Virus genome (UHGV): UHGV-0371537
Length of the DNA: 64,000 nucleotides
Reading direction: 5' to 3' (one strand)
Source: a virus
Position numbers and translations under genes: made by a program. Shown here piece after piece: positions 1 through 64,000 of the stretch; positions within the stretch are counted from its first letter, which is position 1; the number at the start of each line of letters is the position of its first letter. A model generated the notes under the pieces. The model was not told where the DNA came from and made no database searches. It saw nothing but the letters and a program-made list of their open reading frames with translations.

Positions 1-1
1 G

Positions 2-601
2 TCTGATCTTTCCTACTGTGCTGGGTTCTCCCAGGCAGTCGCCATCGACAAGTCTGGTTCCATAGAGAACTTTGCTGAACTCTGGAACACGGGCAACGTC
101 TCCACTGCTGTGGTCAATGCTGGGATTGAGTTCAACCGTTACAAACAGGGAGCCTATAACCTCAAGGGCTACCTCAATGACGATGAATTTAATCGAGGCG
201 GAATGGAGGCTGGCGATTTGATCATGACTGGCCGAATGGGCACCCAAGGCCGAATGACAGTCAGACAGTGCCGTTCGCTTCCTTCTCCGGCATTACAGAA
301 GGGTGTGCAGATAGGCCGCCGTCACCTGAACCTCATCAACGATGGCAACCAGTGCATCAAAGTATTCGAATACAGCGCTACACAGACCTCTGATCGCGTC
401 CTGAAGAAGGAATGGCGTACTCGCGCTCTTGGTCTCAGAGCCTGGCTGGTTGAGAACGATCATTATTTTGAGGATCGTGTTCAGAACGGTCTGAAAGACC
501 TGGCCACGAATCTGAGCGTGAACCTTGATGATCCTCGCATGTCGCGCGAACTTCAGCAGACTCGTGTTGACTGCGACAATATGATGAAGGAGAACGAGTG
601 A
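2..601 (+). CDS. hypothetical protein, 5'-partial (reading frame open to window start)
   Basis: Frame is open from position 2 with no stop; stop codon overlaps next start (ATGA at 598-601). No recognisable motif. Confidence 0.45.
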   Translation, partial: SDLSYCAGFSQAVAIDKSGSIENFAELWNTGNVSTAVVNAGIEFNRYKQGAYNLKGYLNDDEFNRGGMEAGDLIMTGRMGTQGRMTVRQCRSLPSPALQKGVQIGRRHLNLINDGNQCIKVFEYSATQTSDRVLKKEWRTRALGLRAWLVENDHYFEDRVQNGLKDLATNLSVNLDDPRMSRELQQTRVDCDNMMKENE

Positions 602-915
602 TGAAAGGTAAAATCCTACTCCTGCTGTTACTGATGACCGGGTGTGTAAACGCTACACCACCGTCTAAACTGAATACCTGCGCCGCCTGGATGGAGACGT
701 ATCAGCAGTTCCACCCAGATGACAAAGATACATCTATCCTCCTGTCTGACTTCGAGGGGGAGCTGAAGCGCCTTGATCTGTTCAGTGTTGATCAGATAGA
801 GAATGCGCTGGATCTTCCCATGATGCTGACTGCGGCTGATAACAGCCCACAGACGAAGAAAGATCTGATGTATTGCCGGGGGATTGCCCAAGACTTTGTT
901 GGCGTTTCAAAATAG
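598..915 (+). CDS. small lipoprotein (signal peptide with lipobox L-M-T-G-C)
   Basis: N-terminus MMKGKILLLLLLMTGCVNAT is a classic type II signal peptide/lipobox; start overlaps upstream stop. Confidence 0.5.
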   Translation: MMKGKILLLLLLMTGCVNATPPSKLNTCAAWMETYQQFHPDDKDTSILLSDFEGELKRLDLFSVDQIENALDLPMMLTAADNSPQTKKDLMYCRGIAQDFVGVSK

Positions 916-965
916 ATTTCAGGGTAAAATTTAACCCTCCATTGAAATTGAAGGAATACATTGTG

Positions 966-1913
966 ATGCTCCTGACGAAAACAATCGCTGCGGCGATCAT
1001 CGAAAAGAATAAATCATTCGCTCCAAACTCAGCGCGGGTGATGCTCGTACATGATGACGCCCGTGTCATCTTCGCCGAGAAGTTCGAGCAAGGCTCTACA
1101 TTCTGGTTCGCTGACACCATGCGTGAAAGCAAACTGCAGGGCATCATCCACAAACTGACTTTGGTTGCCAAGCGCAATGATCAGGGCGACTGGGTGGGTG
1201 TTTCCGACTTCAGTACGAAGATCACACCAAAGGCTCCGCTTTCTCGTCAAGAGCGCATTCTGGAAGCCCAGGAAAAGCTGCGTGCGGCTCGGAGCACACC
1301 GAAGGCGAAACCAGATGCAAGTCCGGTCATAACTCCTGCCACCAAACTGCCTCCCGTGAGCGAAAAGTCTGTTGAGCAATATGCGGAGAAGCGCAAGGGT
1401 GTGGTTGTGGAATCACAACGTCTGGTGAAAACAGAGAATGGTCACGCAGTTGTCAAGACCGAAAAGACTGTAGAACCCTTTAAGGATTCTTCAAAATCAG
1501 CTGTTGAAGTCGTGTCCGCAGTAACTGAAGTTGTCAGTAAAGTTCGCGAAGACATGATCGCCTTGGGTGCCTTGAGCGAACCCTCTGAATTCATTTCCCT
1601 GCGCGAACTTGAACCGCCTGCCCGCCGCCGGGTTGCCAATGAGATGTTTGTATCATTCAGGCCGGATGGAAAGATCATTCTGTGTAAAGCCCTGCGCGAT
1701 GCACTCCCTTGGACAACTCTGAACATGATGGTGACCCGCGACTTCAAACGTTTCGGTGTCTGTGCTGGAAAGGACTACAACGTCAACCAGAGCGGGACTT
1801 ATGTCAACCGCGCCATGTGCTCCAAGCTGACCTTCCCAGAAGATTCCGGAACTATCCGTGTCGTCGTAGAGTGGGATGACAAGCTGAACATGTATGTTGG
1901 CGATTTCCAATAA
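966..1913 (+). CDS. hypothetical protein
   Basis: Long ORF; ATG at 966 preceded by AAGGAA; track ORF begins earlier at an alternative start. Confidence 0.5.
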   Translation: MLLTKTIAAAIIEKNKSFAPNSARVMLVHDDARVIFAEKFEQGSTFWFADTMRESKLQGIIHKLTLVAKRNDQGDWVGVSDFSTKITPKAPLSRQERILEAQEKLRAARSTPKAKPDASPVITPATKLPPVSEKSVEQYAEKRKGVVVESQRLVKTENGHAVVKTEKTVEPFKDSSKSAVEVVSAVTEVVSKVREDMIALGALSEPSEFISLRELEPPARRRVANEMFVSFRPDGKIILCKALRDALPWTTLNMMVTRDFKRFGVCAGKDYNVNQSGTYVNRAMCSKLTFPEDSGTIRVVVEWDDKLNMYVGDFQ

Positions 1914-1969
1914 TCAATAACCTCGGGCGGCTTATCATAAAGTCGCCCTTTCATTTGAGAGACTATATC

Positions 1970-2632
1970 ATGGAAAAACTTTATTCTATTATCGTCGGTC
2001 CTGATCCCGACGGATTATTCTTCGCCCCGTTGTCCTATGTCGCCCACGCCCGTATCGGCAGTCATTACGCGTATTGCACACATGGTCACGACGGTTCCAA
2101 TGTGCTCCATTATAGTCGCCTGAACGATTTCCTGGCACTTCAACCAGAAGACGTTGTGCTGGCGCGTCGCGTGTTCATTGATTTCAACGCGATGCACAAC
2201 AACGAAATCGACGCTCGCTACCATGCCATGCGTTCTATGGAAGGGCGAGACTGCATTTATCGTATCGACCATTTTGGTGAGTTTACCCAATCGATCGATT
2301 GGTTCGTTTCGGACAAGACATTGGGCGAAAGAATTGTCACGACTCCGTGGGTGCATGCGGAACAACTTCGTGTGTCTACCGATGCGTACAAAGAAGTCGA
2401 CAATCTGTGCAACAAGTTCCGCATCTCGGTGACCTGTAATCAAGACCTGGGAGAAGAGATCCAATGGACAGCTGAGTCTCCTCATTTCAGTGACCTGGTG
2501 ATGACAGCAGAAACCCGTTCCCGCGCTGTCGTTCAGTTGGTTCTATGGGCGTTCTACCAGCGCACCCCGTTCTCCTACATGGGGCAGAAAGCGATTGACG
2601 AACTCCTGAAGTCTCACGCGGTGGAGGTATAA
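1970..2632 (+). CDS. hypothetical protein
   Basis: ORF with ATG at 1970 (track ORF begins at TTG 1955); no recognisable motif. Confidence 0.45.
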   Translation: MEKLYSIIVGPDPDGLFFAPLSYVAHARIGSHYAYCTHGHDGSNVLHYSRLNDFLALQPEDVVLARRVFIDFNAMHNNEIDARYHAMRSMEGRDCIYRIDHFGEFTQSIDWFVSDKTLGERIVTTPWVHAEQLRVSTDAYKEVDNLCNKFRISVTCNQDLGEEIQWTAESPHFSDLVMTAETRSRAVVQLVLWAFYQRTPFSYMGQKAIDELLKSHAVEV

Positions 2633-2633
2633 C

Positions 2634-2921
2634 ATGGCTGGCGTATGGTGTGATGTCTTGCTGGTTCGATACAGCGTAAATGGGTGCGCCCAAGTGCGTT
2701 CCACCTTCTATCCGGTTCCATTCTCTTCCGGCGGCCTGACAATTCAAAGAGTTCTCGACATAGAGTCAGAACTGAACAAACGATCTTGGGGTGTGCGTGG
2801 TGTACAAGTCCTGGGGTACGATCTTCTGAATGAAATGATGGTTGAAGAAGACAAAGTTGAGACTGTCATTGGTCGCCCGGAGATGGAATTGTTAATCTCC
2901 AAATCGGAGGTCAAATCATGA
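2634..2921 (+). CDS. hypothetical small protein
   Basis: Small ORF tightly packed between neighbours; no motif. Confidence 0.25.
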   Translation: MAGVWCDVLLVRYSVNGCAQVRSTFYPVPFSSGGLTIQRVLDIESELNKRSWGVRGVQVLGYDLLNEMMVEEDKVETVIGRPEMELLISKSEVKS

Positions 2922-3166
2922 GTCCCAACATGGCAATAATCTGGGTTGGTGAATCGTCAATACGTTGTCTTCACAAGACGATCACCTTCTTGGATGATGA
3001 GCGCCTGGCCGAACAACGGGTTGAAGTCCGCGAAATGCAGGTTTCTTCAAAGGCGGTGAACGTTCCTGTGTCTAATGTTCAGACTTTTAAGCCTTGCGTC
3101 AGAGTGATTTGTGAACGCTGTGGATGTTATGGCACGATGACGACTGAAGACGTGGCGAAAGGCTAA
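2918..3166 (+). CDS. hypothetical small protein
   Basis: Small ORF, start overlaps upstream stop; no motif. Confidence 0.25.
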   Translation: MSPNMAIIWVGESSIRCLHKTITFLDDERLAEQRVEVREMQVSSKAVNVPVSNVQTFKPCVRVICERCGCYGTMTTEDVAKG

Positions 3167-3259
3167 TAATTTCGCTTTATTCAATATGTTTTGTTAGGTA
3201 AGCTGTAGTCCTCTTGTAGTGAACATGAAAGTAAACATTAACCCAACGGAGAAATCCAG

Positions 3260-3538
3260 ATGAATCGTACTGAATTTGTTGCCCACATTGCTTCGACCCA
3301 GAACATCACCAAAGGCGAAGCGGAGAAAGTAGTGGCATCCTTTATCGACGGCGTTAAAACTGCAGTTGCTGCAGGTGCGTCTGTACAGCTGGTCGGCTTC
3401 GGCGCGTTCGAAGTTAAAGCGCAAGAAGCGCGTGAAGGTCGCAACCCTCTGAACGGCCAGACCATTCAGATCGCGGCGAAAAACGTTGTGAAATTCAAAG
3501 TGGGCGAAGGTCTGAAGAACGCTGCCAACGGCAAGTAA
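3260..3538 (+). CDS. HU/IHF-family DNA-binding protein
   Basis: 92 aa; ...GFGAFEVKAQEAREGRNPLNGQTIQIAAKNVVKFKVGEGLK matches the HU/IHF fold signature; SD GGAGAAA upstream; terminator follows. Confidence 0.85.
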   Translation: MNRTEFVAHIASTQNITKGEAEKVVASFIDGVKTAVAAGASVQLVGFGAFEVKAQEAREGRNPLNGQTIQIAAKNVVKFKVGEGLKNAANGK

Positions 3539-3589
3539 TTCTATCTGACGCGCGGCCTGGCTCTGCGACGCAGGGTATGGCAAAAGAGA

Positions 3590-3620
3590 AAGCCGGGGCA
3601 AACGCTCCGGCTTTTTCGTT
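3590..3620 (+). terminator. rho-independent terminator after HU gene
   Basis: Hairpin AGCCGGGG-caaacg-CTCCGGCT followed by TTTTCGTT. Confidence 0.6.
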
Positions 3621-3666
3621 CCTGGGAATCGGTTAAACTAAAGGCGAATCCCATAGGAGGAAGCAA

Positions 3667-5385
3667 GTGACAGCATTCAATCAATATACCAAGGCGCTTG
3701 ATGGCGTCGGACCAGTTAGCATAGACCGCATCAAGTCTCTTGCCACTGAGTTCTTCCCATACGACACCGCCAACCCCGGCCAGATGGAGTGCATCGTTGA
3801 AGCCGTTGATGCCCTTGTGAATAAGAAATTCAAACACGTGATCATCGAGGCTCCAACTGGTGTGGGCAAATCCCTCATTGGCACGACCATCCATAACGTG
3901 CTTCGCCATCTGGTTCTTGAGCGCAACCCATATGGTCAGTTCCGCACGTCTATCACGACGCCGACCAAAGGGCTACAGGATCAGTATGCGGCGGAGAAAG
4001 CCGTGGCGATAGACATCCTGAAGGGTAAGAAAAACTATCGTTGCCATATCAGTCCCGACCTGTACTACAACGCCATTCAGTGTCGTATGGCATGCCGTGA
4101 CGGCCACTGTAGTAAGAATCGTTGCCCATATGTTCAGGCTCGTCGTCTTTGGACGGATATCTCCTCCCTGCGCTGCACCAACGCCGCCATGATGGTGGAG
4201 ATGTGCACGACGATCTGTATGAAGCCCGAAAACCGCGCCGATATGCTGATCCTTGACGAGTGCCATAAGATGCCCTCTACGCTCCTAGAGCACACGATCA
4301 TGGAATACAGTATAAATGCTGTAAGAGGGTTGCTTACAATCCCCGAGGGAGTGCCTATCGTGGAGACCATCACGGATATCATCAGGCGCACAGAAAACTA
4401 TGAGCTGGGCAAGCTGTACTCACTAACAGGTGAGATGCATGCGATCTTTGACGACCTGCATGACAAGGTTGAAGCCCTCTTAGAAACCCTTGAGGAACTG
4501 GTAGAAGACGAGCGCCTGACGGAAGCTCAGGTGATGAAGCTGTCTGACATCATTGACACCCTTCACAACCTCAGCGACTACTGTGGCATCATGGGTCAGA
4601 CCAACGCCAGCACCTTCATCGTTCAGGAAAAAGACAAGGGTATGATCCAGTTCAAGCCTGTCATCGCATCTGATGTGTCTCAGTTCGGCCTGTTCCGCAA
4701 GGGCGATTACCATGTTCACATGTCAGCGACCATCTGCGGGATTGAGTCCTATGCTCGTTCTCTGGGTATCCGTGAGGGCGAATATCACAAGATTCAAATC
4801 GGCAACCCCATCCCGATTGAGAATCGTAAGGTCAACTACATGCCCGTCATGAAGATGTCGGCCAACATGGGCGACTACGAGATGAAGAAGCTGGCCGAGT
4901 ACGTGGATGAGATCATTGCATTCCATCCAGGACAGTCTGGCATCATTCACACAGTCAGTTATGACCGCGCTCTGGCTCTACAGAAGTTCAGCAAGTACCG
5001 GAATATGATTCACGTTCCTCGTACTCGTAAGGCTCTGATGGATATCATGGAGCAGGCGTTCAGGACGAAGACGCCTTGTGTCATCGCCAGTCCGGCTATG
5101 GAAGAGGGGTATGACTTCAAAGGCGATTACAGCCGCTTCCAGATCCTGATCAAGGTTCCATACGATTACCTTGGTGACCCGCTTGTGGCTCATGTAAACA
5201 GTGTAGACCCTTCGGCATACTTCAGGATGGCGGTACTGCGTATCGTGCAGATGTGCGGGCGCTCGGTCAGGGGTGTGAATGACTGGGCTGCGACATACAT
5301 CCTTGATTCTTCATTTGAATCATTAATGATGCGCAACCCAGAGTTCTTCCCCGCATGGTTCACCGATGCTGTGTTCGAGGTTTAG
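3667..5385 (+). CDS. SF2 helicase, DinG/Rad3(XPD)-like with Cys-rich putative Fe-S insert
   Basis: Walker A EAPTGVGKSL, DECH box (LILDECHK), Cys cluster between them (RCHISPDLYYNAIQCRMACRDGHCSKNRCPY); GTG start after TAGGAGGAAG. Confidence 0.7.
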   Translation: MTAFNQYTKALDGVGPVSIDRIKSLATEFFPYDTANPGQMECIVEAVDALVNKKFKHVIIEAPTGVGKSLIGTTIHNVLRHLVLERNPYGQFRTSITTPTKGLQDQYAAEKAVAIDILKGKKNYRCHISPDLYYNAIQCRMACRDGHCSKNRCPYVQARRLWTDISSLRCTNAAMMVEMCTTICMKPENRADMLILDECHKMPSTLLEHTIMEYSINAVRGLLTIPEGVPIVETITDIIRRTENYELGKLYSLTGEMHAIFDDLHDKVEALLETLEELVEDERLTEAQVMKLSDIIDTLHNLSDYCGIMGQTNASTFIVQEKDKGMIQFKPVIASDVSQFGLFRKGDYHVHMSATICGIESYARSLGIREGEYHKIQIGNPIPIENRKVNYMPVMKMSANMGDYEMKKLAEYVDEIIAFHPGQSGIIHTVSYDRALALQKFSKYRNMIHVPRTRKALMDIMEQAFRTKTPCVIASPAMEEGYDFKGDYSRFQILIKVPYDYLGDPLVAHVNSVDPSAYFRMAVLRIVQMCGRSVRGVNDWAATYILDSSFESLMMRNPEFFPAWFTDAVFEV

Positions 5386-6149
5386 TAACCCGCCACGAAG
5401 GACAGATGGCATTTGACATTAGGTTCCAATGATGTCACTGAAATTGTCATGCTGTCCGAATCTTGGCTGAAACTAATGTTGGCGAGAGGTTTGGTCTGTA
5501 TGTGATTGTAGATGCTGTAGAACAGATCCTCGCCACGATACCCGACCTTGCCATCGGTGTCCTGCCAATGCCCCAGGGTTTCATCGTATACATGCACACG
5601 AAACTCGATCATGTGGAAGAGTGCCTTGGGGATGTCTTTGAGTATACTGGTGCCAACCACCGGAATCTCAATAGCTGAATCATTAGAATTCCCTTCATAG
5701 ACCGAAGCCCATGCGAAGGTAGGATCACCGCCTGCAACAGGTGTACGCTTCCAGTATTGGAACTCAGGGTTGCCTGAAGTGTTCTTCTGAAGTAGAATGA
5801 CTTCGCCACCTGTGAAGTTCGTGGTGTCAATGTCATCTCTCTCAAGTACATCGGCCGGAGACCCAATAAATTTCCAGCCTTCGCGATCCAGAAGAGACTT
5901 ATAATAGTCGGTGAACACGTTGCTATCGCCAGCGGAGTTGATGGCGTCTTTGAGGCCTTGGCCTGTCACCATCTCATTCAGGCGAAGCCACATGTCCTTG
6001 ACGGCAGACGCAGCTGCGACCTGCCCGACAGTCCCACCTGCAGTGTAATCATAGATGATATCTTCGAACTTGATAGCATCATTGATGGACAAGAGCAGTT
6101 GCTCAATCTGCGGTGCGGTGAGACTGAAACGATATGCGCGGGGTGCCAT
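5382..6149 (-). CDS. hypothetical late protein (possible virion component)
   Basis: ATG at 6149 preceded by AGAGGAA SD and an exact TATAAATA about 35 nt upstream; track ORF extends further upstream. Confidence 0.5.
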   Translation of the reverse strand: MAPRAYRFSLTAPQIEQLLLSINDAIKFEDIIYDYTAGGTVGQVAAASAVKDMWLRLNEMVTGQGLKDAINSAGDSNVFTDYYKSLLDREGWKFIGSPADVLERDDIDTTNFTGGEVILLQKNTSGNPEFQYWKRTPVAGGDPTFAWASVYEGNSNDSAIEIPVVGTSILKDIPKALFHMIEFRVHVYDETLGHWQDTDGKVGYRGEDLFYSIYNHIQTKPLANISFSQDSDSMTISVTSLEPNVKCHLSFVAGY

Positions 6150-6184
6150 AGTTTCATTCCTCTTTCTATAAAACCAGTTTGGGA

Positions 6185-6192
6185 TATTTATA
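6185..6192 (-). promoter_or_regulatory. T4-type late promoter (TATAAATA) for gene 5382..6149
   Basis: Exact TATAAATA on minus strand about 35 nt upstream of the start codon. Confidence 0.55.
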
Positions 6193-6194
6193 TC

Positions 6195-6722
6195 ATGATA
6201 GAAATTTATTCTGACGGGGGTTCTAACCCGAAGACCAACCAGGCCGCAGGCTGGGCATTTGCCATTAAGCCGATGTCGGGTATGCAATGGAAAGTGTTCT
6301 TTGGGCACCTTCCGCCGCCATCGACGAATAATATCGCCGAGTTGTTGGGAGTCACGAACGCATTGAAATTACTGTGGGCATTCTCTAGAAAGGGTGAGCG
6401 CAGCATACCGGACGTCCGCATCTGGTCCGACAGCCAATACACCATCAATAGCGTACTGGAGTGGCGAGCGAAGTGGGAGTATCAGGGGTTCCCGGAAAAG
6501 AACGTTGAACTCATAAAAGATCTGTTCAGGATCTATGATCTCGTTAGTTCAATTTGTGAAGTTGAACTAAAATGGGTCAAAGGTCATGCGGGTGTTGAAG
6601 GTAACGAACTCGCAGACACGTGGGCTACTGCAGCCAAGAATGACAGCAACTTCCTGATTGAGAACGACAAGATCTCTGTGAAGAAAGTTGTTGGATCTTT
6701 TGATGAATTTATCGGTATCTGA
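6195..6722 (+). CDS. RNase H (RNase HI family)
   Basis: MIEIYSDGGS... aligns with the E. coli RNase HI N-terminus (catalytic D in SDGG), TNN.AEL, WSDSQY, KWVKGHAG..GNE.AD motifs. Confidence 0.75.
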   Translation: MIEIYSDGGSNPKTNQAAGWAFAIKPMSGMQWKVFFGHLPPPSTNNIAELLGVTNALKLLWAFSRKGERSIPDVRIWSDSQYTINSVLEWRAKWEYQGFPEKNVELIKDLFRIYDLVSSICEVELKWVKGHAGVEGNELADTWATAAKNDSNFLIENDKISVKKVVGSFDEFIGI

Positions 6723-6733
6723 GGGTTCCCACA

Positions 6734-7462
6734 ATGGGTATGAATTATGTTGATCGTGGCGAGAATGTCGTCAAATATTTTACGGACGAAGATAACGAGC
6801 GTGTCATCAGTATCCTTCGTGACTGGATCCCCGCCCGTAAGAAAGCACTGGCCGAAGGAACAAGACTTCCAAAGATCCCCAACTATGTTGCTGTCCAAGT
6901 CCAGCGCATCATCACCAAGATGAGCACCCGCTACAATTATCGTGACTATCCCTTCCGTGAGGACATGGTCTCTGAAGCCGTCGTGAACATCCTTCGTTAC
7001 CTCCACACGTTTGACGTCGGCCATGTGGGCAAGAAAGGCAAAATCAATTTCTTTTCCTGGGTGACCATGTGTGCTGATCGTTCCTTCGCTCGCAAACTGA
7101 ACATTGAAGAAGAACACACTTACATCAAGTTGCGCTCCTTTGAAGAGGCAGGCGGTTTCGCAGGGCTGGCTGATGACCCAGATTTCCAACAAGAGGTCTT
7201 CGTTGATGCTACTGGGATTGGTATGGACTTCCGCGAGCGCATCGGTAACTTCGAAAACAAGAAGGACGCCCAAAGACAGCGGGAACGCGAAAAGGTAGAG
7301 ACCGCCCGAGCCGCTGAATCGAACAAAAAGATAGCGAAAGGCATACTTCAATACATGTCTCAGGGTAAGAATACCCCAACAGCGCAGGCCGAAGACGATT
7401 CAGATCAGGACTTCGGTAATACCCAATTCGATCTGGAAGAAAACGAAGGAGAAACAGAATAA
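6734..7462 (+). CDS. late-transcription sigma factor, T4 gp55-like
   Basis: Region ...IITKMSTRYNYRDYPFREDMVSEAVVNILRYLHTFD resembles the gp55 core from memory; sits immediately before gp47/gp46 homologs. Confidence 0.65.
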   Translation: MGMNYVDRGENVVKYFTDEDNERVISILRDWIPARKKALAEGTRLPKIPNYVAVQVQRIITKMSTRYNYRDYPFREDMVSEAVVNILRYLHTFDVGHVGKKGKINFFSWVTMCADRSFARKLNIEEEHTYIKLRSFEEAGGFAGLADDPDFQQEVFVDATGIGMDFRERIGNFENKKDAQRQREREKVETARAAESNKKIAKGILQYMSQGKNTPTAQAEDDSDQDFGNTQFDLEENEGETE

Positions 7463-8577
7463 TGGCGATTGCTAAAATCGGCGATCTGCATATCGGGAGC
7501 CGTAATGGTTCCCGTTACGTTCGCGACTTCATTAAGAACTATCTCATCAATTATTTCATCCCCGAGCTGGTCGCCTCCGACATCTATGAGGTGTGGCAGT
7601 TCGGTGATACGTTTGATGTCCGTAAATTCATGTACGGGCGTGACAAAGACTGGATGAAGGATGAACTCACCCCTGCGTTGAAAGCGGCTGGTATCAAGTG
7701 GAATGGTATCGTGGGCAACCATGACATCACCCTGGAAGAGTCCAACCGCATCAACTGGCCATCCTACCTGAACGAACTCGACCCTGACGTCTACCACTAC
7801 TACAGTGAACCGACCGAAGTGATGATTGAGGGTGTTAAGACCCTGCTACTGCCGTGGATCAACAAGGAGAACTATGATGCGTCTATTAAGGCGATACAAA
7901 ATACAGACGCCAAGTACTGTTTTGCGCATTTGGAGTTGGCAGGGTTCAAAATGTACCAGTCCTCTACTTGTGATCACGGTCAGATCGACGTTACTCTCCT
8001 TTCCAAGTTTGACCGGGTCGATACGGGGCATTTCCATACCCGTTCGATGGAAGGTAACATTCAGTATATTGGGACTCCGTATCACCTGAACTGGGAAGAC
8101 TACAAAGACGGCACCAACCGTGGCTTCTATGTAGACGACATGCGTGGCGGTGAAGTCTTCATCCCTAATGCCGAGCACCAGACGCTGTTCCGCTACGTGG
8201 AATATGACTACACCAAATTGTCCTCCGATGACGAAGGCAATTGGATCGACCCGGAATGGCTGAACACAGGCTTGGGTATTGAAGGACAGATCGTTAAGGT
8301 AATCGTACAGAACCGCGACAACGCCAAGCATTATGAGAAGTTCTGTGATGCGATGAAGCGTTGCAAGTGTATTGACTACAACTTCATCGACCGGACGATT
8401 ACCGTGGCGGCCGAGAAGGTTGAGGTCACCGAAGAGATGGTGGCAACCGATGCGGTGGAAGTCCTGAAGAAGGATATCCGCGCCGGGAACAACATCCAGC
8501 GCCCAGAAAATGTCTGCAAGCTGGCTGAGTACTTCTACAACGCTGCCCAACAACGCCTGAACAAACTGGACGCATAA
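7462..8577 (+). CDS. recombination endonuclease subunit, gp47/SbcD/Mre11-like metallophosphatase
   Basis: Metallophosphoesterase motifs GDLHIG, GNHD, GHFH; followed directly by the Rad50-like gene. Confidence 0.8.
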   Translation: MAIAKIGDLHIGSRNGSRYVRDFIKNYLINYFIPELVASDIYEVWQFGDTFDVRKFMYGRDKDWMKDELTPALKAAGIKWNGIVGNHDITLEESNRINWPSYLNELDPDVYHYYSEPTEVMIEGVKTLLLPWINKENYDASIKAIQNTDAKYCFAHLELAGFKMYQSSTCDHGQIDVTLLSKFDRVDTGHFHTRSMEGNIQYIGTPYHLNWEDYKDGTNRGFYVDDMRGGEVFIPNAEHQTLFRYVEYDYTKLSSDDEGNWIDPEWLNTGLGIEGQIVKVIVQNRDNAKHYEKFCDAMKRCKCIDYNFIDRTITVAAEKVEVTEEMVATDAVEVLKKDIRAGNNIQRPENVCKLAEYFYNAAQQRLNKLDA

Positions 8578-8578
8578 C

Positions 8579-10915
8579 ATGACCCAAAGTACAGATATCC
8601 TGGCCAAATTTGGCAATCTTCTGAAGGAAGCTGACACCCCGGTAGAGGTGGAAGTCCCATTCGAAGTGCGTGATAACATTACGCACAAACTGACCTTCCG
8701 CAAAGGCCGCGCCAAGAACTTCCGCTCCATCGGCAATCAGTTCATGGAGATTGATTACCAGCGCAACCCGGCTACCCTCGTCACGTCCGATGACAACGGC
8801 GCGGGTAAATCCACGATGCTGGTGTGGCTGTTGTTCTTCGTATTGTACAACGACACGTACAGCAAGAAGGAGAAGAAGGCAGGTCTGGTGAACTCACAGA
8901 GCCGCAAGGAATGTGTGGGCGAGGTGGAGTTTGCCTGTCGCGGCAGCGAATGGAAGGTTCGCCGTGGCATTAAACCTGACTTTGTTGAAGTCTACCAGAT
9001 GGCGGACGGCAAATGGATGCAGATCGATAATGAAGCAGCCAAGGCCGACATGAACAAGTACATCGTGAACCTCATCGGCGTGGACCAGAAGATGTTTGAG
9101 AACTCTCTGGTTCTGGGTAAAGAGAAGTTCATTCCGTTTACGGAGATGTACACTGCCGACCGCCGCGCCATGGTGGAGACGATTTGGGACTTGGGCTTCT
9201 TCAGCCTGATGAACGAAGATGTCAAGGCCGCCATCAAGAAAGCAAACGAAAAGCTGGACACAATCGCAAATGAATGTGCTTTGAAGGTTGTTGACCACAC
9301 CAACAAGAAGACGCAGCTGCAGCAGATAGAGCAGTCCAATGCCCTTATCCAACAGCAGTCGGCTGATATTCTTGTGCAGCAACAGGAAGCACTGACTTCC
9401 CTGGACGCTGACATCGCCACCCAGAATGAAGAGCGCACCCGCCTCACAGCTGTGGAGTTTGAAGCCACCCAGGAAATGAAGACGGTGGAAAGCCGCCTGC
9501 ATGATGAATCCATGGTTGAGATCGAGGCTGTGAAGAAAGACTTTGAAGCCAAGATCCAAACCGTGAAGAATGCTGCTCAGGACAAGGCTGACGATTATGA
9601 ACGCATCGAAGTGTCTACCGCCGAGCATGATCTTCAGGTCTTGCGTGACCGCGCCTTTACAGTGGCCGAAAGCAAGAACACTCTACTCACCGAGCGCAAT
9701 GCAAACCTGGATGCCCTGAACGCTGCTATCCAACGCCGCCAGCAGGGTGAGAACTTCCGCATCAAGTTCCAGACCGAAATGGACGGACATCAGTCGGCCA
9801 TCAAGCGCTTCCACGACATGGGGACTTGCCCTACCTGTACCCAACTGGTCTCCGATGACACCAAGGCGCGGATTGAGAGTGAGTACAATCCTCAGATCCA
9901 GGAACTGCAGTCGAAGTTAGATCAACTGGACAAAGTTACCGCCGATATCAATGTCCTGATCGATGACCACAAGGCTCAGGACGATAAGTTGGTTGCCGAT
10001 ATTGCTGTGTTGGACGCTGAACTGGATGCAATGCGCAAGCAGGCCGACGAAATCGTTGACAACATCAAACAGCTGCGCCGTGACATTCAGGGGTTCCATG
10101 ACGCCGCCACGATCGAGTGTAACTCTCTGAACCGTGAATGTCAGCAGAAGATCCTTGACATCCGTAAGGCGTTGAACGTTCGTTTTGAAGACATCACTGC
10201 ATCGCTGCAACAGACGCGGGAGAACGCCGTTAGCGGGATTAAAGCCGTCGATGATAAGATCGCCGAGCTGAAAGCCCGTCGTGCTCCTCTCGTGGCGTCG
10301 ATTGCCGATCTGGAGCGTAAACTGTCTATACAGCCGACACCCACAGCCGACCTGGAGAATGCCATCTCCTCGATTGAGGGTGAACTGGAAGATCTATACC
10401 AGCGCCGCGAGGATGCTGACCAGGAACTTCAAGACTTACAGCACCTGTTGTTCTTCCTGAAGGATGACCAGACCAAGGCGCGCATCATCGCCCTGTACCT
10501 GCCATTCCTCAATAGCAAGATCAACGAGTATCTTGAAGCCCTTAACATGTTCCTGGACATCGTTGTTGACGATACCTTTGAGATCACCATGAGTGCAGCA
10601 GGTCGCAAGGGGCAGAGCATCTTTTCCTTGTCTACTGGCCAACGCAGTCGTCTGAACCTGGCTGTGACATTAGCCCTGCGTGATGTGGCTAACCTCAAGG
10701 CATCAGTGCAGTGCAACCTGTTCGTGCTGGATGAAATCCTTGAGAACATGAGCGAGCGCGGGGTGCAGGAATCGGTTGAGATGCTGAAGCATAAGTTCGG
10801 CGGGAACAACCTGTTTGTCATCAGTCAGCGTGAGCAGGAGTTCCAGGAATACTTCCAACACAACATCCGTTATGGCCTGCGAAACGGCCTGACCGAAGTT
10901 ATCAAGAAGGATTGA
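8579..10915 (+). CDS. recombination ATPase subunit, gp46/SbcC/Rad50-like
   Basis: Walker A DNGAGKST, long coiled-coil centre with CPTC zinc hook, Walker B LFVLDE at the C-terminus. Confidence 0.85.
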   Translation: MTQSTDILAKFGNLLKEADTPVEVEVPFEVRDNITHKLTFRKGRAKNFRSIGNQFMEIDYQRNPATLVTSDDNGAGKSTMLVWLLFFVLYNDTYSKKEKKAGLVNSQSRKECVGEVEFACRGSEWKVRRGIKPDFVEVYQMADGKWMQIDNEAAKADMNKYIVNLIGVDQKMFENSLVLGKEKFIPFTEMYTADRRAMVETIWDLGFFSLMNEDVKAAIKKANEKLDTIANECALKVVDHTNKKTQLQQIEQSNALIQQQSADILVQQQEALTSLDADIATQNEERTRLTAVEFEATQEMKTVESRLHDESMVEIEAVKKDFEAKIQTVKNAAQDKADDYERIEVSTAEHDLQVLRDRAFTVAESKNTLLTERNANLDALNAAIQRRQQGENFRIKFQTEMDGHQSAIKRFHDMGTCPTCTQLVSDDTKARIESEYNPQIQELQSKLDQLDKVTADINVLIDDHKAQDDKLVADIAVLDAELDAMRKQADEIVDNIKQLRRDIQGFHDAATIECNSLNRECQQKILDIRKALNVRFEDITASLQQTRENAVSGIKAVDDKIAELKARRAPLVASIADLERKLSIQPTPTADLENAISSIEGELEDLYQRREDADQELQDLQHLLFFLKDDQTKARIIALYLPFLNSKINEYLEALNMFLDIVVDDTFEITMSAAGRKGQSIFSLSTGQRSRLNLAVTLALRDVANLKASVQCNLFVLDEILENMSERGVQESVEMLKHKFGGNNLFVISQREQEFQEYFQHNIRYGLRNGLTEVIKKD

Positions 10916-10917
10916 TT

Positions 10918-11082
10918 ATGAACTACGAACAAATTAAACTGGCTATTCTGATCTTTGCATGCATCATTGACATCATTGCATTTTCTCGTGAAACCGAAAG
11001 GAAAAACTACCTGAAAGCACTGGGGTATCTCGGGTTCTCTGCCTGGTTCTGTTATCTACTTGCAGGTCAAATCCTGAAATGA
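10918..11082 (+). CDS. small hydrophobic protein (54 aa), not in ORF track
   Basis: ATG overlaps gp46 stop; MNYEQIKLAILIFACIIDIIAF...FSAWFCYLLAGQILK has two hydrophobic segments; stop overlaps next start. Confidence 0.3.
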   Translation: MNYEQIKLAILIFACIIDIIAFSRETERKNYLKALGYLGFSAWFCYLLAGQILK

Positions 11083-11408
11083 AAGTCGTCCACTTCAAGA
11101 AGGAGCCATATGACGTCTACATCGGGCGTCCCGGGAAATGGGGAAACCCGTTCGAGGTCAAAGACCACGGGCGGGGGAACTGCATCGAGTTGTTTGAAGA
11201 CTACTTGTATGTGCGCCTGATTGAAGGGGATATCACCGAGGATGAACTCCTTGAGCTTGATGGGAAGATCTTGGGGTGTTGGTGTAAGCCGCGCCCCTGT
11301 CACGGAGATGTTTACGTCAAAGTCATTGGTCGTATTAAACTATTCCGCAAGCTGGGTAAATCCTTTACTGAACACCTGAGACAAACATATGTCAGAATCA
11401 AAAGATGA
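11079..11408 (+). CDS. DUF4326-like protein
   Basis: GNPF ... CWCKPRPCHGDV pattern, as I recall it for DUF4326. Confidence 0.45.
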   Translation: MKVVHFKKEPYDVYIGRPGKWGNPFEVKDHGRGNCIELFEDYLYVRLIEGDITEDELLELDGKILGCWCKPRPCHGDVYVKVIGRIKLFRKLGKSFTEHLRQTYVRIKR

Positions 11409-11673
11409 AATCCAAGACTCCTGTGACATTGCGGTTGAAATCTGGAACCGTCGGAACCCGCATTACCAGGTGACCGTCACGCCAAATCGCTACCTTGAGC
11501 AGGGTGGTTTGATTGTTGTTGATGCTGTGGTTGCGTTCAACAAGTACGCCGACATGCAAATCCTGGACGGCAACTTCACTGTCGCGACCAAGACGGCTTG
11601 GGATGACCCGATGGAGTTTGTCTACGGCTGGCTGGAGTGTATCGAAGAATCCTACCACCTCATCTACGAATGA
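11389..11673 (+). CDS. hypothetical protein
   Basis: ORF overlapping the preceding gene end; terminator follows. Confidence 0.35.
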   Translation: MSESKDEIQDSCDIAVEIWNRRNPHYQVTVTPNRYLEQGGLIVVDAVVAFNKYADMQILDGNFTVATKTAWDDPMEFVYGWLECIEESYHLIYE

Positions 11674-11680
11674 GGCTGAA

Positions 11681-11713
11681 GGGCACTAAATATCACGTGC
11701 CCTTTATCTTTTA
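11681..11713 (+). terminator. rho-independent terminator
   Basis: GGGCAC-taaatatcac-GTGCCC hairpin followed by TTTATCTTTT. Confidence 0.6.
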
Positions 11714-11772
11714 ACCCCTGTCAGGAGGCTCAATCGAGCTGCAAGTCGACAAACCACATAAGGAACGCCATC

Positions 11773-12387
11773 ATGACGATGACAACGTTGAAGGCCATGG
11801 CCTTGTCCGTGACCTTTACCATTGCCAGCGGGAATGTGCACGCTTCCCAAAATACAAGTCAATGTGTTTATGATTTCTCTGAGCAACAACTTAATACGCT
11901 GGCAACTGCCTATCACATAGGCAAGACACAAGATCTTGGTTACACTCTGGCCGCCATATCTTGGCGAGAGAGCCGCGCTGGTGAAGATGTAGTGTCAATG
12001 CGCTATGGACTCAAGGCGGCCAACATGGGAGCCTTTCAGAACAAGGTGAAGACAGTTGGTGATCGCGAAGGTTGTAAGAATCGCAAGTGCTATGCCAATG
12101 TCGCCATAAAGTTGCTGACCGACCAAGAATATGCCGCGCAAGCCGCCCTCGAAGAGATGCAGTTCTGGCTGACCTATCACAAGCAGAATGTACGCAAATC
12201 CCTCTCCTCTTACAATGCTGGCTTCGCCCGTAATCCCGCATCGAACGCTTATGCCGCTGACGTCGTGAAGAAAGCTAAATATCTTCAGAAATGTGTGTCC
12301 TTCAAAGGCCGGACCATCTCCGAGGTAGATCCTCAGGTGATCGCCATGAACAAGCGCACGATAGAGAAACTGAAGAGGACAAGATAA
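11773..12387 (+). CDS. secreted protein with lytic-transglycosylase (SLT)-like motifs
   Basis: N-terminal signal peptide (MTMTTLKAMALSVTFTIASGNVHA); E-S (ISWRESRAGE), G-x-x-Q (MGAFQ) and YNAG (SSYNAGFARNP) in SLT-like order. Confidence 0.4.
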   Translation: MTMTTLKAMALSVTFTIASGNVHASQNTSQCVYDFSEQQLNTLATAYHIGKTQDLGYTLAAISWRESRAGEDVVSMRYGLKAANMGAFQNKVKTVGDREGCKNRKCYANVAIKLLTDQEYAAQAALEEMQFWLTYHKQNVRKSLSSYNAGFARNPASNAYAADVVKKAKYLQKCVSFKGRTISEVDPQVIAMNKRTIEKLKRTR

Positions 12388-13025
12388 TGAACATCACTCC
12401 ATCTCAGACCGGATATGAACATATCTTGGTCTTCATCGCTCTACAGGGCGCGAAGGAAGGCATCATCGTATCCGAGTACTCGGGGACTGTGCGCCTTGCC
12501 GATTACGTCGCACCCGAGGCGTTCATTAAGAAGTGTATTGATGCGTGGTGCCTCTATGCCCTCGGCACGTATCCTGCCCCTCCTGAGGGCGAGCTGTTGT
12601 TTACTGTACCGACTCCGGCTGCTGGCGATACGGACGCGATCTTTGCCGATATGCTGGCCAAGGGGTATCTGGTGTATGATATCACTCACGATGTCTACTC
12701 CTTCACCTCGCTGAACACCGTGTTTGGGTTCACCATCACGTCTGAAGCCAACATCCCTGACTGGGGCATCTTGGCGTGGGGCGTTGACGGCCTGGGCGCA
12801 ACCTATGCATCGTCCGATGTCGGTCCTGTGTTGATTGATGAGGGTGTAACCATGGAGCAGTACCTTGCTCAGTTCCCTCAGCACAATATCACAGGCAGCG
12901 ACATCATTTTAGTTCAGCCTGGTGCTATCGCTCTCCCCCGTTTGGTGGATGGATGGAAGCCTCAGCTGAAGGATATCATCGCCGGGATCAGATTCCATAT
13001 TCCTGTGGTGAACCCAACGCCGTAA
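12387..13025 (+). CDS. hypothetical protein
   Basis: ATG overlaps upstream stop (TAATGA); track ORF starts earlier in the same frame. Confidence 0.45.
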   Translation: MNITPSQTGYEHILVFIALQGAKEGIIVSEYSGTVRLADYVAPEAFIKKCIDAWCLYALGTYPAPPEGELLFTVPTPAAGDTDAIFADMLAKGYLVYDITHDVYSFTSLNTVFGFTITSEANIPDWGILAWGVDGLGATYASSDVGPVLIDEGVTMEQYLAQFPQHNITGSDIILVQPGAIALPRLVDGWKPQLKDIIAGIRFHIPVVNPTP

Positions 13026-13055
13026 AAATAATTCAATAAAAGGGGCTTTCGCCCC

Positions 13056-13084
13056 TTTACTTCTTCAATATCCTTCCCTATACT
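13056..13084 (+). promoter_or_regulatory. sigma70-like early promoter TTTACT-N17-TATACT
   Basis: -35 TTTACT (13056-13061), 17-bp spacer, -10 TATACT (13079-13084); directly after a hairpin. Confidence 0.55.
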
Positions 13085-13132
13085 TCATTCCATAAGCAGT
13101 ACGACACCAACTTGAAACGAAGGAACTATATT

Positions 13133-13492
13133 ATGGCTATCACCACAAAAACTGAATTGAACGCGATCCTGAAAGAAGCTGGCTTCGGTAGTATCAAACG
13201 CCAGGGCAAGGTTTTACGCGATGGCGGTAAAATCGTAAAGGGCATCATGTTGGGAAGTACTGGCCCGTTGAGCATCAGCTCCCCTCAGTATGACAATCTT
13301 CGTAAACTGGCGCGTGAACTTCTCCAAGAAGACCTCCATATCACGACGCAAGAAACCAATTATGTGGTTTTGGAATGCAACAAATTCATCGTCAGCCTTT
13401 ACATCTGCAGCACCCGCTCATATCCGGTGTCTGAAGGTTATGACCCAATGTATCTGACCCATTATGCTCAGGTTACTGTCAAAGCAAAATAA
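13133..13492 (+). CDS. hypothetical protein
   Basis: ATG at 13133 with GAAGGAA SD; conserved leader shared with genes at 19446 and 26876. Confidence 0.45.
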   Translation: MAITTKTELNAILKEAGFGSIKRQGKVLRDGGKIVKGIMLGSTGPLSISSPQYDNLRKLARELLQEDLHITTQETNYVVLECNKFIVSLYICSTRSYPVSEGYDPMYLTHYAQVTVKAK

Positions 13493-13503
13493 TCAAATTC
13501 AAC

Positions 13504-13530
13504 GGGGAGCTTCGGCTCCTCTTTTGTTTT
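13504..13530 (+). terminator. rho-independent terminator
   Basis: GGAGC-ttcg-GCTCC hairpin followed by TCTTTTGTTTT. Confidence 0.6.
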
Positions 13531-13576
13531 CGCTAATTAAGGAAAACCGCACCGATTTATTATCAGGAGAATTACA

Positions 13577-15565
13577 ATGGCCACCCCATCTTTCTTAAAT
13601 TTCCTTGAAGAGTCTAAACAATTAGACGAAGCGTTCAACTCCGCTCCGTATGAGCTGACCATGGGTAAGAAGAACGCAGGCGATGTGTTCTTCACCTTCA
13701 TCGACGAAGATGAAAAGGAATACCGTATTCAGTTCTATACCCCACAGGGGCTGGGCAAGAACGTTCGTCAGGTCTTCATCGGCCAGAAGCGCGGCTCCGT
13801 CTACCCTGATGCCATCGCTCGCTTCAAAAACCCAATGCGCGTCATCGCCTCCATGATCGAAGCGACCAAGCAGTTCCTGGCGACCCCTCTGGGCAAGACC
13901 ATCGATGGTTATGCTGTCAACTTCTCTAAGAAAGCGCTGGAACGCGGGATGACCCTGATTCCTAAGATCATCCGCCAGTCCGGCCTGAAGCAGAAACTGA
14001 ACGTCATGGACCTGACTTACGCGCCTGTCCCTGACCGTGGTTATGTGTGGTTGGTCCGCAAGGGCAAAGATCCGGCTCAGGTATTCGACGGTCCGAAGAT
14101 GCAGGGCATCACCTGGGATGATCCAGACAAGGTCGGTGACGTTCCGGTTCAGAACAATACCCCAGATGTGGGGACTTCATCTTCTGTTGATGATTCCAAC
14201 GGATGGAAATTAACTTCAAACGGGGATCAGCCTATGTTGATCTGGGTTGGCAAAGAGAGAGGCCGCATGAACACGGCAAATATCGCTCCCCACTACAATG
14301 AGCCAGGCGTGTATGTTGGCGCATACATGAATGAGAAATCTGTGCGTGGGCAAAGTGCTGATTTCATTGCTCGTCAGTTGAAATTACCGCAAGTCCCTAT
14401 CAGTATCCTGAATGATTTCACCACGGCGTCCACAAAATTTTGGAAAGGTTCTCAGCAGAAGTCTGCGCCAGCTGACTCCAACACCACTATTGGTGCTCGG
14501 GGTGTGGGAACTGGGTCTGGTTCTTCTGAAATCGAAATCAACCGCGACTGGTACAACAGCTCAGACACTGGTCTGGTGTTGAAGAGCGGGCGCGACCCGA
14601 TTCGCGGAAACTACACCCGCTTGATGAGCGGTTCGAGAGAAGTAGCCACATTCTATGGCTATGATTTTGACAAATACCCAGACGGAACTGAAGTATCTTG
14701 GAATATGAAGCGCGGCTTCACCAACCAAGACTTGGTCGGTGCGTCCATGACCAAACAGAAGAAAGGCATGTACGATCAGTACACTTTCAAGAAAGGTGCT
14801 CAGTTAATTCTGGTGGTGGACGTTGATACCAGCAACAATACCAACACCCTCAGTTCTAACGACCTAAAAATCCCGCGCAACGCCGAAGTATTCGGTGAAA
14901 CTGGTAGTGGTTTCTCCGTTCGGTGGGCTGTCAATTTCCCCGAAACGGGAAAATATGCCGGTACTTCTATGATAACCAACGTAACCTATTATCATGACAA
15001 AGGCAAAGTTGCATTCACCCCAATTGTCTCTCAGAAAGGGCGTACCCTGAACAATCCGAAGACATATGAACTTCCTTTGAACAAAGATTTGGTCCAGAGT
15101 GTGATTGATGAGATTTCATCAAAAATGGTATATCTTTCCAGAAACCTCCAACAGTTGAAAAGTCAGACATACAACCCAAACCAGGTTTTCTTGAATGATA
15201 TAACCATCACGGATAAAGGTGAAGTGATTTGGAACGATTACAACTTGTCTGACGGCAAAGTTACACAAATTATGCTGTCCATGATAAGCGCAGAAAATAA
15301 ACGCTTGGAGAAAGTGACAAACAGGCCGGATATCACATTACCAAAGAAACAAGCCGAAGTAGTAGAATTTATAAACCGGATGATTGATATTGATCTCGGA
15401 CCTTATTTGAGAGAACCCAAAAAACGTGATGTGGTATTATTCGACTCTTCTGAATTGTCGATAAACCAACTCAACAACATAGAACGCCTGGGAAGAGAAA
15501 CAGGAAAATGGTCTCTTCAGTCAAACGGCGGTATGGGTCATGCACTATTTCTGAATGTTTGGTGA
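13577..15565 (+). CDS. large hypothetical protein (662 aa)
   Basis: Long ORF with AGGAGAA SD; no motif recognised. Confidence 0.55.
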   Translation: MATPSFLNFLEESKQLDEAFNSAPYELTMGKKNAGDVFFTFIDEDEKEYRIQFYTPQGLGKNVRQVFIGQKRGSVYPDAIARFKNPMRVIASMIEATKQFLATPLGKTIDGYAVNFSKKALERGMTLIPKIIRQSGLKQKLNVMDLTYAPVPDRGYVWLVRKGKDPAQVFDGPKMQGITWDDPDKVGDVPVQNNTPDVGTSSSVDDSNGWKLTSNGDQPMLIWVGKERGRMNTANIAPHYNEPGVYVGAYMNEKSVRGQSADFIARQLKLPQVPISILNDFTTASTKFWKGSQQKSAPADSNTTIGARGVGTGSGSSEIEINRDWYNSSDTGLVLKSGRDPIRGNYTRLMSGSREVATFYGYDFDKYPDGTEVSWNMKRGFTNQDLVGASMTKQKKGMYDQYTFKKGAQLILVVDVDTSNNTNTLSSNDLKIPRNAEVFGETGSGFSVRWAVNFPETGKYAGTSMITNVTYYHDKGKVAFTPIVSQKGRTLNNPKTYELPLNKDLVQSVIDEISSKMVYLSRNLQQLKSQTYNPNQVFLNDITITDKGEVIWNDYNLSDGKVTQIMLSMISAENKRLEKVTNRPDITLPKKQAEVVEFINRMIDIDLGPYLREPKKRDVVLFDSSELSINQLNNIERLGRETGKWSLQSNGGMGHALFLNVW

Positions 15566-15637
15566 AACAAGCTGAACTTGAACAGAATAAAGCCCCTCCG
15601 GGGGCTAATTACATCTAAATCCCCGAGGAGAGATCCA

Positions 15638-16210
15638 ATGAAACCTTTTATCGAATATTTTAAAGAGCAAGCTGCACAGCCTCAGACCCATGCTGGTGTC
15701 CAGGGTAAGACCGTATCCATCACCAAGCAAGCTGACGGCACCCAGTGGTGTTCCGGCGCTACCGTGACCCAGATCACTCCTGACAATCAGGCGGATGTCT
15801 ACAACCTGGAGTTAACCAACGGCAACACCATCAAGGTGAAGCTGACCCCAGACCAGACTCACGGTATCTCCCAAGGTCAGGAAGTTGTTGCTGTCCACGA
15901 TGGCTTCGAATTCTTCTTCTTCGGCAAGTCCGCCGACAAAGGCCAGGTGACTGAAGCCTATGCCCAGGAACTGGCGAACATGGACAAGATGATCGGTAAA
16001 GCACTGGGTGTTGGCAAGTCCCGCAAGAGTGGTCGCACTGAGTTCGAATACTCTGGCATCCCTGGCATCGGCAAGGCGATCACCGTGAACTTCGGCGGCG
16101 AAGATGACCCATATGTGATCGTCACCTGCAACGGCAAAGAGCAGGACATCAGCAAGGGTAAAAACCTGGCTGCTGACATTGCCAAGTTCCTCGGTGTTAA
16201 GCCTGTGTAG
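15638..16210 (+). CDS. hypothetical protein
   Basis: ATG 15638 after GAGGAGAGA; followed by a bidirectional terminator. Confidence 0.5.
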   Translation: MKPFIEYFKEQAAQPQTHAGVQGKTVSITKQADGTQWCSGATVTQITPDNQADVYNLELTNGNTIKVKLTPDQTHGISQGQEVVAVHDGFEFFFFGKSADKGQVTEAYAQELANMDKMIGKALGVGKSRKSGRTEFEYSGIPGIGKAITVNFGGEDDPYVIVTCNGKEQDISKGKNLAADIAKFLGVKPV

Positions 16211-16244
16211 AAGGGTGAACTTTGCAACCGGGTGAGTCGTAAAA

Positions 16245-16272
16245 TAAACCCCGCTTTTCGCGGGGTTTTGTT
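16245..16272. terminator. bidirectional rho-independent terminator
   Basis: AAACCCCGC-ttttc-GCGGGGTTT hairpin flanked by A-run and T-run, between convergent genes. Confidence 0.65.
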
Positions 16273-16876
16273 ATTTCACATACATACTGACTTGTACTTT
16301 CTTACCTTTTTCGTTTTTGACGTCCATCAGCTTGGATGCACCATTCAGTTTCATGACGGTTCCGCGTTCTTTGCCGCCATTCGGTAACTCGTATTCAATA
16401 TCTTCCCCAGGAGATGGCATACCCGCATGAGGTCCCATAACCATGGCGATCTTATAACGAGCCAAGCCGGGGCGACCGCCTTTATACGCATACCAACCAC
16501 CTTCAGTCATTTCTTTCCATTGCTTGTTACCGTCAATGGAGATAAAGGAATTGCCCATACCTGATTTGACATCCAACAAGTCAATATATTTGCCTGATTT
16601 GTTGTACTTGACAGCGGTGTCAGTATCAACCTTGTCAATCATCTGGGCGCTGGCAAACTGTCCATCTTTCAATCCAGATGCTGAGATGATGTCTTTGGCA
16701 TTGGCCAGGATTATCTTGCGACCGTCAGGGGTTTCAAAGGTGGCTTTGTCGCCACTAACACTAACTCGCAAGAAAGTGCCGATATTGTCTTCGGTGGACT
16801 TGCCGATCTTGTCTGACTTGATATGAACAGACATCGGTGGCGCGGCTTCGGTCAAAAAGTCTTGAAAAGTTTTCAT
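16271..16876 (-). CDS. hypothetical protein
   Basis: Isolated minus-strand ORF between convergent terminator and divergent promoter region; GGAG SD. Confidence 0.5.
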   Translation of the reverse strand: MKTFQDFLTEAAPPMSVHIKSDKIGKSTEDNIGTFLRVSVSGDKATFETPDGRKIILANAKDIISASGLKDGQFASAQMIDKVDTDTAVKYNKSGKYIDLLDVKSGMGNSFISIDGNKQWKEMTEGGWYAYKGGRPGLARYKIAMVMGPHAGMPSPGEDIEYELPNGGKERGTVMKLNGASKLMDVKNEKGKKVQVSMYVK

Positions 16877-16965
16877 TTTCGTTCTCCAGTTATATTATTC
16901 TATATAGTACCTCATGGACCCATTAACACTAAATACTAGATGGTTCACAATACAGGAAACAAATC

Positions 16966-17319
16966 ATGGTTAACGCGAGTATTTTCATCAACCGTGGACT
17001 GCTTGCTATAGCCCACTCTCATGCCCTGCACTTCGTTACAACGTCCTATGCCAAGCACAAAGCTCTCGGGGAGTTCTACGGGGAACTGGAGGACTTGCTG
17101 GACACGTTTACCGAAGCATACATCGGTGCGGGTGGCCAGTACGTTCCGTCGTTTGAGAACATCAAGCTCTATAACCCAGACCCTATCTCCTATGTCAACA
17201 GCGTGGTGATAGACGTCGATGGCATCTACAGGCAGTGCGACTCCCACCTTCAGAACACGCTTGATGAAATCAAGACGCTGTGCTATCAGACGATCTACAA
17301 ACTGAAGCAGCTGTCGTAA
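16966..17319 (+). CDS. hypothetical protein
   Basis: ORF with TAAATA element about 31 nt upstream. Confidence 0.4.
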   Translation: MVNASIFINRGLLAIAHSHALHFVTTSYAKHKALGEFYGELEDLLDTFTEAYIGAGGQYVPSFENIKLYNPDPISYVNSVVIDVDGIYRQCDSHLQNTLDEIKTLCYQTIYKLKQLS

Positions 17320-17376
17320 GTCAATACGAAATAAAGGCATATAATTTTGCTCATTATTCACCGAAAGGAAAGGACA

Positions 17377-17988
17377 ATGAGCAAAATCTTTACCCCGACA
17401 CATCGTGAAGGATGTGAGATCGCGGCCAACTACCTGCGCGGTCGCATGAACTGCGGCGCAGTCTTCATCGAACCAAACTCCTTCGACAACAAAGAATCGC
17501 CAGATGCCATCGGGTTTCGTTCAGGCGGGTGCTCTGTCCTGATGGAAGTGAAGGTGTCCCGCGCCGACTTCCTCACCGACAAGAAGAAGCCCCATCGGAT
17601 GGACCCCACAACAGGGATGGGCGCATACCGCTTTTATGTCTGCCCTCAGGATGTGATCAGGGTTGAAGACCTGCCACCAAAGTGGGGGTTGTTCTACTTC
17701 ACACCTCGCAAGTCCCTGATGCCCGTTCATGTGCCGGACATGCAATACTCCTCGTTGTCATCACCAGAGCATTATCAGAAGTATCTTGATGAACAGATCA
17801 AGAGAGGAAGAACCGTCACCCGGCATATGCGCAGCTACATGGAACTTCTCGACGGCTTCGCCCACTTTGAGCGCAACACGGCTGGAGAACAGAATATCCT
17901 GTATGGGGCTTGGCGGCAACTGTGTATAGCTCAAAGTCGTGGTGTAGACTATACTGTGACCGAAGTGTTCCAGAGGCCGAAGATCTAA
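17377..17988 (+). CDS. PD-(D/E)XK nuclease-like protein
   Basis: Core ...PDAIGF...SVLMEVKVSRADF... fits a PD-(D/E)xK pattern; AAAGGAAAGGA SD. Confidence 0.4.
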   Translation: MSKIFTPTHREGCEIAANYLRGRMNCGAVFIEPNSFDNKESPDAIGFRSGGCSVLMEVKVSRADFLTDKKKPHRMDPTTGMGAYRFYVCPQDVIRVEDLPPKWGLFYFTPRKSLMPVHVPDMQYSSLSSPEHYQKYLDEQIKRGRTVTRHMRSYMELLDGFAHFERNTAGEQNILYGAWRQLCIAQSRGVDYTVTEVFQRPKI

Positions 17989-19046
17989 TGAAATTTCTTG
18001 ACGAGCAATTTATCAACAACGTGTCGCCCCGCCTTGACAAGTTCAAGTGGGAGCGCGTTGGTACTGTCGCAAACTTCCGTTGTCCCCTGTGTGGTGACTC
18101 CACGAAGTCTGCCAACAAGCGCCGTGGATACTTCTTCTATGATCGGGATCATGACTGCTTCCGGTTCAAGTGCCACAACTGCAACCAGATGAATGGCTGG
18201 TCATTTGAGTTCTGGCTGAAGAAGTTCGATGAGCGCCTCTCAACCGAATACAACATGGAGAAGTTCCGTCTGCTGGGCGATACATCAGGCAGACCGCTTC
18301 CTTCCCTGAAGCCGTTACCAAAGCTGACACAGACCGCCCGTATTGGATCAGTGGCGGCGAAACGCGACGAGAGCCTCCTCGGCAATATGCTGCGCCTTGA
18401 TCTGCTACCGCCTGACCATAAGGCTCGACAGTACGTACAGTGGCGAGGACTACCGGAGAGCACGTGGTCTTTGCTGTATTACACGCAGCACTTCCGACAG
18501 GATCTAAAACAGTTCGAAACAGATCCTGAAAAGCAGCTGAAGATCCCTGATGATGAACGGCTGGTGATTCCATTCTGGACGCAAGACGGGCGCATGAAGA
18601 TCGTCCAGGGGCGCGCATTCGACGAAACAGCCACATTGCGTTATGCAACAGTCAAACCCAAGGACGAAGACACGAAGGTGTACGGTGAAGACCGGGTTAA
18701 CTTTCACAAGACCAAGCTGGTCGTGGAAGGTCCGATTGACAGCCTCTTCCTACCCAATTGCATGGCATCAGCTGATGCGGATTTGCTGAGTGTGAAGGGT
18801 GACATCTATATCCCTGATAACCAGTACCGGAACCCGCAGGTGTGTGACGGCATTCAGAAGATGATAGATAAAGGTGTCAAGGTCGTGTTGTTCCCGCCGA
18901 GTATGCCATGGAAAGATATCAACGACATGGTCATGCCATCGAAGGGTAACATGGCCATACGAGACCTCCTGAAGCTGATTGCCCAGAACGTCTACCAGGG
19001 GATGGCCGCATCACTGCAATTTGCCGAACTGAGGAAAGTGAAATGA
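17988..19046 (+). CDS. DNA primase, T4 gp61-like (zinc ribbon)
   Basis: N-terminal zinc ribbon CPLCGDS...CHNC; ATG overlaps upstream stop; replication-gene context. Confidence 0.6.
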   Translation: MKFLDEQFINNVSPRLDKFKWERVGTVANFRCPLCGDSTKSANKRRGYFFYDRDHDCFRFKCHNCNQMNGWSFEFWLKKFDERLSTEYNMEKFRLLGDTSGRPLPSLKPLPKLTQTARIGSVAAKRDESLLGNMLRLDLLPPDHKARQYVQWRGLPESTWSLLYYTQHFRQDLKQFETDPEKQLKIPDDERLVIPFWTQDGRMKIVQGRAFDETATLRYATVKPKDEDTKVYGEDRVNFHKTKLVVEGPIDSLFLPNCMASADADLLSVKGDIYIPDNQYRNPQVCDGIQKMIDKGVKVVLFPPSMPWKDINDMVMPSKGNMAIRDLLKLIAQNVYQGMAASLQFAELRKVK

Positions 19047-19249
19047 CGTTAGAAGAACTGAACAAGCTGGACGACGGGGAGATCGTGCGGGGGTACTTGA
19101 AATCCCGTGAGGGTTATGTCCTATCTGGGGAAGAGTCTCCGAGTTTCATCCACGGCTGGAAGAATGGTCAGGTGGACTTCCATGGTGTTCCCATCAGTCC
19201 TGAGCAGGCCGAATTGGCTCGCGAGTTTGTAAGATTTCGCCCGAGCTAA
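19043..19249 (+). CDS. hypothetical small protein
   Basis: Start overlaps primase stop; terminator follows. Confidence 0.35.
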   Translation: MTLEELNKLDDGEIVRGYLKSREGYVLSGEESPSFIHGWKNGQVDFHGVPISPEQAELAREFVRFRPS

Positions 19250-19278
19250 AACTTTTTACTTCACATCACCCTCCCTCC

Positions 19279-19306
19279 AGGCCTCGTCGAATGAGGCCTT
19301 TTAAAA
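19279..19306 (+). terminator. rho-independent terminator
   Basis: GGCCTC-gtcgaat-GAGGCC hairpin followed by TTTTAAAA. Confidence 0.6.
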
Positions 19307-19343
19307 TACTTCAAAAATATTTTAAAAATTTATTGAAAAAGAC

Positions 19344-19372
19344 TTTACTCTTCAATAATGATGCACTATTAT
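19344..19372 (+). promoter_or_regulatory. sigma70-like early promoter TTTACT-N17-TATTAT with AT-rich upstream region
   Basis: -35 TTTACT (19344-19349), 17-bp spacer, -10 TATTAT (19367-19372); preceded by TTTTAAAA repeats (UP-element-like). Confidence 0.55.
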
Positions 19373-19445
19373 AGTTCACATAGGGCGGTAACACACCGCC
19401 GAATGAAAAGTGAAACGAACCAACTACATTATGAGGAATTACATC

Positions 19446-19934
19446 ATGGCTACTACCAAAACTCTGATCACCAACGGCACCATCTCTTTCGAACTGAACA
19501 CCGAAGTTGCTAAAGTTGAAATGTTCCGCATCGCTCAGGCAGCTGGCTTCACTGGTGGCAAAACTTCCTTCATGAACCTGCTGAACGGCAAAGTGGAAGC
19601 GACTAACGGCTTCACCCTGGTAGAGCAGACTGTGGTTGACAAAGCCGTGGTTGCTAAGGCTGCTGACAAAGTTGGCATGCTGAAAGACCTGGGTCACGAC
19701 ATCCACGTTGTCGAAGCGAATACCGAAACTTACGGCACCATCGTAGTCGGTAAAGGTCGCATCCAGCTGAACCCACTGAACAACGGTTCCTTCTCTGTGA
19801 TGGTCTTCCCTAAGAAGGGCTATGACAACACAGACATCGTGAAAGCTGCTGGCGGCGAAGCGAAAGCTCAGTATGTCAAAATGGGTAAACTGAGCGCCAA
19901 AGACGTTCAGACCCTGGTGAGCAAACTGGCTTAA
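19446..19934 (+). CDS. hypothetical protein (promoter-gene-terminator unit)
   Basis: ATG 19446 with GAGGAA SD; strong promoter upstream and hairpin downstream. Confidence 0.5.
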   Translation: MATTKTLITNGTISFELNTEVAKVEMFRIAQAAGFTGGKTSFMNLLNGKVEATNGFTLVEQTVVDKAVVAKAADKVGMLKDLGHDIHVVEANTETYGTIVVGKGRIQLNPLNNGSFSVMVFPKKGYDNTDIVKAAGGEAKAQYVKMGKLSAKDVQTLVSKLA

Positions 19935-19988
19935 TCGAAAGGGGGAGGAAACTCCCCTCCTTATTCAGATTTTTGGTAGGAGACCATC

Positions 19989-20177
19989 ATGTCCCGCGCT
20001 GTCATTCAAGCCTCTCCAGGCGCTCTCTGGGTTGTCAACCGCATTCCGAACAAAGTCTTTCCTCAGTTTCAAGAGGAACTCGAGCAGGCGATGTTAGCAG
20101 TCCTGGAAAAATACGGGTACGACACTGAAGTTCGTACGTCCTTCAACGAAGTCATGCCAGTGGTGGTAGCAAGATGA
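19989..20177 (+). CDS. hypothetical small protein
   Basis: Small ORF with GGAGA SD. Confidence 0.3.
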   Translation: MSRAVIQASPGALWVVNRIPNKVFPQFQEELEQAMLAVLEKYGYDTEVRTSFNEVMPVVVAR

Positions 20178-20473
20178 AACTGAGCAGCTCAGAAGCGACC
20201 AAGATTGCGGAAGAATCAGCACAACTGCTGGCTTCACATACTTCAAAACCCTGGGTAATAGACACATGTTCTTTCTCCCAAGTTATCCTTTCTTGCGGGG
20301 ATGTTTACGTTCAGCATCTACTAACCACGGGATCTTGGTTTGCTGGTTTTAAAGAATATGATGATAGTATTACCAGTCGTTATGTTGGTTCTGCAATAAT
20401 GGCATATGAAGGTTTAAAGTCCGCTGTCGAAGATTACATTACCCAGTTGAAAGAAATCCACGATAATATGTGA
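20174..20473 (+). CDS. hypothetical protein
   Basis: Start overlaps upstream stop. Confidence 0.35.
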   Translation: MKLSSSEATKIAEESAQLLASHTSKPWVIDTCSFSQVILSCGDVYVQHLLTTGSWFAGFKEYDDSITSRYVGSAIMAYEGLKSAVEDYITQLKEIHDNM

Positions 20474-20504
20474 CACGGCAGTTCCTCAAGTAGTTCACTT
20501 TCAC

Positions 20505-20512
20505 TTTAAATA
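20505..20512 (+). promoter_or_regulatory. T4-type late promoter variant (TTTAAATA) upstream of endolysin
   Basis: TAAATA core about 30 nt upstream of ATG 20543. Confidence 0.45.
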
Positions 20513-20542
20513 CCTTCGCATTCATTGCGGAGGTATTTTCTT

Positions 20543-21337
20543 ATGGCCATTCTAAAACTTGGCAACCGTGGCACTGAAGTGAAGGCACTTCAGGATAGCC
20601 TCAACAAAATCGGCTTCACCCTCGTCGCCGACGGCATCTTTGGTAAGGCAACAGAGAACGCTGTCAAGACTGTTCAGGCGGGTGCGGGGCTTGTCATCGA
20701 CGGTATCGTGGGTCCAAAGACCTCCTATGCTATTCGCAACGCTGGAGACGCCCATCAAGATCACCTGACCGAGGCTGACCTTATCGATGCGGCTAATCAG
20801 CTTGGAGTTGATCTCGCCTCTGTAAAGGCGGTCAACCAGGTGGAATCCCGTGGCACTGGCTTCACCAAGTCAGGTAAGATCAAGACATTGTTCGAACGCC
20901 ACATCATGTACAAGAAGCTCATGGCGAAGTTCGGCCAGGCTCGGGCGAATGCTATAGGGCAGATGTACCCGACGTTGGTCAGTCCTTCTGCAGGTGGGTA
21001 CACGGGCGGCGATGCAGAACTGGATCGACTTCATGCGGCCATCAACATCGACGAGGATTGTGCGTACGAGAGTGCCTCATACGGTCTCTTCCAGATCATG
21101 GGCTTCAACTGCCAGGTCTGTGGGTATGCCAATGCCAAGGAGATGTTCAATGACTTCCTGACAGGCGAACGTGCTCATCTGATGGCATTCGTGAAGTTCA
21201 TCAAGGCCGATGCCAAGCTCTGGCAGGCTCTGAAGGACAAGAACTGGGCTGAGTTTGCGCGGCGCTATAATGGTCCGGCGTATGCCAAGAACCAGTACGA
21301 CACGAAGCTCGCTGCTGCATACAAGAGTTTCAGTTAA
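20543..21337 (+). CDS. endolysin: N-terminal peptidoglycan-binding domain + C-terminal muramidase-like domain
   Basis: N-terminus LKLGNRGTEVKALQDSLNKIGF...DGIFGKATENAV (PG_binding_1-like); C-terminus ...YGLFQIMGFN...FARRYNGPAYAKNQYDTKLAAAY (DUF3380-like). Confidence 0.7.
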   Translation: MAILKLGNRGTEVKALQDSLNKIGFTLVADGIFGKATENAVKTVQAGAGLVIDGIVGPKTSYAIRNAGDAHQDHLTEADLIDAANQLGVDLASVKAVNQVESRGTGFTKSGKIKTLFERHIMYKKLMAKFGQARANAIGQMYPTLVSPSAGGYTGGDAELDRLHAAINIDEDCAYESASYGLFQIMGFNCQVCGYANAKEMFNDFLTGERAHLMAFVKFIKADAKLWQALKDKNWAEFARRYNGPAYAKNQYDTKLAAAYKSFS

Positions 21338-21340
21338 CTC

Positions 21341-21368
21341 AAAGGCCGGAAACGGCCTTTTTCTTTAT
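21341..21368 (+). terminator. rho-independent terminator
   Basis: AGGCCG-gaaa-CGGCCT hairpin followed by TTTTCTTTAT. Confidence 0.6.
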
Positions 21369-21441
21369 CCGCCCCTCGGGTATGCTGGGTGTGTCGCCTT
21401 AATTAAGGTTGATGACACCCCTGAGATATAGGAAGGTTCCC

Positions 21442-22284
21442 ATGCAATCTGCCACCAAAGTTGTAAGTATGAAGCCAGCGGGCAAGACCAAGTCAGCACG
21501 TAAGAAGGAGACTGTTCAGAAAGAAGATGACTGGATGAAGTTCTCCAAAGGCGACTTTAGAATCGCTCCGTTCAATGGCCTCTCAGAGAATCAGAACCTC
21601 GCATATCAATCTGCTCTTGAAGAAAACCTCACCATCGCGATTGGTCCGGCAGGCACGGGTAAATCGTACTGCGGTGCCTCAGCCGCCGCCAAGCTCCTGA
21701 TCGATAAAGTTGTCAGTAAGATCGTCATCACACGCTCTCCGCTGCCAACAGGCCAGACAGCAGGCTTCCGTCCTGGCGACACTTACGAAAAGCTCATGCC
21801 ATACCTGATGCCCCTGATTCAGACGCTGAAAAAGGTGCTGAAGACCGATACTGGCAGCGACGGGTTCTTCAACTATCTGTGGGAGAAACGGATCATCGAG
21901 ATCCAGGATCTGGAGACCATCAAGGGGATGACCTTTGACGACACCTTCCTGATTATCGAAGAAGCGCAGGAATGCGATATGGAGCAGCTGAAGAACCTGC
22001 TGACCCGCGCATCCGACTCGACTTACATCTTTGTCAACGGTGACATCAAGCAATCCAACAAGCGCCTGCGCGACAGCGCTCTGGAAAAGTACGTCGGTTC
22101 CTTCCGCGACTTCAACGCCAAGCTGGAGGCCGGAACTCTGAAGATCGATGGTGTTGGAGTCGGTGATGAATACCCTGAATGGGTACAACCGTTCAGTATC
22201 ATCGAATTCAACAAGACCGACCGCAACGGGCGCGGCGACTTCACTCGCCTGATGCTGGAAGTCAACGATCTGTACGACATTTAA
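21442..22284 (+). CDS. phoH: PhoH-like ATPase
   Basis: Walker A GPAGTGKSY and PhoH-like downstream region; ATG 21442 after AGGAAGG. Confidence 0.8.
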   Translation: MQSATKVVSMKPAGKTKSARKKETVQKEDDWMKFSKGDFRIAPFNGLSENQNLAYQSALEENLTIAIGPAGTGKSYCGASAAAKLLIDKVVSKIVITRSPLPTGQTAGFRPGDTYEKLMPYLMPLIQTLKKVLKTDTGSDGFFNYLWEKRIIEIQDLETIKGMTFDDTFLIIEEAQECDMEQLKNLLTRASDSTYIFVNGDIKQSNKRLRDSALEKYVGSFRDFNAKLEAGTLKIDGVGVGDEYPEWVQPFSIIEFNKTDRNGRGDFTRLMLEVNDLYDI

Positions 22285-22353
22285 GTAACTCACCAACACT
22301 CCCCGCCGCCTTCAATCTACGAGGGCGGCGTATAATATGTTCCGAGACTAATC

Positions 22354-23013
22354 ATGAATTATCAAAATATCTATGACTCTCTGATACAAAGAGCCAAGAC
22401 CCGTTCATTGGTTGGTTATTCTGAAACCCACCATATTATCCCTAGATGTATGGGAGGGAAAGATGACAAACATAATCTGGTGGAGTTGACACCAGAAGAA
22501 CATTATTTAGCACATCAATTGTTAGTCAAAATATATCCCAAAAATTTCAAATTAGCATTTGCAGCTAATGCTATGTGCGTAAACAATGAATTCTCCGGTA
22601 GATCTTGTAACAAATTATTCGGTTGGTTGCGGAGAAAACTTTCTCATTCCAATAAACAGATGTACAAAGACAACCCTAATTTGAGGAAAATTCGTTCCGA
22701 TCAAATGAAACAGACACATGTAAAGTATTCTCATTTGCGGGAAATACAGTCTAAACGTTTGAAGGAAAACAATATATGCGTGATAAAACAACCTTGGGAA
22801 AGTAACCATGCCACCAAAGAGTCTTTGGATATATGGAAACGCGCCGACGAATATTATGATTGGTGGTTGTGCAACCAAAAAGGTTGCACGTTCATGGCGA
22901 AAGCGTTTGGGTTCAAAAACAAGACGACTCCGCATTTCACAATGATTAATAAATTTAAATCTGGGTGGAATCCCAAAGCCGACCCAGAGTGGTTAGAGTT
23001 TGTAAGTCAATAA
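22354..23013 (+). CDS. free-standing HNH homing endonuclease
   Basis: HNH core ETHHIIPRCMGGKDDKHNLVELTPEEHYLAH; inserted between phoH and nrdA. Confidence 0.75.
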   Translation: MNYQNIYDSLIQRAKTRSLVGYSETHHIIPRCMGGKDDKHNLVELTPEEHYLAHQLLVKIYPKNFKLAFAANAMCVNNEFSGRSCNKLFGWLRRKLSHSNKQMYKDNPNLRKIRSDQMKQTHVKYSHLREIQSKRLKENNICVIKQPWESNHATKESLDIWKRADEYYDWWLCNQKGCTFMAKAFGFKNKTTPHFTMINKFKSGWNPKADPEWLEFVSQ

Positions 23014-23072
23014 GCCCCGAAGAGTTTATTATTGGGGTGGAGTTCATTCACCAATAAATCCAGGAAATATAA

Positions 23073-25361
23073 ATGAGCGAAATTAACGTCATTAAGCGGG
23101 ACGGATCTTCTGTCCCCTTTGATATTGAGAAACTACACGCAGTCGTAGACCGCGCATGTGACGGCCTGCCTGGTGTATCAATGTCAGAGGTGATCGCTGC
23201 ATCGAAGATTCAGTTCACCGACAACATGAGAACAGATCGCATTCAGGATATCCTCATCCAGGCTGCGGCTTCGCTGATCTCTGTAGACAAACCCAATTAC
23301 CAGTATGTGGCTGCTCGCCTGAAGTCATATGATCTGCGCAAGGCTGTCTATGGCCAGTACAAGCCGCCTCACCTGCTGGATATCTTCGTCAAGAACATCA
23401 AACAGCGTGTGTATGATCGTGAGTTCCTTGATCTCTACACGACCGAAGAGTTCAACGAGCTGAACGATGTTATCAACCACAAACGTGACAAGAACTTCAC
23501 CTGGGCGGCCATGGGTCAGCTGACAGAGAAGTATCTGCTGCGTGACCGTTCCAAGAAGGACAGCAAGATCTTCTATGAAACCCCACAGGTCATGTACATG
23601 GGCATCGCCATGGCGTTGTTCTCCAACTGGGACAAAGACAGCCGCCTGGATATGGTGAAGAAGTTCTATGAATATGCCAGCACAGGCAAGTTCAGTCTTC
23701 CAACCCCGATTATGGCAGGCGTTCGTACTCCTACCCGTCAGTTCAGTTCCTGCGTGTTGATCAAAACTGGTGACACCCTGGACTCTATCAACGCAACAGC
23801 CAAGACCATCGTTGACTATGTGTCCAAACGTGCGGGTATCGGCTTCGACATCGGGGCGATACGTGGGATTGGTAGTCCTATTCGCGGCGGAGAGATGGTT
23901 CACACAGGCCTGATCCCATTCATCAAGTATCTCACTGGGGCGCTCAAGTCTTGCTCCCAGGGCGGCATTCGTGGTGGTGCAGCAACAGCTTATATCCCTC
24001 TGTGGCATTACCAGTTCGATGACGTCGTTGTACTGAAGAATAACCGTGGCACTGAAGAAAACCGCGAACGCCGTATCGACTACGGTATTCAGATCAACCG
24101 CGTGATGTTTGAGCGCCTGGTTGCCAAGCAGCCTCTGTATCTGTTCGACCCGAAAGACAACCGCGAAATGTACGAAGCATACTTCTCCGACGTCGACAAG
24201 TTCCGTACTCTGTATGAGAACATGATCAAGGCCGCCGATGCTGGTCTGGTACGTTCTAAGAAGCTGCAGGCTGAAGAAGTGTTCCAGATGCTGTTAGACC
24301 AGCGTTCAGACACAGGCCGCATCTACATCGCATTTGTCGATCACATGAATGAATACAGCCCATTCAACCTCGACACGATCTACAGCTCCAACCTGTGTCT
24401 TGAAATCGCCCTGCCGACCCGTGAGTTTGAGCAGTACAACGATGAAAACGGGCGCGTGGCTCTGTGCACCCTGGCTTCCTTTAACCTGACGGCGTTCGAA
24501 GACCCGACTGAGATGGAAGACGTGGCGTTTGTGTTGGTGTCTGCGCTGGACATGCTGTTGGAATATCAGGACTATCCGGCAATCCAGGCTCGTAAGGCTG
24601 TTGAGGATTATCGCCCTCTGGGTGTTGGTATCGTGAACGTGGCTCACTTCTTGGCCAAGAACTTCACAGGCTATGGTTCTCCGGCTGGTCTTGAGATGTT
24701 GGATGCGTGGATGGCACACCTGCACTACTATCTGGTCAAGGCATCCAACCGTCTGGCGATGAAGTTCGGTGCATGCAAACGTGGAACCATCCACAATAAT
24801 GGGCAGGTCACTGCCGATCTTCAGCCGCTTCCACTTGATATCCTGCCGAATGGTAAGAAACCGGAAGGCATGGCATACGGCCTGGATTGGGAAGAACTGA
24901 AGGATGATCTGAAGACCTATGGTATCCGCAATGCCACCCTGCTGGCAGTAGCCCCTACCGAAAGCTCCTCACAAGTCCTCAACGCAACGAACGGCATTGA
25001 GCCACCGAAGGGCTTGGTAAGCATTAAGGGCAGCAAGGACGGCACGTACAAGCAGGTCGTTCCGGATGTAGAGACCCTTGGACCGCTGTATGACCTGAAG
25101 TGGGACCTGGAATGCATCGAGTACCTGAAGACCGCTGCTGTCATCCAGCGCTGGGTTGACCAGTCCATCAGTACCAACACATGGTATGACCCAGAGAAGT
25201 ACCCTGACGGCAAGATCCCTCGTGCTAAGATGATGCAGGATATCCTGTCGTTCTATATGTGGGGTGGTAAGACTCTGTATTACAACACGAACAAGGACGC
25301 CAAGGAAGACGAAGAGCTGAAACAGGCTGATGCCGTGGAATGTGAAAGTTGTATCGTGTAG
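23073..25361 (+). CDS. nrdA: ribonucleotide reductase large subunit (class Ia NrdA)
   Basis: N-terminal ATP cone (VIKRDGSSVPFDIEKL), active-site region NLCLEI ... CTLAS, 762 aa. Confidence 0.9.
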   Translation: MSEINVIKRDGSSVPFDIEKLHAVVDRACDGLPGVSMSEVIAASKIQFTDNMRTDRIQDILIQAAASLISVDKPNYQYVAARLKSYDLRKAVYGQYKPPHLLDIFVKNIKQRVYDREFLDLYTTEEFNELNDVINHKRDKNFTWAAMGQLTEKYLLRDRSKKDSKIFYETPQVMYMGIAMALFSNWDKDSRLDMVKKFYEYASTGKFSLPTPIMAGVRTPTRQFSSCVLIKTGDTLDSINATAKTIVDYVSKRAGIGFDIGAIRGIGSPIRGGEMVHTGLIPFIKYLTGALKSCSQGGIRGGAATAYIPLWHYQFDDVVVLKNNRGTEENRERRIDYGIQINRVMFERLVAKQPLYLFDPKDNREMYEAYFSDVDKFRTLYENMIKAADAGLVRSKKLQAEEVFQMLLDQRSDTGRIYIAFVDHMNEYSPFNLDTIYSSNLCLEIALPTREFEQYNDENGRVALCTLASFNLTAFEDPTEMEDVAFVLVSALDMLLEYQDYPAIQARKAVEDYRPLGVGIVNVAHFLAKNFTGYGSPAGLEMLDAWMAHLHYYLVKASNRLAMKFGACKRGTIHNNGQVTADLQPLPLDILPNGKKPEGMAYGLDWEELKDDLKTYGIRNATLLAVAPTESSSQVLNATNGIEPPKGLVSIKGSKDGTYKQVVPDVETLGPLYDLKWDLECIEYLKTAAVIQRWVDQSISTNTWYDPEKYPDGKIPRAKMMQDILSFYMWGGKTLYYNTNKDAKEDEELKQADAVECESCIV

Positions 25362-25432
25362 GTTAGGTCTAAACCTGCTACCGTTATATCATCAGGGGTG
25401 AGAGATCACCCCTTATTCATCAGGAAAGAAAC

Positions 25433-26536
25433 ATGAGCGAACAGAAACAATTTTCCGTATTCGACCCAAGCTCGGACAACACTGGCCTGCCGTTCTTCGG
25501 CGACCCAGTGAGCATCCAGCGCTATGACATCGTGGCTTGGCCATTCGTACAGAAGTGGTATGAGAAAGGCCTCAGCCAGTTCTGGCGTCCGGAAGAAGTA
25601 GACATCACCAAGGACAAGGCCGACTATGCCACCCTCACACCTGCTGAAAAGCGCATCTATGAGAGCAACCTGAAGCGCCAGACCATGCTGGATTCTATCC
25701 AGGGCGCGGCTCCGTTCGAGGCGTTTGGTCCATGGGCGTCTACCCCTGAAATGCAGTTCGCCGTCCTTGAGTGGACGCGCCAGGAAGCCATTCACTCCCT
25801 GTCGTACACCCACATCCTGCGAAACACTGTGAACGATCCTGGTATCGTGTTTGACCACGTGTTGGACGTTGCAGAGATCGTGGATTGTGCTCATCAGATT
25901 AGTACTCACTATGACGATATGGTTCGTTACAGTGGCATGCGTATGGCTGGTCGCGCCTTTACCCGTGAAGACATGATGAATGCCAAACGTGCATTCTGGC
26001 GTGCTCTGTTTGCTGCCAACACACTGGAAGGCATCCGCTTCTACGTGTCCTTTGCATGCTCTTGGGCGTTCACGCAGTTCCAGAAGAAGATGGAAGGTAA
26101 TGCTAAAATCATTCGCCAGATCGCCCGTGATGAGCAAGATCACCTGATCCTGACTCAGACGCTGCTGAACCGTCTGCCTGGCATGGACCCTGACTTCGAA
26201 ATCATCCGTGAGGAACTGCGTGGTGAGATGACCCAGATGTTCTTGGACGTGGGTAATCAGGAGAAGCAATGGGCTGACTATCTGTTCCAGGACGGCTCCA
26301 TGCTTGGCCTGAACGCGAAGATCCTACACCATATGGTAGACTGGTTGCTCACCCACCGCATGGGCGCTATCGGACACCCATATCCTGGGGAACCACGTAA
26401 GGAATGCCCAGTGCCATGGATCAACGAGTGGCTAAATAATAAGACAATGCAGTACGCGTTGCAGGAAGCTGAAGCTCCTGATTATCTTATGGGTGTACTG
26501 ACTGGTTCAGTATCCGACGGCCTCAAATTCGCTTAA
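25433..26536 (+). CDS. nrdB: ribonucleotide reductase small subunit (NrdB)
   Basis: Ferritin-like diiron protein (EAIHS..., DEQDH); immediately downstream of nrdA. Confidence 0.9.
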   Translation: MSEQKQFSVFDPSSDNTGLPFFGDPVSIQRYDIVAWPFVQKWYEKGLSQFWRPEEVDITKDKADYATLTPAEKRIYESNLKRQTMLDSIQGAAPFEAFGPWASTPEMQFAVLEWTRQEAIHSLSYTHILRNTVNDPGIVFDHVLDVAEIVDCAHQISTHYDDMVRYSGMRMAGRAFTREDMMNAKRAFWRALFAANTLEGIRFYVSFACSWAFTQFQKKMEGNAKIIRQIARDEQDHLILTQTLLNRLPGMDPDFEIIREELRGEMTQMFLDVGNQEKQWADYLFQDGSMLGLNAKILHHMVDWLLTHRMGAIGHPYPGEPRKECPVPWINEWLNNKTMQYALQEAEAPDYLMGVLTGSVSDGLKFA

Positions 26537-26545
26537 AGGTGAGAA

Positions 26546-26770
26546 ATGATTACGATCTATTCCAAACAAGGTTGCGCTCAGTGTGTTACAGCTGAAAATC
26601 TGTGTAAGATGAAAGGGCTGGAACACAAGATCCTCAAGCTGGACAAAGACTACCAGCTGGAAGAACTTCAGAAGTTGACGGGTAAGCAGCGCATGTCTAT
26701 GCCTGTAATCGTCCTCGCTGACCAGACCGTGACCGACGTTACTGGACTCGCCGCCAGCCTCAAGCGCTGA
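26546..26770 (+). CDS. glutaredoxin/NrdC-like thiol-disulfide protein
   Basis: 74 aa with CxxC (GCAQC) near N-terminus, downstream of nrdAB. Confidence 0.75.
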   Translation: MITIYSKQGCAQCVTAENLCKMKGLEHKILKLDKDYQLEELQKLTGKQRMSMPVIVLADQTVTDVTGLAASLKR

Positions 26771-26777
26771 TCTGTCA

Positions 26778-26804
26778 AAGCCCCTCAATGAGGGGCTTTA
26801 CTTT
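26778..26804 (+). terminator. rho-independent terminator
   Basis: GCCCCTC-aat-GAGGGGC hairpin followed by TTTACTTTTG. Confidence 0.6.
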
Positions 26805-26825
26805 TGAAACACCCTCCCCTATACT
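26797..26825 (+). promoter_or_regulatory. sigma70-like early promoter TTTACT-N17-TATACT
   Basis: -35 TTTACT (26797-26802), 17-bp spacer, -10 TATACT (26820-26825); same architecture as 13056..13084. Confidence 0.55.
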
Positions 26826-26875
26826 TCCCAATAATTCATTGGCATTCGCCACAAATTGAAAGCGGGAACTATATC

Positions 26876-27337
26876 ATGACAAACAAAGTGCTCACCAACC
26901 CACTGCACAACTTCGGTTACATTCAGCTTCCTCTGGTGATTGATACCCTATACGCTGATGACAAAGAGGAGATCTGTTGGTCTCCAACCGCTCTGATTGA
27001 ACGCGAAATCTTCAAGTCTGTTGTTGATGTTATGTTCCGTATCGGTCGCAATGCACCTCTGGTCTACCTCGGCAAAGCAACTGAACTGAAGACAAGCCAC
27101 AACGAACGCTTCCTGCGCATTGATACTACCGGGTGCTCCCAGCAAGACTTCAACACACTGCGCAATTATGTTCTGGTCAACCGCCCGGTATCCCAGCATC
27201 GTCCTTACCTGACGTCAATGCACATAGACAGTTTCATCACTGACGTACACCTGCAGGCTGAAACCCTCCATGAAGAGGAAACAGGCCGAGCTATCGACAC
27301 TGTCTTAAATATGGTTGTGATCACCCTCGCGGAGTAG
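26876..27337 (+). CDS. hypothetical protein
   Basis: ATG 26876 preceded by the conserved TTGAAA..GGAACTATAT leader; track ORF starts earlier. Confidence 0.45.
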   Translation: MTNKVLTNPLHNFGYIQLPLVIDTLYADDKEEICWSPTALIEREIFKSVVDVMFRIGRNAPLVYLGKATELKTSHNERFLRIDTTGCSQQDFNTLRNYVLVNRPVSQHRPYLTSMHIDSFITDVHLQAETLHEEETGRAIDTVLNMVVITLAE

Positions 27338-27342
27338 CCATC

Positions 27343-27732
27343 ATGAACTATCCTCTTGACGCGAAATTTATTCTTCCAAGGAAGGAACTAGACACCTTCC
27401 GGGTTCTGCATCAACTTTTGGCCGCCGGGGAAACAATCCCGCTATACGAAGGTGGAAAGAAGGTAGGAAAAGGAATTTCGTGTGCGATCGATGACAGTGA
27501 ATACTGGGCATTTGATTTCAATCGCACCGAGAATTTCAAGCCAAGGGATTCATCAATGATGATGAGGTTCATGATTGACAAACCAATTGACCTACAGAAG
27601 TATGATCTGTTCTTGGACGCGATCCCATACGAATTCAGGGAGGAGGGTCTGAAGTACAGATTTGCGTTGTTGGTGTGCTTCAAAATGACTATCGTCCTGA
27701 AGCCTATGTTCACACCGCCCAACGCAAGTTAA
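27343..27732 (+). CDS. hypothetical protein
   Basis: ORF immediately downstream of the previous gene. Confidence 0.45.
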   Translation: MNYPLDAKFILPRKELDTFRVLHQLLAAGETIPLYEGGKKVGKGISCAIDDSEYWAFDFNRTENFKPRDSSMMMRFMIDKPIDLQKYDLFLDAIPYEFREEGLKYRFALLVCFKMTIVLKPMFTPPNAS

Positions 27733-28113
27733 TCAGTTCGTCCTTTTCAACCACACGGTGTCTGTTATTGGATCTGGGTTGTTGACCACATAGAAAGTGA
27801 TGGTCACGCCCAGAGAGTGGTAATCTTCCGACAGACTGACCGTGACTTCCTCCACCTCGGCTCGTGGTTCATACAGAGCAATAGCATCTTCAACTTTGTT
27901 CTTCACATCTACCTGAATCGTCGGGTTCGTGTTCTCCCCGAGTAGATTGTAAAGCCCCGCTCCGATCCCAGGGTATGTCGGCCAATCTCCAACCGACGAC
28001 ATGACGATATTCCTCACAGATTGTAGGACAGCGTAAATCCCAGATTTCATGGTGACATCTTTGGTCACAGGGTGCATGCCGAACTTCAGATCGACATCTT
28101 TGTATTCTTTCAT
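27733..28113 (-). CDS. baseplate wedge protein, gp25/GPW-like
   Basis: 126 aa, gp25/GPW-like size and pattern; directly downstream of the spike gene on the same strand. Confidence 0.65.
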   Translation of the reverse strand: MKEYKDVDLKFGMHPVTKDVTMKSGIYAVLQSVRNIVMSSVGDWPTYPGIGAGLYNLLGENTNPTIQVDVKNKVEDAIALYEPRAEVEEVTVSLSEDYHSLGVTITFYVVNNPDPITDTVWLKRTN

Positions 28114-28187
28114 TACAACACTCCTCTCAGGGTGCCTAGAAGGAGCAGAGAGGAGCGTTGCCCCTCTGCCACTAAACTTATACCAAC

Positions 28188-29798
28188 TTACTCTTCGGTG
28201 CCGAAATTACCACCATTGTCTTTTAATTCTGCCTTGATATCAATCTCACCTGGACCCGTAGGGGATGCAGGGGTTGCACCTGACAGAGAAGAGGCGCGAC
28301 CAGCACCTTCCGCATATTTGATGTTGCCATTAATCGTCTGGGCCACAGTCAGTTTGTCGGCGATGATCTCTGTTGCCAGAATCTTAGGAACCTTCAACGT
28401 CCCGCCGACCTCCAGAGTCTCACAGATAATACGCAAAATATTCTGCGCCTGCAACTCAGCCAGGTTGCTGAATTTCATCAACGCTGTGCCAGCAACAACA
28501 TTAGAATAGTTGTTGGAATGCAAATGATAGACTTCACCAGTCTTGCGCTGCACTTCCGTTCCTTTGATCGTCAGGTTGTGATCGCCGCCAACATAATAAC
28601 GTTTGTTGAACATCGTCAGATCATAATGATCTTTCACAGACTTGTTCACAACGTCACCGTCTGGCAGCATTTGTTTGTACGACCCGGACATGTGCATCCA
28701 GTGAAGACGTTCGCCCCCCGGTGTGTCATCCACTTCCATGATGTGGCCAGCCCGAGAAGCCATGACGTTGTTGTACGGATACTTGGACCCACCCGCAGCC
28801 GGAACCATAGTTTCGCCAGTGTTGTCAATGTCCTGAACACGGCCTGTTGGTGCTGGCGTTGCCTGCTCTTTCGGAGTCCGATCTGGAATTGGTTCTGACC
28901 ATTTACCGTTCTGTTGGGCGGGGGCAGCCGCAGCTGTGTTTGCAGGTCCAGGCCAGCGATAGCCCAAGACCGAAGAACGGCTGAAACGACTGACCTTCAC
29001 TGAATCGGATTGGTTGCCCCCGATACACCAGACATAGTTGGCATCGAACTTCTGCACGAACGCCACATGGCCGAATGTCGGGTTGTTACCGCGCCGGAAG
29101 ACCACGATAGCGCCATACTGAGGTGCCGACAATGGACTACCCCACGTCAGGTAAGATCGGGCAAGAGCGGAGCGTGTGGAAGTGTATCCGGCCTTTAACA
29201 TAACCCAACCAACAAACGCAGCGCACCAGGATACTTCATCTTCAGATGCACCAAGCGAGGTTGTCTTGTGATACTCAACGATGCGGGGGTTGTTGTTGAA
29301 CTTGCCAGCATATTCTTTGACGCCAAGTTCACCACGGGCGATAGTCATCCATTTTTCAGGATCATACCCACCCACAGGAGGCTGAGGGTCTGGCTGAGGT
29401 TCGTCTTCTTGCTTTACAGGTACATCAGTGACAGCATTGTACGCCTGACGTTCAACAGACATGACGACCTGCCCCAGAGCCAGGGGGTTTGTGTCCGCCC
29501 CATCAGTCGGGGTCGCACCCGGCCAGGTCCATGCGATTCTGAGATTCTGGTATGCGTCATCCAGCGCGAACCCCATGACTTCCGTGCCGACAATGATACC
29601 CGTAGGGGACCAACCTAAACCTGCCGAGGAGGCATTCGACGCAGGCATCATCACTTTTGCCCATGGGAGTTTATCCGTAGGCAAGAGGACGGGATCATCT
29701 GTATGTATGCCGTGTATGCGAACGGCCACGCGCCCGTTTTCATCAGGATCATTGACGTCTTCAACGGTGCCATAAAACCATCTCATTTTGTCTAACAT
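28188..29798 (-). CDS. baseplate central spike (gp5-like) with internal cell-wall hydrolase-like domain
   Basis: N-terminal gp5/VgrG-like OB segment (GTVEDVNDPDENGRVAVRIHGIHTDD...LPWA); middle CHAP/NlpC-like region (WCAAFVGW ... GHVAFV); C-terminal repetitive beta-rich tail. Confidence 0.6.
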   Translation of the reverse strand: MLDKMRWFYGTVEDVNDPDENGRVAVRIHGIHTDDPVLLPTDKLPWAKVMMPASNASSAGLGWSPTGIIVGTEVMGFALDDAYQNLRIAWTWPGATPTDGADTNPLALGQVVMSVERQAYNAVTDVPVKQEDEPQPDPQPPVGGYDPEKWMTIARGELGVKEYAGKFNNNPRIVEYHKTTSLGASEDEVSWCAAFVGWVMLKAGYTSTRSALARSYLTWGSPLSAPQYGAIVVFRRGNNPTFGHVAFVQKFDANYVWCIGGNQSDSVKVSRFSRSSVLGYRWPGPANTAAAAPAQQNGKWSEPIPDRTPKEQATPAPTGRVQDIDNTGETMVPAAGGSKYPYNNVMASRAGHIMEVDDTPGGERLHWMHMSGSYKQMLPDGDVVNKSVKDHYDLTMFNKRYYVGGDHNLTIKGTEVQRKTGEVYHLHSNNYSNVVAGTALMKFSNLAELQAQNILRIICETLEVGGTLKVPKILATEIIADKLTVAQTINGNIKYAEGAGRASSLSGATPASPTGPGEIDIKAELKDNGGNFGTEE

Positions 29799-29832
29799 AT
29801 TGAGTTCCGGTTGTCAAACAAGGATTTGAAGG

Positions 29833-29840
29833 TATTTATG
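29833..29840 (-). promoter_or_regulatory. possible late promoter variant (CATAAATA) for spike gene
   Basis: TAAATA core about 34 nt upstream of ATG at 29798. Confidence 0.3.
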
Positions 29841-30136
29841 CGCAGCGGATTTTGCCTTATATACTATAGGAAGCTCTGCTTCCGTTCAGTTATTGTCTTA
29901 TTCGATCTTATTCGCTTCGCTCATCACACCGCCTTATGCAGGCAGCACCATTCCAATGCCATGGAGGCATAAGGGCGAGGCAATAACTGTACACCTCAGA
30001 ACATCCCTTGAAAAATGGTTTTTAATTGACAATCTGATTCAAAATAGACGATCCCCAACAATGACTCAGGAACAAGCCCATTATAACAATTTCAGGTAAA
30101 GAGAGCGCGTGTTAACCTGTTTTGCAGTTAAGCCAA

Positions 30137-30165
30137 TAAAAATCCCGCCGAAGCGGGATTATGGT
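30137..30165 (-). terminator. rho-independent terminator (minus strand)
   Basis: On minus strand AATCCCGC-TTCG-GCGGGATT followed by TTTTATT, downstream of gene 30308..31114. Confidence 0.65.
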
Positions 30166-30307
30166 TTCTTAGACAACCTGACCTTGAGGGCTTCAGTTAA
30201 CAAGTCAAGGTGCCATGGCATCGATTCATTGATTTCAAATATGTTATAGCCGTGTAACTTCAATTCATCACACATCACGAAATAGGATAATAAATCAGTT
30301 TCAAACA

Positions 30308-31114
30308 TTAAATGAAAATTTCATTAATGCTATTGAACTCAATAGGATGCTCTTTACCACATTTAGGGCATTTGATTTTGTTCTTGTAGTGGATGCGAGG
30401 AATTTTATGGAAGAAGTTCTTCGTAATATCCTCGATAACATCCGATTCAAGATTGTCTTTTACCCATTCAATGAAAGCGTCTTTGACACGACGACGCTCA
30501 ATAGATTCTTCGGGCGTGATGCCCGGTTCATCCGGGTTCTCTACACGCCATACTTGTCCATCGTCATCATACAGACAATCAATGAAAGTCGCCAGCATTT
30601 CTTCAATGCTAGATGATTCAGACAGAGCCGTGGCATCGGCAAAGGAGGGCTGGCGCATCTTCAGATGATAACCACCCGGCAGGTCAAAGATTTCTTTAAA
30701 CCCTTCCTTCGCTACACACTTGACATTCAGTAGAGGGATAGGCAGCACCAGTTCCTGCTTACAAGGAACCATGGTTTTCTTCTCGATTCCTTCCCCGACG
30801 TCTGTCGTTTCTTCGATTTGGTTGTTGCATTCATAGCGGATTTTCATCAATTCGCCAATAGCGATGCTACGCATGCGGATGAACACTTCTTCAACAACAC
30901 CGATCGGCAGTTTGTTAAACGGTGCCCCGGCTTCAACACAATCTGCAAACAGGCTTTCCATAATCGCAGCACGCTCTTCAACCGGAGTCTGAGGATCCGC
31001 GACCTGTAGCATGAGAGTTTGTTGCCCGGCAGTGAAAGCGCGATATCTGATGACACTCGGCCAAAAATCGCTTTTGAATGTCTTTTCTGTTCTGGGCAAT
31101 GAAGGTAATTTCAT
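30308..31114 (-). CDS. late protein, possible baseplate hub component (C-terminal zinc ribbon)
   Basis: Start MKLPSLPRTEK after SD; exact TATAAATA about 28 nt upstream; C-terminal CPKCGKEH. Confidence 0.5.
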   Translation of the reverse strand: MKLPSLPRTEKTFKSDFWPSVIRYRAFTAGQQTLMLQVADPQTPVEERAAIMESLFADCVEAGAPFNKLPIGVVEEVFIRMRSIAIGELMKIRYECNNQIEETTDVGEGIEKKTMVPCKQELVLPIPLLNVKCVAKEGFKEIFDLPGGYHLKMRQPSFADATALSESSSIEEMLATFIDCLYDDDGQVWRVENPDEPGITPEESIERRRVKDAFIEWVKDNLESDVIEDITKNFFHKIPRIHYKNKIKCPKCGKEHPIEFNSINEIFI

Positions 31115-31142
31115 AATGTATCTCCATGGTATATTGTAAGGA

Positions 31143-31150
31143 TATTTATA
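31143..31150 (-). promoter_or_regulatory. T4-type late promoter TATAAATA
   Basis: Exact TATAAATA on minus strand upstream of start at 31114. Confidence 0.6.
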
Positions 31151-31163
31151 ACGAGGAATGAAA

Positions 31164-31688
31164 ATGCGCGGATTCTGTTTTAGCGAAATTGGCAAAGAAC
31201 TGTCGATACAATATCCAGACCCCAATACAGACTTCTTTATTTTCTTGTCTGACTATGCCCAGAAAGAGAATATTAGTCACATTGCGATGAAGTACGAAGA
31301 TTATAAATTTTGTCGATTGGGTGTTAAGGATCTCTTGCGCTTCGGACTGTGTGTCATTATCGTAGATCAAACCTATAGCCCCATTGATGATGAAGAAGTC
31401 CTTCCTGTTTTCGTACATCGCAATATCAACACTCTGGATACACATTTTCCTGGGTGTGTGGTCGTTGGTGAGCTGGTTCCTTATTTCCACCGTTTGCGGA
31501 AGTTGGAACAAATTAAAAGTTATTTTCAAGATGGCGTGGGTCAATATAAGATGAACGTCCTCGGTAGTGGATGGAAAGTGTTGTCAACAGCTGGTGGCAC
31601 CGACTATATCAAAATGCGGGTCTATGGTTATGACGTGGACCGCGATTATGAACTGGAGAAAAGTAATGCAAAAAGAAAACGCCGTTGA
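31164..31688 (+). CDS. hypothetical protein
   Basis: ATG 31164 with GAGGAA SD (alternative ATG at 31158). Confidence 0.4.
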   Translation: MRGFCFSEIGKELSIQYPDPNTDFFIFLSDYAQKENISHIAMKYEDYKFCRLGVKDLLRFGLCVIIVDQTYSPIDDEEVLPVFVHRNINTLDTHFPGCVVVGELVPYFHRLRKLEQIKSYFQDGVGQYKMNVLGSGWKVLSTAGGTDYIKMRVYGYDVDRDYELEKSNAKRKRR

Positions 31689-32157
31689 ACGTACTCCTAT
31701 TGAGGAAGTACAACAATATGTGTTGGATCTGTTGAAACACACCGTATCCGACGCCGACGGTAAAGTACCGGATGAGTTTGTCGGTGCATTCGAAGAAGTC
31801 GCTCACGATACCGAAGGTGTTCCTCTGATCCAGACGATTGGTGGCCTGTTAATGTTTGATGAAAAAGCACTGGCTGATGGCGCTGTGCTGTACTCTGCAA
31901 ACATTGGGGTTGATGGTGAGTCATTGTCTATCGAAGTGTGTAACCTCGCCAAGTACCTGCTGCAATGCGGCTATGATCTGCGTGTCGTTACAGCTCATTA
32001 CATCGATCCTCAGGGGCAGATCTCATATGGCGATGAAGGTCGCAAAGTAAAACGTCATATCGAAACGTCGTTCATTTTGCAGAACATTCAGCAAATGCAG
32101 AAGAATTTGGACCACCCGGCGTTGATCCTGCCTGAAGGCAAAATCATCACCCGTTAA
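31666..32157 (+). CDS. hypothetical protein
   Basis: ATG 31666 after GGAGAAAAG, overlapping upstream gene end. Confidence 0.4.
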   Translation: MQKENAVERTPIEEVQQYVLDLLKHTVSDADGKVPDEFVGAFEEVAHDTEGVPLIQTIGGLLMFDEKALADGAVLYSANIGVDGESLSIEVCNLAKYLLQCGYDLRVVTAHYIDPQGQISYGDEGRKVKRHIETSFILQNIQQMQKNLDHPALILPEGKIITR

Positions 32158-32208
32158 TCCGGCGTAAATAGCCCATACACCAATGAAACTTCGTTATGGG
32201 CTATTTAC

Positions 32209-32799
32209 ATGAAATATTGCGGAATCGACTACTCATATGGTTGTCCATCCCTGTGCTTCTGGGATGACAAAGACCCTCTTGATTTTGACCACCTGCGCTT
32301 CTACGCATATTACACTGTGGAGAAGTACTGCTCTCAAATCCGTCAGAACATCCTTATCATGAAACAGCCGAAGTGGGAGACTCCAGAAGAGCGCTTCTAC
32401 AACATCTGTAAATGGGCTGAGGCTGTCCTGTTGACCGAGAAACCGGATGTGATCACTCTTGAGGGGTATGCTATGGGCAACTCCAAGAACTCCAACAACA
32501 TCTGCCAGACAGCAGAGAACACTTCTCTATTGAAGCAAGTTCTGCGTCGCCATAACCTGGAGTTTCAGATTGTGACACCTTCTCATGTTAAGAAGATGTT
32601 TACAGACAAAGGCAACGCCGATAAGATCGCCATGATCGCCCACTTCGAAACCCTGTTCAATGTTAATATGCGCGGTATAATGGATATGTTGGAAGTTAAG
32701 GATCCCAAGCCTATCGATGACCTCGTGGATTCGTTTGCAATCATGTCTTGCGGTTCTTACTTCATTGAGAATAATCCAGACTTCAACAGAGGTGTATGA
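32209..32799 (+). CDS. putative RuvC-like (RNase H-fold) Holliday junction resolvase
   Basis: Acidic residues in RuvC-like order: CGIDYS near N-terminus, ITLEGYAMG, DDLVDSFAIM near C-terminus. Confidence 0.35.
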   Translation: MKYCGIDYSYGCPSLCFWDDKDPLDFDHLRFYAYYTVEKYCSQIRQNILIMKQPKWETPEERFYNICKWAEAVLLTEKPDVITLEGYAMGNSKNSNNICQTAENTSLLKQVLRRHNLEFQIVTPSHVKKMFTDKGNADKIAMIAHFETLFNVNMRGIMDMLEVKDPKPIDDLVDSFAIMSCGSYFIENNPDFNRGV

Positions 32800-33110
32800 T
32801 GGTCGATTACTGGTTGTTGGCGAATTTCTTCACATTCGCTTTGTTGTTGGTGTTTGTACTGATATGGGTGAAGTCATTGTTGACTCTCGTCCATGCGTAC
32901 ATGTATCAGATCAACTTCTATACGTTGTCTCCCCACCGGGACACAAACGTCCGTGCGGATCAACAGGCCGAAGCCATCATTTCATACCAGTTCATTCACA
33001 TTCGCGATAAAATGATCAAGCGAGTTGTGTTTTCTACAGCAGTGTTACTGGCTATCATTATGGTTCGTTTTGTGCTGACAACTGTGGGGGTGTTCCATGC
33101 CGCTGTATGA
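32796..33110 (+). CDS. small membrane protein (two predicted TM segments)
   Basis: Hydrophobic N- and C-terminal segments. Confidence 0.4.
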   Translation: MMVDYWLLANFFTFALLLVFVLIWVKSLLTLVHAYMYQINFYTLSPHRDTNVRADQQAEAIISYQFIHIRDKMIKRVVFSTAVLLAIIMVRFVLTTVGVFHAAV

Positions 33111-33342
33111 TTATCAGTGCGGGGAATGCGGGAATGCGATGACGCTGCGGAAATCAATTGCAGACCGCCATGAACCAGAATCTAACCCTTGCGCTGAGTG
33201 CGGAGGGGAGATTAAAATGGTGGTGGGCGCTCCTAAGATCGTGTCTGGGGTTAAGGGACCACAATCTGCACCGGATGGTTTCAAGGACGTTCTGCGCACG
33301 ATTAAGAAAGGCTCTGGTAAGGGGAACACAATCGATGTCTGA
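33097..33342 (+). CDS. FmdB-family zinc-ribbon protein
   Basis: MPLYDYQCGECG ... CAECGG pattern (CxxC...CxxC). Confidence 0.5.
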   Translation: MPLYDYQCGECGNAMTLRKSIADRHEPESNPCAECGGEIKMVVGAPKIVSGVKGPQSAPDGFKDVLRTIKKGSGKGNTIDV

Positions 33343-33580
33343 TGATAAATCACCCACACAGGTGCTGACTGCAGACTCCTTCTCAGAAGCCGTTCTGCTC
33401 CGCGCCGCCCGTACCAGAGAAACTATCCTTGAGACACTCGTGGCTGTCTGTGAAGAAAACGACATAGATGAAACGAAGGTCAGAAAAATGATCACAGCAC
33501 CTCTACTGTCCCGACTAACAGCAGAGTGCTCCGATGCGCGTCTTATCAAAGACGTTCTGAAGTCGAAGAAATTAGTGTAG
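33335..33580 (+). CDS. hypothetical small protein
   Basis: ATG 33335 overlapping upstream stop. Confidence 0.35.
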   Translation: MSDDKSPTQVLTADSFSEAVLLRAARTRETILETLVAVCEENDIDETKVRKMITAPLLSRLTAECSDARLIKDVLKSKKLV

Positions 33581-33587
33581 GTCTATT

Positions 33588-33827
33588 ATGAGCAAAGAAT
33601 CAATTTACAGTGCAATGAAAGCCCAAGAGTTTCTGCCAGGCTCAATGCGCTGGCGTGTGGGTAGTCTGAACGAACATGCCGATCAGACGGATCGTATTCG
33701 TTATGTCACCCCTGATGGTCGCTCATATGTTGTTGAGTACCACACCCACGTAGAGAGCAAGAAGACGTTCTCCGACGTGTACGATATTATTGAAATTGAC
33801 CCAGCATTACAAATGCTTAAAGGTTAA
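33588..33827 (+). CDS. hypothetical small protein
   Basis: Small ORF; palindrome/terminator follows. Confidence 0.35.
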   Translation: MSKESIYSAMKAQEFLPGSMRWRVGSLNEHADQTDRIRYVTPDGRSYVVEYHTHVESKKTFSDVYDIIEIDPALQMLKG

Positions 33828-33840
33828 TTCAGTGCAGTAA

Positions 33841-33858
33841 CGGGGTATAATTACCCCG
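33841..33858 (+). repeat. TATAAT-containing palindrome (CGGGGTA-taat-TACCCCG) upstream of gp32
   Basis: Perfect 7-bp inverted repeat around TAAT, followed by CTTTAAAG; member of a recurring class. Confidence 0.5.
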
Positions 33859-33924
33859 CTTTAAAGTAAATCGATAATACATGCAACAGAATAGCCCTGA
33901 GGGGCGGAAACAGAGGAATTAGAA

Positions 33925-34962
33925 ATGGGTAATTTATTTGATCGTCTGAAGCAGTCCCGTGGTCAACAGGCCGACGCAATGCAGGCGCGTCTGGCACAGC
34001 AAGGCCAGAAGTCCGGCTTCCAGAAGGATCCTCGCATCTGGAAATGGACTTGGAATAAGGAAGGTATTTCTCAGAACACCATCCGCTTCCTGCCAGTTCC
34101 GCTGGTAGACGTCAAGGCACAAGAAGAAGGAACGATCGATAAAGATCAGATCCTGACTCCTTGCGCCATGATCATGAAGCATCAGTTCCAGGGACCTGGT
34201 GGTTGGTACATCGAAAACTCACCTCAGACGTTCGGCAACGACGACCCGGTGCGTGACCATGACCGTCCGCTGTGGGCGCAACAGAAAGAAACGAACGACG
34301 AAAAGCTGAAGGACGTGCTGAAGAAACGTCTGCCAGACACCAAATACTACGCCAACATCCTGGTGATCGAAGATGTCAACGTACCGGAAAACAACGGCAA
34401 GGTCTTCCTGCTGGAGTTTGGTAACGCCATCAAGAAAATCTTGGACCAGGCGCAGAATCCTAAGTTCCCGACCGACCCTAAATTCGACCCGTTCGATCTG
34501 TGGGAAGGTGCCAACCTGAACCTCAAGCTCTTCGGTGAGCAGAAGAAGTTCGGCAACTGGGAAGGTCTGGTGGCTAACTTCTCCAACGTCAGCTGGGCGG
34601 CTCCGGCTCCGCTGAGCGAAGACGAAGCCTACATGGAAGACGTGTGGTCTCGTGAACATAGCCTGTTTGAATTCTTCAACCCGGCGAATTTCAAGAGCTA
34701 CGATGACCTGGAGAAACGCCTGCGCAAAGTGCTGGCGATTCCTGATGGTCAGCCTCTGGTTGAAGGTGGTGCGGCTACTATGGCGCATGCCCCTACGAAC
34801 CAGGCTCCAGCACAACAGCCTGTTAAACAACAGCCAACTGCTCAAGACAGCCTGAACCAACAGCAATCACAACCTTCGCAGTCTGCTGTTAATCATCAGA
34901 CGCCGGATCCTAAAGCAACAGGGTCTATCGAAGACTTTGAGCAGTTCCTCAAAGATAACTGA
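33925..34962 (+). CDS. single-stranded DNA-binding protein, T4 gp32-like
   Basis: IRFLPVP, YYANILVIEDVNVPENNGKVFLLEFG, DLWEGANLNLKLFG resemble gp32 core; acidic C-terminus. Confidence 0.8.
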   Translation: MGNLFDRLKQSRGQQADAMQARLAQQGQKSGFQKDPRIWKWTWNKEGISQNTIRFLPVPLVDVKAQEEGTIDKDQILTPCAMIMKHQFQGPGGWYIENSPQTFGNDDPVRDHDRPLWAQQKETNDEKLKDVLKKRLPDTKYYANILVIEDVNVPENNGKVFLLEFGNAIKKILDQAQNPKFPTDPKFDPFDLWEGANLNLKLFGEQKKFGNWEGLVANFSNVSWAAPAPLSEDEAYMEDVWSREHSLFEFFNPANFKSYDDLEKRLRKVLAIPDGQPLVEGGAATMAHAPTNQAPAQQPVKQQPTAQDSLNQQQSQPSQSAVNHQTPDPKATGSIEDFEQFLKDN

Positions 34963-34965
34963 TTC

Positions 34966-34992
34966 AAAAGCCCTCTTCGGAGGGCTTTTTAT
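34966..34992. terminator. bidirectional rho-independent terminator
   Basis: GCCCTC-ttcg-GAGGGC hairpin flanked by AAAA and TTTTT between convergent genes. Confidence 0.65.
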
Positions 34993-35933
34993 TTCCCCAT
35001 CACGTCGCGCAAAATGCCGAGCAGATTTGTCTTTTCGGCTGCTGTCAAATTGTCATTTCCCATGATGTCTCGTGAGATACCAACTGAGATGCGCTCGAAG
35101 TCCTGGAGACTGATTCCAGCAAGGTTGTTCACCAATTGGTCCAGTTGTTTGTAAGCCAGGAGAGCCTCTCCTGTGAAGTTCCCTTCCTTCACCTTGCGAT
35201 AAAGCTGTCCGGCTTTGGAGGCCGCAGTTTCCCAGTCACCACTGGCAAGAGCATCAGCAATCCCAAGAGGAAGAAAATCGCTGGCAAGGCTGCGTGTTTC
35301 ATATTCTGTCTCCGATAAGACTTTGTTGTAAGAGAATGTGATGTTGTATTGGTTGAACTGGTCTGTGGCTCCCTTGTCCAGTTCGATTGTACTGAAGTTG
35401 ATCGGATGCGCTTCAACGATGTAGACGCGATGGACAACCTGATCTTCCGTATCCATCTGCTCGATACAGATATCGGTTACGAAATCTTCGTAATAACCCA
35501 TCTTGGTCGTGTACGGATCAAAGATCAGATTCTTCCACTTGTCCATCACAGACTTTTCATAATAATCGTTTGCCAAGAGGAATGTCAGATCCAAGTCCAC
35601 GTTGGACTTGTTGTTCGGCATCTTGATGTGGTTGCCGTTGTTGGTCATTGGAGTCGTGTCGATACCAACCCCTGGCATTCCAGCAACCATACACATCATT
35701 TGCAAGGAACGGGACGTTTGGTTTGTCCCTCCAAAGAAAGCGTTTACAATACGGGCTGTCTGTTTGAACAAATCACCAAACGAAGATCCGGTTGCATATG
35801 CCTTCCCGTCGTTGGCGAGAGTGGCATTGCTGTCGAATATGCCTGGTGGCAGGGGGATGGTGACCCGGAATCGGTTCTTCCGTGATATCCCGCGCTGTAA
35901 TAATTCGGTGATGAAATTGCGATAGTCTTCCAC
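34989..35933 (-). CDS. late structural protein, possibly tail-tube/baseplate associated (gp48/gp54-like)
   Basis: GTG start with AAGTGGAGT SD; minus-strand late orientation; weak resemblance only. Confidence 0.35.
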   Translation of the reverse strand: MEDYRNFITELLQRGISRKNRFRVTIPLPPGIFDSNATLANDGKAYATGSSFGDLFKQTARIVNAFFGGTNQTSRSLQMMCMVAGMPGVGIDTTPMTNNGNHIKMPNNKSNVDLDLTFLLANDYYEKSVMDKWKNLIFDPYTTKMGYYEDFVTDICIEQMDTEDQVVHRVYIVEAHPINFSTIELDKGATDQFNQYNITFSYNKVLSETEYETRSLASDFLPLGIADALASGDWETAASKAGQLYRKVKEGNFTGEALLAYKQLDQLVNNLAGISLQDFERISVGISRDIMGNDNLTAAEKTNLLGILRDVMGK

Positions 35934-35947
35934 GATGAGGACTCCAC

Positions 35948-35955
35948 TTAAATAT
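35948..35955 (+). promoter_or_regulatory. T4-type late promoter variant (TTAAATAT)
   Basis: TAAATA core about 32 nt upstream of ATG 35988. Confidence 0.45.
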
Positions 35956-35987
35956 GATATCTGTTGTTACTTATAAGGAGTTGACAA

Positions 35988-36689
35988 ATGGCAAAGAACA
36001 CAGCTGGTGAAGAAGATCCGTTGCTGTTCCCGGCCGAGATGGACGCCCCCGAGCTGGTCAAGCGTTACATCCGCAAGTACCGTCAACACTTCGGTCCAGA
36101 GGCGAAGCGTAACATTCGTCGTTCCCATACGTGGTTCATGGAGCGTGTGTCCAAAGACGCCAACTTGTCTCCGAACCATATGAAGCAGGCGTTTGCCGAC
36201 CATAAACGCCCGGTACAGGGTGTGAGATATGTGGTGGGGCGTATGTTCTATTTCAAATATGACGCCCTGACCAAGAATGAACTTCCGTACTGGGATATGT
36301 ACCCTCTTGTGTTCTTCTTCAACTTTGCCAAGGGTGATGGTATTACATTCGGGGAGAAGGGTGTAACTTATCTGTGGGGATTGAACATGCATTACTTGCC
36401 ACCGAAGCTCAGGCTGCTGGTGTTCGAAGATCTGATTAAGTTACGTAACGAAAGAGCGTATCGTTCAAAGACGCGCCTGAAACTCACTTGGGCTGCTCTG
36501 AAGCGTTTCGCCAACCACCCATTGTACAATCACTGCGTGAAGTTGTACCGTGCTGACCAGTTCCGTTCACAGTTGTATGAGATCGAACCACAGTACTGGG
36601 AAATCGTTCTCTTCATGCGCACTGCCCGCTTCCAGAAACAGAGTCAGATGTCTGTCTGGAAAGATGCCCGCCGAGTACACAAGAAATAG
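35988..36689 (+). CDS. hypothetical late protein
   Basis: ORF with AAGGAG SD downstream of late-promoter-like element. Confidence 0.45.
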   Translation: MAKNTAGEEDPLLFPAEMDAPELVKRYIRKYRQHFGPEAKRNIRRSHTWFMERVSKDANLSPNHMKQAFADHKRPVQGVRYVVGRMFYFKYDALTKNELPYWDMYPLVFFFNFAKGDGITFGEKGVTYLWGLNMHYLPPKLRLLVFEDLIKLRNERAYRSKTRLKLTWAALKRFANHPLYNHCVKLYRADQFRSQLYEIEPQYWEIVLFMRTARFQKQSQMSVWKDARRVHKK

Positions 36690-36697
36690 TTCTATAA

Positions 36698-36726
36698 CCC
36701 GTTCCGGGTGATAATTCGCGAACGGG
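36698..36726 (+). repeat. palindrome CCCGTTC-N15-GAACGGG containing GATAAT
   Basis: 7-bp inverted repeat with 15-nt loop upstream of gene 36754. Confidence 0.4.
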
Positions 36727-36753
36727 TAATTCCTTCAACAATGAGGCTATATC

Positions 36754-37497
36754 ATGTCACAAATCTATCGTCTGTTTGGGCTGGATTTCACACCAGCTCG
36801 TCTTGATGTGAAACTGACCACCTTCGAACCAACCGGATTTGAAGTGGGGTGCGCTCTGGGGTTTAATCGCCAGGGTAAATCTGTCCGTGAACAAAACATC
36901 TTGGATGTCTTGGGCGTTGAGTGGGATAGCCCTACCGCCTTGGATTTAGAAGATCAGGTCAAGTATGGGAATCAAGAAATCGCAGACTTCTTGCGTGATG
37001 TCTTGGCTGGCTACGAACACGCAAAATCCCATGTGAAAATGGCACAAGAAGCGTGTCTCAGACTATCACATTGCCTGTATTACCTTGGCCGCCACCGCAG
37101 TGATATGCAAATCGATTTCCCTGTCAATGTTCTGGAGCAATTCTCCAAGACTGAGTTTTACCTGGCGCAGGCTGATGGTGTGGTCATGAAAGCGAGTGAT
37201 GTGTTCAAGCACACCGCGAACGTGTCCAACGGGCATTTGCTGGTTGGGTGTGATCAGGTTGAACTGAAGATTGACCCAGACATGGAATATGACCAGAACA
37301 CCTGTCGGGCGATTCACAATTACATCAGCGTGATTGTTGAAACTCTGTACAGTGCGATTGAAGAAGTCATGGCCACTGAACAAAGGGAAGAAGTGATTCG
37401 CAGAGTTCGGGAAAACGTCGAAGCCAGAGTGAAACTGCAGTTCACACCATCTGAATATTCAGAAGACATCCCCAACTTCTACTTGCTGGATAAGTGA
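36754..37497 (+). CDS. hypothetical protein
   Basis: ATG 36754 after TGAGG SD. Confidence 0.45.
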   Translation: MSQIYRLFGLDFTPARLDVKLTTFEPTGFEVGCALGFNRQGKSVREQNILDVLGVEWDSPTALDLEDQVKYGNQEIADFLRDVLAGYEHAKSHVKMAQEACLRLSHCLYYLGRHRSDMQIDFPVNVLEQFSKTEFYLAQADGVVMKASDVFKHTANVSNGHLLVGCDQVELKIDPDMEYDQNTCRAIHNYISVIVETLYSAIEEVMATEQREEVIRRVRENVEARVKLQFTPSEYSEDIPNFYLLDK

Positions 37498-37547
37498 ATA
37501 AAACTTGTTTTCAATACTGACGTTGAAAGTTAATATTCACGCAAGTT

Positions 37548-37575
37548 CGCGCTCCGCTTGGCGGGGCGCTGTTTA
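37548..37575 (+). terminator. rho-independent terminator
   Basis: CGCGCTCCGC-ttg-GCGGGGCGC hairpin (one G-U) followed by TGTTT. Confidence 0.5.
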
Positions 37576-37611
37576 ACATGAAGGTGTTAACTTCTTTTCA
37601 ATAAAAAGTGG

Positions 37612-37639
37612 TTTACATCTATGAAAAATGCAGTATATT
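37612..37639 (+). promoter_or_regulatory. sigma70-like promoter TTTACA-N16-TATATT
   Basis: -35 TTTACA (37612-37617), 16-bp spacer, -10 TATATT (37634-37639), AT-rich upstream. Confidence 0.5.
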
Positions 37640-37709
37640 ATGTTCTCACTACACAGTCAGAACAGCAATATGCCGCGAAGACGGTCTTAATAACGAAAGG
37701 GTTTTTATT

Positions 37710-38606
37710 ATGTCATATATTCTTCATGTAGAATCTGGTTCTAAATTTGATATTGAAGGCAAAGACGTTGCGGCTATCCAGGCCGAGATCAAGGCCGCAG
37801 GCCTGCTGATTGGCAACGTTACCCTGCGCCGTATGGTTGAAGGTGCTCTTGAATCTGCTAACGGCTTCGAACTCATCGAAGGTCTGAGCGAAGAAGAGCG
37901 ACAGGAAACTCAGGAAGCTCTGGCGCAAGCACAAGAGCAGGCTGAAGCCGTGGAAGCACTGAACGTAGCCGACACCGTAGCCGATGAAGCGCCGATTTCT
38001 GCTGACGCCACTTCTGGTATCGTTGTCGATTCTCAGGACGTGAAACCTGCCGAAGGTGATCAGGCGGCTGACACTGGCGCAACCACCGCATCCTCCGATG
38101 CTATCAAAGATGCCGTTGCCGAAGCCCTGAAAGAAGGCGATCAACCGTCCGACGCGAAAGTGAGTTCCCTGGCGTCTTCTATGCTGAAAGAAGCGGCGAA
38201 GGGTAAAACCCTGACACCTATGGCATCACAGGAAGAGCGTAAGCGCCGTCACACCAAACGCGAAGAAATGGTAGAAGCCGCTCGTGCGTCCAACCACGGT
38301 CCAATCCTGGCTGCCATTGAAGCAGGCGTCGTGCCGGGTGTGTTCCTCAGCTATGTTAACCCTGATATGCGCTGGTTCCAATTCCCAGTCACAGAACTGG
38401 CAGACCCAGAGAACCTGCATGCCCGCACTAACACATACGTTGACGTCGCGCCTATCGTTTCCGGCGGCTGGGGCTTCAGTCTGTACGTGAACGGCAAATC
38501 CTTCACTAAGCGTCAGAAAATCAAAGAGGCCGATGCCGAGTCTCTGGTGAACGCAATCAATGCCTGGTTGCCTCAGGCGCTGGCCGAAGCGAAAGCTGCT
38601 GCTTAA
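37710..38606 (+). CDS. acidic Ala/Glu-rich protein of unknown function
   Basis: ATG 37710 (MSYILHVESG...); long low-complexity A/E/D-rich centre. Confidence 0.45.
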   Translation: MSYILHVESGSKFDIEGKDVAAIQAEIKAAGLLIGNVTLRRMVEGALESANGFELIEGLSEEERQETQEALAQAQEQAEAVEALNVADTVADEAPISADATSGIVVDSQDVKPAEGDQAADTGATTASSDAIKDAVAEALKEGDQPSDAKVSSLASSMLKEAAKGKTLTPMASQEERKRRHTKREEMVEAARASNHGPILAAIEAGVVPGVFLSYVNPDMRWFQFPVTELADPENLHARTNTYVDVAPIVSGGWGFSLYVNGKSFTKRQKIKEADAESLVNAINAWLPQALAEAKAAA

Positions 38607-38636
38607 TTTAAGTTCAGAATCTGTTCAATAGATGAA

Positions 38637-38668
38637 GGGGCTGCTATAATAGCAGCTCCTTTTGTTTA
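38637..38668 (+). terminator. rho-independent terminator with TATAAT in the hairpin
   Basis: GGGCTGCTAT-A-ATAGCAGCTCC hairpin followed by TTTTGTTTATT; TGcTATAAT (extended -10-like) inside the stem. Confidence 0.6.
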
Positions 38669-38680
38669 TTGGAGCAGTCT

Positions 38681-39346
38681 ATGTCCTACTCCCTCAAGGG
38701 GTTGCTCAAGCGCCCCGTCCACACATTCATTAAACCGCCTGTCGTAAAGGGGATATACCCGGCACGAGGGCAAATCTATTACGTCAAAGGCTCGAATGGT
38801 AGCGGTAAATCTACCGTGCCTTCCCAGCTGGCGGAGAGGGATCCTCAGGCGTATGTCGTGACGCATGATAGCAAGATCATGCTGACGGTCTGTCCGTCAT
38901 TCAACGTGGTCTGCATTGGCAAATATGATAAGTCAAAGTCCAAGGGGGTTGATTCTCTGAAGGATACTGAACAAATGCTATTCGCCCTGAGCATCGCCGA
39001 TCTACCTGAATATCAGGTATACGATGTGATCTTTGAAGGCATCATCCCGTCAACACTGCTGAGTTCCTGGATTCCCCGCCTGACGCGCCCACCGCGCGAA
39101 CTGGTTGTCCTCTTCATGGACACCCCTCTTGAAACCTGCATCGCCCGTGTTAAATCACGTAACGGCGGTGCGGACTTCAATGAGAGCCTCGTGGTAGAGA
39201 AGTGGGGGCGCGTTCAAGACCACCGCCAGCGCCATAAGGGCTTGTTCCCTACGGTGGCCGCAGGTATGATGAAGTCTCACGGTCTAACAGTAGACCAGGC
39301 TGTAATGGCATTCCTCTGTCGTGATTTTGGGGATATTGATGACTAA
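38681..39346 (+). CDS. P-loop kinase (candidate nucleotide/nucleic-acid kinase of the base-modification module)
   Basis: Walker A GSNGSGKST near N-terminus; ATG 38681 with GGAG SD; adjacent to TS-family and dNMP kinase genes. Confidence 0.55.
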   Translation: MSYSLKGLLKRPVHTFIKPPVVKGIYPARGQIYYVKGSNGSGKSTVPSQLAERDPQAYVVTHDSKIMLTVCPSFNVVCIGKYDKSKSKGVDSLKDTEQMLFALSIADLPEYQVYDVIFEGIIPSTLLSSWIPRLTRPPRELVVLFMDTPLETCIARVKSRNGGADFNESLVVEKWGRVQDHRQRHKGLFPTVAAGMMKSHGLTVDQAVMAFLCRDFGDIDD

Positions 39347-39911
39347 GAAATTGGTCTATGGGGTTGGTCACAACGACATGCCCTATGGCACAGCTACGGT
39401 AAATGGAAAGGCAACCGACGAATATTCTGCTTGGTCGGGGTTGTTACAAAGGGCGTATGATCCAAAATACCATGCCAGAAATCCGACTTATGTTGGTTGC
39501 TCTGTCGTGGAAGAGTGGCATTTTCGATCGAAATTCGTTAAGTGGTTTGGTGTGAACTACGTTAAAGGATGGTGTCTAGACAAGGATATTTTGAATCCTG
39601 GAAACAAAGTTTATGGCCCAGACACATGCATCTATGTGCCCGTTTGGATCAATACATTTGCCAATGATAGCGGCGCAATAAGGGGTGGTCTCCCAATAGG
39701 AGTTTCATTAAACAAGACAACCGGAAAATATCTTTCTCAGTGTAAATCCGGTGGTAAAGTGATAAATCTGGGTTATTACGACGACCCCAAAGAAGCGCAC
39801 GAGGTTTGGTTGAGATTTAAGCTAAACCTGGTTTTGGAAAGGAAGAAAGACATGGATAGTATAGACCATCGTATTTATCCAAATCTGGTTCATATTTTGC
39901 AAAGTAAATGA
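39339..39911 (+). CDS. homing-endonuclease-like protein with AP2-type DNA-binding domain
   Basis: AP2-like segment TGKYLSQCKSGGKVINLGYYDDPKEAHEVW; N-terminal region resembles the HNH-associated module of phage homing endonucleases. Confidence 0.45.
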   Translation: MTKKLVYGVGHNDMPYGTATVNGKATDEYSAWSGLLQRAYDPKYHARNPTYVGCSVVEEWHFRSKFVKWFGVNYVKGWCLDKDILNPGNKVYGPDTCIYVPVWINTFANDSGAIRGGLPIGVSLNKTTGKYLSQCKSGGKVINLGYYDDPKEAHEVWLRFKLNLVLERKKDMDSIDHRIYPNLVHILQSK

Positions 39912-39927
39912 TTATTGGAGACCAATT

Positions 39928-40974
39928 ATGGAAATCAAAGCAATTAACAACAATGACATGCTGAAAAAGGCTGTCTTGGCTATCCGCGAATACGGGATTG
40001 AGTCAGACCCTGGCAACGCGGAGATTAACACGGACGGCACCCGCTTCCTTGATGGTGTGACGATTACCGTGGATGATATCCGTGACCGCTGGCTGTCTGT
40101 TGAAGGTCGTAACTCATCGGCTATCGCTGCCATCGGCGAGACCTTCTGGGTTCTGTCCGGGCGCGATGACGTTCGCTTCCTGTCCCGTGTGTTGCCCCGC
40201 GCCGCCAACTTTTCCGACAACGGCCACACATGGCGAGCCGCTTATGGTCCGCGTCTGTACGCCCATGGCCAGCTGGATAGCGTCATCAACCGCCTGCGTA
40301 AGAACCCAAACACTCGCCAGGCGTACCTCACCATCTATGACCCGGCTCTGGATTCAGATGCTGGCCTGGCGAAGTTCAGCGAGAGTGGCGAAGCGAAGAC
40401 TAAAGACATGGTGTGTAACCTGGCTCTGTTGTTCGCCATCGTTGAAGGTCGTCTGAACCTGACGGTCATCAACCGCTCGCAAGATGTTCTGTGGGGTATG
40501 AGTTCAATCAATTTCATTGAGTTCTCTATCCTTCAGGAAGTGATTGCTCAGGTGCTGGATGTTGATGTCGGTCAGTACAAGCTCTTCTCCAACAATCTTC
40601 ATTACTACAACAATGAAGTCAGCCAGAAGCAGCTGGGCAAGATCACGAAGGACACCAAAGTAGAAGCTGGGTTCATCAACTCCATGATTCACTTCAAGAA
40701 CGTGACCAACCAGAACCATATCCGGAATCTGTTCACTGGTGTGCTTCATCATTGTGATATCGGTAGCCCTTGGGAAACTGTGGTCGCCCACCTGAAGGAA
40801 TATGATGCTGATCGCGGCCTGATTGTACAGATGGCATACTGCCTGTATTGTAAGCTGAACGACAAGCTCATCAACATGAACCTGATTCAGGATCATGGTC
40901 TGAACATCGCGCTCACCCATTCCCCGGTTGACCGCAAGATCGTTGATCCTAAGTTCCTGGAAGGTGCAGCATGA
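39928..40974 (+). CDS. thymidylate synthase-family enzyme (candidate pyrimidine hydroxymethylase; non-canonical motifs)
   Basis: TS-fold motifs: TFWVLSGRDDVRFL (cf. ELLWFLQGDTNIAYL), catalytic Cys in MVCN (PCH in ThyA), GRLNLTVINRSQDV (cf. GKLSCQLYQRSCDV); about 100-aa C-terminal extension. Confidence 0.7.
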   Translation: MEIKAINNNDMLKKAVLAIREYGIESDPGNAEINTDGTRFLDGVTITVDDIRDRWLSVEGRNSSAIAAIGETFWVLSGRDDVRFLSRVLPRAANFSDNGHTWRAAYGPRLYAHGQLDSVINRLRKNPNTRQAYLTIYDPALDSDAGLAKFSESGEAKTKDMVCNLALLFAIVEGRLNLTVINRSQDVLWGMSSINFIEFSILQEVIAQVLDVDVGQYKLFSNNLHYYNNEVSQKQLGKITKDTKVEAGFINSMIHFKNVTNQNHIRNLFTGVLHHCDIGSPWETVVAHLKEYDADRGLIVQMAYCLYCKLNDKLINMNLIQDHGLNIALTHSPVDRKIVDPKFLEGAA

Positions 40975-41540
40975 TGTACCCAAACCTTGAATTCTTTACG
41001 GGGCGCAAGCGCTCTGGTAAGGACTTCTGTTTGGAGTCCCTCATCAGCTATCACCATCTACAGGGCGATATGGATATCCAACGCCTTTCGTTCTCGGACG
41101 AACTGCGCCGGGTTGCCAACTACATCTACCCATGGCTGCCAGCGGAGGTAGAGGATGCCGTGAAGGACGTTCCTTACGTCCACCCTGATAACCCCAAGGG
41201 CTTAACCCCAAGGCAGATCTGGCTCCATCTCGGCAGCGATACGGGCTTGCGTTACGTACAGCCTGATCTGTTCCTGGCGTTCTTCAAGCGCTTCCAGCTT
41301 CCTCTGGTAGAGCAGAACCCTCACGTCCATTATATCGTGAGTGATCTGCGCACCCCTCAGGAATATGAATGGGCGCTGAGTACGAAATGTCCTATCACCC
41401 GCATTTCAAAGGCCGACCGCGCTGGTATCATAGAGGACGATATAGAGGCTTTCATTGACAAGATGGAAGTCGACTACGAATTCCTCAATCCATTTGATGG
41501 TTGGGCACCGTTCGTTAAATTCTACGGAGAACGTAAATGA
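40971..41540 (+). CDS. deoxynucleoside monophosphate kinase, T4 gp1-like
   Basis: P-loop GRKRSGKD near N-terminus as in gp1 (GxKRSGKD); overlaps upstream stop (ATGA). Confidence 0.6.
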   Translation: MMYPNLEFFTGRKRSGKDFCLESLISYHHLQGDMDIQRLSFSDELRRVANYIYPWLPAEVEDAVKDVPYVHPDNPKGLTPRQIWLHLGSDTGLRYVQPDLFLAFFKRFQLPLVEQNPHVHYIVSDLRTPQEYEWALSTKCPITRISKADRAGIIEDDIEAFIDKMEVDYEFLNPFDGWAPFVKFYGERK

Positions 41541-42076
41541 TCACAGCAGGGCATATCAAAAGCCTGCTCGAACTCCAAAAGGCCACTAATGTGGCCTACT
41601 TTGGCGACGAGTGGCGAAACCACTGGACTGAAGTCGCGGTGGTGAACTCTGTATACCGCGAGTGGGCTGAGTTCCTTGACGAAGTATCCAGCAGCTGGAA
41701 GATATATGGCAGCGACCAGAAATGGCACCAGGTGAACGCGATTTACGAATTGGTGGACGTTGTTCACTTCATGCTGTCGCGTTTGCTACTGTCCAATCAG
41801 GCCATAGAAATTGAAATGCGTGACGAATACTTTGGTGTGGAAATTACTAAAGTCAATAACTTCAATGTCGTCACCACTATGTTCACAACGTTCATGACAG
41901 CACCGACCTGTCAGAATCTGGCGTACTTTATTGCGTATGCTTGTCCCTATTTGGGTATCGACTTTGAAACCTACATGCTGGCACACAAGCGCAAGAACGA
42001 TCGCAATCGTCTGCGTGCTGCTGGCGGTGCGGATTACGATAAGTCCGCCGAAACCCCTCTGACCCTGGAGTTCTAA
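41537..42076 (+). CDS. all-alpha NTP pyrophosphohydrolase (gp56 dCTPase/MazG-like)
   Basis: ELVDVVHFML motif and acidic EWAEFLDEV region resemble gp56/MazG-type pyrophosphatases. Confidence 0.5.
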   Translation: MITAGHIKSLLELQKATNVAYFGDEWRNHWTEVAVVNSVYREWAEFLDEVSSSWKIYGSDQKWHQVNAIYELVDVVHFMLSRLLLSNQAIEIEMRDEYFGVEITKVNNFNVVTTMFTTFMTAPTCQNLAYFIAYACPYLGIDFETYMLAHKRKNDRNRLRAAGGADYDKSAETPLTLEF

Positions 42077-42618
42077 TGTTTACAGTCGTCGTTTCATATC
42101 ATGCAGACAACGCGGCGAACGCATCCGCTAATTTCACCGAGCACATCATCGGCGGCGGCCATAATGTATTCCTCACCGAATACACCAGGCCTGTTAAACC
42201 GGGCGACGGTCTTTCGGCGACTGTTACACACAAGATCGCCAGCGAAGAACCTGAATCTCTGTTCCGGATGATCGAAGAGTATGCAGGCGGCGGGGTAGAA
42301 ATACCCGAAGCGCTGCTGGACGTGTACTTCGAAGGAGCGATCTATTACATCCACGCCATACCGAAGGATGTATCTACGGAGCAGTTGATGTATATCCTGA
42401 ACATTGCGCTGAATTGTGCCTGCATCAACCGCACGAACTACAACAATCTGCGCAATATGTACCTAACCGACCGACATAATGAAGCGGCTTCGCCTGTTGA
42501 GATGATGTCTCTGAAGAGCATCCAAGAGGCGGTCAACATTTTGTCCCAGAAGGTTATGGGTGTAGAATTATTAACGACGATCAACAATAAAGAGGAAGTG
42601 AAATGGCCAGTTCATTAA
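42076..42618 (+). CDS. hypothetical protein
   Basis: ORF in operon-like array. Confidence 0.4.
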   Translation: MFTVVVSYHADNAANASANFTEHIIGGGHNVFLTEYTRPVKPGDGLSATVTHKIASEEPESLFRMIEEYAGGGVEIPEALLDVYFEGAIYYIHAIPKDVSTEQLMYILNIALNCACINRTNYNNLRNMYLTDRHNEAASPVEMMSLKSIQEAVNILSQKVMGVELLTTINNKEEVKWPVH

Positions 42619-43688
42619 TGGACCGCATGCTGAAGGTTGCCAAGAAACATGACGACCAGGCTTCAGTGCTGTCTCAATCCGAAGCCCTGGAACCAAAGAT
42701 CATTTGTTCAACTGGTATTCCCCTGATTGACATCGCCTGGTCTGGACGCGTCGATGGTGGGCTGATCTCCGGCATCAAGATGATGGTGGGCGACTCCCGT
42801 ACATTTAAAACGATGTTTGGTCTGGTAGACGTCAAGGCGTATATGGACAAGTTCTCTGATGCCCTGTGTATCTTCGCGGACTCCGAGAAGGGTGCCAACG
42901 CCGACTACTGGACGTCCATGGGGATCGATATGGACCGCGTACTGTACGTGCCGATTGACAACGTTGAGCAGACCAAGATCCGCCTGCTGCAAATCCTTCA
43001 AGAAGTTAAGAAGGGTGACCATGTCATCATCTTTATTGACTCTATCAGTCAGCTTCCCTCCACCAAGGAAGTTGAAGATGCGATCAAAGGCAATGACACC
43101 CAAGACATGACCCGCGCCCGTGCCCTCAACAGCTTCTGGCGCGTTATGACTCCTGAAATCAACAGCAAAGAACTCGTGTGTGTTTGGATCAACTCATATT
43201 ACGACGAGATCGGAAACCAGTATGCCGAGCCTAACATCAAAGGCGGCAAGCAGGGCTTCTTATCCTCCAACCTGATCTGGTTCATCACCCGTTCGCAGGT
43301 GAAGGAAGACAAAGATCTGCTAGGTTGGAACTTCAACATCGGCATCATGAAAGGCCGCCATGTGAAAGAGAAAGCCAAGCTCCCTGTGACAGTGCTGTAC
43401 GACGGTGGTATCGACCGTTGGAGTGGCTTGCTTGAGATCGCTCGTGCTCTGGGTTACGTTGATATGCCGTCTTCCGGCTGGTATGTGCGTACAGCCAAGG
43501 GTGGCTTCGATCCTGAGAAGGAAAAGAAATACCAGAAGCGTCAGATGGATGATGATTTCTGGTATCCACTTCTGGAGAATGCCGACTTCGCCGATGACGT
43601 GAAGAAGATGTTTGGTGTTTCTAACGGTACTGTTATGCCTGCAAACATGCTGGAGCAGATGGACCATGTTATCAACACATCCGAGTGA
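42603..43688 (+). CDS. uvsX: recombinase UvsX (RecA-like)
   Basis: RecA-fold layout with P-loop region GLISGIKMMVGDSRTFKT; 361 aa; adjacent to helicase and ssDNA-binding genes. Confidence 0.8.
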   Translation: MASSLMDRMLKVAKKHDDQASVLSQSEALEPKIICSTGIPLIDIAWSGRVDGGLISGIKMMVGDSRTFKTMFGLVDVKAYMDKFSDALCIFADSEKGANADYWTSMGIDMDRVLYVPIDNVEQTKIRLLQILQEVKKGDHVIIFIDSISQLPSTKEVEDAIKGNDTQDMTRARALNSFWRVMTPEINSKELVCVWINSYYDEIGNQYAEPNIKGGKQGFLSSNLIWFITRSQVKEDKDLLGWNFNIGIMKGRHVKEKAKLPVTVLYDGGIDRWSGLLEIARALGYVDMPSSGWYVRTAKGGFDPEKEKKYQKRQMDDDFWYPLLENADFADDVKKMFGVSNGTVMPANMLEQMDHVINTSE

Positions 43689-43995
43689 CAATGGAGGGGG
43701 AGGCAACTCCCCCAATAACTACACACTCATCGACCTTGGTCCTGATCAGCTGGCGATCGTCAAGATCACTTCTGGCAAATTCCGTGGTGTTCAATTCCGG
43801 TTCGGCAAGGTTGCCATCAACGAAGTGGACGGTGAACCCCGTTTGTCTTTCGTGACTGATATATTGAAGAAACCATTGCGTCTGATGTTTGTGAATTTGA
43901 AAGAAAATGACTTGTTCACTGAGGTGTCAGGGGATATCCTTGTAGACCTTATGCAGCGTAATGCTCAGGAATACAATAAATTTTTGGTGGGGTAG
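43666..43995 (+). CDS. hypothetical protein (start inside 3' end of uvsX in another frame)
   Basis: Protein-like frame with ATG 43666 preceded by GGAG at 9-nt spacing; ends at helicase start. Confidence 0.35.
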   Translation: MLSTHPSDNGGGGNSPNNYTLIDLGPDQLAIVKITSGKFRGVQFRFGKVAINEVDGEPRLSFVTDILKKPLRLMFVNLKENDLFTEVSGDILVDLMQRNAQEYNKFLVG

Positions 43996-45425
43996 TGCCA
44001 ATGTTACTCGAATCTGTCGTGCTTTCACAGTTGATTTACAATGAAGATTACCAAAGAAAGATCCTGCCGTATCTGAAAGCCGATTATTTTGACAACGAAG
44101 GCGAAAAGGTCATATTTGGCCTGATTGACAGTTATGCCGCAGAGTACAATGCCCGCCCGTCTATCGAAGCGCTGTCTATCATTCTTGAACGGACAAAGCT
44201 GAACGAATATGTGTTTGACCAGGCAGTATCTGCCCTGGAGAACATCAACGACAACACCTTCAATGAAGAGTGGCTGGCGAAGGAAACGGAGACCTGGGCG
44301 CGGCAAAAGGCCGTACACAATGCTATCAAGACCGCCGTCAACATCTATGGGGACGAAAAGCGCAAGGATGAGATGAACAACATCCCGACCTTGTTGCAGG
44401 AAGCCCTGGCTATCCGGTTCGATTCATACCTCGGACACATCTATTGGGAGATGGCGGCTGAGCAGTATGACCATATGAACTCCAACGAGGCCAAGATCCC
44501 GTTTGCTGTTGAGATATTCAACAAGGCGACCCGTGGTGGTGTTGGCAAGAAGACCCTGAACATCGTGACAGGTGCGATCAACGCAGGTAAGACAACAACT
44601 CTGATCGACCTGACTGCAGGATATGCTGAGCAGGGTTTAAACGTCTTTGTATTCACGCTCGAAGTGGCCGAGAACGTCTGGCGTCATCGCCTTGATGCCC
44701 GTATCATGCGCAGAGACTTTGAGTCCTTGGAGAAGCTCCCAAGGCACGAGTACATCGCCACGATAGAGAAGCTCCGACACAAACAGGACGGCTCTCCCAA
44801 GGGTGATATCGTCATCAAGGAATATCCGTCTGGCGCAGGCCATACAGGTTTGTTCCGCCGCGACATCCTTGAGTACATTCAGGCAACCGGGCGCTCCCCA
44901 GATGTTATCGTTATCGACTATCTTGGTGAAGCTGCTTCCTCGCGCTTGCCTGCTCACCTGATGCAGAACACGAACGTCTATTACACGTCTGTGGCTCGTG
45001 AGTTTCGCGCTCTGGGTTTCGAATTTGACGTTCCTGTTTGGACTGGTATGCAGTTCAATCGCGAGAACCAGAACACAACAGATGGTAGTATCAGTGACCT
45101 GGCAGATGCTATCGGTATCCCAAAGGTCGCAGATTTCATCATGGCATTTTATGCTCCTGATGAATTGGCGGCGGTCAAGAAAGCCCGAGCCTCAATCCTC
45201 AAGAACCGTTATGCCAACAAGCAGAAGCTCAAGTCATTCCTGTTTGGTATGGACCAAGACAAGCAGATCCTGTTTGATCTTGACTGGAACGAAGTGAAGA
45301 AGGACCTGACTGAAACCGAGGCGAAGTATGTTGAGAATGTCCATATCAAACATGACCTCAACAAGTCCGGGTCCACTGTCAGTGATGAGCAGAAAGCCCA
45401 AACAGTTAATAACTGGAAATTCTAA
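43995..45425 (+). CDS. replicative DNA helicase, gp41/DnaB family
   Basis: Walker A GAINAGKTT, DnaB-like C-terminal domain, 476 aa. Confidence 0.8.
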   Translation: MPMLLESVVLSQLIYNEDYQRKILPYLKADYFDNEGEKVIFGLIDSYAAEYNARPSIEALSIILERTKLNEYVFDQAVSALENINDNTFNEEWLAKETETWARQKAVHNAIKTAVNIYGDEKRKDEMNNIPTLLQEALAIRFDSYLGHIYWEMAAEQYDHMNSNEAKIPFAVEIFNKATRGGVGKKTLNIVTGAINAGKTTTLIDLTAGYAEQGLNVFVFTLEVAENVWRHRLDARIMRRDFESLEKLPRHEYIATIEKLRHKQDGSPKGDIVIKEYPSGAGHTGLFRRDILEYIQATGRSPDVIVIDYLGEAASSRLPAHLMQNTNVYYTSVAREFRALGFEFDVPVWTGMQFNRENQNTTDGSISDLADAIGIPKVADFIMAFYAPDELAAVKKARASILKNRYANKQKLKSFLFGMDQDKQILFDLDWNEVKKDLTETEAKYVENVHIKHDLNKSGSTVSDEQKAQTVNNWKF

Positions 45426-45429
45426 GTAA

Positions 45430-45458
45430 TTCAATAAAGCAGATCATAGGGTATAATT
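45430..45458 (+). promoter_or_regulatory. sigma70-like promoter TTCAAT-N17-TATAAT inside a palindrome
   Basis: -10 TATAAT (45453-45458) lies in the loop of palindrome AGATCATAG/CTATGATCT (45441-45467). Confidence 0.45.
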
Positions 45459-45490
45459 CTATGATCTGAATGTTAAACCAGGAGCACATC

Positions 45491-45826
45491 ATGTTACACA
45501 ATGATTTTATGGCTGGCCTGGTGCAGGCCGCCAAACAGGTGTGCCACACCAAACAAGCGATTGAGCTGAGTCCGGAGCAGACTCTGGAGTTCTTTGACAA
45601 TCGTAAAATCTGGGAGGAATATGGCATCGGCATGATCTGCCAAGAGGGTGAACTCGTACAGCTGGATCTGCCGTCATTCCCCCTTCCAGTGCGCACCAAC
45701 ACAGTGGAATGGTATACGACGGAAGACGGTGTTGAGATCATCCCGAAGTTCCAGTATCACTCCATCGTAAACTTCTTTTTACGCCGTCGTGGGGCTAATC
45801 TGATCCCACAAGGCATGAGATCTTAA
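45491..45826 (+). CDS. hypothetical protein
   Basis: ATG 45491 with AGGAG SD. Confidence 0.4.
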   Translation: MLHNDFMAGLVQAAKQVCHTKQAIELSPEQTLEFFDNRKIWEEYGIGMICQEGELVQLDLPSFPLPVRTNTVEWYTTEDGVEIIPKFQYHSIVNFFLRRRGANLIPQGMRS

Positions 45827-45841
45827 CAAGAGGAACAACAA

Positions 45842-46162
45842 ATGTCTGTAGAACAAATCGGCTTTTATGCACTACCGTCTGATCCTGAGTCTCGCCGCAA
45901 GCTGATGGGCGCGATTGAAAACTGCCGCGCCGCCCAGGTCCGCATCAAATCGGAACAGACCTTCATTACAGAAACCCTGGCCGAACTGGCGAAAGATACT
46001 GGCATCAAAGCCTCCGACCTGCGCAAGGTTGTGTCTGACCGTGCCAATGGCACCTACCAGAAAACGATCGAAACGAGCGAGAAGTATCAGGATCTTTACG
46101 AATCCCTGTTCCCGAACGCCAAGCCTGATCGTGATCCAAACGTTACAACGTCTGACGAATAA
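45842..46162 (+). CDS. hypothetical protein
   Basis: ORF with GAGGAA SD; terminator follows. Confidence 0.4.
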   Translation: MSVEQIGFYALPSDPESRRKLMGAIENCRAAQVRIKSEQTFITETLAELAKDTGIKASDLRKVVSDRANGTYQKTIETSEKYQDLYESLFPNAKPDRDPNVTTSDE

Positions 46163-46179
46163 GTTGACCAAACACCAAG

Positions 46180-46208
46180 AAGCCCAGTCAAGTACTGGGC
46201 TTTTTAAT
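46180..46208 (+). terminator. rho-independent terminator
   Basis: GCCCAGT-caagt-ACTGGGC hairpin followed by TTTTT. Confidence 0.65.
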
Positions 46209-46217
46209 TTCAATAAC

Positions 46218-46246
46218 TTTACTTTCAAGAATAAAGCGCCTATTAT
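46218..46246 (+). promoter_or_regulatory. sigma70-like early promoter TTTACT-N17-TATTAT
   Basis: -35 TTTACT (46218-46223), 17-bp spacer, -10 TATTAT (46241-46246). Confidence 0.55.
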
Positions 46247-46289
46247 TTAATCTCTATTGAAGAGTTGTTACTAAATCATGAGGCTGGAA

Positions 46290-47483
46290 ATGAACGCCAA
46301 AACATTCAACATTCCGATCGACAATGAAGGGCTAGTGGTTGAGCGACTGAAAAAGCTCGAGCGCACTGCTGTCCGTCTGGGTGTACCATTCCCGACTGTG
46401 ACTTATGGTGAACCCTTCAAGACCCACACCCGTGACTTCACTGGTGAGATCCTCACTCACTGGTGGAAGCCCGTCACCCTCGAAGGTGAAGGCATTGACC
46501 GCCCGGTGTCATACGGTGGTTGGAAAATCATTGGTCAGTTCAATCACGAATACCCAAAGGTCATTCTGAACCGACTGTCCGACAATATCAATGCTGACTT
46601 CATCCGTCGCTTCGAGACAGAGAATGTCTCTTGGTGCCAGCATTGCAACCTGCTCATCAATCGCAAGAACACATATGTGATTGAAAACGAGGAAACGCAC
46701 ACTCAGATGCTGATCGGCAGCACCTGCATGCATCATTATGTGCCTCATCAGAAGTCCCTTGACGCGATCATGTCTTACTATCTGGGAATCCAGGAGTTCT
46801 TCATGCCGGATGAAGATGATCCAGAGGGCATCTATCGCGTTCGTAACGAACAATTCACAGATACCCACAATTACCTGCGTGCGTGCTTCCAGGTGATGCT
46901 GTCTGGCGTAGACATCAAGTCTGAACTATTTGACAAAGTCCTGGGCTATGTCCGGTCTTATCAGAAACCAAAAGCAGGTTCCGATGAAGAGCATTTCGTA
47001 TACAAGGCACACGAGTACCGTGAAGACGCCGAGTCAGAAATGTACCACATGAAGCTCTTCATCAGTGCGCTGTCTGAATCCAATGAATTCAACGTTCGCC
47101 TGAAACGCATGTGTGAACCGGGCTACCACCTGATCAAGGACGATAACACAGTCCGCTGGGGTGCCAAGAAGTATTACGATTACATCCATCGCCCTCGCGC
47201 CGACCGCAAGACAGAGAACAAATGGGTGGGCGAAGTCGGGGAGATGCTGGAAGTACAAGTCAGGTTCGACAAGCGCGTCTTCCTCTTCTCCAATGAATAC
47301 GGTGACAGCTACCTGTTTACTTTCAAAACAGTAGAAGGCAATACAATTACCTGGAAGACCTCTTGTATGGATACAGAGTTCTTGCAGGGCGATATGATCA
47401 TCCGTGGTCGTGTCAAAGAACTGACTGAGTACAACGGTGTTAAACAAACTCAGGTCACCCGAGCCAAATTGAGGAAATTATGA
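46290..47483 (+). CDS. hypothetical protein (Cys/His-rich centre)
   Basis: ATG 46290 (MNAKTF...); no confident family. Confidence 0.5.
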   Translation: MNAKTFNIPIDNEGLVVERLKKLERTAVRLGVPFPTVTYGEPFKTHTRDFTGEILTHWWKPVTLEGEGIDRPVSYGGWKIIGQFNHEYPKVILNRLSDNINADFIRRFETENVSWCQHCNLLINRKNTYVIENEETHTQMLIGSTCMHHYVPHQKSLDAIMSYYLGIQEFFMPDEDDPEGIYRVRNEQFTDTHNYLRACFQVMLSGVDIKSELFDKVLGYVRSYQKPKAGSDEEHFVYKAHEYREDAESEMYHMKLFISALSESNEFNVRLKRMCEPGYHLIKDDNTVRWGAKKYYDYIHRPRADRKTENKWVGEVGEMLEVQVRFDKRVFLFSNEYGDSYLFTFKTVEGNTITWKTSCMDTEFLQGDMIIRGRVKELTEYNGVKQTQVTRAKLRKL

Positions 47484-47593
47484 ATTTGATTGAGTTTGTT
47501 CTGAAGTCGTTCGCCTTTGGTCTGATAGCATGCGGAGTGATTACAGCTATGCTTGTCATCATAGCTCTGATCATCCCCTTTAAGAGGAAATAG
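47480..47593 (+). CDS. small hydrophobic peptide (37 aa), not in ORF track
   Basis: ATGA overlap with upstream stop; MNLIEFVLKSFAFGLIACGVITAMLVIIALIIPFKRK is a single TM helix. Confidence 0.3.
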   Translation: MNLIEFVLKSFAFGLIACGVITAMLVIIALIIPFKRK

Positions 47594-47595
47594 AG

Positions 47596-47757
47596 ATGAA
47601 ACGTGAAATCATGGATGTGTATGATCCAGGGTCTTGTTGTCCCGGTCATGACAAGTATCCATCCGATACTTACAAGAATCGACGTTCCAAAGCGCAACGC
47701 TCCAAGAGTATTAAGAAGGAGCATCGCCACGCTCGTCGTGTAAGCGTCTGGGGCTGA
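47596..47757 (+). CDS. small basic protein (53 aa), not in ORF track
   Basis: AAGAGGAAA SD; MKREIMDVYDPGSCCPGHDKY... with Arg/Lys-rich tail. Confidence 0.3.
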   Translation: MKREIMDVYDPGSCCPGHDKYPSDTYKNRRSKAQRSKSIKKEHRHARRVSVWG

Positions 47758-47794
47758 AAGCTGGCCTGAATACCATTACGTGGGAGGACTTTTG

Positions 47795-48007
47795 ATGGAA
47801 TGTTCATGCGGAGGGCAGGGCACAAGTGCTTACCTGCCATTTACCACCGTGAAGGAAGCCGAAGCCGCCGGGTTTGCCGTGGACAAGGCTCCCTGTGTAA
47901 TCGCCACGAAGGATTGCCCGTGCTGTAAGAGGCACTCTCAGGACGTCTTCTACGCCCCTGACGCGCGCCCAGCTACGGTCAACCTGCTTTCACTGATGAG
48001 GAAGTGA
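47795..48007 (+). CDS. small Cys-rich protein
   Basis: GGGAGGA SD; MECSCGG...CVIATKDCPCCKRH (putative metal-binding). Confidence 0.3.
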   Translation: MECSCGGQGTSAYLPFTTVKEAEAAGFAVDKAPCVIATKDCPCCKRHSQDVFYAPDARPATVNLLSLMRK

Positions 48008-48069
48008 AATGCGCAAGTATTTCAACTGGTTGTTGGCAAGATCCCGCAGCCAATAATCTATTGAAGTCC

Positions 48070-48102
48070 CCAGGGTTATAATAGCAACACATATAACCCT
48101 GG
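48070..48102 (+). repeat. palindrome CCAGGGTTATA-N11-TATAACCCTGG overlapping ligase SD
   Basis: 11-bp perfect inverted repeat; left arm contains TATAAT (48077-48082), right arm abuts SD GGAG (48101-48104). Confidence 0.5.
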
Positions 48103-48111
48103 AGACATTAC

Positions 48112-49536
48112 ATGATCCCTATCCTTGCAACAGTTCACCGACTTCGAGAAGCCAAAGGCAGCAATGCGAAGAAATCTGTGTTGACCGAAGCGTTCAAGAA
48201 TTGTCCAGACATGGCAGACTTCCTGCAATACGTCTATGACCCAATGACGTCGTTCTATCGGACCGAGTTGAAGCTCAGCGCGTATCCTCGCATGCTCGTC
48301 CGTGAGAAGACTGATGACATCAGCGAAGTCTATGACGTCCTCGATCAGATGGCGCAGCGTCTTGTCGGTGGTCAAAAGGCTGATGCCCTGCTGGCCTCTG
48401 TTGCTCTGAAGATGGACCCACAGTACCACGAACTCATTCAGATGATCCTGGACCGTGATATCAAGGCGGGTATTGCTGAGAAGGGCATCAACGCTGCATT
48501 CAACGCTGCTGGGGGTACAGGTCGCCTGATCAACATTCTTCCGTATCATCGTTATGACAACATGACGATTGACCTGCTGAAGAAGATGGACTTCAAGCGC
48601 GGTGTCTACAGCCAGCTGAAGTCAGACGGTATGTTCGCCAACATCATCTGTCGGTACAACAAAGAGCCTGAGATTCGCTCACGCTCCGGTTCCCTTATCG
48701 CAGGCGGTTCGGTCGACAATCTGTCACTGGTGTTCAAGGACATCATCTATGATACGGGGATTGGTGAGAGTGTATTCCATGGTGAACTGCTCGTTGTTGA
48801 CCTCAAGTCGAATTCTATCCTACCTCGCGCTGTCGGCAACGGTAAACTCAATAGCGTGATTCAGACTGGCGAACCCCTGGAAGATCGTTATCAGGTGATC
48901 TACCGGGTGTGGGATGTCGTACCTTATGAGAAGTGGTTCAACGCCGAGCGCGTGGGCACCCCGTATGAGCGCCGCTTCGATATCATCCAGCAACTGTTTT
49001 ACGAAGACGATGGTCTGGTGCAGGTGCAGGAAACTCGTGTTGTTCACTCATTTGCCGAAGCCGTCGACCACTTCAAAGACGCGCTGGCTCGTAAAGAAGA
49101 AGGCACGATCTGTAAGGCTGCTGACATGCCGTGGGAAGACGGGACTTCCTCGGAAGGTCTGAAGCTGAAGATGGAAGTGGAGTGCGACCTTGAAATTGTT
49201 GGTTTCAACGAGGCCGACAAGAAAGGCAAACACGCCAAGACCTTTGGCTCACTGCTTTGTAAGACTTCCGATGGCTTGCTTGTTGTTGGCGTCTCAGGGA
49301 TCTCAGATGAGCTGAGACTCCGTATGTGGGAGAACCAAGGCGACTACATTGGCAAGATCGCCGCAGTGCTCTCCAATGGCGTGCAGGATAAGACAGACGA
49401 TGCACTGAAGTCGCTGTTCCTGCCTCGCCTTGCTGAAATTCGTATTGACAAGAAAGTGGCCAACACGCTGGATGAAGTCTATGCGATTCAGAAAGCATAC
49501 ATCGAAAACATCGTATTCCTGTTGGAGTCTGCATAA
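48112..49536 (+). CDS. ATP-dependent DNA ligase (T4 gp30-like)
   Basis: Adenylation motif KSDG (QLKSDGMF), 474 aa. Confidence 0.8.
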   Translation: MIPILATVHRLREAKGSNAKKSVLTEAFKNCPDMADFLQYVYDPMTSFYRTELKLSAYPRMLVREKTDDISEVYDVLDQMAQRLVGGQKADALLASVALKMDPQYHELIQMILDRDIKAGIAEKGINAAFNAAGGTGRLINILPYHRYDNMTIDLLKKMDFKRGVYSQLKSDGMFANIICRYNKEPEIRSRSGSLIAGGSVDNLSLVFKDIIYDTGIGESVFHGELLVVDLKSNSILPRAVGNGKLNSVIQTGEPLEDRYQVIYRVWDVVPYEKWFNAERVGTPYERRFDIIQQLFYEDDGLVQVQETRVVHSFAEAVDHFKDALARKEEGTICKAADMPWEDGTSSEGLKLKMEVECDLEIVGFNEADKKGKHAKTFGSLLCKTSDGLLVVGVSGISDELRLRMWENQGDYIGKIAAVLSNGVQDKTDDALKSLFLPRLAEIRIDKKVANTLDEVYAIQKAYIENIVFLLESA

Positions 49537-49751
49537 TGAAAGTGTATTTGCTGCAGTATCATGATGGGTGTGACGGTCTACAGGTTCAATCCGTGTCCGG
49601 GACGCCAGAGGCCGCCCAAAACTCCTTTCTTGAGAAAGCAGAGGCCTGGGGATTTACCCCAAAAGTGGCGACCCAGCATTTCAGTATTGAGATCTGGGAC
49701 ACAGAGACGGGTTGTTATGTTGATGACCTGAAAATCGAACTGAAGGGGTGA
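49536..49751 (+). CDS. hypothetical small protein
   Basis: Start overlaps ligase stop. Confidence 0.35.
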   Translation: MKVYLLQYHDGCDGLQVQSVSGTPEAAQNSFLEKAEAWGFTPKVATQHFSIEIWDTETGCYVDDLKIELKG

Positions 49752-49755
49752 TCTG

Positions 49756-50013
49756 ATGGACGAGCTATTCGCATTGGTGTGGTCATTAACGTTCTTGCTG
49801 TCCCTGGTTGTCAGCTCGCTTGTGATGGTGCTGGTGTGGATAGCTATTCCCGACATTAAGAACCACAGGGTGCTCATTGCCGTGATGATCCTCGGCCTGA
49901 GCACTTCCCTTACTCTTCACTATTCCAAACAGGAGTATAATCCTGACAAACATTACAAGACATTAGCGGAACGATATCATGATTTCAAAACTTCGAGAAG
50001 TCAAGGAAAATAA
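49756..50013 (+). CDS. small membrane protein
   Basis: Two hydrophobic segments. Confidence 0.35.
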   Translation: MDELFALVWSLTFLLSLVVSSLVMVLVWIAIPDIKNHRVLIAVMILGLSTSLTLHYSKQEYNPDKHYKTLAERYHDFKTSRSQGK

Positions 50014-50320
50014 TGACTCTCTGTTCCTATTGAAATTCTTGAAGATGATGGGGATGAACCAGAGCGCATTGACCAGGGCGTTGTCGTGCTCTAACGTGGT
50101 GAACCATTGGGCGATGGGTTATCGCCAGATTCCTGTTTCCTTCAAGCGGTTCATGCTGGTGTTGCGGTTTATTCACGAACTGGACCTCATGCCAGAGTTG
50201 ATGAAATACATCAAACACCATGAATCCGAGGGCTGGGGGTCTTCTGATATCAAGGAGACCAACTGGCTGAAACTAAACGATGTAGACACTGGGCGAAATA
50301 AGAGGAAGCGCGAATGCTGA
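49979..50320 (+). CDS. hypothetical protein
   Basis: ORF overlapping neighbours. Confidence 0.35.
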   Translation: MISKLREVKENNDSLFLLKFLKMMGMNQSALTRALSCSNVVNHWAMGYRQIPVSFKRFMLVLRFIHELDLMPELMKYIKHHESEGWGSSDIKETNWLKLNDVDTGRNKRKREC

Positions 50321-50973
50321 CAGAGTGGCAGAAGATGGAATATGAACGGGCATTCAACGTTTACTGCGTCTTCATGGCGATCAAGCTACACTTCACCACC
50401 AAGGACTTCGACTACAGCTTGTATGGACCGATGAACTACAAGTTCGAGACGTTCTTGGCGAAGGAAGCCGTGTGCAAACAGTTTGCTCGCCTTGCCCGTC
50501 GGTTCGAGTCATCACAGGGTGAGGTGGTGGAGAACTACATCATTGCCAACTTCATCAAATCACCCAAGACCTGGGTCACGACATTGCTTACCCGCCAGGC
50601 GCAATCGAATTATGATGAATACCGCAAGTTGTATGAAAACTTCACGTATAACTTCCTTGAGGAGTTCGAGCGGGAGATGATCCCGGCTATCAAAGAGCGC
50701 AACCTGACGTTCATTGATTATGTAAAGGGTACAGGCCAGGGGCACCCGGCGCTGCTAACAGACATCATCACCAAGCGATTCCCGATGTGGTTCCTGGTAG
50801 GGCTGAATAAGATCGTGGGGTTCATCCATCTGTATGACACAAATCTGCGGGAGGATATCTACTGGAACTCTAAGGCATTCCTGCTCAGGAAGACTAATGC
50901 TGTGGTTCCTGATGATGACACAACATACTCGAAAGTGAAACTCCGTGAGCTAATCCAAGCCCACGGAATCTAA
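50314..50973 (+). CDS. hypothetical protein, possibly gp59-like helicase loader
   Basis: 219 aa, similar in size to gp59 (217 aa) with weak N-terminal resemblance; tentative. Confidence 0.3.
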   Translation: MLTEWQKMEYERAFNVYCVFMAIKLHFTTKDFDYSLYGPMNYKFETFLAKEAVCKQFARLARRFESSQGEVVENYIIANFIKSPKTWVTTLLTRQAQSNYDEYRKLYENFTYNFLEEFEREMIPAIKERNLTFIDYVKGTGQGHPALLTDIITKRFPMWFLVGLNKIVGFIHLYDTNLREDIYWNSKAFLLRKTNAVVPDDDTTYSKVKLRELIQAHGI

Positions 50974-52926
50974 TCACCATTCCCAGAGGATTCGACCAGT
51001 GTCTGTCTTATTGGTCGGCTCCAGGCTGTTGCTGTTGAAGTTGTTTGTCGTGCTGACCTTCTTGGATGCATCGACGTTCTGTTGCACAGGCATGACAACG
51101 CTTGCCGGAGGCGGAGCGTATCCACCCTGAACCTGCTCAATGTTGGATAGCGCTCTGCCTTGTGTTGGCATGGCCGCCCCCAGGGAACCCCCGCCGATGG
51201 ACCCATACGCTTCTTTCAACTGCGAGGTGCGATCATCAGTCACATTCTTGTAATCTGAGGACACAACAGATGGCATCGGGGTCAGCGTTTGTGGATCGAT
51301 GTTTGGCTGAGGCGGAATTTGCGGCTGGCTCTCAGCAGGTGTGTTCGGTGAAGGATTTTCATCCACACCAATCTGCATCGACTTGCGCGCTTCATCCATC
51401 TTCTGCTTCGCCGCCTGGCCGCCGAGAGCGTCTGGAATAATACCGACAAACTTGTCCACTATGTCAAACATGGCGTTTGTGATAGCATTCAGCATATTGA
51501 AGAACGGTTTCTTCACGTTCTCGGCGAATCCTTTTTTGATATCATCAATCACTTTGTTGGCGACACCGATACCTTCGTCAACAAAAGAACTGATACCTCC
51601 AGATATCCAATCCACGAGTTTCATCAGTTCTGATTGAAGATTGTCCGCCAGTTTACCAGGAATATCCGTGAGCGACGTATTCCTGGTAATACCCGCAAAG
51701 AGATCGTTACTAATCCAGTCTACAATACCATTCAGCCAGCGAGCGGGAGCCTCAGTAAGCATGAGAGTGTATTTCCGCAGGGTTTCTCCAGCCTCTGTGT
51801 CGAAGCCAAAGATCTTGGACACCCAATCAAATAGGTCACCAAATCCGCCCACCAGTTCTGATATCCCAGCCCGGACGCGGTCAACTATGGTCACAGCACC
51901 CTTACCCAAGATCTCTTTAGCATTGATGAACCCTTTGCCGAAGTCCCAGATCATAGAGAGTAGAGCTAATGGACCAACTTTCAGGAATTTGAACACCTTC
52001 CCAAATGGACCCAGCAGTTTGGTGATACCTTCTCCCAGCTTGCCAAACATGCCGAAGAACACTCCGAGAACTTTGCCGATAGCCGAGAATGGCTTTAGCA
52101 GAAATCCTTTCAGAGCGTTCAGGCCGAGCATTGCGGCCACTGCCGCGCCAATCCCGGAAGAATCATCTTTCTGGTCATCATCTTTCGGGATGACGGATCC
52201 AGCCTGTGGATGCCCGCCAATCTCTTTATCTGTTTCACCCCGGCGCATTTCTTCTTTTTCTCGTGACTTCTCATCACCTTCAAAAATGCGAGTCAGAGCG
52301 CTAACGATGTGACCGCCGACGCGACCGATTTTACTCTCAATGCTGGATAAGCGGACGAGACTCTCTTCAGAATTCTTCTTGACATCGGCAGTGTCATCTC
52401 GTATCTCTATGAGTACGCCGTCCATCATATTCAAGAATGAACCCACACGTACCAAAGACAACCCCTGTTCATCCATACGCTTCAAAGAATCGTCATTCGC
52501 CGACTTGAGCTGGTCTGAAATCAGGTTCAGGTATTCCAGAGACGTGTCATCCGTAGGCATGCGTGTGATATCACCCAGGCGATCAATCTTGCCTGCAATG
52601 TTCTCCAGTTCGCGATTACCTTCGGCACTGAGGTCTGTGGTGTCTTTCATCCACACACCGAAGTCCCTGGTGAAGATAGGAGACATGCGCGAGAAACCCG
52701 ACACAATCTCAGCGACAGTCGGGATACGGATCTCAAACGGTTTTTCAGCCGCTTTCTTATCCTGTTTGGAGGCCGACTCCAGCTTGGAGAGATTCTTGTT
52801 CATCCTCTCCAGTTGTTTGTTGGTCTCGTTCTGAGCACGGAGTTGCTTGCGCTGCATCATCTCCGTTTTGATTTTGTCCAGAACTTTGACCACATCGGCC
52901 TGTGAGTTCTCTGCCGGATCTGCCAT
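50974..52926 (-). CDS. tail tape-measure/baseplate hub protein (gp29-like)
   Basis: 650 aa, coiled-coil-rich with Gly-rich hydrophobic segment (GIGAAVAAMLGLNALKG...FGMFGKLGEG); in baseplate operon. Confidence 0.5.
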   Translation of the reverse strand: MADPAENSQADVVKVLDKIKTEMMQRKQLRAQNETNKQLERMNKNLSKLESASKQDKKAAEKPFEIRIPTVAEIVSGFSRMSPIFTRDFGVWMKDTTDLSAEGNRELENIAGKIDRLGDITRMPTDDTSLEYLNLISDQLKSANDDSLKRMDEQGLSLVRVGSFLNMMDGVLIEIRDDTADVKKNSEESLVRLSSIESKIGRVGGHIVSALTRIFEGDEKSREKEEMRRGETDKEIGGHPQAGSVIPKDDDQKDDSSGIGAAVAAMLGLNALKGFLLKPFSAIGKVLGVFFGMFGKLGEGITKLLGPFGKVFKFLKVGPLALLSMIWDFGKGFINAKEILGKGAVTIVDRVRAGISELVGGFGDLFDWVSKIFGFDTEAGETLRKYTLMLTEAPARWLNGIVDWISNDLFAGITRNTSLTDIPGKLADNLQSELMKLVDWISGGISSFVDEGIGVANKVIDDIKKGFAENVKKPFFNMLNAITNAMFDIVDKFVGIIPDALGGQAAKQKMDEARKSMQIGVDENPSPNTPAESQPQIPPQPNIDPQTLTPMPSVVSSDYKNVTDDRTSQLKEAYGSIGGGSLGAAMPTQGRALSNIEQVQGGYAPPPASVVMPVQQNVDASKKVSTTNNFNSNSLEPTNKTDTGRILWEW

Positions 52927-52939
52927 GATTCACCTCATA

Positions 52940-54328
52940 TTAAACTTTCTGAGACTGCCCTTTTTCAATCGGCTTGGGAGTCGTTGTTGAAGCGGTGGTC
53001 TGATTTGTTTGTGGTGGTAGCACCTGCTCCAACATACTGTCTTTGGCGATTTCAGCGATGCACTGATAATCTTTGGTCAGTCTAGATATCTTGTGACGAA
53101 CCTTGGTCACGATATAATGACCTGTCGATAGCTTACTTAACTCTGCCAGGTTTTCATTCTTCTTGGGGCGATTAGACTGGTCTTCGATATAGAATACACG
53201 ACCAACATTCAGGCGGTTGTCTCCCACTAACAACAGACGCATCGCAGTACTGCCAAGGCTGAAGTTTATCACCCGGCGCGCATAATCAATCTGCTCTGCG
53301 CCGTCCGGTTGGGCTTCAATATAACGAACGTTTTGGCGATCAAATTCGTCAGAGAACATTGGATATGGGTCCAGGTGGGCTGTCTCTGCAAACCACTCAG
53401 TGTAGATGCGCTGTGTCGGCGTTACTGTCTTGGTCTCAAAATCATAGACGCGTTCGTTTACCGCCAAGATGTCGCGGTAGTTGGCCATGTACTGGTCACG
53501 CGCCAGCTTCTTCTCTGCCTTGATGATCGTGCGCATGAAGCGCTCAGAGTTGAAGTTGTTATCCTGCATGAGTGGGGCGTCTTGAGGATCACGGAATAAT
53601 TTGTTCTGTTGAGCCAGCTCTTGCTTCTCTTCGGCCGTCAATGACTGGCTGCCCTGATTGAACAGAGTGGTCAGGCTCTTGAAGTGGTAGCCGTTGAAGT
53701 CTTCATAGAACACAAATGGCATGAACAACTCATCATAGGAACGGCTGGCCATGTAGTCGATAGAACGTAGCACAGGCCAGAGAGGGGTTGCGAATCTCTC
53801 TTGAATACCATATGTTGGGTCTATGTCTTCGAACTTCGTGCGCGACTCCAGCTGATTGAAGATGGTGAGCGCCATCTCGGAGTAGGAACCACTCAGCCCA
53901 ATAGAACAACGGATCATGCTGTCCTTGTAGGCATCAGTTGTCACGAGGTGAAGCCAGAATGCCTTCTTGGACGAACTGTTGGATTCATCGGCCACGCGCC
54001 CTACCCGGCTGACTCGCAGGGAGAGAGTAGTGTACTCGGAAGCTGCTGGGCTCTTGAACGACACCACAACTTCTTCCCCACCCAGGATAGGCATTGTGTC
54101 CAGGATATCCCAACCTTCTTTGATCAGAATGTTGGCTGTCAGAGAAGGAGAGGCCTGACCCTCAAGACCCAGATCCTGGAAGACGTTGAATTCTTCAAAC
54201 AGCGCCGTCAGGTCATACGGCGTGGGTGTGCCGCCCTGTGGGGTGTGAGGAAGGATCGCCATGTACTTCAGGTCAAATGTTGTCGACGGTGTTACGATAC
54301 CGTCTTGGGTCTCTCTGTTTTCGATCAT
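52940..54328 (-). CDS. baseplate hub protein (gp27-like), putative
   Basis: 462 aa late-strand gene between gp28-like and gp29-like ORFs; weak resemblance. Confidence 0.4.
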   Translation of the reverse strand: MIENRETQDGIVTPSTTFDLKYMAILPHTPQGGTPTPYDLTALFEEFNVFQDLGLEGQASPSLTANILIKEGWDILDTMPILGGEEVVVSFKSPAASEYTTLSLRVSRVGRVADESNSSSKKAFWLHLVTTDAYKDSMIRCSIGLSGSYSEMALTIFNQLESRTKFEDIDPTYGIQERFATPLWPVLRSIDYMASRSYDELFMPFVFYEDFNGYHFKSLTTLFNQGSQSLTAEEKQELAQQNKLFRDPQDAPLMQDNNFNSERFMRTIIKAEKKLARDQYMANYRDILAVNERVYDFETKTVTPTQRIYTEWFAETAHLDPYPMFSDEFDRQNVRYIEAQPDGAEQIDYARRVINFSLGSTAMRLLLVGDNRLNVGRVFYIEDQSNRPKKNENLAELSKLSTGHYIVTKVRHKISRLTKDYQCIAEIAKDSMLEQVLPPQTNQTTASTTTPKPIEKGQSQKV

Positions 54329-54879
54329 TTCGCCAACTCCTGCTCAAGCTGATTCACGAAGCTGGATACATAATCCGGATCCAGAACTTTGATGGATCTC
54401 TTGGCTTCGTTCTTGCTGATTGCGTCATCATGATATGAAACTGCCGTCAGACCATAGTTAGCAATGATGGACGGCTCATCCAGATCAAGTCCATATGCGA
54501 ATTTGATCGCTCGAGCGTCAGTTACGTTGTTGAACTGGTCTACATAATAGGCAGTATCCCACATTCCATCAATGCCATAATCTGCCATCAATTCTTCAAC
54601 GATGCGCTGTTCTGGTTTTGGCCAATCCTTGTTGATATCCATAATGCCATTGATCAGGCATGGTATCCAAAACAGCTCGAAGGAACCGTAGACACGCTCT
54701 GCAAATGACCTTGGGGTTTCCCCCTCTTGGACAGTATAAGGCAGGAGAAGTCCTTCGATGTCCTTAATTTTCTGTATGATCATGACCCGCCGAGTTAAGT
54801 TCTGCAGCAGTATAGTGTCTTGTTTCTGTGCATCCACCAACTGATGCCATACGAGCGGGAATTTCTCAAAATATTTCAT
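54325..54879 (-). CDS. baseplate component (gp28-like), putative
   Basis: 184 aa, translationally coupled within the baseplate operon. Confidence 0.3.
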   Translation of the reverse strand: MKYFEKFPLVWHQLVDAQKQDTILLQNLTRRVMIIQKIKDIEGLLLPYTVQEGETPRSFAERVYGSFELFWIPCLINGIMDINKDWPKPEQRIVEELMADYGIDGMWDTAYYVDQFNNVTDARAIKFAYGLDLDEPSIIANYGLTAVSYHDDAISKNEAKRSIKVLDPDYVSSFVNQLEQELAK

Positions 54880-54890
54880 GGCATCCTCTC

Positions 54891-55859
54891 TTAGAAGCTA
54901 TCACCTTCGGTGTCAAAGCGCCCTTTGTGCAGAGGCTCCAGTTCGATGAACGTCATGTCAACCTGTGTGGACACGATTCCATCGTCCTTGTGAACGGCGT
55001 ATGAACTGTCTGGTGTTTCGTTCACAAACATGTTCGACAGAACGCAGGTAGAAATGCGATGCAGCCATTGGTTACGTTCGCCATTGACCATGAAGGTGAT
55101 GTCAAATGTCGATGGGTGCAGATAGAACGCGCTGGAGTTCTTGTTGTACTTGTACTCTGGGTACATGTGCATCTTGAACAACCGGATGATCTCACGGACC
55201 ATCTTGGCTTCCTTTTGAGAGCGCGGTGTGAATTTAAACGTGAATGGGATCTCACGGTTGCGAACCCCCTGGAAGATCATCTCAACATAGGGGTTGGTCA
55301 TCGTGCCCGTGAACAACTCAAGGGTGTCATGGGCGTTAATGGTCGGTAGGAACGGGATAGACTCCGAAGCGGACTGGATTGCCTTGGTTGCCGCGAATCG
55401 ACCCATCTCCTTTCCGACGTTCAGAGCATCACCCAGCTTGAACTGAGTCATGTCCTGGGCGGCACGTGAAAGGAATTGTGCTCCCATACCAGCCAGTCCC
55501 AGCTCGCTGCCGTTCCAGCCAACACCATAGTTGGTTGTAATAGACTCTGGCATACACAGGACTATGGATTCGTTTGAACGAACGTGACGCGCCCAGGCAT
55601 ACTTGGTGATAGAACCGGACTTGGCTCCATAGACCACAGGAGTGTTCCCAATCGGGTTCTTGATCGGGTTCTCAACAGTCTGGGTAGCCGTGTCACCGTA
55701 AGATGAACCGGAGATGCGGTTGATGTTGAATAGGACATAGTGTCCGAGCGTTTTACCGCCCGTGACGTCCAGGGGATAAGCCAATTGCTTCTGAGCCTGG
55801 GACAATCCCTTCGTGTTCAGAACTTTGATCTTATCGATTGTCTTCTTGAAGTCGGCCAT
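54891..55859 (-). CDS. baseplate/tail-tube associated protein (gp48/gp54-like), putative
   Basis: 322 aa first gene of minus-strand late operon; late-promoter-like element upstream. Confidence 0.4.
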   Translation of the reverse strand: MADFKKTIDKIKVLNTKGLSQAQKQLAYPLDVTGGKTLGHYVLFNINRISGSSYGDTATQTVENPIKNPIGNTPVVYGAKSGSITKYAWARHVRSNESIVLCMPESITTNYGVGWNGSELGLAGMGAQFLSRAAQDMTQFKLGDALNVGKEMGRFAATKAIQSASESIPFLPTINAHDTLELFTGTMTNPYVEMIFQGVRNREIPFTFKFTPRSQKEAKMVREIIRLFKMHMYPEYKYNKNSSAFYLHPSTFDITFMVNGERNQWLHRISTCVLSNMFVNETPDSSYAVHKDDGIVSTQVDMTFIELEPLHKGRFDTEGDSF

Positions 55860-55870
55860 GGTCTCAGCCC

Positions 55871-55878
55871 TTAAATAG
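55871..55878 (+). promoter_or_regulatory. late promoter variant (TTAAATAG), plus strand
   Basis: TAAATA core about 31 nt upstream of ATG 55910. Confidence 0.45.
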
Positions 55879-55892
55879 ATAGAGTGTTATGG

Positions 55893-55900
55893 CTATTTAG
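55893..55900 (-). promoter_or_regulatory. late promoter variant (CTAAATAG), minus strand
   Basis: Reverse complement of CTATTTAG; about 33 nt upstream of start 55859; inverted-repeat partner of the plus-strand element. Confidence 0.45.
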
Positions 55901-55909
55901 GACTAAATT

Positions 55910-56524
55910 ATGAGCAACTATCTTCAGGGGAAATACACCCCGGTTAATCCCAAGAAGTACCAGGGGAATGTGAACAACATCATCTTCCGCTCTTCGCTGG
56001 AGTTGGTGGCTTTCAAGTTCTGTGATATGAACTCCGCGATAGTGAAGTGGTCGTCTGAAGAGACTGTAATCCCTTACGTGTCTCCGGTTGACGGTCGGAC
56101 CCATCGTTACTTCATGGACCTCAAGGTGTGGACACACCGTGAAGGACAGGAAGAACTCCAGGTCACCCTCATTGAGATCAAGCCCAAAGACCAGATTAAG
56201 CAGCCGAAGAAGACTCCGTCTATGAAGGAATCAACCTTCAACAATGCGATGCGAACCTGGCTGGTCAACTCCGCCAAATGGGAAGCCACCCGCGAACTGT
56301 GTGCCAAGAAGAACTGGAAGTTCATTATCTGGACTGAAGAGCATCTTGTCCCAGGCGAAGATCCCGATGTTCGCAAACAGTTCGAACTGAAGTCGAAGAA
56401 GAAACGGGATATGGAGATGGAAGACCGCCGTCGTGCCGAACGCGTCAGATTCTTGAAAGAACAGATGCGGAAGGAGATTCATCCCGCCCCAACGGAACGG
56501 GATGATGGGCTGTTGCTTCCCTAA
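55910..56524 (+). CDS. late protein, possibly head-completion (gp4-like)
   Basis: FRSSLELVAF ... DLKVW ... IEIKPK pattern; recalled resemblance only. Confidence 0.3.
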   Translation: MSNYLQGKYTPVNPKKYQGNVNNIIFRSSLELVAFKFCDMNSAIVKWSSEETVIPYVSPVDGRTHRYFMDLKVWTHREGQEELQVTLIEIKPKDQIKQPKKTPSMKESTFNNAMRTWLVNSAKWEATRELCAKKNWKFIIWTEEHLVPGEDPDVRKQFELKSKKKRDMEMEDRRRAERVRFLKEQMRKEIHPAPTERDDGLLLP

Positions 56525-56733
56525 CTTCTTTTGTGCCCAGGGGCGTAACAGGTATGTCTGTCGCGCCCAATTTGCCAACCATCAGCCCGAGCCAATCTGA
56601 CACACTCACCCCAAGTCTCACCAGTGTACTGTTTGAATCCACATTTGGGGTGATGCTCTTCCCAAGCCCAACTGCATGATTTACAGTCAGAGCATTCACA
56701 ATACAGGTCGATGGTGTAGCCTGAAGTAATCAT
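56521..56733 (-). CDS. small Cys-rich (zinc-ribbon-like) protein
   Basis: 70 aa with CECSDCKSC ... HHPKCG ... C...C. Confidence 0.35.
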   Translation of the reverse strand: MITSGYTIDLYCECSDCKSCSWAWEEHHPKCGFKQYTGETWGECVRLARADGWQIGRDRHTCYAPGHKRS

Positions 56734-56735
56734 GA

Positions 56736-57095
56736 TCAGTCACCAACCAAATGAAGGTCCGGGGGTAATTTCTTCAACATGGACTCCACATCTTCCACTT
56801 TAAAGAAATCCGTTTTCTCTCCATCTTGAATTCTTATCATTTCCCCTCTGATGTTGGGCACATTGATATAAACATCAGATCCTTCTATTTTGAAAGCCAC
56901 GGTGTAGAATATAGCATCTGCATCGAATCTGGCTCCGGTGATGATGCCCTTCAACCACACGTCTTCTTCAGAATCGGAGGTTGGGTCACCCAATTTCAGT
57001 TTGATGGCGTCACCAGGGTTAAATTGGGTGCTTGGGACTTCGTTCCGGCGTCTGGCTTCCATTTCCGTGAGGAATGTTCTATTTTGCCAGCTCAT
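56736..57095 (-). CDS. hypothetical protein
   Basis: ORF in early minus-strand cluster. Confidence 0.4.
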   Translation of the reverse strand: MSWQNRTFLTEMEARRRNEVPSTQFNPGDAIKLKLGDPTSDSEEDVWLKGIITGARFDADAIFYTVAFKIEGSDVYINVPNIRGEMIRIQDGEKTDFFKVEDVESMLKKLPPDLHLVGD

Positions 57096-57097
57096 GA

Positions 57098-57505
57098 TCA
57101 GTCGTCCAGGTGGTCGTAGATCTTCTGACGGAATGCATTACCGCCAGCACAGCCCGTGGCCAGCAGGCGAGTGCCGCCTGTACCGATGACACTGATGGTA
57201 GAGAAGCCCAGGATGCGGCCTGTGATGGACTGGTCGACCTTCACTGTTTCCACCTTGCCGATGCGCAACTCATCAGCATCACGACGGATGAATCCGCGCT
57301 TGACGATGACACGTTTGTTGGTCACAGCGAATTCAGTGGTCAACACGTTCAGCACAGTCGGGATCAGGAACAACAGACTGACACCGAAGGTCGGAACAAA
57401 CAGCAGTACAACCAGCACATACATCCAGAAACCACTCCACCAGGTCGGGCGGGTGAAGGCAATAACGTGCTCGTCTTTGCCGAGCATACGATCTACATAA
57501 CGCAT
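57098..57505 (-). CDS. membrane-anchored bacterial PH-domain (DUF304-like) protein
   Basis: Two N-terminal TM helices then EFAVTNKRVIVKRGFIRRDADELRIGKVETVKVDQSITGRILGFSTISV. Confidence 0.5.
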   Translation of the reverse strand: MRYVDRMLGKDEHVIAFTRPTWWSGFWMYVLVVLLFVPTFGVSLLFLIPTVLNVLTTEFAVTNKRVIVKRGFIRRDADELRIGKVETVKVDQSITGRILGFSTISVIGTGGTRLLATGCAGGNAFRQKIYDHLDD

Positions 57506-57515
57506 GATAAATTCC

Positions 57516-58025
57516 TTACTTGTCAGGGTTCACTAAAACAGGGTTAGATACCAGTTCGCCGTTCTTCACAGAATGCTGAACCACAGCAAACTGATCGACC
57601 ATGCGATACACTTCAATCCCAGCAGCCAACATTTCAATAATACCGTCTGTGATCCGGTACGGTACATTGTATATGACCTTACCAATCTTGCCACTGTCGA
57701 TAATACGACGGGTGCATTCCGGACACGGACTGTGGGTGACAAACATCACCAGACCACACCAGTCTTCAGCCCACTGGGGGAGTTTGTTTAAGGCATTCTC
57801 CTCAGCGTGGATAACGCCCACCGATACCAGTTGACCGTCCACTTCTTTCTCGCAAACATTTGGAGCGCCGGGGGCTGTCCCGTTCCAGCCGATAGATAGG
57901 GGCTGGTCAACACGTGGGTCAACGATAACACAGCCGACCTTCAGGCGCTGGGCATAGCTGGACAGAGCGTATGCATGAGCAGAGCGCATATGCGCAAACA
58001 TCATACGGGGTTTGATAGCCATCAC
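57516..58025 (-). CDS. dCMP deaminase
   Basis: Zinc-binding motifs HAEENAL and PCPEC (cytidine/dCMP deaminase signature). Confidence 0.8.
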   Translation of the reverse strand: MMAIKPRMMFAHMRSAHAYALSSYAQRLKVGCVIVDPRVDQPLSIGWNGTAPGAPNVCEKEVDGQLVSVGVIHAEENALNKLPQWAEDWCGLVMFVTHSPCPECTRRIIDSGKIGKVIYNVPYRITDGIIEMLAAGIEVYRMVDQFAVVQHSVKNGELVSNPVLVNPDK

Positions 58026-58336
58026 ATCACCAGTTTCTTTTCAAGGAGGAAGATCATGTCGTCCTGGTCTGCGCGACCGAAGATCTGACCCATGGCGACC
58101 ATCTGGTGAACTTCTCTGGTAATGATTTCTTTGCCAGGAGTAACTTCATCCAGGTCCATGATAGTGCTGACGCGGTCTACCATGCGCGGCGGGTGATTAA
58201 TGTAGCGCTGCAGGTACTTCTCACGAGTGGCAATCAGGTTGTTCAGCTCGGCGATTTCAGACTCTTCTTCTGAGAAGCGCTTTTCCTTCGCCTGTAGTTC
58301 AGCCAGACGCTCATACATTTCTTTTAATGGGGTCAT
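58022..58336 (-). CDS. hypothetical coiled-coil protein
   Basis: ORF with AAGAGGAA SD, overlapping deaminase start. Confidence 0.4.
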   Translation of the reverse strand: MTPLKEMYERLAELQAKEKRFSEEESEIAELNNLIATREKYLQRYINHPPRMVDRVSTIMDLDEVTPGKEIITREVHQMVAMGQIFGRADQDDMIFLLEKKLVM

Positions 58337-58406
58337 TTCCGGTTCCTCTTAATAAACTAAGGGGAAGTATATACTCCCCCTTCTTCAATAACCGCTGAAT
58401 CTTTAT

Positions 58407-58745
58407 TCAGAGATAAGATTTACCGAGTTCGGTCAGGCGATAGAACGTCACCTCAGTGTTCGGCCAGTTCACGTAAGAACCGTCATGAACCATTGAGCCA
58501 GCTGGTTCGATCAACCCCTTGGCGAGCAGGGAAGCCCCTGTGCGGGTGTCCCATGGGTCGCCTTTGACGGAGGTGAAACCACCAGCGTTCGGGCATACCT
58601 GGAACGTCCAGACGGTGTTGCCCTTGTCATTTGTCCAGGATTTGGGTTGCAAGTACCGTTCACCATAACGGCAATGACCTTTCTCAAAGTTCTCTATCCC
58701 GTAGAGAACTAAGAGTTGGTGTCCTGTAATACGCGGCTTTTTCAT
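58407..58745 (-). CDS. hypothetical protein
   Basis: ATG at 58745 with AAAGGAGT SD (track ORF extends to an alternative upstream start). Confidence 0.4.
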   Translation of the reverse strand: MKKPRITGHQLLVLYGIENFEKGHCRYGERYLQPKSWTNDKGNTVWTFQVCPNAGGFTSVKGDPWDTRTGASLLAKGLIEPAGSMVHDGSYVNWPNTEVTFYRLTELGKSYL

Positions 58746-59059
58746 GACAATACTCCTTTCAGAGCTAAAACGGAAAGCACACCAATAATCAACCATGTCG
58801 GGATAATCGGCTTGCAGTTCATGTGGGTTTCTCCACCTTCGATGTTTGGACTTCCTTGTATAAGAACGTGTTCACAGGAAGCTCTGAACGTCATTACACA
58901 GCCCATCAACACAATCGGCCTGATATAATAACCCGTTTTAGTTTGCTTCACGATACATGGAGAGGAGAAGCGCAGATATGGATCCCCTTTCCGGTAGCCT
59001 GTGATTGTGACCTTCTGCACTTCAGAAGGCACCTTTTGGCCAGGAAAATAAATTTTCAT
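58742..59059 (-). CDS. hypothetical protein with C-terminal hydrophobic segment
   Basis: ORF overlapping neighbours. Confidence 0.35.
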
Positions 59060-59634
59060 ATTTCAATCCCCAGATTGGTGTATAACAACTCAGACAGGGT
59101 TACAGGACGCTTGAATTGTTCCCAACTACAGTTCAGGTATTCACGTTCTTCACGCATTTCACTGTGAAGATGACCATGGATATTATACGCCCAGCGGTCC
59201 AATTGATAAGGAACGTGAGTGGTCAGCACACGACCAACCGGAGTATCACGCTCATACATCGCACCAAAGGAGCTAATCCATCCCTCTTGATACAGCTGCA
59301 TCAACATCTTGAATCTGTCATGGTTGCCTTGCGCCACCCTGATGATAAAGTTCGGTCGCCAGTCATCGGGAACCGGGCGGCGCTTGAACTCATCAATATT
59401 CCTCTTGGCACCCTCGCGCATCAGGCGAATGAACCCCTCAGCCCCGATGAAGCAGATGTCCCCAGCCAGTTCAAGGACGTCTCGGGACTTCAGCCCCTGA
59501 AAGATACTGTCGATAACTGCAGCATCATGCGCCTCTTGGGTATCGAACCCACGGGGCTTGAAGACCTTCTTGTGTCCGAGGTGGGTGTCGCCCAGATATT
59601 TTACAATTCCTGCCATTATGGTCTCCTCAACCAT
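59056..59634 (-). CDS. calcineurin-like metallophosphoesterase
   Basis: Motifs GDTHLG, GNHD, GHLH in canonical order. Confidence 0.65.
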
Positions 59635-60044
59635 TCTAAAATCGATACGTTCACAAACCCCTTATGCCAGCGATGGGGTTTATGGCCTCTGTTGTGTTCG
59701 AGCAAACACGTGTCCGGTGGGACACTGAAGTGGATGCCGTCGATGTCGTAGTAATGCCCATCAATCAGAGTATACACATGACCTTCGGTCTGACTGTAAT
59801 GGATCTCTGCTTGAGGGTACACGTGCTTCAACAACAGAGCGACCTGGTAACACTTCCCGTTCTTCCCCACGTACTCGACATCCACCTGTTGTGGAAACAC
59901 ATCTTTGACAAGGTTTATCAATCTCGTGATGTCATTTACAACAACCGAACGTTTCATATCGCCTCTCCCGAGGATTCGTTGGTGAACCAATGATACTCTA
60001 TCCCGGATATAGAAAAGCCCCTCACGGGGCTTGATCATCTTCAT
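59616..60044 (-). CDS. hypothetical protein
   Basis: ORF overlapping neighbours; start uncertain. Confidence 0.3.
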
Positions 60045-60324
60045 CAGGGAATATACGCCATCGACCTATTCCATACCACTCACCGATAGAGTTCCATGTC
60101 CTTTCCCCAGGCCAGCCACCGACCGAGTAGTAATGCGCCACCAGCCGCCAGTAAGGAAGAGAGGCCGTGTTCACGCCGCCGTCGGCCTTTAGGCAGGCCA
60201 AGTACCAATTCGTGAGACTGAACGCCTGAAATAACGGATGAAGGAACATGAAGTACAGGTAGCCCAATATGGCTGTGAACACCCCAGCTGTTACGATCAC
60301 ACCGATGACAGTGAATACAATCAT
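60022..60324 (-). CDS. small membrane protein
   Basis: Hydrophobic N-terminal TM segment. Confidence 0.35.
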   Translation of the reverse strand: MIVFTVIGVIVTAGVFTAILGYLYFMFLHPLFQAFSLTNWYLACLKADGGVNTASLPYWRLVAHYYSVGGWPGERTWNSIGEWYGIGRWRIFPDEDDQAP

Positions 60325-60953
60325 CCCACAACCTCCAGCCCCATCAGATCTTCCATGGTCTTCTGAATACGCAGCCAGTCAAGCGCAGCGTCATAACGAG
60401 GGTCATGATAGACCATACCTTCCAGTTCCCACGCCTTGATACCAGCATACCGATCCTGCTGTCCAACACCCTTCAGCCAACTCACGATGTCGAAGGTGTG
60501 GTGGTAATCCCAAGGCTCGTTGGAATCCTGCTTACACGTCACCTCAATGATGTGCTGAGCCTTGCGCAGATCGAACAGGTTGCGATCACACCAGTCAACC
60601 GAGCGCGGGTCTACCCCAAGACGATGACAACCCTTGCGGATTTCATCGGCCAGCTGGAAGATAGAGATGTCATCTTCCTTGGGGTACAGACTGACTGCGC
60701 GAGCCGCATCACACGGGTTACGTTTACCCGCCCCCAACCACCATTCTACCGTCCCAGCGTCCTTCACGCGACCAAGTTCGAGCTGCTCTTTGACATTCAG
60801 CTTAATGAACGTCGTGTGCTCCTCAACCAGCTGCTGAAGAGTATAACGCTTGGTCAGGTCGGCGATGGTGTGCGCCCAAGACAGCATGACTGCATCATCC
60901 CAGCGCCCCAAGGTTTCACTGTCGGCCACAGCCAAAAAATTTGATTTATACAT
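60321..60953 (-). CDS. DEDD-family 3'-5' exonuclease (DexA/DnaQ-like)
   Basis: Exo motifs AVADSETLG (DxE), H..D region, YHDPRYDAALD. Confidence 0.5.
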   Translation of the reverse strand: MYKSNFLAVADSETLGRWDDAVMLSWAHTIADLTKRYTLQQLVEEHTTFIKLNVKEQLELGRVKDAGTVEWWLGAGKRNPCDAARAVSLYPKEDDISIFQLADEIRKGCHRLGVDPRSVDWCDRNLFDLRKAQHIIEVTCKQDSNEPWDYHHTFDIVSWLKGVGQQDRYAGIKAWELEGMVYHDPRYDAALDWLRIQKTMEDLMGLEVVG

Positions 60954-61197
60954 GCTTATTCTCCCAACACTTTATTTTGGCTTTTACTGTATAATAATTT
61001 TCATCAATGAACTTTTTGTTGACGCGCTTAATTTCTATCTCTGGGCAAAGTAACCCTATAGTTTCCCTCAAAATCTGGCTCACCCTGGCCTGTGAAATAC
61101 AATAAATTTCTGATACTTCTTTCGAACTAGTTCCAGACATGACAAGTTTTAGAATATTGACCTTTTTATAAAATTCTTGATCAAACGCGCATATCAT
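60946..61197 (-). CDS. small helix-turn-helix protein (sigma region-4-like HTH)
   Basis: SSKEVSEIYCISQARVSQILRE resembles a region 4.2/LuxR-type HTH. Confidence 0.45.
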   Translation of the reverse strand: MICAFDQEFYKKVNILKLVMSGTSSKEVSEIYCISQARVSQILRETIGLLCPEIEIKRVNKKFIDENYYTVKAKIKCWENKHV

Positions 61198-61200
61198 TAT

Positions 61201-61815
61201 TCACCCCTCCTCGTCGATGATTTCTTGCTCATCTTCGACAATCATGATACCTTCTGTGTCCAGATGAGAAAGTTCCATCAGATCATCATCGAATCCGTCT
61301 CCTTCCCTGATATAGAAGACTGGGACGACACGACGGCGGGTCTCTTCATACACGCTTTCAGAGATTCGATTGATATGGCGCACTACACTGTAGAGGTTCA
61401 GGCCACCAATACCACAGCCGATAGCAGGCAGGCCGACATAGACAGTTTCGTCTTTAGTTGCTTCCACAATTTCATGCACCTGCTCAAACAGGGTCTGAAC
61501 AGAACTGATGACTGACGGCATGCGAGCGTTCGGACCTGGATAAAACTGAGTGTAGAGATTCGCACCCCAAACGCCCTTGCTGTGGTCAAATGCATAGGAC
61601 ATACCACCCAGGCGTTGCTCTGGACCACGAGGGTCGTTCGCATCGACTTCGCGCAGCGCTGGGAAGTTGTTGCCGATGTGCAGGGCAATACCCGCGCCCA
61701 TGGTGGACCAGCAGTTGGCACCGTGGGCAAAGATGTTTATCAGATTGAAGCTGCAGGCGGCTTTCAGTAAATCACCGCCATTGATTACATAAGTGGTCAT
61801 GCGTACTGTCTCCAT
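61201..61815 (-). CDS. macro domain (ADP-ribose-binding/hydrolase) protein
   Basis: LINIFAHGANCWSTMGAGIALHIG (cf. macro VVNAAN..GGGV) and LPAIGCGIGGLN glycine-rich loop. Confidence 0.55.
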   Translation of the reverse strand: METVRMTTYVINGGDLLKAACSFNLINIFAHGANCWSTMGAGIALHIGNNFPALREVDANDPRGPEQRLGGMSYAFDHSKGVWGANLYTQFYPGPNARMPSVISSVQTLFEQVHEIVEATKDETVYVGLPAIGCGIGGLNLYSVVRHINRISESVYEETRRRVVPVFYIREGDGFDDDLMELSHLDTEGIMIVEDEQEIIDEEG

Positions 61816-62039
61816 TCAATAATGCTGTTGTCAACACACAACACCTGAAAGATGCCCGTGCGGTGGCGATAATCGGTTATCTGCAGGATAAAGTTGTTCC
61901 CATTGCGGATAATGGTGTTGACAACGATACCCTTGGCAGCAAGGCGTGTTACTATCTCAGTGCAAAGGCGGTCCATATAACCGGACACAGAACCTGGTTC
62001 AAAGCAGCGCTCGAACAGATTTTCAAATTCTGGATTCAT
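61797..62039 (-). CDS. hypothetical small protein
   Basis: ORF overlapping macro gene start. Confidence 0.3.
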   Translation of the reverse strand: MNPEFENLFERCFEPGSVSGYMDRLCTEIVTRLAAKGIVVNTIIRNGNNFILQITDYRHRTGIFQVLCVDNSIIEWRQYA

Positions 62040-62089
62040 TTGTTGTTACCAAACAAGGGGTCGAGGCGGTAATAATACCGCCTTTTTCT

Positions 62090-62473
62090 TCAATAGAGGT
62101 CTTCGGAAAAGAGTTCACGGAAAGGATTGGTTTTGAGGCGGACCTGGTTGATCTGTCCGGCTTCACGGGCTACGACGCAAGCCTCTTCACGAGTGAGGAA
62201 GTTCCCCTGATTGTCGATGAAGCCCTGCTCACGAGTATGAGTAGATTTAATGACGCCAGCCTCCTTCAGAATCTTGAGCTGGCTGTTCATGAATCGGCTA
62301 TGGTGTCGGTCAGCAACAACGATTACATCACCATATTTGTTTGCAGCAGCGACCACACGGCGCTCCCAAGCCCCTTCCGCAGGGAGGTCACGGGTGTACA
62401 GGGGAATCACAGTATCACCGATGGAGTCGCCATTCACCTGGGAGAATAATTTACCATCAGTGCCTGTTGGCAT
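62090..62473 (-). CDS. hypothetical protein
   Basis: ORF; hairpin GGCGGTA-ataa-TACCGCC just downstream. Confidence 0.4.
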   Translation of the reverse strand: MPTGTDGKLFSQVNGDSIGDTVIPLYTRDLPAEGAWERRVVAAANKYGDVIVVADRHHSRFMNSQLKILKEAGVIKSTHTREQGFIDNQGNFLTREEACVVAREAGQINQVRLKTNPFRELFSEDLY

Positions 62474-62502
62474 TCACGAAAATAACCAAGTAATTTCATA
62501 AT

Positions 62503-62823
62503 CTAGTCAATCCATATTTCAGGTTCAGGAATGTCGACCATATCCACTGTCTGGTTCTTCAGATCATGGAAACAGTCGCCGAGGAATTGTATTTTGCCGT
62601 CGGTCAGGAACAGATGGCAACGTGACGCTGGGTCAGATGCATTCACAAGCAGGCTCGGCGTGAACGTAGGCTCAACAACATTGTTGTTCCACGTCCACAC
62701 TGGACCTTGTTCTGGAGATCCCTTCACGCGGTATGGGTGAAGCATATCACACCCAGGACAATGAAAATACAGGGAATCACCCATGGACAGAAGTTTAGGA
62801 CTCAGAAGATGCGACATGATCAA
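62503..62823 (-). CDS. hypothetical protein with HCPGC...H motif
   Basis: Possible small metal-binding protein. Confidence 0.35.
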   Translation of the reverse strand: MIMSHLLSPKLLSMGDSLYFHCPGCDMLHPYRVKGSPEQGPVWTWNNNVVEPTFTPSLLVNASDPASRCHLFLTDGKIQFLGDCFHDLKNQTVDMVDIPEPEIWID

Positions 62824-63107
62824 CCCTCCACGCTTGCTTCAGGATCGTATGGGCGCAGTTCACCAATCAGTTTCGGGAAAAGAGCGAACCCAAACAAGTT
62901 GAAAGAACGCATGGTGCCGACCATTGCAACATCTTCCCCTTCCTCGATATCTTTCAGGGCGCACATTGGGTAATATTCATCGACCTCCGGGTCTTCGGTT
63001 TCACCATAGAGGCCAAACGCCACCTCTTCTTTGATAAAGCGAGGAACCAGGAAATCAAATAGGAAAATGATGAATACCACAGGCGCTGCAGAACGGAGAT
63101 AGAACAT
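62820..63107 (-). CDS. hypothetical small protein with N-terminal hydrophobic segment
   Basis: Overlaps upstream gene by 4 nt. Confidence 0.3.
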   Translation of the reverse strand: MFYLRSAAPVVFIIFLFDFLVPRFIKEEVAFGLYGETEDPEVDEYYPMCALKDIEEGEDVAMVGTMRSFNLFGFALFPKLIGELRPYDPEASVEG

Positions 63108-63149
63108 AGCACAATCCTCGCAGGTGAGGAGGGGCGAACCCCTCCGATG

Positions 63150-64000
63150 TTATAGGCCAAGAGCCTTTTCAAGGTCATCAAGATCTTCAGCGTACAGATC
63201 AATGTCCTCTTTCTTACTTAATTCCTTGTGTTGTGCTTCAAGGTTCTCAATCTGCTTGAGTAGGCGCTCACGGGCATCCAAGGTGATGGATGATAGAGGC
63301 ATCTTGAACAATTCGTCAAGGTCACCATCAAAGTCTGGGTAGTCTGTCTGGAACAATGCCTTCAGCTCATCAAGACTGCGTCGTAGGTCAGTCACCACAG
63401 CCCATGCAATAAACAGGGCACGATTGTTCAGCTTACGAATTCTGTCGGCCATATCCTTCAACAGATACTGGCGACGGTCTTCATACCGTGACAGGCGATA
63501 GTTGAAGAACGGCAACAACATATCCTGCCAACCAGCATAACGATGGATTACCCCGTCTTCATCCCATGCTGTCCAAACAGGCTTGTTGGCAGAGTACAAC
63601 TTGAACATCTGCTCAACCTGTTCATCACTCAGCTTAGAGAGTTCACCCCGCTTGAATACAACCGTGATATCCCAGCCGTCTTCGGTCGTGTCGTTGGCGT
63701 ACTCGGTCAGGATACCAGCCTTGTACAGAGGCAGCAACACCTTGGTCTCATAGGTCTTGGCAAACCAACCCACTGGGACTTCGGTGATATGCAGGGTGGT
63801 GGCATTGACGCGACGGAAGATGCCGCGACTGTATGCCCTTCCTTCCTCAGTATAGCCTGTCTCCCCTTTGTAGCCGTTCCAGTACGGTTTTAAGTCTTTC
63901 GGGTCTTCGCCACGGAGAAGCGCTCTCAGGGCACTGAGCACGGACTTAACGCAATGACAAGGGGTGTCGGTGGAATATCCGGTGCCGATACCATTGATCC
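63150..64000 (-). CDS. type II DNA topoisomerase subunit, 5'-partial (continues beyond window end)
   Basis: Frame open from window end; translation upstream of the track start contains GIGTGYST, resembling the topo II GIGTGW motif; C-terminal coiled-coil. Confidence 0.5.
   Translation of the reverse strand, partial: INGIGTGYSTDTPCHCVKSVLSALRALLRGEDPKDLKPYWNGYKGETGYTEEGRAYSRGIFRRVNATTLHITEVPVGWFAKTYETKVLLPLYKAGILTEYANDTTEDGWDITVVFKRGELSKLSDEQVEQMFKLYSANKPVWTAWDEDGVIHRYAGWQDMLLPFFNYRLSRYEDRRQYLLKDMADRIRKLNNRALFIAWAVVTDLRRSLDELKALFQTDYPDFDGDLDELFKMPLSSITLDARERLLKQIENLEAQHKELSKKEDIDLYAEDLDDLEKALGL

What the first reader, a model, noticed from the sequence alone, without database searches (positions are those of the whole stretch)
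47480..48007. Three tiny ORFs (hydrophobic, basic, Cys-rich) packed between two large genes
Two are absent from the ORF track because they are under 60 aa. All three have their own ribosome-binding sites or translational coupling: a 37-aa single-TM peptide (ATGA overlap with the upstream stop), a 53-aa basic protein with CCPGH, and a 70-aa protein with CSCGG ... CPCCKRH. Small early phage proteins of this kind are often host-takeover or anti-defense effectors.
Basis: inference. Interest (0 to 1): 0.45.

Follow-up and report, generated by a model that had tools for sequence, protein, structure and literature searches.

The report
Three real small phage genes, one ligase-linked
The three tiny reading frames are genuine, conserved genes of an Ackermannviridae phage. 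One is a membrane peptide, one is a frameshift-shortened copy of a widely shared small basic protein, and one is a four-cysteine protein that is fused to the DNA ligase in a sister genus.

Summary
ORF1 (47480-47593), ORF2 (47596-47757) and ORF3 (47795-48007) exist as described, between a 401-aa gene and a T4-type DNA ligase in an Ackermannviridae replication module (about 90% nt identity to Agtrevirus-like phages). Each matches its own PHROG family of unknown function, and all three evolve under purifying selection (dN/dS 0.11, 0.05 and 0.17; ligase 0.07).

They are three unrelated genes, not one system.

- **ORF1** is a single-pass membrane peptide coupled to the upstream gene.
- **ORF2** is a 1-nt-deletion allele (53 aa instead of 66 aa) of a small basic CCPGHD protein. 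The gene is present or absent among close relatives. It also occurs in Suspvirus, T4-like and Pseudomonas phages and in lambdoid prophages. The deletion removes only the variable tail.
- **ORF3** has four invariant cysteines (CxC...CxxC). It forms the N-terminal roughly 70 aa of the 565-aa DNA ligase in Miltonvirus. It lies directly upstream of the ligase in Erwinia and Vibrio relatives. It therefore most likely works with the ligase, not against the host.

The "host-takeover or anti-defence" reading is unsupported for ORF3 and untested for ORF1 and ORF2. All three genes are already annotated as hypothetical proteins in relatives. Interest is modest.

The parts
46278..47483 (+). 401-aa conserved gene of unknown function (phrog_2319). 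It is the upstream neighbour, and its stop overlaps the ORF1 start.
   Evidence: It is syntenic in all Ackermannviridae loci examined and in Vibrio phage K356. In Salmonella phage maane it is replaced by a truncated HNH endonuclease.
47480..47593 (+). ORF1, a 37-aa single-pass membrane peptide with a C-terminal KRK. It is translationally coupled to the 401-aa gene through an ATGA overlap.
   Evidence: phrog_6569 matches at E 6e-27. dN/dS is 0.11 over 13 orthologs. Kyte-Doolittle 19-residue window means are 1.5-2.9.
47596..47757 (+). ORF2, a 53-aa basic protein (pI 10.0). It is a frameshift-truncated allele of the 60-66-aa CCPGHD family (phrog_5428) and keeps the whole conserved core, residues 1-49.
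   Evidence: phrog_5428 matches residues 1-49 of a 64-position profile at E 4e-30. Family alignment A3 shows the conserved core and variable tail. dN/dS is 0.05.
47741..47742 (+). Site of the 1-nt deletion in ORF2. Relatives read GTC AAG; the window reads GT- AAG.
   Evidence: DNA alignments.
47742..47795 (+). Former C-terminal reading frame of ORF2 (KRLGLKAGLNTITWEDF*), now out of frame. Its TGA overlaps the ORF3 ATG (TGATG).
   Evidence: EspM4VN (L010) and L020 read KRLGLKADLNTIT[RQ]EDF* here.
47795..48007 (+). ORF3, a 70-aa protein with four invariant cysteines (CxC...CxxC). It is homologous to the N-terminal domain of the Miltonvirus DNA ligase.
   Evidence: phrog_4789 matches at 1e-44, with a weak hit to positions 1-67 of the ligase family phrog_114. 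tblastn hits Serratia phages Kevin and 2050H1 inside the ligase CDS. Invariant residues are C3, C5, C41 and C44. dN/dS is 0.17. The AF2 model has pLDDT 75.6.
48009..48056 (+). 15-aa stub ORF (MRKYFNWLLARSRSQ*). It is the scar left by deletion of the accessory gene block that separates ORF3 from the ligase in SKML-39, CBA120 and others.
   Evidence: The 5' end matches the start of SKML-39 gp127 and CBA120 orf057. The 3' end matches the end of the last inserted gene in SKML-39. Yersinia phage CAU_YEP3 has the same junction.
48058..48104 (+). Conserved element upstream of the ligase: CTATTGAAGTC, then an 11-bp inverted repeat (48070-48080 and 48092-48102) that contains TATAAT and overlaps the ligase Shine-Dalgarno GGAG (48101-48104).
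48112..49536 (+). T4 gp30-type ATP-dependent DNA ligase (474 aa), the inferred partner of ORF3.
   Evidence: It aligns end to end with residues 87-565 of the Miltonvirus ligase.

Best explanation
The interval holds three unrelated, genuine small protein-coding genes in the DNA-replication module of an Ackermannviridae phage.

**ORF1.** It encodes a conserved single-pass membrane peptide. It is translated by coupling to the upstream 401-aa gene (shown). Its role is unknown.

**ORF2.** It is an accessory gene that spreads horizontally. It encodes a small arginine- and lysine-rich Cys/His protein, the CCPGHD...KKEHRH family. Because of its charge and conserved Cys/His residues, I infer that it binds nucleic acid, possibly with a metal. 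In this genome a 1-nt deletion replaces the variable 17-aa tail with 4 residues and uncouples its stop from the ORF3 start. The conserved core is intact (shown).

**ORF3.** It is a small protein with a four-cysteine signature (CxC...CxxC), probably zinc-binding and zinc-ribbon-like. I infer that it acts as a detachable accessory module of the phage's T4-type DNA ligase. It would bind the ligase and contribute DNA or nick binding, or partner recruitment. In Miltonvirus the same module has become the covalent N-terminus of the ligase through loss of the stop codon and read-through of the short intergenic spacer. The fusion is shown; its direction is inferred.
For: **The genes are real.** Each matches a PHROG family. 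There are about 270-285 homologous phage records. dN/dS is 0.05-0.17, comparable to the ligase.

**ORF2.**
- The deletion and the intact old frame are seen directly.
- The core is conserved and the tail is variable.
- The gene is present or absent within both Agtrevirus-like phages and Kuttervirus.
- Homologs lie immediately after the ligase in Suspvirus and after the DNA polymerase in Pseudomonas phage tf. Others occur in Tegunavirus and Plaisancevirus, and after Ead/Ea22 in lambdoid prophages.

**ORF3.**
- Seven Miltonvirus records contain one uninterrupted match spanning the ORF3-like domain and the ligase N-terminus; in the two records read in full (Kevin, 2050H1) this is the start of a continuous 565-aa ligase ORF.
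- In that fusion the domain is under purifying selection. dN/dS is 0.12 for the domain, 0.72 for the linker (only 7 substitutions) and 0.09 for the ligase body.
- The ORF3 homolog lies 40 nt upstream of the ligase in Erwinia phage Bue1 and in metagenomic locus L018.
- A 99-aa QCGCGG..VPCTV..CKACGR protein ends 2 nt before the ligase in Vibrio phage K356, whose ligase is 38% identical. hhalign gives probability 89% and E 2e-6.
- In the Serratia, Erwinia and Vibrio lineages accessory genes separate ORF3 from the 401-aa gene, yet ORF3 stays next to the ligase.
- The Miltonvirus linker DNA resembles the Bue1 and L018 spacer, sharing TTCAAT, a GGT(T)AAAAT(A)GG motif and AACGATG (by eye; not tested statistically).
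- C3, C5, C41 and C44 are invariant across 14 divergent members.
- The top fold and sequence hits, all non-significant, are zinc ribbons such as NrdR, TFIIS and RPB9.
Against: **No direct evidence.** There is no evidence of a physical ORF3-ligase interaction or of zinc binding.

**Adjacency is not independent.** All these phages share one syntenic module, so neighbouring position counts for less than it seems. The single fusion clade is the only strong link.

**Alternative linkage.** In Kuttervirus, Taipeivirus, SKML-39 and locus L014, 1-7 genes separate ORF3 from the ligase. There ORF3 is tightly coupled to the ORF1/401-aa side instead.

**ORF3 is not required by this ligase type.** T4-type ligases in Nickievirus, Plateaulakevirus and Certrevirus have no ORF3-like neighbour. 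The 474-aa ligase aligns over its full length with T4-like gp30 ligases, which lack this domain.

**Structure is weak.**
- The ORF2 model is poor, with pLDDT 58.7. There are no hits in PDB sequences or NCBIfam, and only sub-threshold Pfam hits in other family members.
- The nucleic-acid-binding idea for ORF2 therefore rests on composition alone.

**Frameshift caveat.** The ORF2 deletion could be a sequencing error.
Confidence: 0.6

Rival explanations
1. The three peptides are early host-takeover or anti-defence effectors that act on host proteins or immune systems.
For: - All three are small and have no known function.
- ORF2 is patchily distributed among close relatives.
- ORF2 has spread to unrelated lytic and temperate phages, typically abutting a gene boundary in early or accessory regions. 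In lambdoid prophages it lies in the ea region, near anti-RecBCD (Abc2), Ral and Kil genes.
- ORF1 is a membrane peptide, a class that includes superinfection-exclusion factors (own knowledge).
Against: - No similarity to any characterised effector was found.
- ORF3 and ORF1 are near-universal core genes of enterobacterial Ackermannviridae, not variable cargo.
- ORF3 is fused to the ligase in one genus.
- The genes lie inside the replication operon.
Confidence: 0.2
2. ORF3 is a fragment of an ancestrally longer ligase gene. Insertion of mobile DNA, such as homing-endonuclease cassettes, split the gene, as in the "genes in pieces" of T4-like phages. The two pieces reassemble after translation.
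For: - A contiguous version exists in Miltonvirus.
- The ORF3-ligase gap is an insertion and deletion hotspot, holding 0-7 extra genes.
- Homing endonucleases are common in this neighbourhood.
Against: - The contiguous form is confined to one genus. The split form occurs in every other lineage, including the most divergent one in Vibrio.
- The Miltonvirus linker appears to correspond to a short intergenic spacer (similarity judged by eye) and evolves without clear constraint (dN/dS 0.72). That fits stop-codon loss better than ancestral coding sequence.
- None of the intervening genes annotated in the loci examined is a homing endonuclease, and the window itself has only a 104-nt spacer.
- T4-type ligases are complete without this domain.
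Confidence: 0.1
3. ORF3 works with the upstream 401-aa protein and ORF1, for example as a zinc-binding subunit of that unknown replication factor. The Miltonvirus fusion to the ligase is then a tolerated accident.
For: - In Aglimvirinae, Kuttervirus, Taipeivirus and locus L014, ORF3 directly follows the 401-aa gene or ORF1 with overlapping or abutting start and stop codons. Up to 7 genes separate it from the ligase.
- The ligase has its own conserved upstream element.
Against: - In Miltonvirus, Nezavisimistyvirus and Vibrio K356, ORF3 is separated from the 401-aa gene by 2-6 genes but remains fused or adjacent to the ligase.
- Phage maane lacks the 401-aa gene yet keeps ORF1 and ORF3.
- The fused domain is still under purifying selection.
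Confidence: 0.15
4. ORF2 in this genome is not a functional 53-aa protein. The 1-nt deletion is either a sequencing or assembly error, so the true product is 66 aa, or a recent inactivating mutation in a dispensable gene.
For: - All ten related copies recovered are full length, and no phage record listed matches the window's 53-aa product exactly.
- The downstream old frame is completely intact and nearly identical to EspM4VN and L020. The change is therefore very recent or artefactual.
- The gene is absent from many close relatives, so it is dispensable.
Against: - The deletion is not in a homopolymer run (GTCAAG to GTAAG).
- It falls exactly at the boundary between the conserved core (1-49) and the variable tail, so the truncated protein could remain active.
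Confidence: 0.35

Closest known systems
N-terminal extension of the Miltonvirus DNA ligase (Serratia phages phiMAM1, 2050H1, Kevin, 3M, KNP4; 565 aa)
   Same: It is homologous to ORF3 over about 69 residues (45-48% identity, tblastn E about 1e-14). It has the same CxC...PC...CPxC(K/R)RH pattern. It is followed by a ligase body that is 52-53% identical to the window's ligase.
   Different: There it is covalently joined to the ligase by a 16-17-aa linker. In the window it is a separate 70-aa polypeptide, followed by a 104-nt spacer that carries its own regulatory element.
Zinc fingers that assist other DNA ligases: the Cys4 finger of bacterial NAD+-dependent LigA and the N-terminal PARP-like finger of eukaryotic DNA ligase III (own knowledge)
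   Same: This is an analogy only. In each case a small Cys-rich module attached to a ligase helps nick or DNA recognition.
   Different: No sequence or fold similarity was detected. The ligase class and module position differ. Here the module is usually a separate protein.
Zinc ribbons such as the NrdR N-terminus and the TFIIS/RPB9 C-terminal domain
   Same: Both have two cysteine knuckles flanking beta-strands. The second knuckle, CPxC, is followed by a beta-hairpin. These are the top-ranked hits, though none is significant.
   Different: The first knuckle is CxC, not CxxC. An alpha-helix is inserted between the knuckles. E-values are 0.4-1, so membership is not established.
Phage genes in pieces, such as T4 topoisomerase genes 39 and 60 and the Aeromonas phage Aeh1 nrdA split by mobE (own knowledge; reviewed in PMC2988022, found but not read)
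   Same: One protein in some phages corresponds to two adjacent genes in others, in a region rich in mobile elements.
   Different: Here the split state appears ancestral and the joined state derived. The small piece is an extra domain, not part of the catalytic core.
Accessory ea/nin-type small genes of lambdoid phages, as the comparison for ORF2
   Same: ORF2 homologs sit in the ea region of lambdoid prophages, directly after Ead/Ea22. They are small, dispensable and horizontally exchanged.
   Different: No characterised member exists. In the window the gene lies in a lytic phage's replication operon.

Membership tests
phrog_6569 (ORF1) | Full-length match to the family HMM | tested here: met
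   E 6.2e-27, residues 1-37 against profile positions 1-37 of 38.
phrog_5428 (ORF2, CCPGHD family) | Match to the conserved core (MKREI..PG.CCPGHD.YP..Y..RRS...R....KEHRH.RR) | tested here: met
   E 4.4e-30 over residues 1-49. All invariant columns are present.
phrog_5428 (ORF2, CCPGHD family) | Full length of 60-66 aa, with the C-terminal tail and, in Ackermannviridae, a stop that overlaps the next gene's start | tested here: not met
   A 1-nt deletion at 47741/47742 gives 53 aa, and the stop lies 37 nt before the ORF3 ATG.
phrog_4789 (ORF3) | Full-length match to the family HMM | tested here: met
   E 1e-44, residues 1-70 against profile positions 1-70 of 70.
ATP-dependent DNA ligase (some records label ORF3 homologs "DNA ligase") | Nucleotidyltransferase and OB domains (Pfam DNA_ligase_A_M and related families) | tested here: not met
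   ORF3 has no Pfam hit. It matches only positions 1-67 of the 634-position ligase family phrog_114. ORF3 is not itself a ligase.
Ligase N-terminal accessory domain (Miltonvirus type) | Homology to the segment upstream of the ligase DNA-binding domain, within a continuous ligase ORF | tested here: met
Zinc ribbon | Two conserved cysteine pairs | tested here: met
   C3, C5, C41 and C44 are invariant in 14 divergent sequences. The first pair is CxC, not CxxC.
Zinc ribbon | Significant sequence or fold similarity to established zinc ribbons | tested here: inconclusive
Zinc ribbon | Binds one zinc ion | not testable with these tools
   This needs metal analysis of purified protein.
Genes in pieces created by homing-endonuclease insertion | A mobile endonuclease gene lies between the two pieces | tested here: not met
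   The window has only a 104-nt spacer with a deletion scar. In the relatives examined, none of the annotated intervening genes is a homing endonuclease.
Genes in pieces created by homing-endonuclease insertion | The contiguous form is ancestral | tested here: not met
   The fusion occurs only in Miltonvirus. Its linker resembles the intergenic spacer of split relatives and shows relaxed constraint. No formal phylogeny was made.
Known anti-defence or host-takeover effectors | Similarity to a characterised effector family | tested here: not met
   No annotated family was found in PHROGs, Pfam or NCBIfam for any of the three ORFs. There is no dedicated anti-defence library among the tools.

The most novel reading that the evidence does not exclude
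Ackermannviridae phages use a two-component DNA ligase. A free zinc-ribbon-like subunit of about 70 aa (ORF3) docks on the T4-type ligase. It is needed for efficient nick recognition or replisome recruitment, possibly on the hypermodified thymidine-containing DNA of this family. Miltonvirus shows the covalently fused version. Separately, the CCPGHD protein (ORF2) could be a new, widely mobile small nucleic-acid-binding regulator or anti-defence factor shared by lytic and temperate phages.
Probability: 0.3. Interest if true: 0.55.

Novelty: new member of a known kind. Interest (0 to 1): 0.33.

Why it matters
**Annotation.** The result corrects labels that have spread across Ackermannviridae records.
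- ORF1 homologs are called "HNH homing endonuclease".
- ORF3 homologs are called "DNA ligase".

**Experiment.** It gives a concrete hypothesis for one piece of phage dark matter. The four-cysteine protein may be an accessory subunit of a T4-type DNA ligase, which would interest work on ligase enzymology and ligase engineering. It also flags the CCPGHD protein as an uncharacterised gene that moves between very different phages.

**Limits.** None of this overturns current understanding. No activity has been shown.

Tried and rejected
**ORF3 family and structure**
- The word-index homology search found only 13 close clusters.
- The exhaustive profile search found 9 proteins. All real ones were stand-alone 70-79-aa proteins, and two hits (P0053, P0054) were spurious repeat proteins.
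- The word-index search with the Miltonvirus junction segment returned nothing.
- The PDB sequence profile search gave only non-significant hits.

**ORF2**
- The structure model was poor, with pLDDT 58.7.
- There was no PDB hit.
- The only Pfam hits were a sub-threshold partial match to Zn_ribbon_InsA. They appeared in 2 of 34 family members, both with an extra Cys that the window copy lacks. I judged them unreliable.
- A full-text literature search for the CCPGHD motif found nothing.

**Ideas rejected**
- Read-through or frameshifting that joins ORF3 to the ligase. The two are in frame in RPN242 and CAU_YEP3 but not in the window, where the start-to-start offset is 317 nt. Spacer length also varies.
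- The element upstream of the ligase as a recurring phage promoter. It is unique in the 64-kb window.
- ORF3-like genes as a general companion of T4-type ligases. None was found in Nickievirus, Plateaulakevirus or Certrevirus.

**Literature**
- No transcriptomic or proteomic data on these genes was found.
- The one relevant paper, PMC10892097, only places them in a predicted operon.
Full report
**What is there.** The + strand of 47480-48007 carries three short ORFs exactly as described.
- ORF1 is 47480-47593 (37 aa). Its ATG overlaps the TGA of the preceding 401-aa gene.
- ORF2 is 47596-47757 (53 aa, pI 10.0).
- ORF3 is 47795-48007 (70 aa, six Cys).

Each has a Shine-Dalgarno-like purine run 5-8 nt upstream. 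The flanking genes are a conserved 401-aa protein of unknown function (46278-47483, phrog_2319) and a T4 gp30-type ATP-dependent DNA ligase (48112-49536).

**Where the window comes from.** The region is about 90-92% identical in DNA to Agtrevirus-like Ackermannviridae such as SKML-39, MK-13, EspM4VN and fGh-Ecl02. It is about 80% identical to Kuttervirus. The gene order matches the replication module of that family: primase-helicase, small genes, 401-aa gene, ORF1, optionally ORF2, ORF3, 0-7 variable genes, ligase, helicase loader.

**Are they genes?** Yes.
- Each ORF matches its own PHROG family of unknown function. The E-values are 6e-27, 4e-30 and 1e-44.
- Homologs are annotated as hypothetical proteins in most of the related genome records examined.
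- Pairwise Nei-Gojobori dN/dS over orthologs is 0.11 for ORF1, 0.05 for ORF2 and 0.17 for ORF3. The ligase gives 0.07 and the 401-aa gene 0.065.

No expression data were found in the literature.

**ORF1.** It is a hydrophobic single-pass peptide ending in KRK. Kyte-Doolittle 19-residue window means reach 2.9. It is nearly invariant in Aglimvirinae and Kuttervirus and more divergent in Taipeivirus. Miltonvirus has a similar-sized hydrophobic peptide in the same position, but without detectable sequence similarity.

It always begins at or inside the stop of the 401-aa gene. In Salmonella phage maane the 401-aa gene is replaced by a truncated HNH endonuclease that runs in frame into ORF1. The 401-aa gene is therefore dispensable, and ORF1 is retained without it. 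That chimaera may explain why 38-aa ORF1 homologs are mislabelled "HNH homing endonuclease" in some records. The function of ORF1 is unknown.

**ORF2.**
- *Frameshift.* The window copy is not typical of its family. Relatives encode 60-66 aa. The window lacks one base between 47741 and 47742 (GTCAAG in relatives, GTAAG here). The last 17 residues are replaced by SVWG and a stop.
- *Old frame.* The old frame is still intact at 47742-47795 (KRLGLKAGLNTITWEDF*). It is almost identical to EspM4VN and L020, and it ends in TGATG overlapping the ORF3 start. The change is therefore very recent or a sequencing error.
- *What is lost.* The deletion falls at the boundary between a strongly conserved core (residues 1-49, MKREI..PG.CCPGHD.YP..Y.NRRS...R....KKEHRH.RR) and a variable tail. 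The truncated product could still be active.
- *Accessory and mobile.* The gene is present in some and absent from other Agtrevirus-like and Kuttervirus genomes. When it is absent, ORF1 abuts ORF3 directly.
- *Distribution.* Homologs at 55-75% identity occur directly after the ligase in Suspvirus, after the DNA polymerase in Pseudomonas phage tf, between tRNA genes in phiPMW, in T4-like Yersinia and Morganella phages, and after Ead/Ea22 in the ea region of lambdoid prophages.
- *No structural clue.* The AF2 model has pLDDT 58.7. PDB sequences and NCBIfam give nothing, and Pfam gives only sub-threshold hits in other family members.

From its charge and conserved Cys/His residues I infer a small nucleic-acid-binding, perhaps metal-binding, protein. 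This is the weakest part of the account. A host-directed or anti-defence role remains possible.

**ORF3.** This is the most informative of the three.

*Cysteine signature.* Across 14 divergent family members the invariant residues are M1, C3, C5, G6, P33, C41, C44 and Y53. This gives a CxC...CxxC four-cysteine signature. The AF2 model (pLDDT 75.6) has three strands and a short helix. No solved structure matches significantly. The best-ranked, non-significant hits are zinc ribbons such as RPB9, NrdR and TFIIS.

*Link to the ligase.*
- ORF3 hits the first 67 positions of the DNA-ligase family phrog_114.
- In the Miltonvirus genomes (phiMAM1, 2050H1, 3M, KNP4, Kevin) the homologous segment is the N-terminus of the ligase ORF. 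In the two read in full, that ORF is 565 aa. The segment is followed by a 16-17-aa linker and a ligase body that aligns end to end with the window's 474-aa ligase.
- Between two Miltonvirus genomes the domain has dN/dS 0.12, the linker 0.72 (only 7 substitutions) and the ligase body 0.09.
- In Erwinia phage Bue1 and metagenomic locus L018 the ORF3 homolog ends 40 nt before the ligase.
- In Vibrio phage K356, whose ligase is only 38% identical, a 99-aa protein with the same motif ends 2 nt before the ligase. hhalign gives probability 89% and E 2e-6.
- In those three lineages other genes separate ORF3 from the 401-aa gene, yet ORF3 stays with the ligase.

*Direction of the fusion.* The Miltonvirus linker DNA resembles the Bue1 and L018 intergenic spacer (TTCAAT...GGT(T)AAAAT(A)GG...AACGATG). 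This fits a fusion created by stop-codon loss better than an ancestral long gene (judged by eye).

*Inference.* By the usual logic of gene fusions, ORF3 most likely acts together with the ligase. It may serve as a DNA- or nick-binding module or as a partner-recruiting module.

*Caveats.*
- All these phages share one syntenic module, so adjacency is weak evidence.
- In Kuttervirus, Taipeivirus, SKML-39 and L014, 1-7 genes separate ORF3 from the ligase, and ORF3 is coupled to the upstream side instead.
- T4-type ligases of other phage groups have no such neighbour.

**The spacer between ORF3 and the ligase (48008-48111).**
- *Deletion scar.* A 15-aa stub ORF (48009-48056) joins the first codons of the gene that follows ORF3 in SKML-39 and CBA120 to the last codons of the block that precedes the ligase there. 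Yersinia phage CAU_YEP3 has the same junction. The window's compact layout, with ORF3 next to the ligase, is therefore derived.
- *Conserved element.* At 48058-48104 lies CTATTGAAGTC followed by an 11-bp inverted repeat. The repeat contains TATAAT, and its 3' arm overlaps the ligase Shine-Dalgarno sequence.
  - The element is unique in the window.
  - It precedes the ligase in Aglimvirinae, Kuttervirus and Taipeivirus, with an A-T to G-C exchange at one stem position.
  - The segment folds much better than shuffled controls, with z = -5.7.
  - The ligase therefore probably has its own expression signal, separate from ORF3.

**Comparison with the known, and verdict.** All three ORFs belong to existing families of hypothetical phage proteins, so none is a new kind of object. 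ORF3 is not a ligase, because it has no catalytic domains. It is not shown to be a zinc ribbon. The "genes in pieces through homing-endonuclease insertion" model fails two of its defining features.

Three points are new:
- the ligase link of ORF3, with the likely direction of the fusion;
- the frameshift and mobility of ORF2;
- several annotation errors in public records.

Interest is modest at 0.33. The most novel reading still open is a two-subunit phage DNA ligase, with probability about 0.3.

Noticed in passing
window 48009-48056: A 15-aa stub ORF (MRKYFNWLLARSRSQ*) is a deletion scar. It joins the start of the SKML-39 gp127 / CBA120 orf057 homolog to the end of the last gene of a roughly 2.1-kb accessory block that separates ORF3 from the ligase in relatives. 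Yersinia phage CAU_YEP3 has the same junction.
   Followed up: partly
window 48058-48104: A conserved element lies upstream of the ligase. It consists of CTATTGAAGTC followed by an 11-bp inverted repeat (48070-48080 and 48092-48102). The repeat contains TATAAT and overlaps the ligase Shine-Dalgarno sequence. The element is unique in the window. It is conserved across three Ackermannviridae groups, with one compensatory stem change. RNA folding of 48000-48125 gives z = -5.7. It could be a promoter, a translational operator or a processing site.
   Followed up: partly
window 46278-47483; L049 2627-3001 (Salmonella phage maane): The conserved 401-aa gene has unknown function and a CxxC...C motif. 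In phage maane it is replaced by a truncated HNH endonuclease fused in frame to ORF1, so it is dispensable there. This chimaera may explain why 38-aa ORF1 homologs are labelled "HNH homing endonuclease" in records such as Guerrero.
   Followed up: partly
L013 2898-3110 and 3515-3853; L049 3212-3550: In several Kuttervirus records the 70-aa ORF3 homolog and a 113-aa protein between ORF3 and the ligase are both annotated "DNA ligase". The ORF3 homolog has no ligase catalytic domains; the 113-aa protein was not analysed.
   Followed up: no
L005 2501-4198 (Serratia phage Kevin), linker near 2700-2770: The linker of the fused Miltonvirus ligase contains a GGTTAAAATGG motif resembling one in the intergenic spacer of split relatives. 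An in-frame ATG lies at the position where the stand-alone ligases start. A short ligase form might also be made.
   Followed up: no
L004 2501-2689 (Escherichia phage SUSP2): An unannotated 62-aa ORF2 homolog starts at the last base of the annotated DNA ligase CDS. The same position is hit in several Suspvirus and Felixounavirus records.
   Followed up: partly
window 47455-47730, minus strand: A 91-aa ORF lies antisense to ORF1 and ORF2. The + frames are under purifying selection and all neighbouring genes are on the + strand, so it is probably not a gene.
   Followed up: no

What the first reader, a model, noticed from the sequence alone, without database searches (positions are those of the whole stretch)
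48070..48112. Palindrome upstream of DNA ligase carrying a TATAAT hexamer and abutting the Shine-Dalgarno
A perfect 11-bp inverted repeat (CCAGGGTTATA / TATAACCCTGG) sits immediately upstream of the ligase start. The left arm contains TATAAT and the right arm runs into the GGAG ribosome-binding site. A read-through transcript would fold the hairpin and partly occlude the SD, while a transcript starting at the embedded -10 would lack the left arm and leave the SD free. Similar transcript-dependent translation control is known for some T4 genes.
Basis: partly seen in the sequence, partly recalled or inferred. Interest (0 to 1): 0.5.

Follow-up and report, generated by a model that had tools for sequence, protein, structure and literature searches.

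The report
Promoter-in-hairpin switch before phage ligase gene
Just upstream of the DNA ligase gene of this ViI-like (Ackermannviridae) phage sits a conserved hairpin that would hide the ribosome-binding site in RNAs read through from upstream, while a promoter-like TATAAT inside the hairpin would give short RNAs with a free site; this is a T4-style trick, here built on a different, unexplained promoter type and not yet tested by experiment.

Summary
A perfect 11-bp inverted repeat (48070-48080 / 48092-48102, 11-nt loop) extends to 15 bp with one mismatch (48066-48106) and covers the whole GGAG. TATAAT (48077-48082) straddles the left arm and the loop. The ligase ATG is at 48112.

The window is an Agtrevirus (SKML-39-like). 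The 60-nt element is indel-free and syntenic before the ligase gene in Agtrevirus, Limestonevirus, Kuttervirus and Taipeivirus. TATAAT and the predicted start (A48089) are invariant, while the rest of the loop varies. Outer-stem changes are transitions that keep G.U pairs on the sense strand only.

Opening the ribosome site costs 12-21 kcal/mol in long leaders and 2.5-5 kcal/mol in leaders that start at the predicted start site.

The same layout recurs before the endolysin gene, a RuvC-like resolvase gene and a hypothetical gene. The last two show compensatory changes.

The embedded promoter is not the family's late type, (C)TAAATA. It has no canonical -35. Instead it has a conserved TTGAAG box 10 nt upstream, a composite that recurs before rIIA and other genes.

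Promoter activity and the two 5' ends remain untested.

The parts
48058..48066 (+). Conserved CTATTGAAG box (TTGAAG 48061-48066), at -31 to -23 from the predicted start and 10 nt upstream of TATAAT. Candidate upstream promoter element of a phage-specific class.
   Evidence: Invariant or nearly so in 16 variants. The composite ATTGAAG-N9-11-TAT[AT][AC]T occurs 4 times in the genome of relative pSal-SNUABM-02 against 0.05 expected, all in intergenic regions before genes. The relaxed form gives 7 against 1.5. At rIIA the box and its 10-nt spacing are conserved in four genera.
48066..48080 (+). Left (5') arm of the hairpin, GTCCCCAGGGTTATA.
   Evidence: Outer-arm variation among genera is limited to C/T and A/G transitions that keep pairing with the right arm in the sense RNA.
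48077..48082 (+). TATAAT, a consensus -10 hexamer straddling the left arm and the loop.
   Evidence: Invariant in all 16 distinct variants, including the AAT part that is not needed for pairing. There is no TTGACA-like hexamer at 16-18 nt.
48081..48091 (+). Loop (11 nt). It contains the predicted transcription start A48089, 7 nt after the -10.
   Evidence: The loop is otherwise variable, with many transversions, but A32 and A35-C36 of the alignment (48086, 48089-48090) are invariant. The start position is inferred from the usual -10-to-start distance, not mapped.
48092..48106 (+). Right (3') arm, TATAACCCTGGAGAC, containing the Shine-Dalgarno GGAG (48101-48104).
   Evidence: Paired in the MFE and centroid structures of the long leader.
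48112..49536 (+). ATP-dependent DNA ligase gene (474 aa), the regulated gene.
   Evidence: ORF; PF01068, E = 6e-14; annotated as DNA ligase / gp30 in relatives.
46180..46246 (+). Upstream terminator-like hairpin (46180-46202) followed by a sigma70-like promoter (TTTACT-17-TATTAT, 46218-46246). This is the likely source of transcripts that read through four small ORFs into the ligase leader.
   Evidence: LIMEstone1 annotates the homologous site as terminator plus putative promoter. No strong terminator is predicted between 46250 and 48066 on the + strand. Read-through itself is inferred.

Best explanation
The element is a composite promoter and translational gate for the ligase gene.

On RNAs that start upstream (read-through from the variable block of small early ORFs), bases 48066-48080 pair with 48092-48106. 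This buries GGAG in a roughly -19 kcal/mol stem, so 30S subunits cannot bind and ligase is not made from those RNAs.

RNA polymerase that initiates at the embedded promoter (CTATTGAAG box, 10 nt, TATAAT; start near A48089) makes an RNA that lacks the whole 5' arm. Its 22-nt leader has an essentially unstructured ribosome site and is translated.

Ligase output is therefore tied to one promoter and insulated from whatever is transcribed upstream.

Shown here: the hairpin, its conservation, the energy asymmetry, the invariance of the -10 and the start site, and recurrence of the layout and of the box-N10-TATnnT composite.

Inferred: that the promoter fires, which factor reads the box, that read-through occurs, and the timing.
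For: Structure:
- 15-bp stem with one mismatch. Hairpin dG is -16.5 to -23.1 kcal/mol in 11 variants from four genera.

Energetics:
- Forcing SD-2 to AUG+6 open costs 12.4-20.6 kcal/mol in long leaders and 2.5-5.2 kcal/mol in leaders that start at the predicted TSS, in every genus. The short-leader MFE is -2.1 kcal/mol, no better than shuffles.

Conservation:
- The 60-nt block is indel-free in 16 distinct sequences. Sequence upstream of it is unrelated between phages, and gene content there differs.
- TATAAT and A/C at the predicted +1/+2 are invariant inside a variable loop.

Strand asymmetry:
- At the four varying outer pairs, all 21 changed cells stay paired (G.U or compensated) on the sense strand and all 21 are mismatched on the antisense strand. 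Pair 18-46 runs A-U, G.U, G-C. Overall 92.9% of cells are paired on the sense strand against 86.3% on the antisense strand.

Promoter class:
- The box-N10-TATnnT composite is enriched and intergenic. It is conserved before rIIA in Agtrevirus, Kuttervirus and two Taipeivirus phages.

Same layout elsewhere in the family:
- Endolysin gene: TAAATA in the 5' arm and GGAGG in the 3' arm, conserved in four genera.
- RuvC-like resolvase gene: late box in the 5' arm and the AUG in or beside the 3' arm, with a compensatory base-pair insertion.
- The 203-aa gene at 17377: TATAAT abuts the 5' arm and the AUG is in the 3' arm, with a U-A to C-G double change against Det7.

Precedent:
- T4 e, 49, soc and I-TevI. 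The e hairpin lowers lysozyme synthesis about 100-fold (PMC3014915).
Against: - There is no canonical -35 at 16-18 nt. The TTGAAG box is 7 bp too close for sigma70 region 4, so activity of the embedded promoter needs an unknown factor or an unusual mode of recognition.
- No TSS or RNA-seq data were found for this phage family.
- Covariation is statistically weak: shuffles reach the observed score in 115 of 500 trials, and there are only about 6 independent transitions, 5 of them compatible with the sense strand (binomial p about 0.1).
- In Agtrevirus itself the stem has a C.A mismatch opposite the A of GGAG.
- The inner arms (GGGTTAT / ATAACCC) are invariant, which would equally fit a DNA operator.
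- The box pattern was defined after three instances had been seen, so its enrichment statistics are partly post hoc.
- Ligase is a replication enzyme, so the benefit of silencing early read-through RNA is less obvious than for lysozyme.
Confidence: 0.55

Rival explanations
1. The element is a PeSL-like promoter/stem-loop cassette, and the overlap with the SD is incidental. The hairpin would mainly mark the end of the upstream transcription unit (RNA 3'-end stabiliser or attenuator) and serve as a recombination junction at the edge of a hyperplastic region, as proposed for the promoter-early stem-loops of T4-type phages. Translation of ligase would not be the selected function.
For: - Several other TATAAT or TATTAT hexamers in the window sit at the apex of hairpins, some followed by a U-tract: 38638-38660, 33842-33857, 58390(-), 62095(-).
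- PeSL subclasses with a stem-loop overlapping the -10 are described (PMC2839356).
- Gene content immediately upstream of the element differs between relatives, while the element is the first conserved sequence.
Against: - There is no U-tract after the stem (CCCUGGAGACAUUACAUG), and the terminator scan does not flag it.
- The 3' arm is exactly the SD region in all genera. Outer 5'-arm substitutions keep pairing to it.
- The hairpin sequence is unique in the genome, unlike repeated PeSL motifs.
- The ligase element is syntenic and vertically conserved, not mobile.
Confidence: 0.15
2. The ligase mRNA always carries the hairpin, because the start lies upstream, for example from the A/T-rich AATAAT at 48052-48057. 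The hairpin would then be a constitutive brake, or a target that is opened in trans: RNase III cleavage of the stem, a phage RNA-binding protein, or RegA-type control.
For: - An A/T-rich -10-like hexamer (AATAAT, GATAAT, TAGAAT) precedes the box in all genera.
- The embedded TATAAT lacks a -35.
- The family encodes a RegA homologue.
- Processing that frees a sequestered ribosome site is known from other phages (my own knowledge of lambda N and T7 RNase III sites; not tested here).
Against: - The distance from the A/T-rich hexamer to the box varies by 0-6 nt, and no conserved -35 precedes it.
- This rival does not explain the invariance of the AAT of TATAAT and of the A-C 7 nt downstream inside a free loop.
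- It does not explain the fixed 29-nt TATAAT-to-ATG distance, or the recurrence of box-N10-TATnnT at genes without such hairpins, such as rIIA.
- A 15-bp stem is short for RNase III.
Confidence: 0.12
3. The palindrome works on DNA as an operator. A dimeric phage or host protein would bind GGGTTAT-N13-ATAACCC, sit over the -10 and start site, and repress or activate ligase transcription.
For: - The inner half-sites GGGTTAT / ATAACCC are invariant in 15 of 16 variants. Their centres are about two helical turns apart.
- The palindrome overlaps the -10 and the predicted start.
Against: - It is a single site in a 161-kb genome.
- Invariance of the inner arms is already explained by the -10 plus the pairing requirement.
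- Outer-arm substitutions break DNA symmetry but keep sense-strand RNA pairing.
- Analogous hairpins at four other genes have unrelated sequences but the same position relative to a promoter box and the SD or AUG. That points to an RNA-level logic rather than one binding protein.
Confidence: 0.1

Closest known systems
T4 genes e (lysozyme), 49 (endonuclease VII), soc and I-TevI: an RBS-sequestering hairpin with a promoter inside its 5' strand (reviewed in PMC3014915)
   Same: - The hairpin pairs the SD or AUG.
- A promoter hexamer lies in the 5' arm or loop, so its transcripts lack the 5' arm.
- Upstream genes on the same strand supply read-through RNA.
- The leader from the inner promoter is short.
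- In this phage family the endolysin and resolvase genes, functional counterparts of T4 e and 49, carry the same device with the family's late box.
   Different: - At the ligase gene the embedded hexamer is TATAAT with a TTGAAG box at -30, not the gp55-type late box (C)TAAATA / TATAAATA.
- The regulated gene is a replication enzyme. I know of no such control for T4 gene 30 (my own knowledge, not checked).
- Nothing has been shown experimentally.
PeSL (promoter-early stem-loop) cassettes of T4-type phages (Arbiol et al. 2010, PMC2839356; Comeau et al. 2014, PMC4122927)
   Same: - An intergenic composite of a sigma70-like promoter and a stem-loop, which can overlap the -10.
- An A/T-rich stretch lies upstream.
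- It sits at the border of a region whose small ORFs differ between close relatives.
   Different: - PeSL stem-loops act as terminators; this one has no U-tract and ends in the SD.
- PeSLs have canonical -35/-10 spacing; this element does not.
- PeSLs are repeated, similar sequences; this hairpin is unique in the genome and syntenically conserved across genera.
T4 middle promoters (MotA box at about -30 plus a sigma70 -10; sigma appropriation by MotA/AsiA)
   Same: A good -10 hexamer is combined with a conserved box centred near -27 to -30 instead of a -35. The composite is found before replication and rII-type genes.
   Different: - The box sequence is (A/T)TTGAA(G/A), not (a/t)(a/t)TGCTT(t/c)A.
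- The spacing is 10 nt rather than 11-13 nt.
- ViI-like phages are reported to lack MotA and AsiA homologues (PMC3184105).

Membership tests
T4-type promoter-in-hairpin translational gate (e / 49 / soc / I-TevI) | A stable RNA helix that includes the Shine-Dalgarno sequence and/or the start codon | tested here: met
   The 15-bp stem covers GGAG. dG is -16.5 to -23.1 kcal/mol across genera. Opening cost is 12-21 kcal/mol.
T4-type promoter-in-hairpin translational gate (e / 49 / soc / I-TevI) | A promoter placed in the 5' strand or loop, so that its transcripts lack the 5' strand | tested here: inconclusive
   Consensus TATAAT at 48077-48082 is invariant, with invariant A-C at the predicted start. 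The short leader is unstructured. There is no canonical -35, and promoter activity cannot be tested with these tools.
T4-type promoter-in-hairpin translational gate (e / 49 / soc / I-TevI) | The embedded promoter is a late (gp55-type) promoter | tested here: not met
   The family's late consensus, read from 15 upstream regions of structural genes, is (C)TAAATA. The ligase site has TTATAATAG.
T4-type promoter-in-hairpin translational gate (e / 49 / soc / I-TevI) | Longer upstream-initiated transcripts exist and are poorly translated | not testable with these tools
   Upstream same-strand ORFs, a predicted promoter at 46218 and no strong terminator before 48066 make read-through likely. No transcript data were found.
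PeSL promoter/terminator cassette | A sigma70-like promoter with -35 and -10 at canonical spacing | tested here: not met
   The best -35-like hexamer (TTGAAG, 4 of 6) is 10 nt from the -10. Nothing better than 2 of 6 lies at 16-18 nt, and the promoter scan does not list the site.
PeSL promoter/terminator cassette | A stem-loop that works as a terminator or attenuator (GC-rich stem followed by a T-run) | tested here: not met
   The sequence after the stem is AGACATTACATG with no T-run. It is not listed by the terminator scan.
PeSL promoter/terminator cassette | Repeated similar copies that flank variable small ORFs | tested here: inconclusive
   It borders a variable ORF block, and the box-N10-TATnnT composite recurs. 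The hairpin sequence itself is unique.
Intrinsic (rho-independent) terminator | A hairpin followed directly by a U-tract | tested here: not met
Known structured RNA families (Rfam) | A match to a curated covariance model | tested here: not met
   No match at E <= 1 in 47800-48300 on either strand.
T4 MotA-dependent middle promoter | A MotA box (a/t)(a/t)TGCTT(t/c)A 11-13 nt upstream of the -10, with MotA and AsiA encoded by the phage | tested here: not met
   The box is CTATTGAAG at 10 nt. Absence of MotA and AsiA is taken from PMC3184105 and was not re-tested here.

The most novel reading that the evidence does not exclude
TTGAA(G/A)-N10-TAT(A/C/T)(A/C)T would be the missing early/middle promoter class of ViI-like (Ackermannviridae) phages. 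Host RNA polymerase would read it only with a still-unidentified phage factor, a functional analogue of MotA/AsiA sigma appropriation without sequence homology. The ligase hairpin would make ligase synthesis depend strictly on that class. Under this reading, promoter-in-hairpin gating is a genome-wide strategy of the family, used with two promoter classes: this one at the ligase gene and the 17377 gene, and the late box at the endolysin, RuvC-like resolvase and gp48-like baseplate genes.
Probability: 0.25. Interest if true: 0.7.

Novelty: new variant of a known kind. Interest (0 to 1): 0.5.

Why it matters
The genome papers for ViI-like phages state that early and middle promoters could not be identified and that MotA and AsiA are absent (PMC3184105). 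The ligase leader offers a compact, conserved and testable case: one box, a fixed 10-nt spacer, a perfect -10, a predicted start and a built-in translational read-out.

If confirmed, it would do three things:
- Extend the classic T4 'translate only from the right promoter' device to a different promoter class and to a replication gene.
- Show that non-homologous lysis and resolvase genes in a distant phage family are gated in the same way as T4 e and 49.
- Give a handle for finding the factor that reads the TTGAAG box.

It also matters for engineering these phages, several of which are biocontrol or reporter phages. Inserting cargo upstream of such hairpins would not drive the downstream gene.

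Tried and rejected
- Canonical sigma70 promoter: the scan does not list the site, and the best -35 at 16-18 nt matches 2 of 6.
- Late promoter: rejected after deriving the family consensus (C)TAAATA from structural-gene upstream regions. TATAAATA occurs only twice in the window.
- Terminator: no U-tract.
- Sigma32-like promoter (CTTGAA ... CCCCATnT): considered because of TTGAAG, and rejected because there is no CCCCAT-type -10 at 13-15 nt (by reading the sequence).
- Known RNA family: no Rfam hit.
- Repeated element or operator regulon: no second copy of the arms in the window or in the 161-kb relative.
- More stem variants for covariation: pattern scans of metagenome and viral contigs returned 155 chance matches and only the variants already held, plus one with a loop change.
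- Covariation statistics: the shuffle control is not significant.
- More distant relatives: Erwinia phage phiEa2809 and Vibrio Ackermannviridae-like phages have the ligase gene but not the element.
- Literature on transcript 5' ends or RNA-seq for Ackermannviridae: nothing found. The 'Viunalikevirus' paper, which mentions conserved regulatory sequences, is not held.
- Existing annotation: the LIMEstone1 record and Table S2 of the Ag3 paper list no promoter before the ligase gene.
- Unpaired-probability measure: this was uninformative because a weak -2 to -4 kcal/mol local pairing also covers the SD in short leaders. It was replaced by opening energies.
Full report
**1. What is there**

Reading 47700-48500 and the repeat finder confirm a perfect 11-bp inverted repeat: CCAGGGTTATA (48070-48080) and TATAACCCTGG (48092-48102), separated by 11 nt. 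It extends to 15 nt per arm with a single C.A mismatch (48066-48080 / 48092-48106).

TATAAT is 48077-48082, four bases in the arm and two in the loop. GGAG is 48101-48104, so it lies inside the extended right arm. The 474-aa ORF starts at ATG 48112. It is an ATP-dependent DNA ligase (PF01068), and annotated relatives use the same start.

The window contains 4 perfect inverted repeats of at least 11 bp with 3-20 nt loops, against 0.23 expected. As RNA, the 101-nt sense leader folds at -23.5 kcal/mol, z = -3.65 against dinucleotide shuffles.

**2. Where the window comes from**

Megablast and blastn place the window in the Ackermannviridae (ViI-like phages). The nearest records are Agtrevirus: pSal-SNUABM-02 at 98.8% over the element, and SKML-39 at 100% over another 161-nt stretch.

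The neighbourhood is a replication block on the + strand: thymidylate synthase, UvsX, primase-helicase, small ORFs, ligase and the gp59-like loader. It converges on late tail genes.

**3. Conservation**

The element is found before the ligase gene in 229 phage records. I collected 16 distinct versions from Agtrevirus, Limestonevirus, Kuttervirus, Taipeivirus and an unclassified Aglimvirinae phage.

From 3 nt before the box to the ATG they are exactly 60 nt long, with no indels. Sequence upstream of the block is unrelated between phages, and the number of small ORFs between the 401-aa gene and the ligase gene differs. The element is therefore the first conserved sequence at the edge of a variable region.

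Erwinia phage phiEa2809 (ligase 53% identical) and Vibrio phages (ligase 36-39% identical) lack it.

Invariant or near-invariant blocks within the 60 nt:
- CTATTGAAG.
- GTC at the base of the stem.
- GGGTTATAAT.
- A32 and A35-C36 in the loop.
- ATAACCC-GGAG-C.

The rest of the loop changes freely, including transversions.

**4. RNA or DNA?**

The inner stem never varies, so it carries no information on this question. The outer stem does vary. The left-arm bases opposite the SD region change only by C/T and A/G transitions. Pair 18-46 takes the series A-U, G.U, G-C.

On the sense strand, all 21 changed cells at the four varying pairs remain standard pairs. On the antisense strand the same 21 cells are mismatches. 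The reverse holds only for the C.A mismatch of the four Agtrevirus rows. Overall 92.9% of cells are paired on the sense strand and 86.3% on the antisense strand.

This is what selection on the sense RNA predicts, and not what a symmetric DNA site predicts. However, it rests on roughly six independent transitions, five of them compatible (p about 0.1). The tool's shuffle control is not significant (115 of 500). I treat it as suggestive only.

Pattern scans of metagenomes and viral contigs added no new stem variants. There is no Rfam match.

**5. Energetics of long and short leaders**

| Measure | Value |
|---|---|
| Hairpin alone, 11 variants | -16.5 to -23.1 kcal/mol |
| Opening SD-2 to AUG+6, RNA starting 60 nt upstream, at the box, or at the stem base | 11.0-20.6 kcal/mol |
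| Same opening, RNA starting at alignment column 35 (48089) | 2.5-5.2 kcal/mol |
| Short leader MFE | -2.1 kcal/mol, no better than shuffles |

By the usual relation between RBS structure and initiation (my own knowledge of de Smit and van Duin), a 10-15 kcal/mol difference would mean near-complete silencing of the long form.

**6. Is the embedded TATAAT a promoter?**

For:
- It is a perfect consensus -10, invariant even where pairing does not need it.
- The purine 7 nt downstream is invariant in a free loop.
- The distance to the ATG is fixed at 29 nt, similar to other TATAAT-to-ATG distances in the window.

Against:
- There is no -35 at 16-18 nt.

Instead, TTGAAG lies 10 nt upstream. This composite is not a one-off.
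- ATTGAAG-N9-11-TAT[AT][AC]T occurs 4 times in the 161-kb relative against 0.05 expected. All four are intergenic and correctly oriented: before the ligase gene, rIIA, and genes 041 and 049.
- The relaxed form TTGAnn-N10-TA[TC][ACT]AT occurs 7 times against 1.5 expected.
- The window has further copies at 26804, 26856, 58390(-) and 62095(-).
- Before rIIA, both the box and the 10-nt spacing are conserved in Agtrevirus, Kuttervirus and two Taipeivirus phages.

The pattern was defined after I had seen three instances, so the first statistic is partly post hoc. The rIIA site and its cross-genus conservation were found afterwards.

The CBA120 paper says early and middle promoters of these phages could not be identified and that MotA and AsiA are absent. 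The LIMEstone1 record and Table S2 of the Ag3 paper list no promoter here.

**7. It is not a late promoter**

Upstream regions of 15 structural genes of the relative give the late box (C)TAAATA, 35-50 nt before the ATG. The ligase site (TTATAATAG) does not fit. So the T4 scheme, in which the late promoter sits inside the hairpin, is not copied literally at this gene.

**8. The same device elsewhere in the family**

A screen for stable hairpins ending at gene starts, followed by comparison with relatives, gave four further cases.
- Endolysin gene: TAAATA (20507-20512) lies in the 5' arm of a 13-bp stem (20508-20538) whose 3' arm holds GGAGG, with the ATG at 20543. It is conserved in Vi01, FKP14 and Ds16CZ, with two wobble-compatible changes in the 5' arm.
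- RuvC-like resolvase gene: (G/C)TAAATA lies in the 5' arm of a 14-bp perfect stem (32164-32208), with the ATG in or just after the 3' arm. The window has an extra G in the 5' arm matched by an extra C in the 3' arm, relative to Det7, May and phiDP23.1. This inserts a base pair and moves the usable start codon.
- The 203-aa gene at 17377: TATAAT (17340-17345) abuts the 5' arm of a 12-bp stem whose 3' arm contains the ATG. Det7 has GGTTATAAT and a U-A to C-G double change.
- The gp48-like baseplate gene (55863-55907, minus strand): CTAAATA lies at the 5' arm/loop junction and the SD in the 3' arm. I did not check conservation for this one.

T4 uses this device at e (lysozyme), 49 (resolvase), soc and I-TevI. 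Finding it at the endolysin and resolvase genes of a distant family, on non-homologous proteins, makes the RNA-gate reading of the ligase hairpin much more credible than it would be in isolation.

**9. Mechanism**

RNAs from upstream are silent for ligase, and RNAs from the embedded promoter are translated.

What this achieves is inferred. It could delay ligase synthesis until the box-dependent promoter class is active. Alternatively, it could insulate ligase output from the variable, frequently rearranged transcription units upstream.

Rivals:
- PeSL-like cassette with an incidental SD overlap (0.15).
- Hairpin present on all ligase mRNA and opened in trans (0.12).
- DNA operator (0.10).
- Residual probability for no function.

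**10. Comparison, novelty and score**

The element works like the T4 e/49 gate, but it fails the 'late promoter' feature. It also fails two defining PeSL features, canonical spacing and terminator function. I file it as a new variant of a known kind.

Interest is moderate (0.5). The device itself is textbook T4 biology. Its conservation at a replication gene, its coupling to an unexplained TTGAA-N10-TATAAT composite, and its family-wide use are new as far as I could check. They make a long-noted gap, the unknown early/middle promoters of ViI-like phages, directly testable.

Noticed in passing
window 20507-20545 (+): Endolysin gene. A late-promoter-like TAAATA (20507-20512) sits in the 5' arm of a 13-bp hairpin (20508-20538, about -17.5 kcal/mol) whose 3' arm contains the SD GGAGG; the ATG is at 20543. 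It is conserved in Kuttervirus Vi01, Taipeivirus FKP14 and Limestonevirus Ds16CZ, with wobble-compatible changes. The layout matches T4 gene e.
   Followed up: partly
window 32164-32211 (+): RuvC-like Holliday-junction resolvase gene. A perfect 14-bp inverted repeat (GTAAATAGCCCATA / TATGGGCTATTTAC, loop 17, -19.4 kcal/mol) carries the late box TAAATA in the 5' arm and abuts ATG 32209. Det7, May and phiDP23.1 have the same hairpin one base pair shorter, with the ATG inside the 3' arm. The window has a compensatory G/C insertion in both arms. The layout matches T4 gene 49.
   Followed up: partly
window 17340-17387 (+): TATAAT (17340-17345) abuts the 5' arm of a 12-bp perfect inverted repeat (ATTTTGCTCATT / AATGAGCAAAAT) whose 3' arm contains ATG 17377 of a 203-aa hypothetical gene upstream of the primase gene. 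Det7 keeps GGTTATAAT and the hairpin, with a compensatory U-A to C-G change.
   Followed up: partly
window 55863-55907 (-): In the divergent late region between the gp48-like baseplate gene and the head-completion gene, CTAAATA lies at the 5' arm/loop junction of a 12-bp hairpin whose 3' arm holds the SD of the baseplate gene. Conservation was not checked.
   Followed up: no
L033-L036 (pSal-SNUABM-02, whole genome); window e.g. 55878-55884 (-), 32165-32170, 20507-20512: The late-promoter consensus of this family reads (C)TAAATA, 35-50 nt before structural-gene starts (tube, sheath, scaffold, neck, wedge, tailspikes). Exact T4 TATAAATA is rare, with 2 copies in the window. The CBA120 paper said the late motif had not been identified.
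   Followed up: partly
window 26804-26825, 26856-26877 (+); 58368-58393 (-); 62072-62096 (-); L034 about 11995-12017 (-), before rIIA: There is a recurrent composite TTGAA(G/A)-N10(11)-TAT(A/C/T)(A/C)T in intergenic regions. The -35-like hexamer is 7 bp closer to the -10 than in sigma70 promoters. It is conserved before rIIA in four phages of three genera. It is a candidate phage-specific promoter class with an unknown reader.
   Followed up: partly
window 38638-38668 (+); 33842-33857 (+); 45440-45468 (+): TATAAT hexamers sit at the apex or in the loop of hairpins: GGGGCTGCTATAATAGCAGCTCC followed by TTTTGTTT (a terminator with an embedded -10, listed as Porf067 in the Ag3 paper), GGGGTATAATTACCCC, and CAGATCATAG-GGTATAATT-CTATGATCTG. 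These are PeSL-like promoter/terminator composites.
   Followed up: partly
window 28115-28161 (-): A very stable hairpin (-25.6 kcal/mol) has a 3' arm (CTGAGAGGAGTGTTGT) that contains the SD of the gp25-like baseplate wedge gene, 1 nt before the ATG. No promoter box is obvious in the 5' arm, and the close relative pSal-SNUABM-02 differs here.
   Followed up: no
window 46278-48007 versus L001, L003, L033: The block between the 401-aa gene and the ligase gene is hyperplastic. The window has 3 small ORFs, fGh-Ecl02 has 5, Se-B has 7, and pSal-SNUABM-02 has about 10 with the 401-aa gene apparently split. Some Kuttervirus records annotate a second small 'DNA ligase' ORF or homing endonucleases there. 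The true start of the 401-aa gene is probably ATG 46290, which has a GAGG 8 nt upstream, rather than 46278.
   Followed up: no
PMC3296691 (LIMEstone1 virion proteome): The LIMEstone paper reports one ligase peptide (2.95% coverage) in purified virions and speculates that ligase is co-injected. This is weak evidence, but it is relevant to when ligase is made.
   Followed up: no

What the first reader, a model, noticed from the sequence alone, without database searches (positions are those of the whole stretch)
55871..55902. Divergent pair of late-promoter elements forming an inverted repeat; late consensus relaxed to a TAAATA core
CTTAAATAG (plus) and CTATTTAG (reverse complement CTAAATAG) lie back to back in the 50-bp gap between divergent genes starting at 55859 and 55910. 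Each is about 31-33 nt upstream of its start codon. Other late-looking genes have a TAAATA core at the same spacing: exact TATAAATA at 31143..31150 and 6185..6192, CATAAATA at 29833..29840, TTAAATAT at 35948..35955, TTTAAATA at 20505..20512. This suggests the gp55-type promoter here tolerates substitutions in the first two positions.
Basis: partly seen in the sequence, partly recalled or inferred. Interest (0 to 1): 0.4.

Follow-up and report, generated by a model that had tools for sequence, protein, structure and literature searches.

The report
Divergent late promoters between gp48 and gp4
The 50-bp gap between a baseplate gene and a head-completion gene of this ViI-like (Ackermannviridae) phage holds two inverted copies of the T4-type late-promoter core TAAATA; this layout is real and non-random, but it is already annotated in a sister phage and in phage T4, so it is ordinary.

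Summary
TAAATAG (55872-55878, + strand) and its perfect inverted copy CTATTTA (55893-55899) lie in the 50-bp gap between gp48 (54891..55859, -) and gp4 (55910..56524, +). They sit 32 and 34 nt from their start codons.

- TAAATA is the most position-enriched hexamer upstream of genes. In the window 10 of 17 copies lie in the upstream zone (p=8e-15). In Dickeya phage LIMEstone1 it is 30 of 54 (p=3e-42).
- The two bases before the core are free, with C slightly preferred.
- The window encodes a gp55-type late sigma factor and a gp33 co-activator.

It is not new:
- The LIMEstone1 GenBank record (HE600015, 2012) annotates both elements, in a gap that differs at 2 of 50 bases, as putative late promoters.
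- T4 has the same inverted pair, TATAAATA-N7-TATTTATA, between genes 4 and 53, annotated in EMBL X15728.
- Relaxed positions -13/-12 are published for Aeh1, KVP40, S-PM2 and RB49.

One correction: the elements are interdigitated, not back to back. Each lies nearer the other gene, and the predicted start sites (55883 +, 55888 -) overlap by 6 bp.

No transcript mapping for this phage family was found, so function remains inferred. Interest is low.

The parts
55872..55877 (+). TAAATA core of the predicted late promoter for gp4 (context CCCTTAAATAGATAG, 55868-55882). It lies 32 nt before the gp4 ATG.
   Evidence: The homologous site in LIMEstone1 (16704..16709, complement) is annotated as a putative late promoter.
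55894..55899 (-). TAAATA core (TATTTA on the + strand; minus-strand context TCCTAAATAGCCATA) of the predicted late promoter for the gp48-gp53 leftward operon. It lies 34 nt before the gp48 ATG.
   Evidence: The LIMEstone1 homologue 16682..16687 is annotated as a putative late promoter. CTATTTAGGACT is conserved 12/12 in Agtrevirus, Limestonevirus, Taipeivirus and Kuttervirus.
55872..55899 (.). The inverted repeat TAAATAG-N14-CTATTTA formed by the two promoter elements.
   Evidence: 7 nt, 100% complementary. (1 found against 0.01 expected).
55883..55888 (.). Predicted initiation zone. The + strand start is A55883 and the - strand start is A55888, so the two transcripts would overlap by 6 bp. 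This is inferred from the T4 rule that the last A of the element is at -6.
   Evidence: The T4 rule is from PMC1524935. In LIMEstone1 the sixth base after the core is A in 14 and G in 7 of 29 sites. There is no experimental mapping.
55899..55902 (+). AGGA, the likely Shine-Dalgarno sequence of gp4. It overlaps the complement of the gp48 promoter element by one base.
   Evidence: Read from the sequence; inference.
55868..55872 (-). AAGGG (minus strand), the likely Shine-Dalgarno sequence of gp48. It abuts the complement of the gp4 promoter element.
   Evidence: Read from the sequence; inference.
54891..55859 (-). gp48, baseplate tail-tube cap. It is the first gene of a leftward late operon (gp48, gp53, a gp27-like gene, tape measure).
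   Evidence: phrog_230, E=8e-114; Pfam T4_tail_cap.
55910..56524 (+). gp4, head completion (head closure) protein.
   Evidence: phrog_218, E=1.5e-57.
6734..7462 (+). gp55-type late sigma factor, the protein expected to read the TAAATA elements.
   Evidence: phrog_234, E=6e-51. The alignment to T4 gp55 keeps pocket residues N13, R57, F86 and T99; Y97 becomes W, H95 becomes F and L54 becomes M.
33335..33580 (+). gp33-type late-transcription co-activator. Its start overlaps the end of an FmdB-type zinc-ribbon gene, 33097..33342.
   Evidence: Pfam PF16805, E=1e-17.
35949..35975 (.). A second divergent late pair with the same geometry. TAAATA (35949-35954, +) lies 33 nt before the gp2 ATG at 35988. 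TATAAGTA (35975->35968, -) lies 34 nt before the gp54 GTG at 35933.
   Evidence: TAAGTA is mildly enriched in the upstream zone of LIMEstone1 (3 of 16, p=0.001).

Best explanation
The two elements are a divergent, interdigitated pair of T4-type late promoters that depend on gp55, gp33 and the sliding clamp.

Late in infection, host core RNA polymerase carrying the phage's gp55 homologue recognises the non-template strand TAAATA as a -10-like element, with no -35 element. From the + strand copy at 55872-55877 it initiates near A55883 and transcribes gp4. From the - strand copy at 55899->55894 it initiates near A55888 and transcribes gp48, gp53 and the downstream baseplate genes. The predicted leaders are about 27 and 29 nt long.

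The inverted repeat is simply the by-product of placing two copies of the same asymmetric element on opposite strands. The complement of each element sits directly 5' of the other gene's Shine-Dalgarno sequence, which is what lets the whole control region fit into 50 bp. Because each element lies in the other promoter's initially transcribed region, the two initiation complexes are probably mutually exclusive on one DNA molecule.

Shown here: the sequence, the positional statistics, the presence of gp55 and gp33, conservation in relatives, and homology of layout with T4.

Inferred: the start sites, gp55 dependence, late timing and mutual exclusivity.
For: - TAAATA is the top positionally enriched hexamer upstream of starts: 10/17 in the window, p=8e-15, and 30/54 in LIMEstone1, p=3e-42. 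Spacing to the start codon is 28-38 nt.
- The genes served are late functions: gp48, gp4, gp5, gp26, gp2, endolysin, a RuvC-like resolvase and virion proteins.
- gp55 and gp33 homologues are in the window. gp45 is present in relatives.
- All 10 window sites have homologues in LIMEstone1, and 9 of them are annotated there as putative late promoters, including both in this gap.
- The T4 gene 4|53 gap reads CAT-N11-TATAAATA-N7-TATTTATA-N13-ATG. Both elements are annotated as late promoters in X15728.
- The gp48|gp4 gap carries a TAAATA/TATTTA pair in Sinorhizobium phage phiM19, Aeromonas phage AS-zj and Vibrio phage CZ01.
- The sixth base after the core is a purine in 21 of 29 LIMEstone1 sites, and is A at both sites here.
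- The gp55 residues that hold flipped bases -9 and -8 in the T4 structure (N13, T99; PMC7892883) are conserved.
- No sigma-70-like promoter or terminator is found in the gap, and there is no Rfam match.
Against: - No transcript 5' ends or in vitro transcription exist for any Ackermannviridae phage in the searchable literature. The CBA120 paper (2011) stated that the late element of the family was unidentified.
- Each element differs from the T4 octamer at both of its first two positions. In T4, A-12 is inserted into a gp55 pocket, so recognition must differ in detail.
- The gp4-side element is TAATTA, a change at T4 position -8, in Kuttervirus, Taipeivirus and Vibrio phage D533. Either that variant works or gp4 is served differently in those phages.
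- The segment just downstream of the core is rich in C and T in this family, not AT-rich as described for T4.
Confidence: 0.85

Rival explanations
1. The inverted repeat functions as an RNA hairpin that masks the ribosome-binding sites of gp4 and gp48 in transcripts that start upstream of TAAATA. Late transcripts start inside the hairpin and are translatable. This is the T4 gene e / soc / 49 / I-TevI paradigm. On this reading the palindrome is selected for pairing, not only for carrying two promoters.
For: - In LIMEstone1 the gp48 and HNH/gp4 leaders rank 2nd and 4th of 29 for predicted unmasking of the ribosome-binding site when the 5' arm is removed. The unpaired fraction rises from 0.22 to 0.67 and from 0.06 to 0.43. 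In the window the figures are 0.24 to 0.67 for gp48 and 0.44 to 0.60 for gp4.
- Clear examples of this design exist elsewhere in the window, at the endolysin site 20507 and the RuvC-like site 32165.
- The mechanism is established in T4 (PMC3014915).
Against: - The hairpin is no more stable than shuffled sequence: z=+0.49 for the + strand RNA and -1.62 for the - strand RNA.
- There is no co-directional upstream gene on either side to supply read-through transcripts, because the genes diverge.
- In Kuttervirus and Taipeivirus the left arm has changed (TAATTAG) with no compensating change in the right arm, so pairing is not conserved.
- The genome-wide effect is modest (Mann-Whitney p=0.015).
Confidence: 0.07
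2. The palindrome is an operator for a dimeric DNA-binding regulator, or the recognition site of the HNH homing endonuclease that sits between this gap and gp4 in related phages. On this reading it is not a pair of promoters.
For: - It is a perfect 7-bp palindrome with a 14-bp spacer.
- An HNH homing endonuclease gene is inserted exactly at the gp4 start in Limestonevirus, Mutine, Det7 and PhiSH19.
Against: - The same hexamer, as a single copy, sits at the same distance before eight other late genes that have no palindrome.
- The palindromic symmetry is not conserved across genera, whereas the gp48-side element is.
- The gap is unchanged in genomes with and without the endonuclease gene. Homing enzymes of this type usually cut within the neighbouring conserved gene (general knowledge, not tested here).
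Confidence: 0.03
3. The elements are weak host sigma-70 -10 boxes or chance AT-rich words in an intergenic region.
For: - TAAATA shares 3 of 6 positions in register with TATAAT.
- Overall TAAATA is not over-represented in the window (17 copies against 13.7 expected).
Against: - The sigma-70 scan finds nothing in the gap.
- TAAATA lacks the invariant T at position 6 of the -10 hexamer.
- The positional enrichment (p=8e-15 and 3e-42) and the conservation from T4 to rhizobiophage exclude chance.
- A separate class of clear TATAAT promoters precedes early genes in the same window.
Confidence: 0.03

Closest known systems
Phage T4 late promoters of genes 4 and 53 (divergent pair; EMBL X15728, NC_000866 77338-77384)
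   Same: - A short gap (47 bp in T4, 50 bp here) lies between gene 4 and a baseplate gene transcribed the other way.
- Two inverted copies of the late element are arranged -> <-, each nearer the opposite gene.
- Each element is 26-34 nt from its start codon, and even TAAATAGATA is shared.
- The phage encodes gp55 and gp33.
   Different: - T4 has the full TATAAATA octamer on both strands. Here the elements read CTTAAATA and CCTAAATA.
- The cores are 7 bp apart in T4, so the predicted starts diverge by 4 bp. They are 16 bp apart here, so the predicted transcripts overlap by 6 bp.
- The partner gene is 53 in T4 and 48 (followed by 53) here.
Annotated late promoters of Dickeya phage LIMEstone1 (HE600015; Adriaenssens et al. 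2012, PMC3296691)
   Same: - Same family and subfamily.
- The homologous gap differs at 2 of 50 bases, and both TAAATA hexamers are annotated as 'minus_10_signal, putative late promoter'.
- The 33 annotated late sites are nearly all TAAATA (three lack the core); the hexamer is the operational core.
   Different: - LIMEstone1 has an HNH homing endonuclease gene (F-LimII) between the gap and gp4, so the + strand promoter drives the endonuclease gene and gp4 together.
- Those annotations are also purely in silico.
CTAAATA-type late promoters of Aeromonas phage Aeh1, and the relaxed -13 position in RB49, KVP40 and S-PM2 (Nolan et al. 2006, PMC1524935; Geiduschek & Kassavetis 2010, PMC2988020)
   Same: The core is kept while positions -13 and -12 depart from TA. 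C at -12 is the commonest base in this family too (14 of 29 sites).
   Different: In Aeh1 the C at -12 is a strong determinant. Here all four bases occur at -12, so the position looks free rather than re-specified.
T4 gene e / soc / 49 / I-TevI leaders, where a late promoter lies inside a hairpin that masks the ribosome-binding site (PMC3014915)
   Same: The late element forms the 5' arm of an inverted repeat, and the 3' arm abuts the Shine-Dalgarno sequence.
   Different: Here the hairpin is weak and there is no upstream co-directional transcription unit. The true equivalents in this window are the endolysin leader (20507) and the RuvC-like leader (32165), not this gap.

Membership tests
T4-type (gp55-dependent) late promoter | A single -10-like TATAAATA-type element with no -35 element | tested here: met
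   The TAAATA core is exact on both strands. No conserved upstream motif is seen: positions -4 to -1 before the core are mixed. The full T4 octamer is not matched, with 2 mismatches in each element, both in the first two positions.
T4-type (gp55-dependent) late promoter | The element is positioned a fixed short distance upstream of late (structural, lysis, packaging) genes, on the coding strand | tested here: met
   Ten of 17 copies lie 28-38 nt before a same-strand start, p=8e-15. The genes served are gp48, gp4, gp5, gp26, gp2, endolysin and virion proteins.
T4-type (gp55-dependent) late promoter | The phage encodes the gp55 late sigma factor, the gp33 co-activator and the gp45 sliding clamp | tested here: met
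   gp55 is at 6734..7462 (phrog_234, E=6e-51). gp33 is at 33335..33580 (PF16805, E=1e-17). gp45 lies outside the 64-kb window but is present in LIMEstone1 (ORF120) and in Ag3 (Orf165).
T4-type (gp55-dependent) late promoter | The gp55 residues that contact the flipped non-template bases are retained | tested here: inconclusive
   N13, R57, F86 and T99 are identical; L54 becomes M, H95 becomes F and Y97 becomes W (against PMC7892883). The three-sequence alignment has only 23% identity. The Y97->W change at the -12 pocket is compatible with looser base choice at -12 but does not prove it.
T4-type (gp55-dependent) late promoter | An AT-rich segment lies immediately downstream of the element (T4; PMC2988020) | tested here: not met
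   In this family the three bases after the core are mostly Y-C-Y. At the two sites here they are GAT and GCC. An A-rich patch appears only around the predicted +1.
T4-type (gp55-dependent) late promoter | Transcripts initiate about 6 nt downstream of the element, late in infection, and depend on gp55 | not testable with these tools
   No RNA data are available, and the literature search for Ackermannviridae transcriptomics returned nothing.
Divergent gene-4 late-promoter module of the T4 superfamily | Gene 4 and a baseplate gene (48 or 53) are transcribed divergently from a gap under 100 bp that holds inverted late elements | tested here: met
   Gap lengths are 50 bp in the window, 47 bp in T4, 49 bp in phiM19, and 69 bp in AS-zj and CZ01, and all of these carry a TAAATA/TATTTA pair. 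Cyanophage S-RIM8 (99 bp) has only the gp4-side copy.
Late-promoter-in-hairpin translational gate (T4 e, soc, 49, I-TevI) | A stable hairpin sequesters the SD or AUG in longer transcripts, and upstream co-directional transcription supplies those transcripts | tested here: not met
   Fold z-scores are +0.49 and -1.62. There are no co-directional upstream genes. The arms do not co-vary across genera.

The most novel reading that the evidence does not exclude
The interdigitated -> <- geometry may be a conserved regulatory device rather than mere compaction.

It has been kept in compact gaps from T4 to Ackermannviridae to rhizobiophage phiM19. Each promoter lies in the other's initially transcribed region, and the predicted start sites are 5 bp apart on opposite strands. 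One DNA copy can therefore fire only one of the two at a time.

Clamp-activated late transcription is orientation-specific. The choice between head-completion (gp4) and baseplate (gp48/53) transcription could then be set by which way the sliding clamp or the replication fork approaches. That would fix the expression ratio of the two assembly pathways.
Probability: 0.12. Interest if true: 0.4.

Novelty: already known. Interest (0 to 1): 0.13.

Why it matters
It matters little beyond annotation. The result confirms that this Agtrevirus-like phage uses the T4 late-transcription logic. It gives a usable rule for marking late promoters in Ackermannviridae genomes: NNTAAATA, 28-38 nt before the start codon. 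The Ag3 paper, which allowed only one mismatch to TATAAATA, names neither element of this pair among the late-gene promoters it highlights; each differs from the octamer at two positions.

The comparative result is a tidy piece of natural history. The gene 4 | baseplate-gene divergent late-promoter gap is conserved across Straboviridae, Ackermannviridae and a rhizobiophage, and occurs in two geometries. It opens no long-standing question.

The family still lacks any experimental map of late start sites. The sites listed here would be the obvious positive controls for such an experiment.

Tried and rejected
- **Sigma-70 promoter and intrinsic terminator scan of 55500-56700.** Nothing was found in the gap.
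- **RNA folding of the gap on both strands, and of the predicted short leaders.** The folds were not distinguishable from shuffles, so the structured-RNA reading was rejected for this locus.
- **Rfam scan of 55600-56200 at E<=1.** No match.
- **Whether the hairpin-gating idea holds genome-wide.** In LIMEstone1 the effect was only modest: p=0.015, with 7 of 29 late sites against 23 of 157 controls showing strong unmasking. It was kept as a side note only.
- **Published experimental late start sites in Ackermannviridae.** None were found.
- **Literature I could not retrieve.** The 'Viunalikevirus' genus paper (PMC4174289) and the T4 genome review (PMC150520) are not held. My recollection that the former reports a CTAAATAcCcc motif is unverified, although the consensus derived here, C-TAAATA-Y-C-Y, agrees with it. 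A text search for CTAAATAC gave only unrelated papers.
- **Core variants.** Single-base variants of TAAATA were counted in the upstream zone of LIMEstone1. Only TAAGTA (3 of 16) and TAATTA (3 of 24) show weak enrichment. This is too few to claim they function.

Full report
**Source of the window.** The window comes from an Ackermannviridae (ViI-like) phage of the Aglimvirinae subfamily. It is 90-93% identical over this region to Enterobacter phage EspM4VN, Salmonella phage SKML-39, Shigella phage Ag3 and Yersinia phage CAU_YEP3. The finding sits between gp48, the baseplate tail-tube cap (54891..55859, minus strand), and gp4, the head completion protein (55910..56524, plus strand). Both identifications rest on PHROG and Pfam matches and on the Ag3 annotation.

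**The observation.** The 50-bp gap reads CAT-ggtctcagcc-CTTAAATAG-atagagtgttatgg-CTATTTAG-gactaaatt-ATG.
- TAAATAG (55872-55878) and CTATTTA (55893-55899) form a perfect 7-nt inverted repeat with 14 nt between the arms.
- The plus-strand core ends 32 nt before the gp4 ATG. The minus-strand core ends 34 nt before the gp48 ATG.
- One correction: the elements are not back to back. The plus-strand element lies nearer gp48 and the minus-strand element nearer gp4, so the two promoters are interdigitated (-> <-).

**Is it more than chance?**
- TAAATA as a word is not over-represented: 17 copies against 13.7 +/- 3.1 in shuffles.
- Its placement is extreme. After two of my own ORF calls were corrected, 10 of the 17 copies lie in the -48..-22 zone of a same-strand start codon.
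- TAAATA is by far the most zone-enriched hexamer among all those seen in that zone (binomial p=8e-15). The next best reaches only 5e-6.
- The same test on 150 kb of Dickeya phage LIMEstone1 gives 30 of 54 copies, p=3e-42.
- The pattern TAAATA-N(0-30)-TATTTA occurs once in the window against 0.01 expected.
- The genes served are late functions: gp48, gp4, gp5, gp26, gp2, the endolysin, a RuvC-like resolvase and virion proteins.

**The consensus.**
- The two bases before the core are not constrained. In the window's 10 sites they are C6/T3/A1 and then T4/A3/C2/G1. In 29 LIMEstone1 sites they are C12/T7/A6/G4 and then C14/A7/T6/G2.
- After the core the pattern is Y-C-Y.
- The sixth base after the core is a purine in 21 of 29 sites. 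This is where T4 late transcripts start, because the octamer spans -13 to -6 (PMC1524935).
- That base is A at both sites here, giving predicted starts at 55883 (+) and 55888 (-). The two transcripts would overlap by 6 bp.

**The machinery.**
- The window encodes a gp55-type late sigma factor (6734..7462, phrog_234, E=6e-51) and a gp33-type co-activator (33335..33580, Pfam PF16805, E=1e-17).
- gp45 lies outside the window but is present in relatives.
- I aligned the window's gp55 to T4 gp55 and compared the residues that hold the flipped bases A-12, A-9 and A-8 in the cryo-EM structure (PMC7892883). N13, R57, F86 and T99 are identical. L54 becomes M, H95 becomes F and Y97 becomes W.
- Retention of the -9 and -8 pockets fits the invariant AAA of the core. 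The aromatic swap at the stacking residue of the -12 pocket is compatible with free base choice there. This step is an inference from a 23%-identity alignment.

**Comparison with relatives.**
- Within Aglimvirinae the gap is invariant except at two positions outside the elements.
- Across genera, the gp48-side block CTATTTAGGACT is kept 12/12 in Agtrevirus, Limestonevirus, Taipeivirus and Kuttervirus.
- The gp4-side element reads TAATTA in Kuttervirus, Taipeivirus and Vibrio phage D533. It reads CTAAATAG in Miltonvirus KNP4. Campanilevirus YC has CTAAGT on both sides.
- The palindrome as such is therefore not what is conserved. This argues against a hairpin or a dimeric operator.
- Beyond the family, T4 itself has CAT-N11-TATAAATA-gataata-TATTTATA-N13-ATG between genes 4 and 53. 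Both elements are annotated as late promoters in the old EMBL entry X15728.
- The gp48|gp4 divergent gap carries a TAAATA/TATTTA pair in Sinorhizobium phage phiM19 (49 bp, interdigitated) and in Aeromonas phage AS-zj and Vibrio phage CZ01 (69 bp, truly back to back). Cyanophage S-RIM8 has only the gp4-side copy.
- The module is old and widespread in the T4 superfamily.

**Prior knowledge.**
- The LIMEstone1 paper reports 33 putative late promoters (PMC3296691).
- Its GenBank record annotates 33 late sites, nearly all TAAATA hexamers. These include both elements of the homologous gap (16682..16687 and the complement of 16704..16709) and nine of the ten homologues of the window's sites.
- Relaxed -13/-12 positions are published for RB49, KVP40 and S-PM2, and CTAAATA for Aeh1.
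- The Ag3 paper allowed one mismatch to TATAAATA and does not name this pair among the late-gene promoters it highlights.
- The CBA120 paper called the family's late element unidentified.
- I found no transcript mapping for the family.

**Rivals.**
- RNA hairpin gate in the manner of T4 gene e. The fold is no better than shuffles (z=+0.49 and -1.62). No co-directional upstream gene exists, and the arms do not co-vary. This design is real elsewhere in the window, however (see the items noticed in passing).
- Operator or homing-endonuclease site. This is not excluded biochemically, but it is unnecessary, because the same hexamer occurs as a single copy before eight other late genes.
- Sigma-70 promoter or chance. 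This is excluded by the scan and by the statistics.

**Verdict.** It is best described as an interdigitated divergent pair of gp55-type late promoters with an NNTAAATA consensus. It is already known at the level of published annotation in a sister genus and in T4, and function is still inferred rather than measured. Interest is low.

Noticed in passing
window 20504-20545 (endolysin leader; gene 20543..21337 +): The late core TAAATA (20507-20512) forms the 5' arm of a 13-bp hairpin, AAATACCTTCGCA/TGCGGAGGTATTT (mfe -18 kcal/mol). The 3' arm covers the GGAGG Shine-Dalgarno sequence of the endolysin gene. This is the same design as the T4 gene e (lysozyme) leader, where read-through transcripts are untranslatable and late transcripts start inside the stem. 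LIMEstone1 annotates the same hairpin as a terminator.
   Followed up: partly
window 32163-32211 (leader of the RuvC-like gene 32209..32799 +): A 14-bp perfect stem, GTAAATAGCCCATA/TATGGGCTATTTAC (mfe -20.9), places TAAATA in the 5' arm and ends directly at the ATG. The predicted unpaired fraction of the ribosome-binding site is 0.06 in long transcripts and 0.62 in transcripts started at the late promoter. The 3' arm also reads as TAAATA on the opposite strand (32202-32207), which would give an antisense start.
   Followed up: partly
L010-L012 (LIMEstone1), e.g. record positions 92918, 121728, 123292, 135156, 147905: Many late sites have the form TAAATAcccc...ggggTATTT, so the C-rich tail of the promoter is an anti-Shine-Dalgarno sequence. 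Genome-wide the predicted unmasking effect is only modestly greater than in controls (p=0.015).
   Followed up: partly
window 35933-35988: A second divergent late pair with the same geometry lies between gp54 and gp2. gp54 starts with GTG at 35933, confirmed against LIMEstone1. The elements are TAAATA (35949-35954, +) and TATAAGTA (35975->35968, -), 33 and 34 nt from their starts.
   Followed up: yes
L005 511-1248; L009 1814-2554 (relatives): An HNH homing endonuclease gene is inserted exactly between this promoter gap and gp4 in Limestonevirus and in some Kuttervirus phages (Mutine, Det7, PhiSH19). It takes over gp4's late promoter and Shine-Dalgarno sequence, and gp4 then overlaps its stop codon. 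The window lacks the insert and so may carry the enzyme's target site.
   Followed up: no
window upstream of 38681, 45470, 48112, 49979 (for example 45435-45469): Early-type promoters (TTCAAT/TTGAAG ... TATAAT) have their -10 box inside or in the loop of GC-rich inverted repeats that look like terminators, for example agatcatagggTATAATtctatgatct. They resemble the 'promoter-early stem-loop' cassettes I recall being described for T4-type phages.
   Followed up: no
window 11681-11712: A terminator-like hairpin, GGGCAC-taaatatcac-GTGCCC, followed by a T-run carries TAAATA in its loop. It lies 80 nt before the regB-like gene 11773..12387. LIMEstone1 annotates the homologue as a late promoter.
   Followed up: no
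window 33097..33342 and 33335..33580: An FmdB-type zinc-ribbon gene overlaps the start of the gp33 co-activator gene by 8 nt, which suggests translational coupling. This recalls the conserved dsbA-gene 33 overlap noted for T4-related phages (PMC2988020).
   Followed up: no
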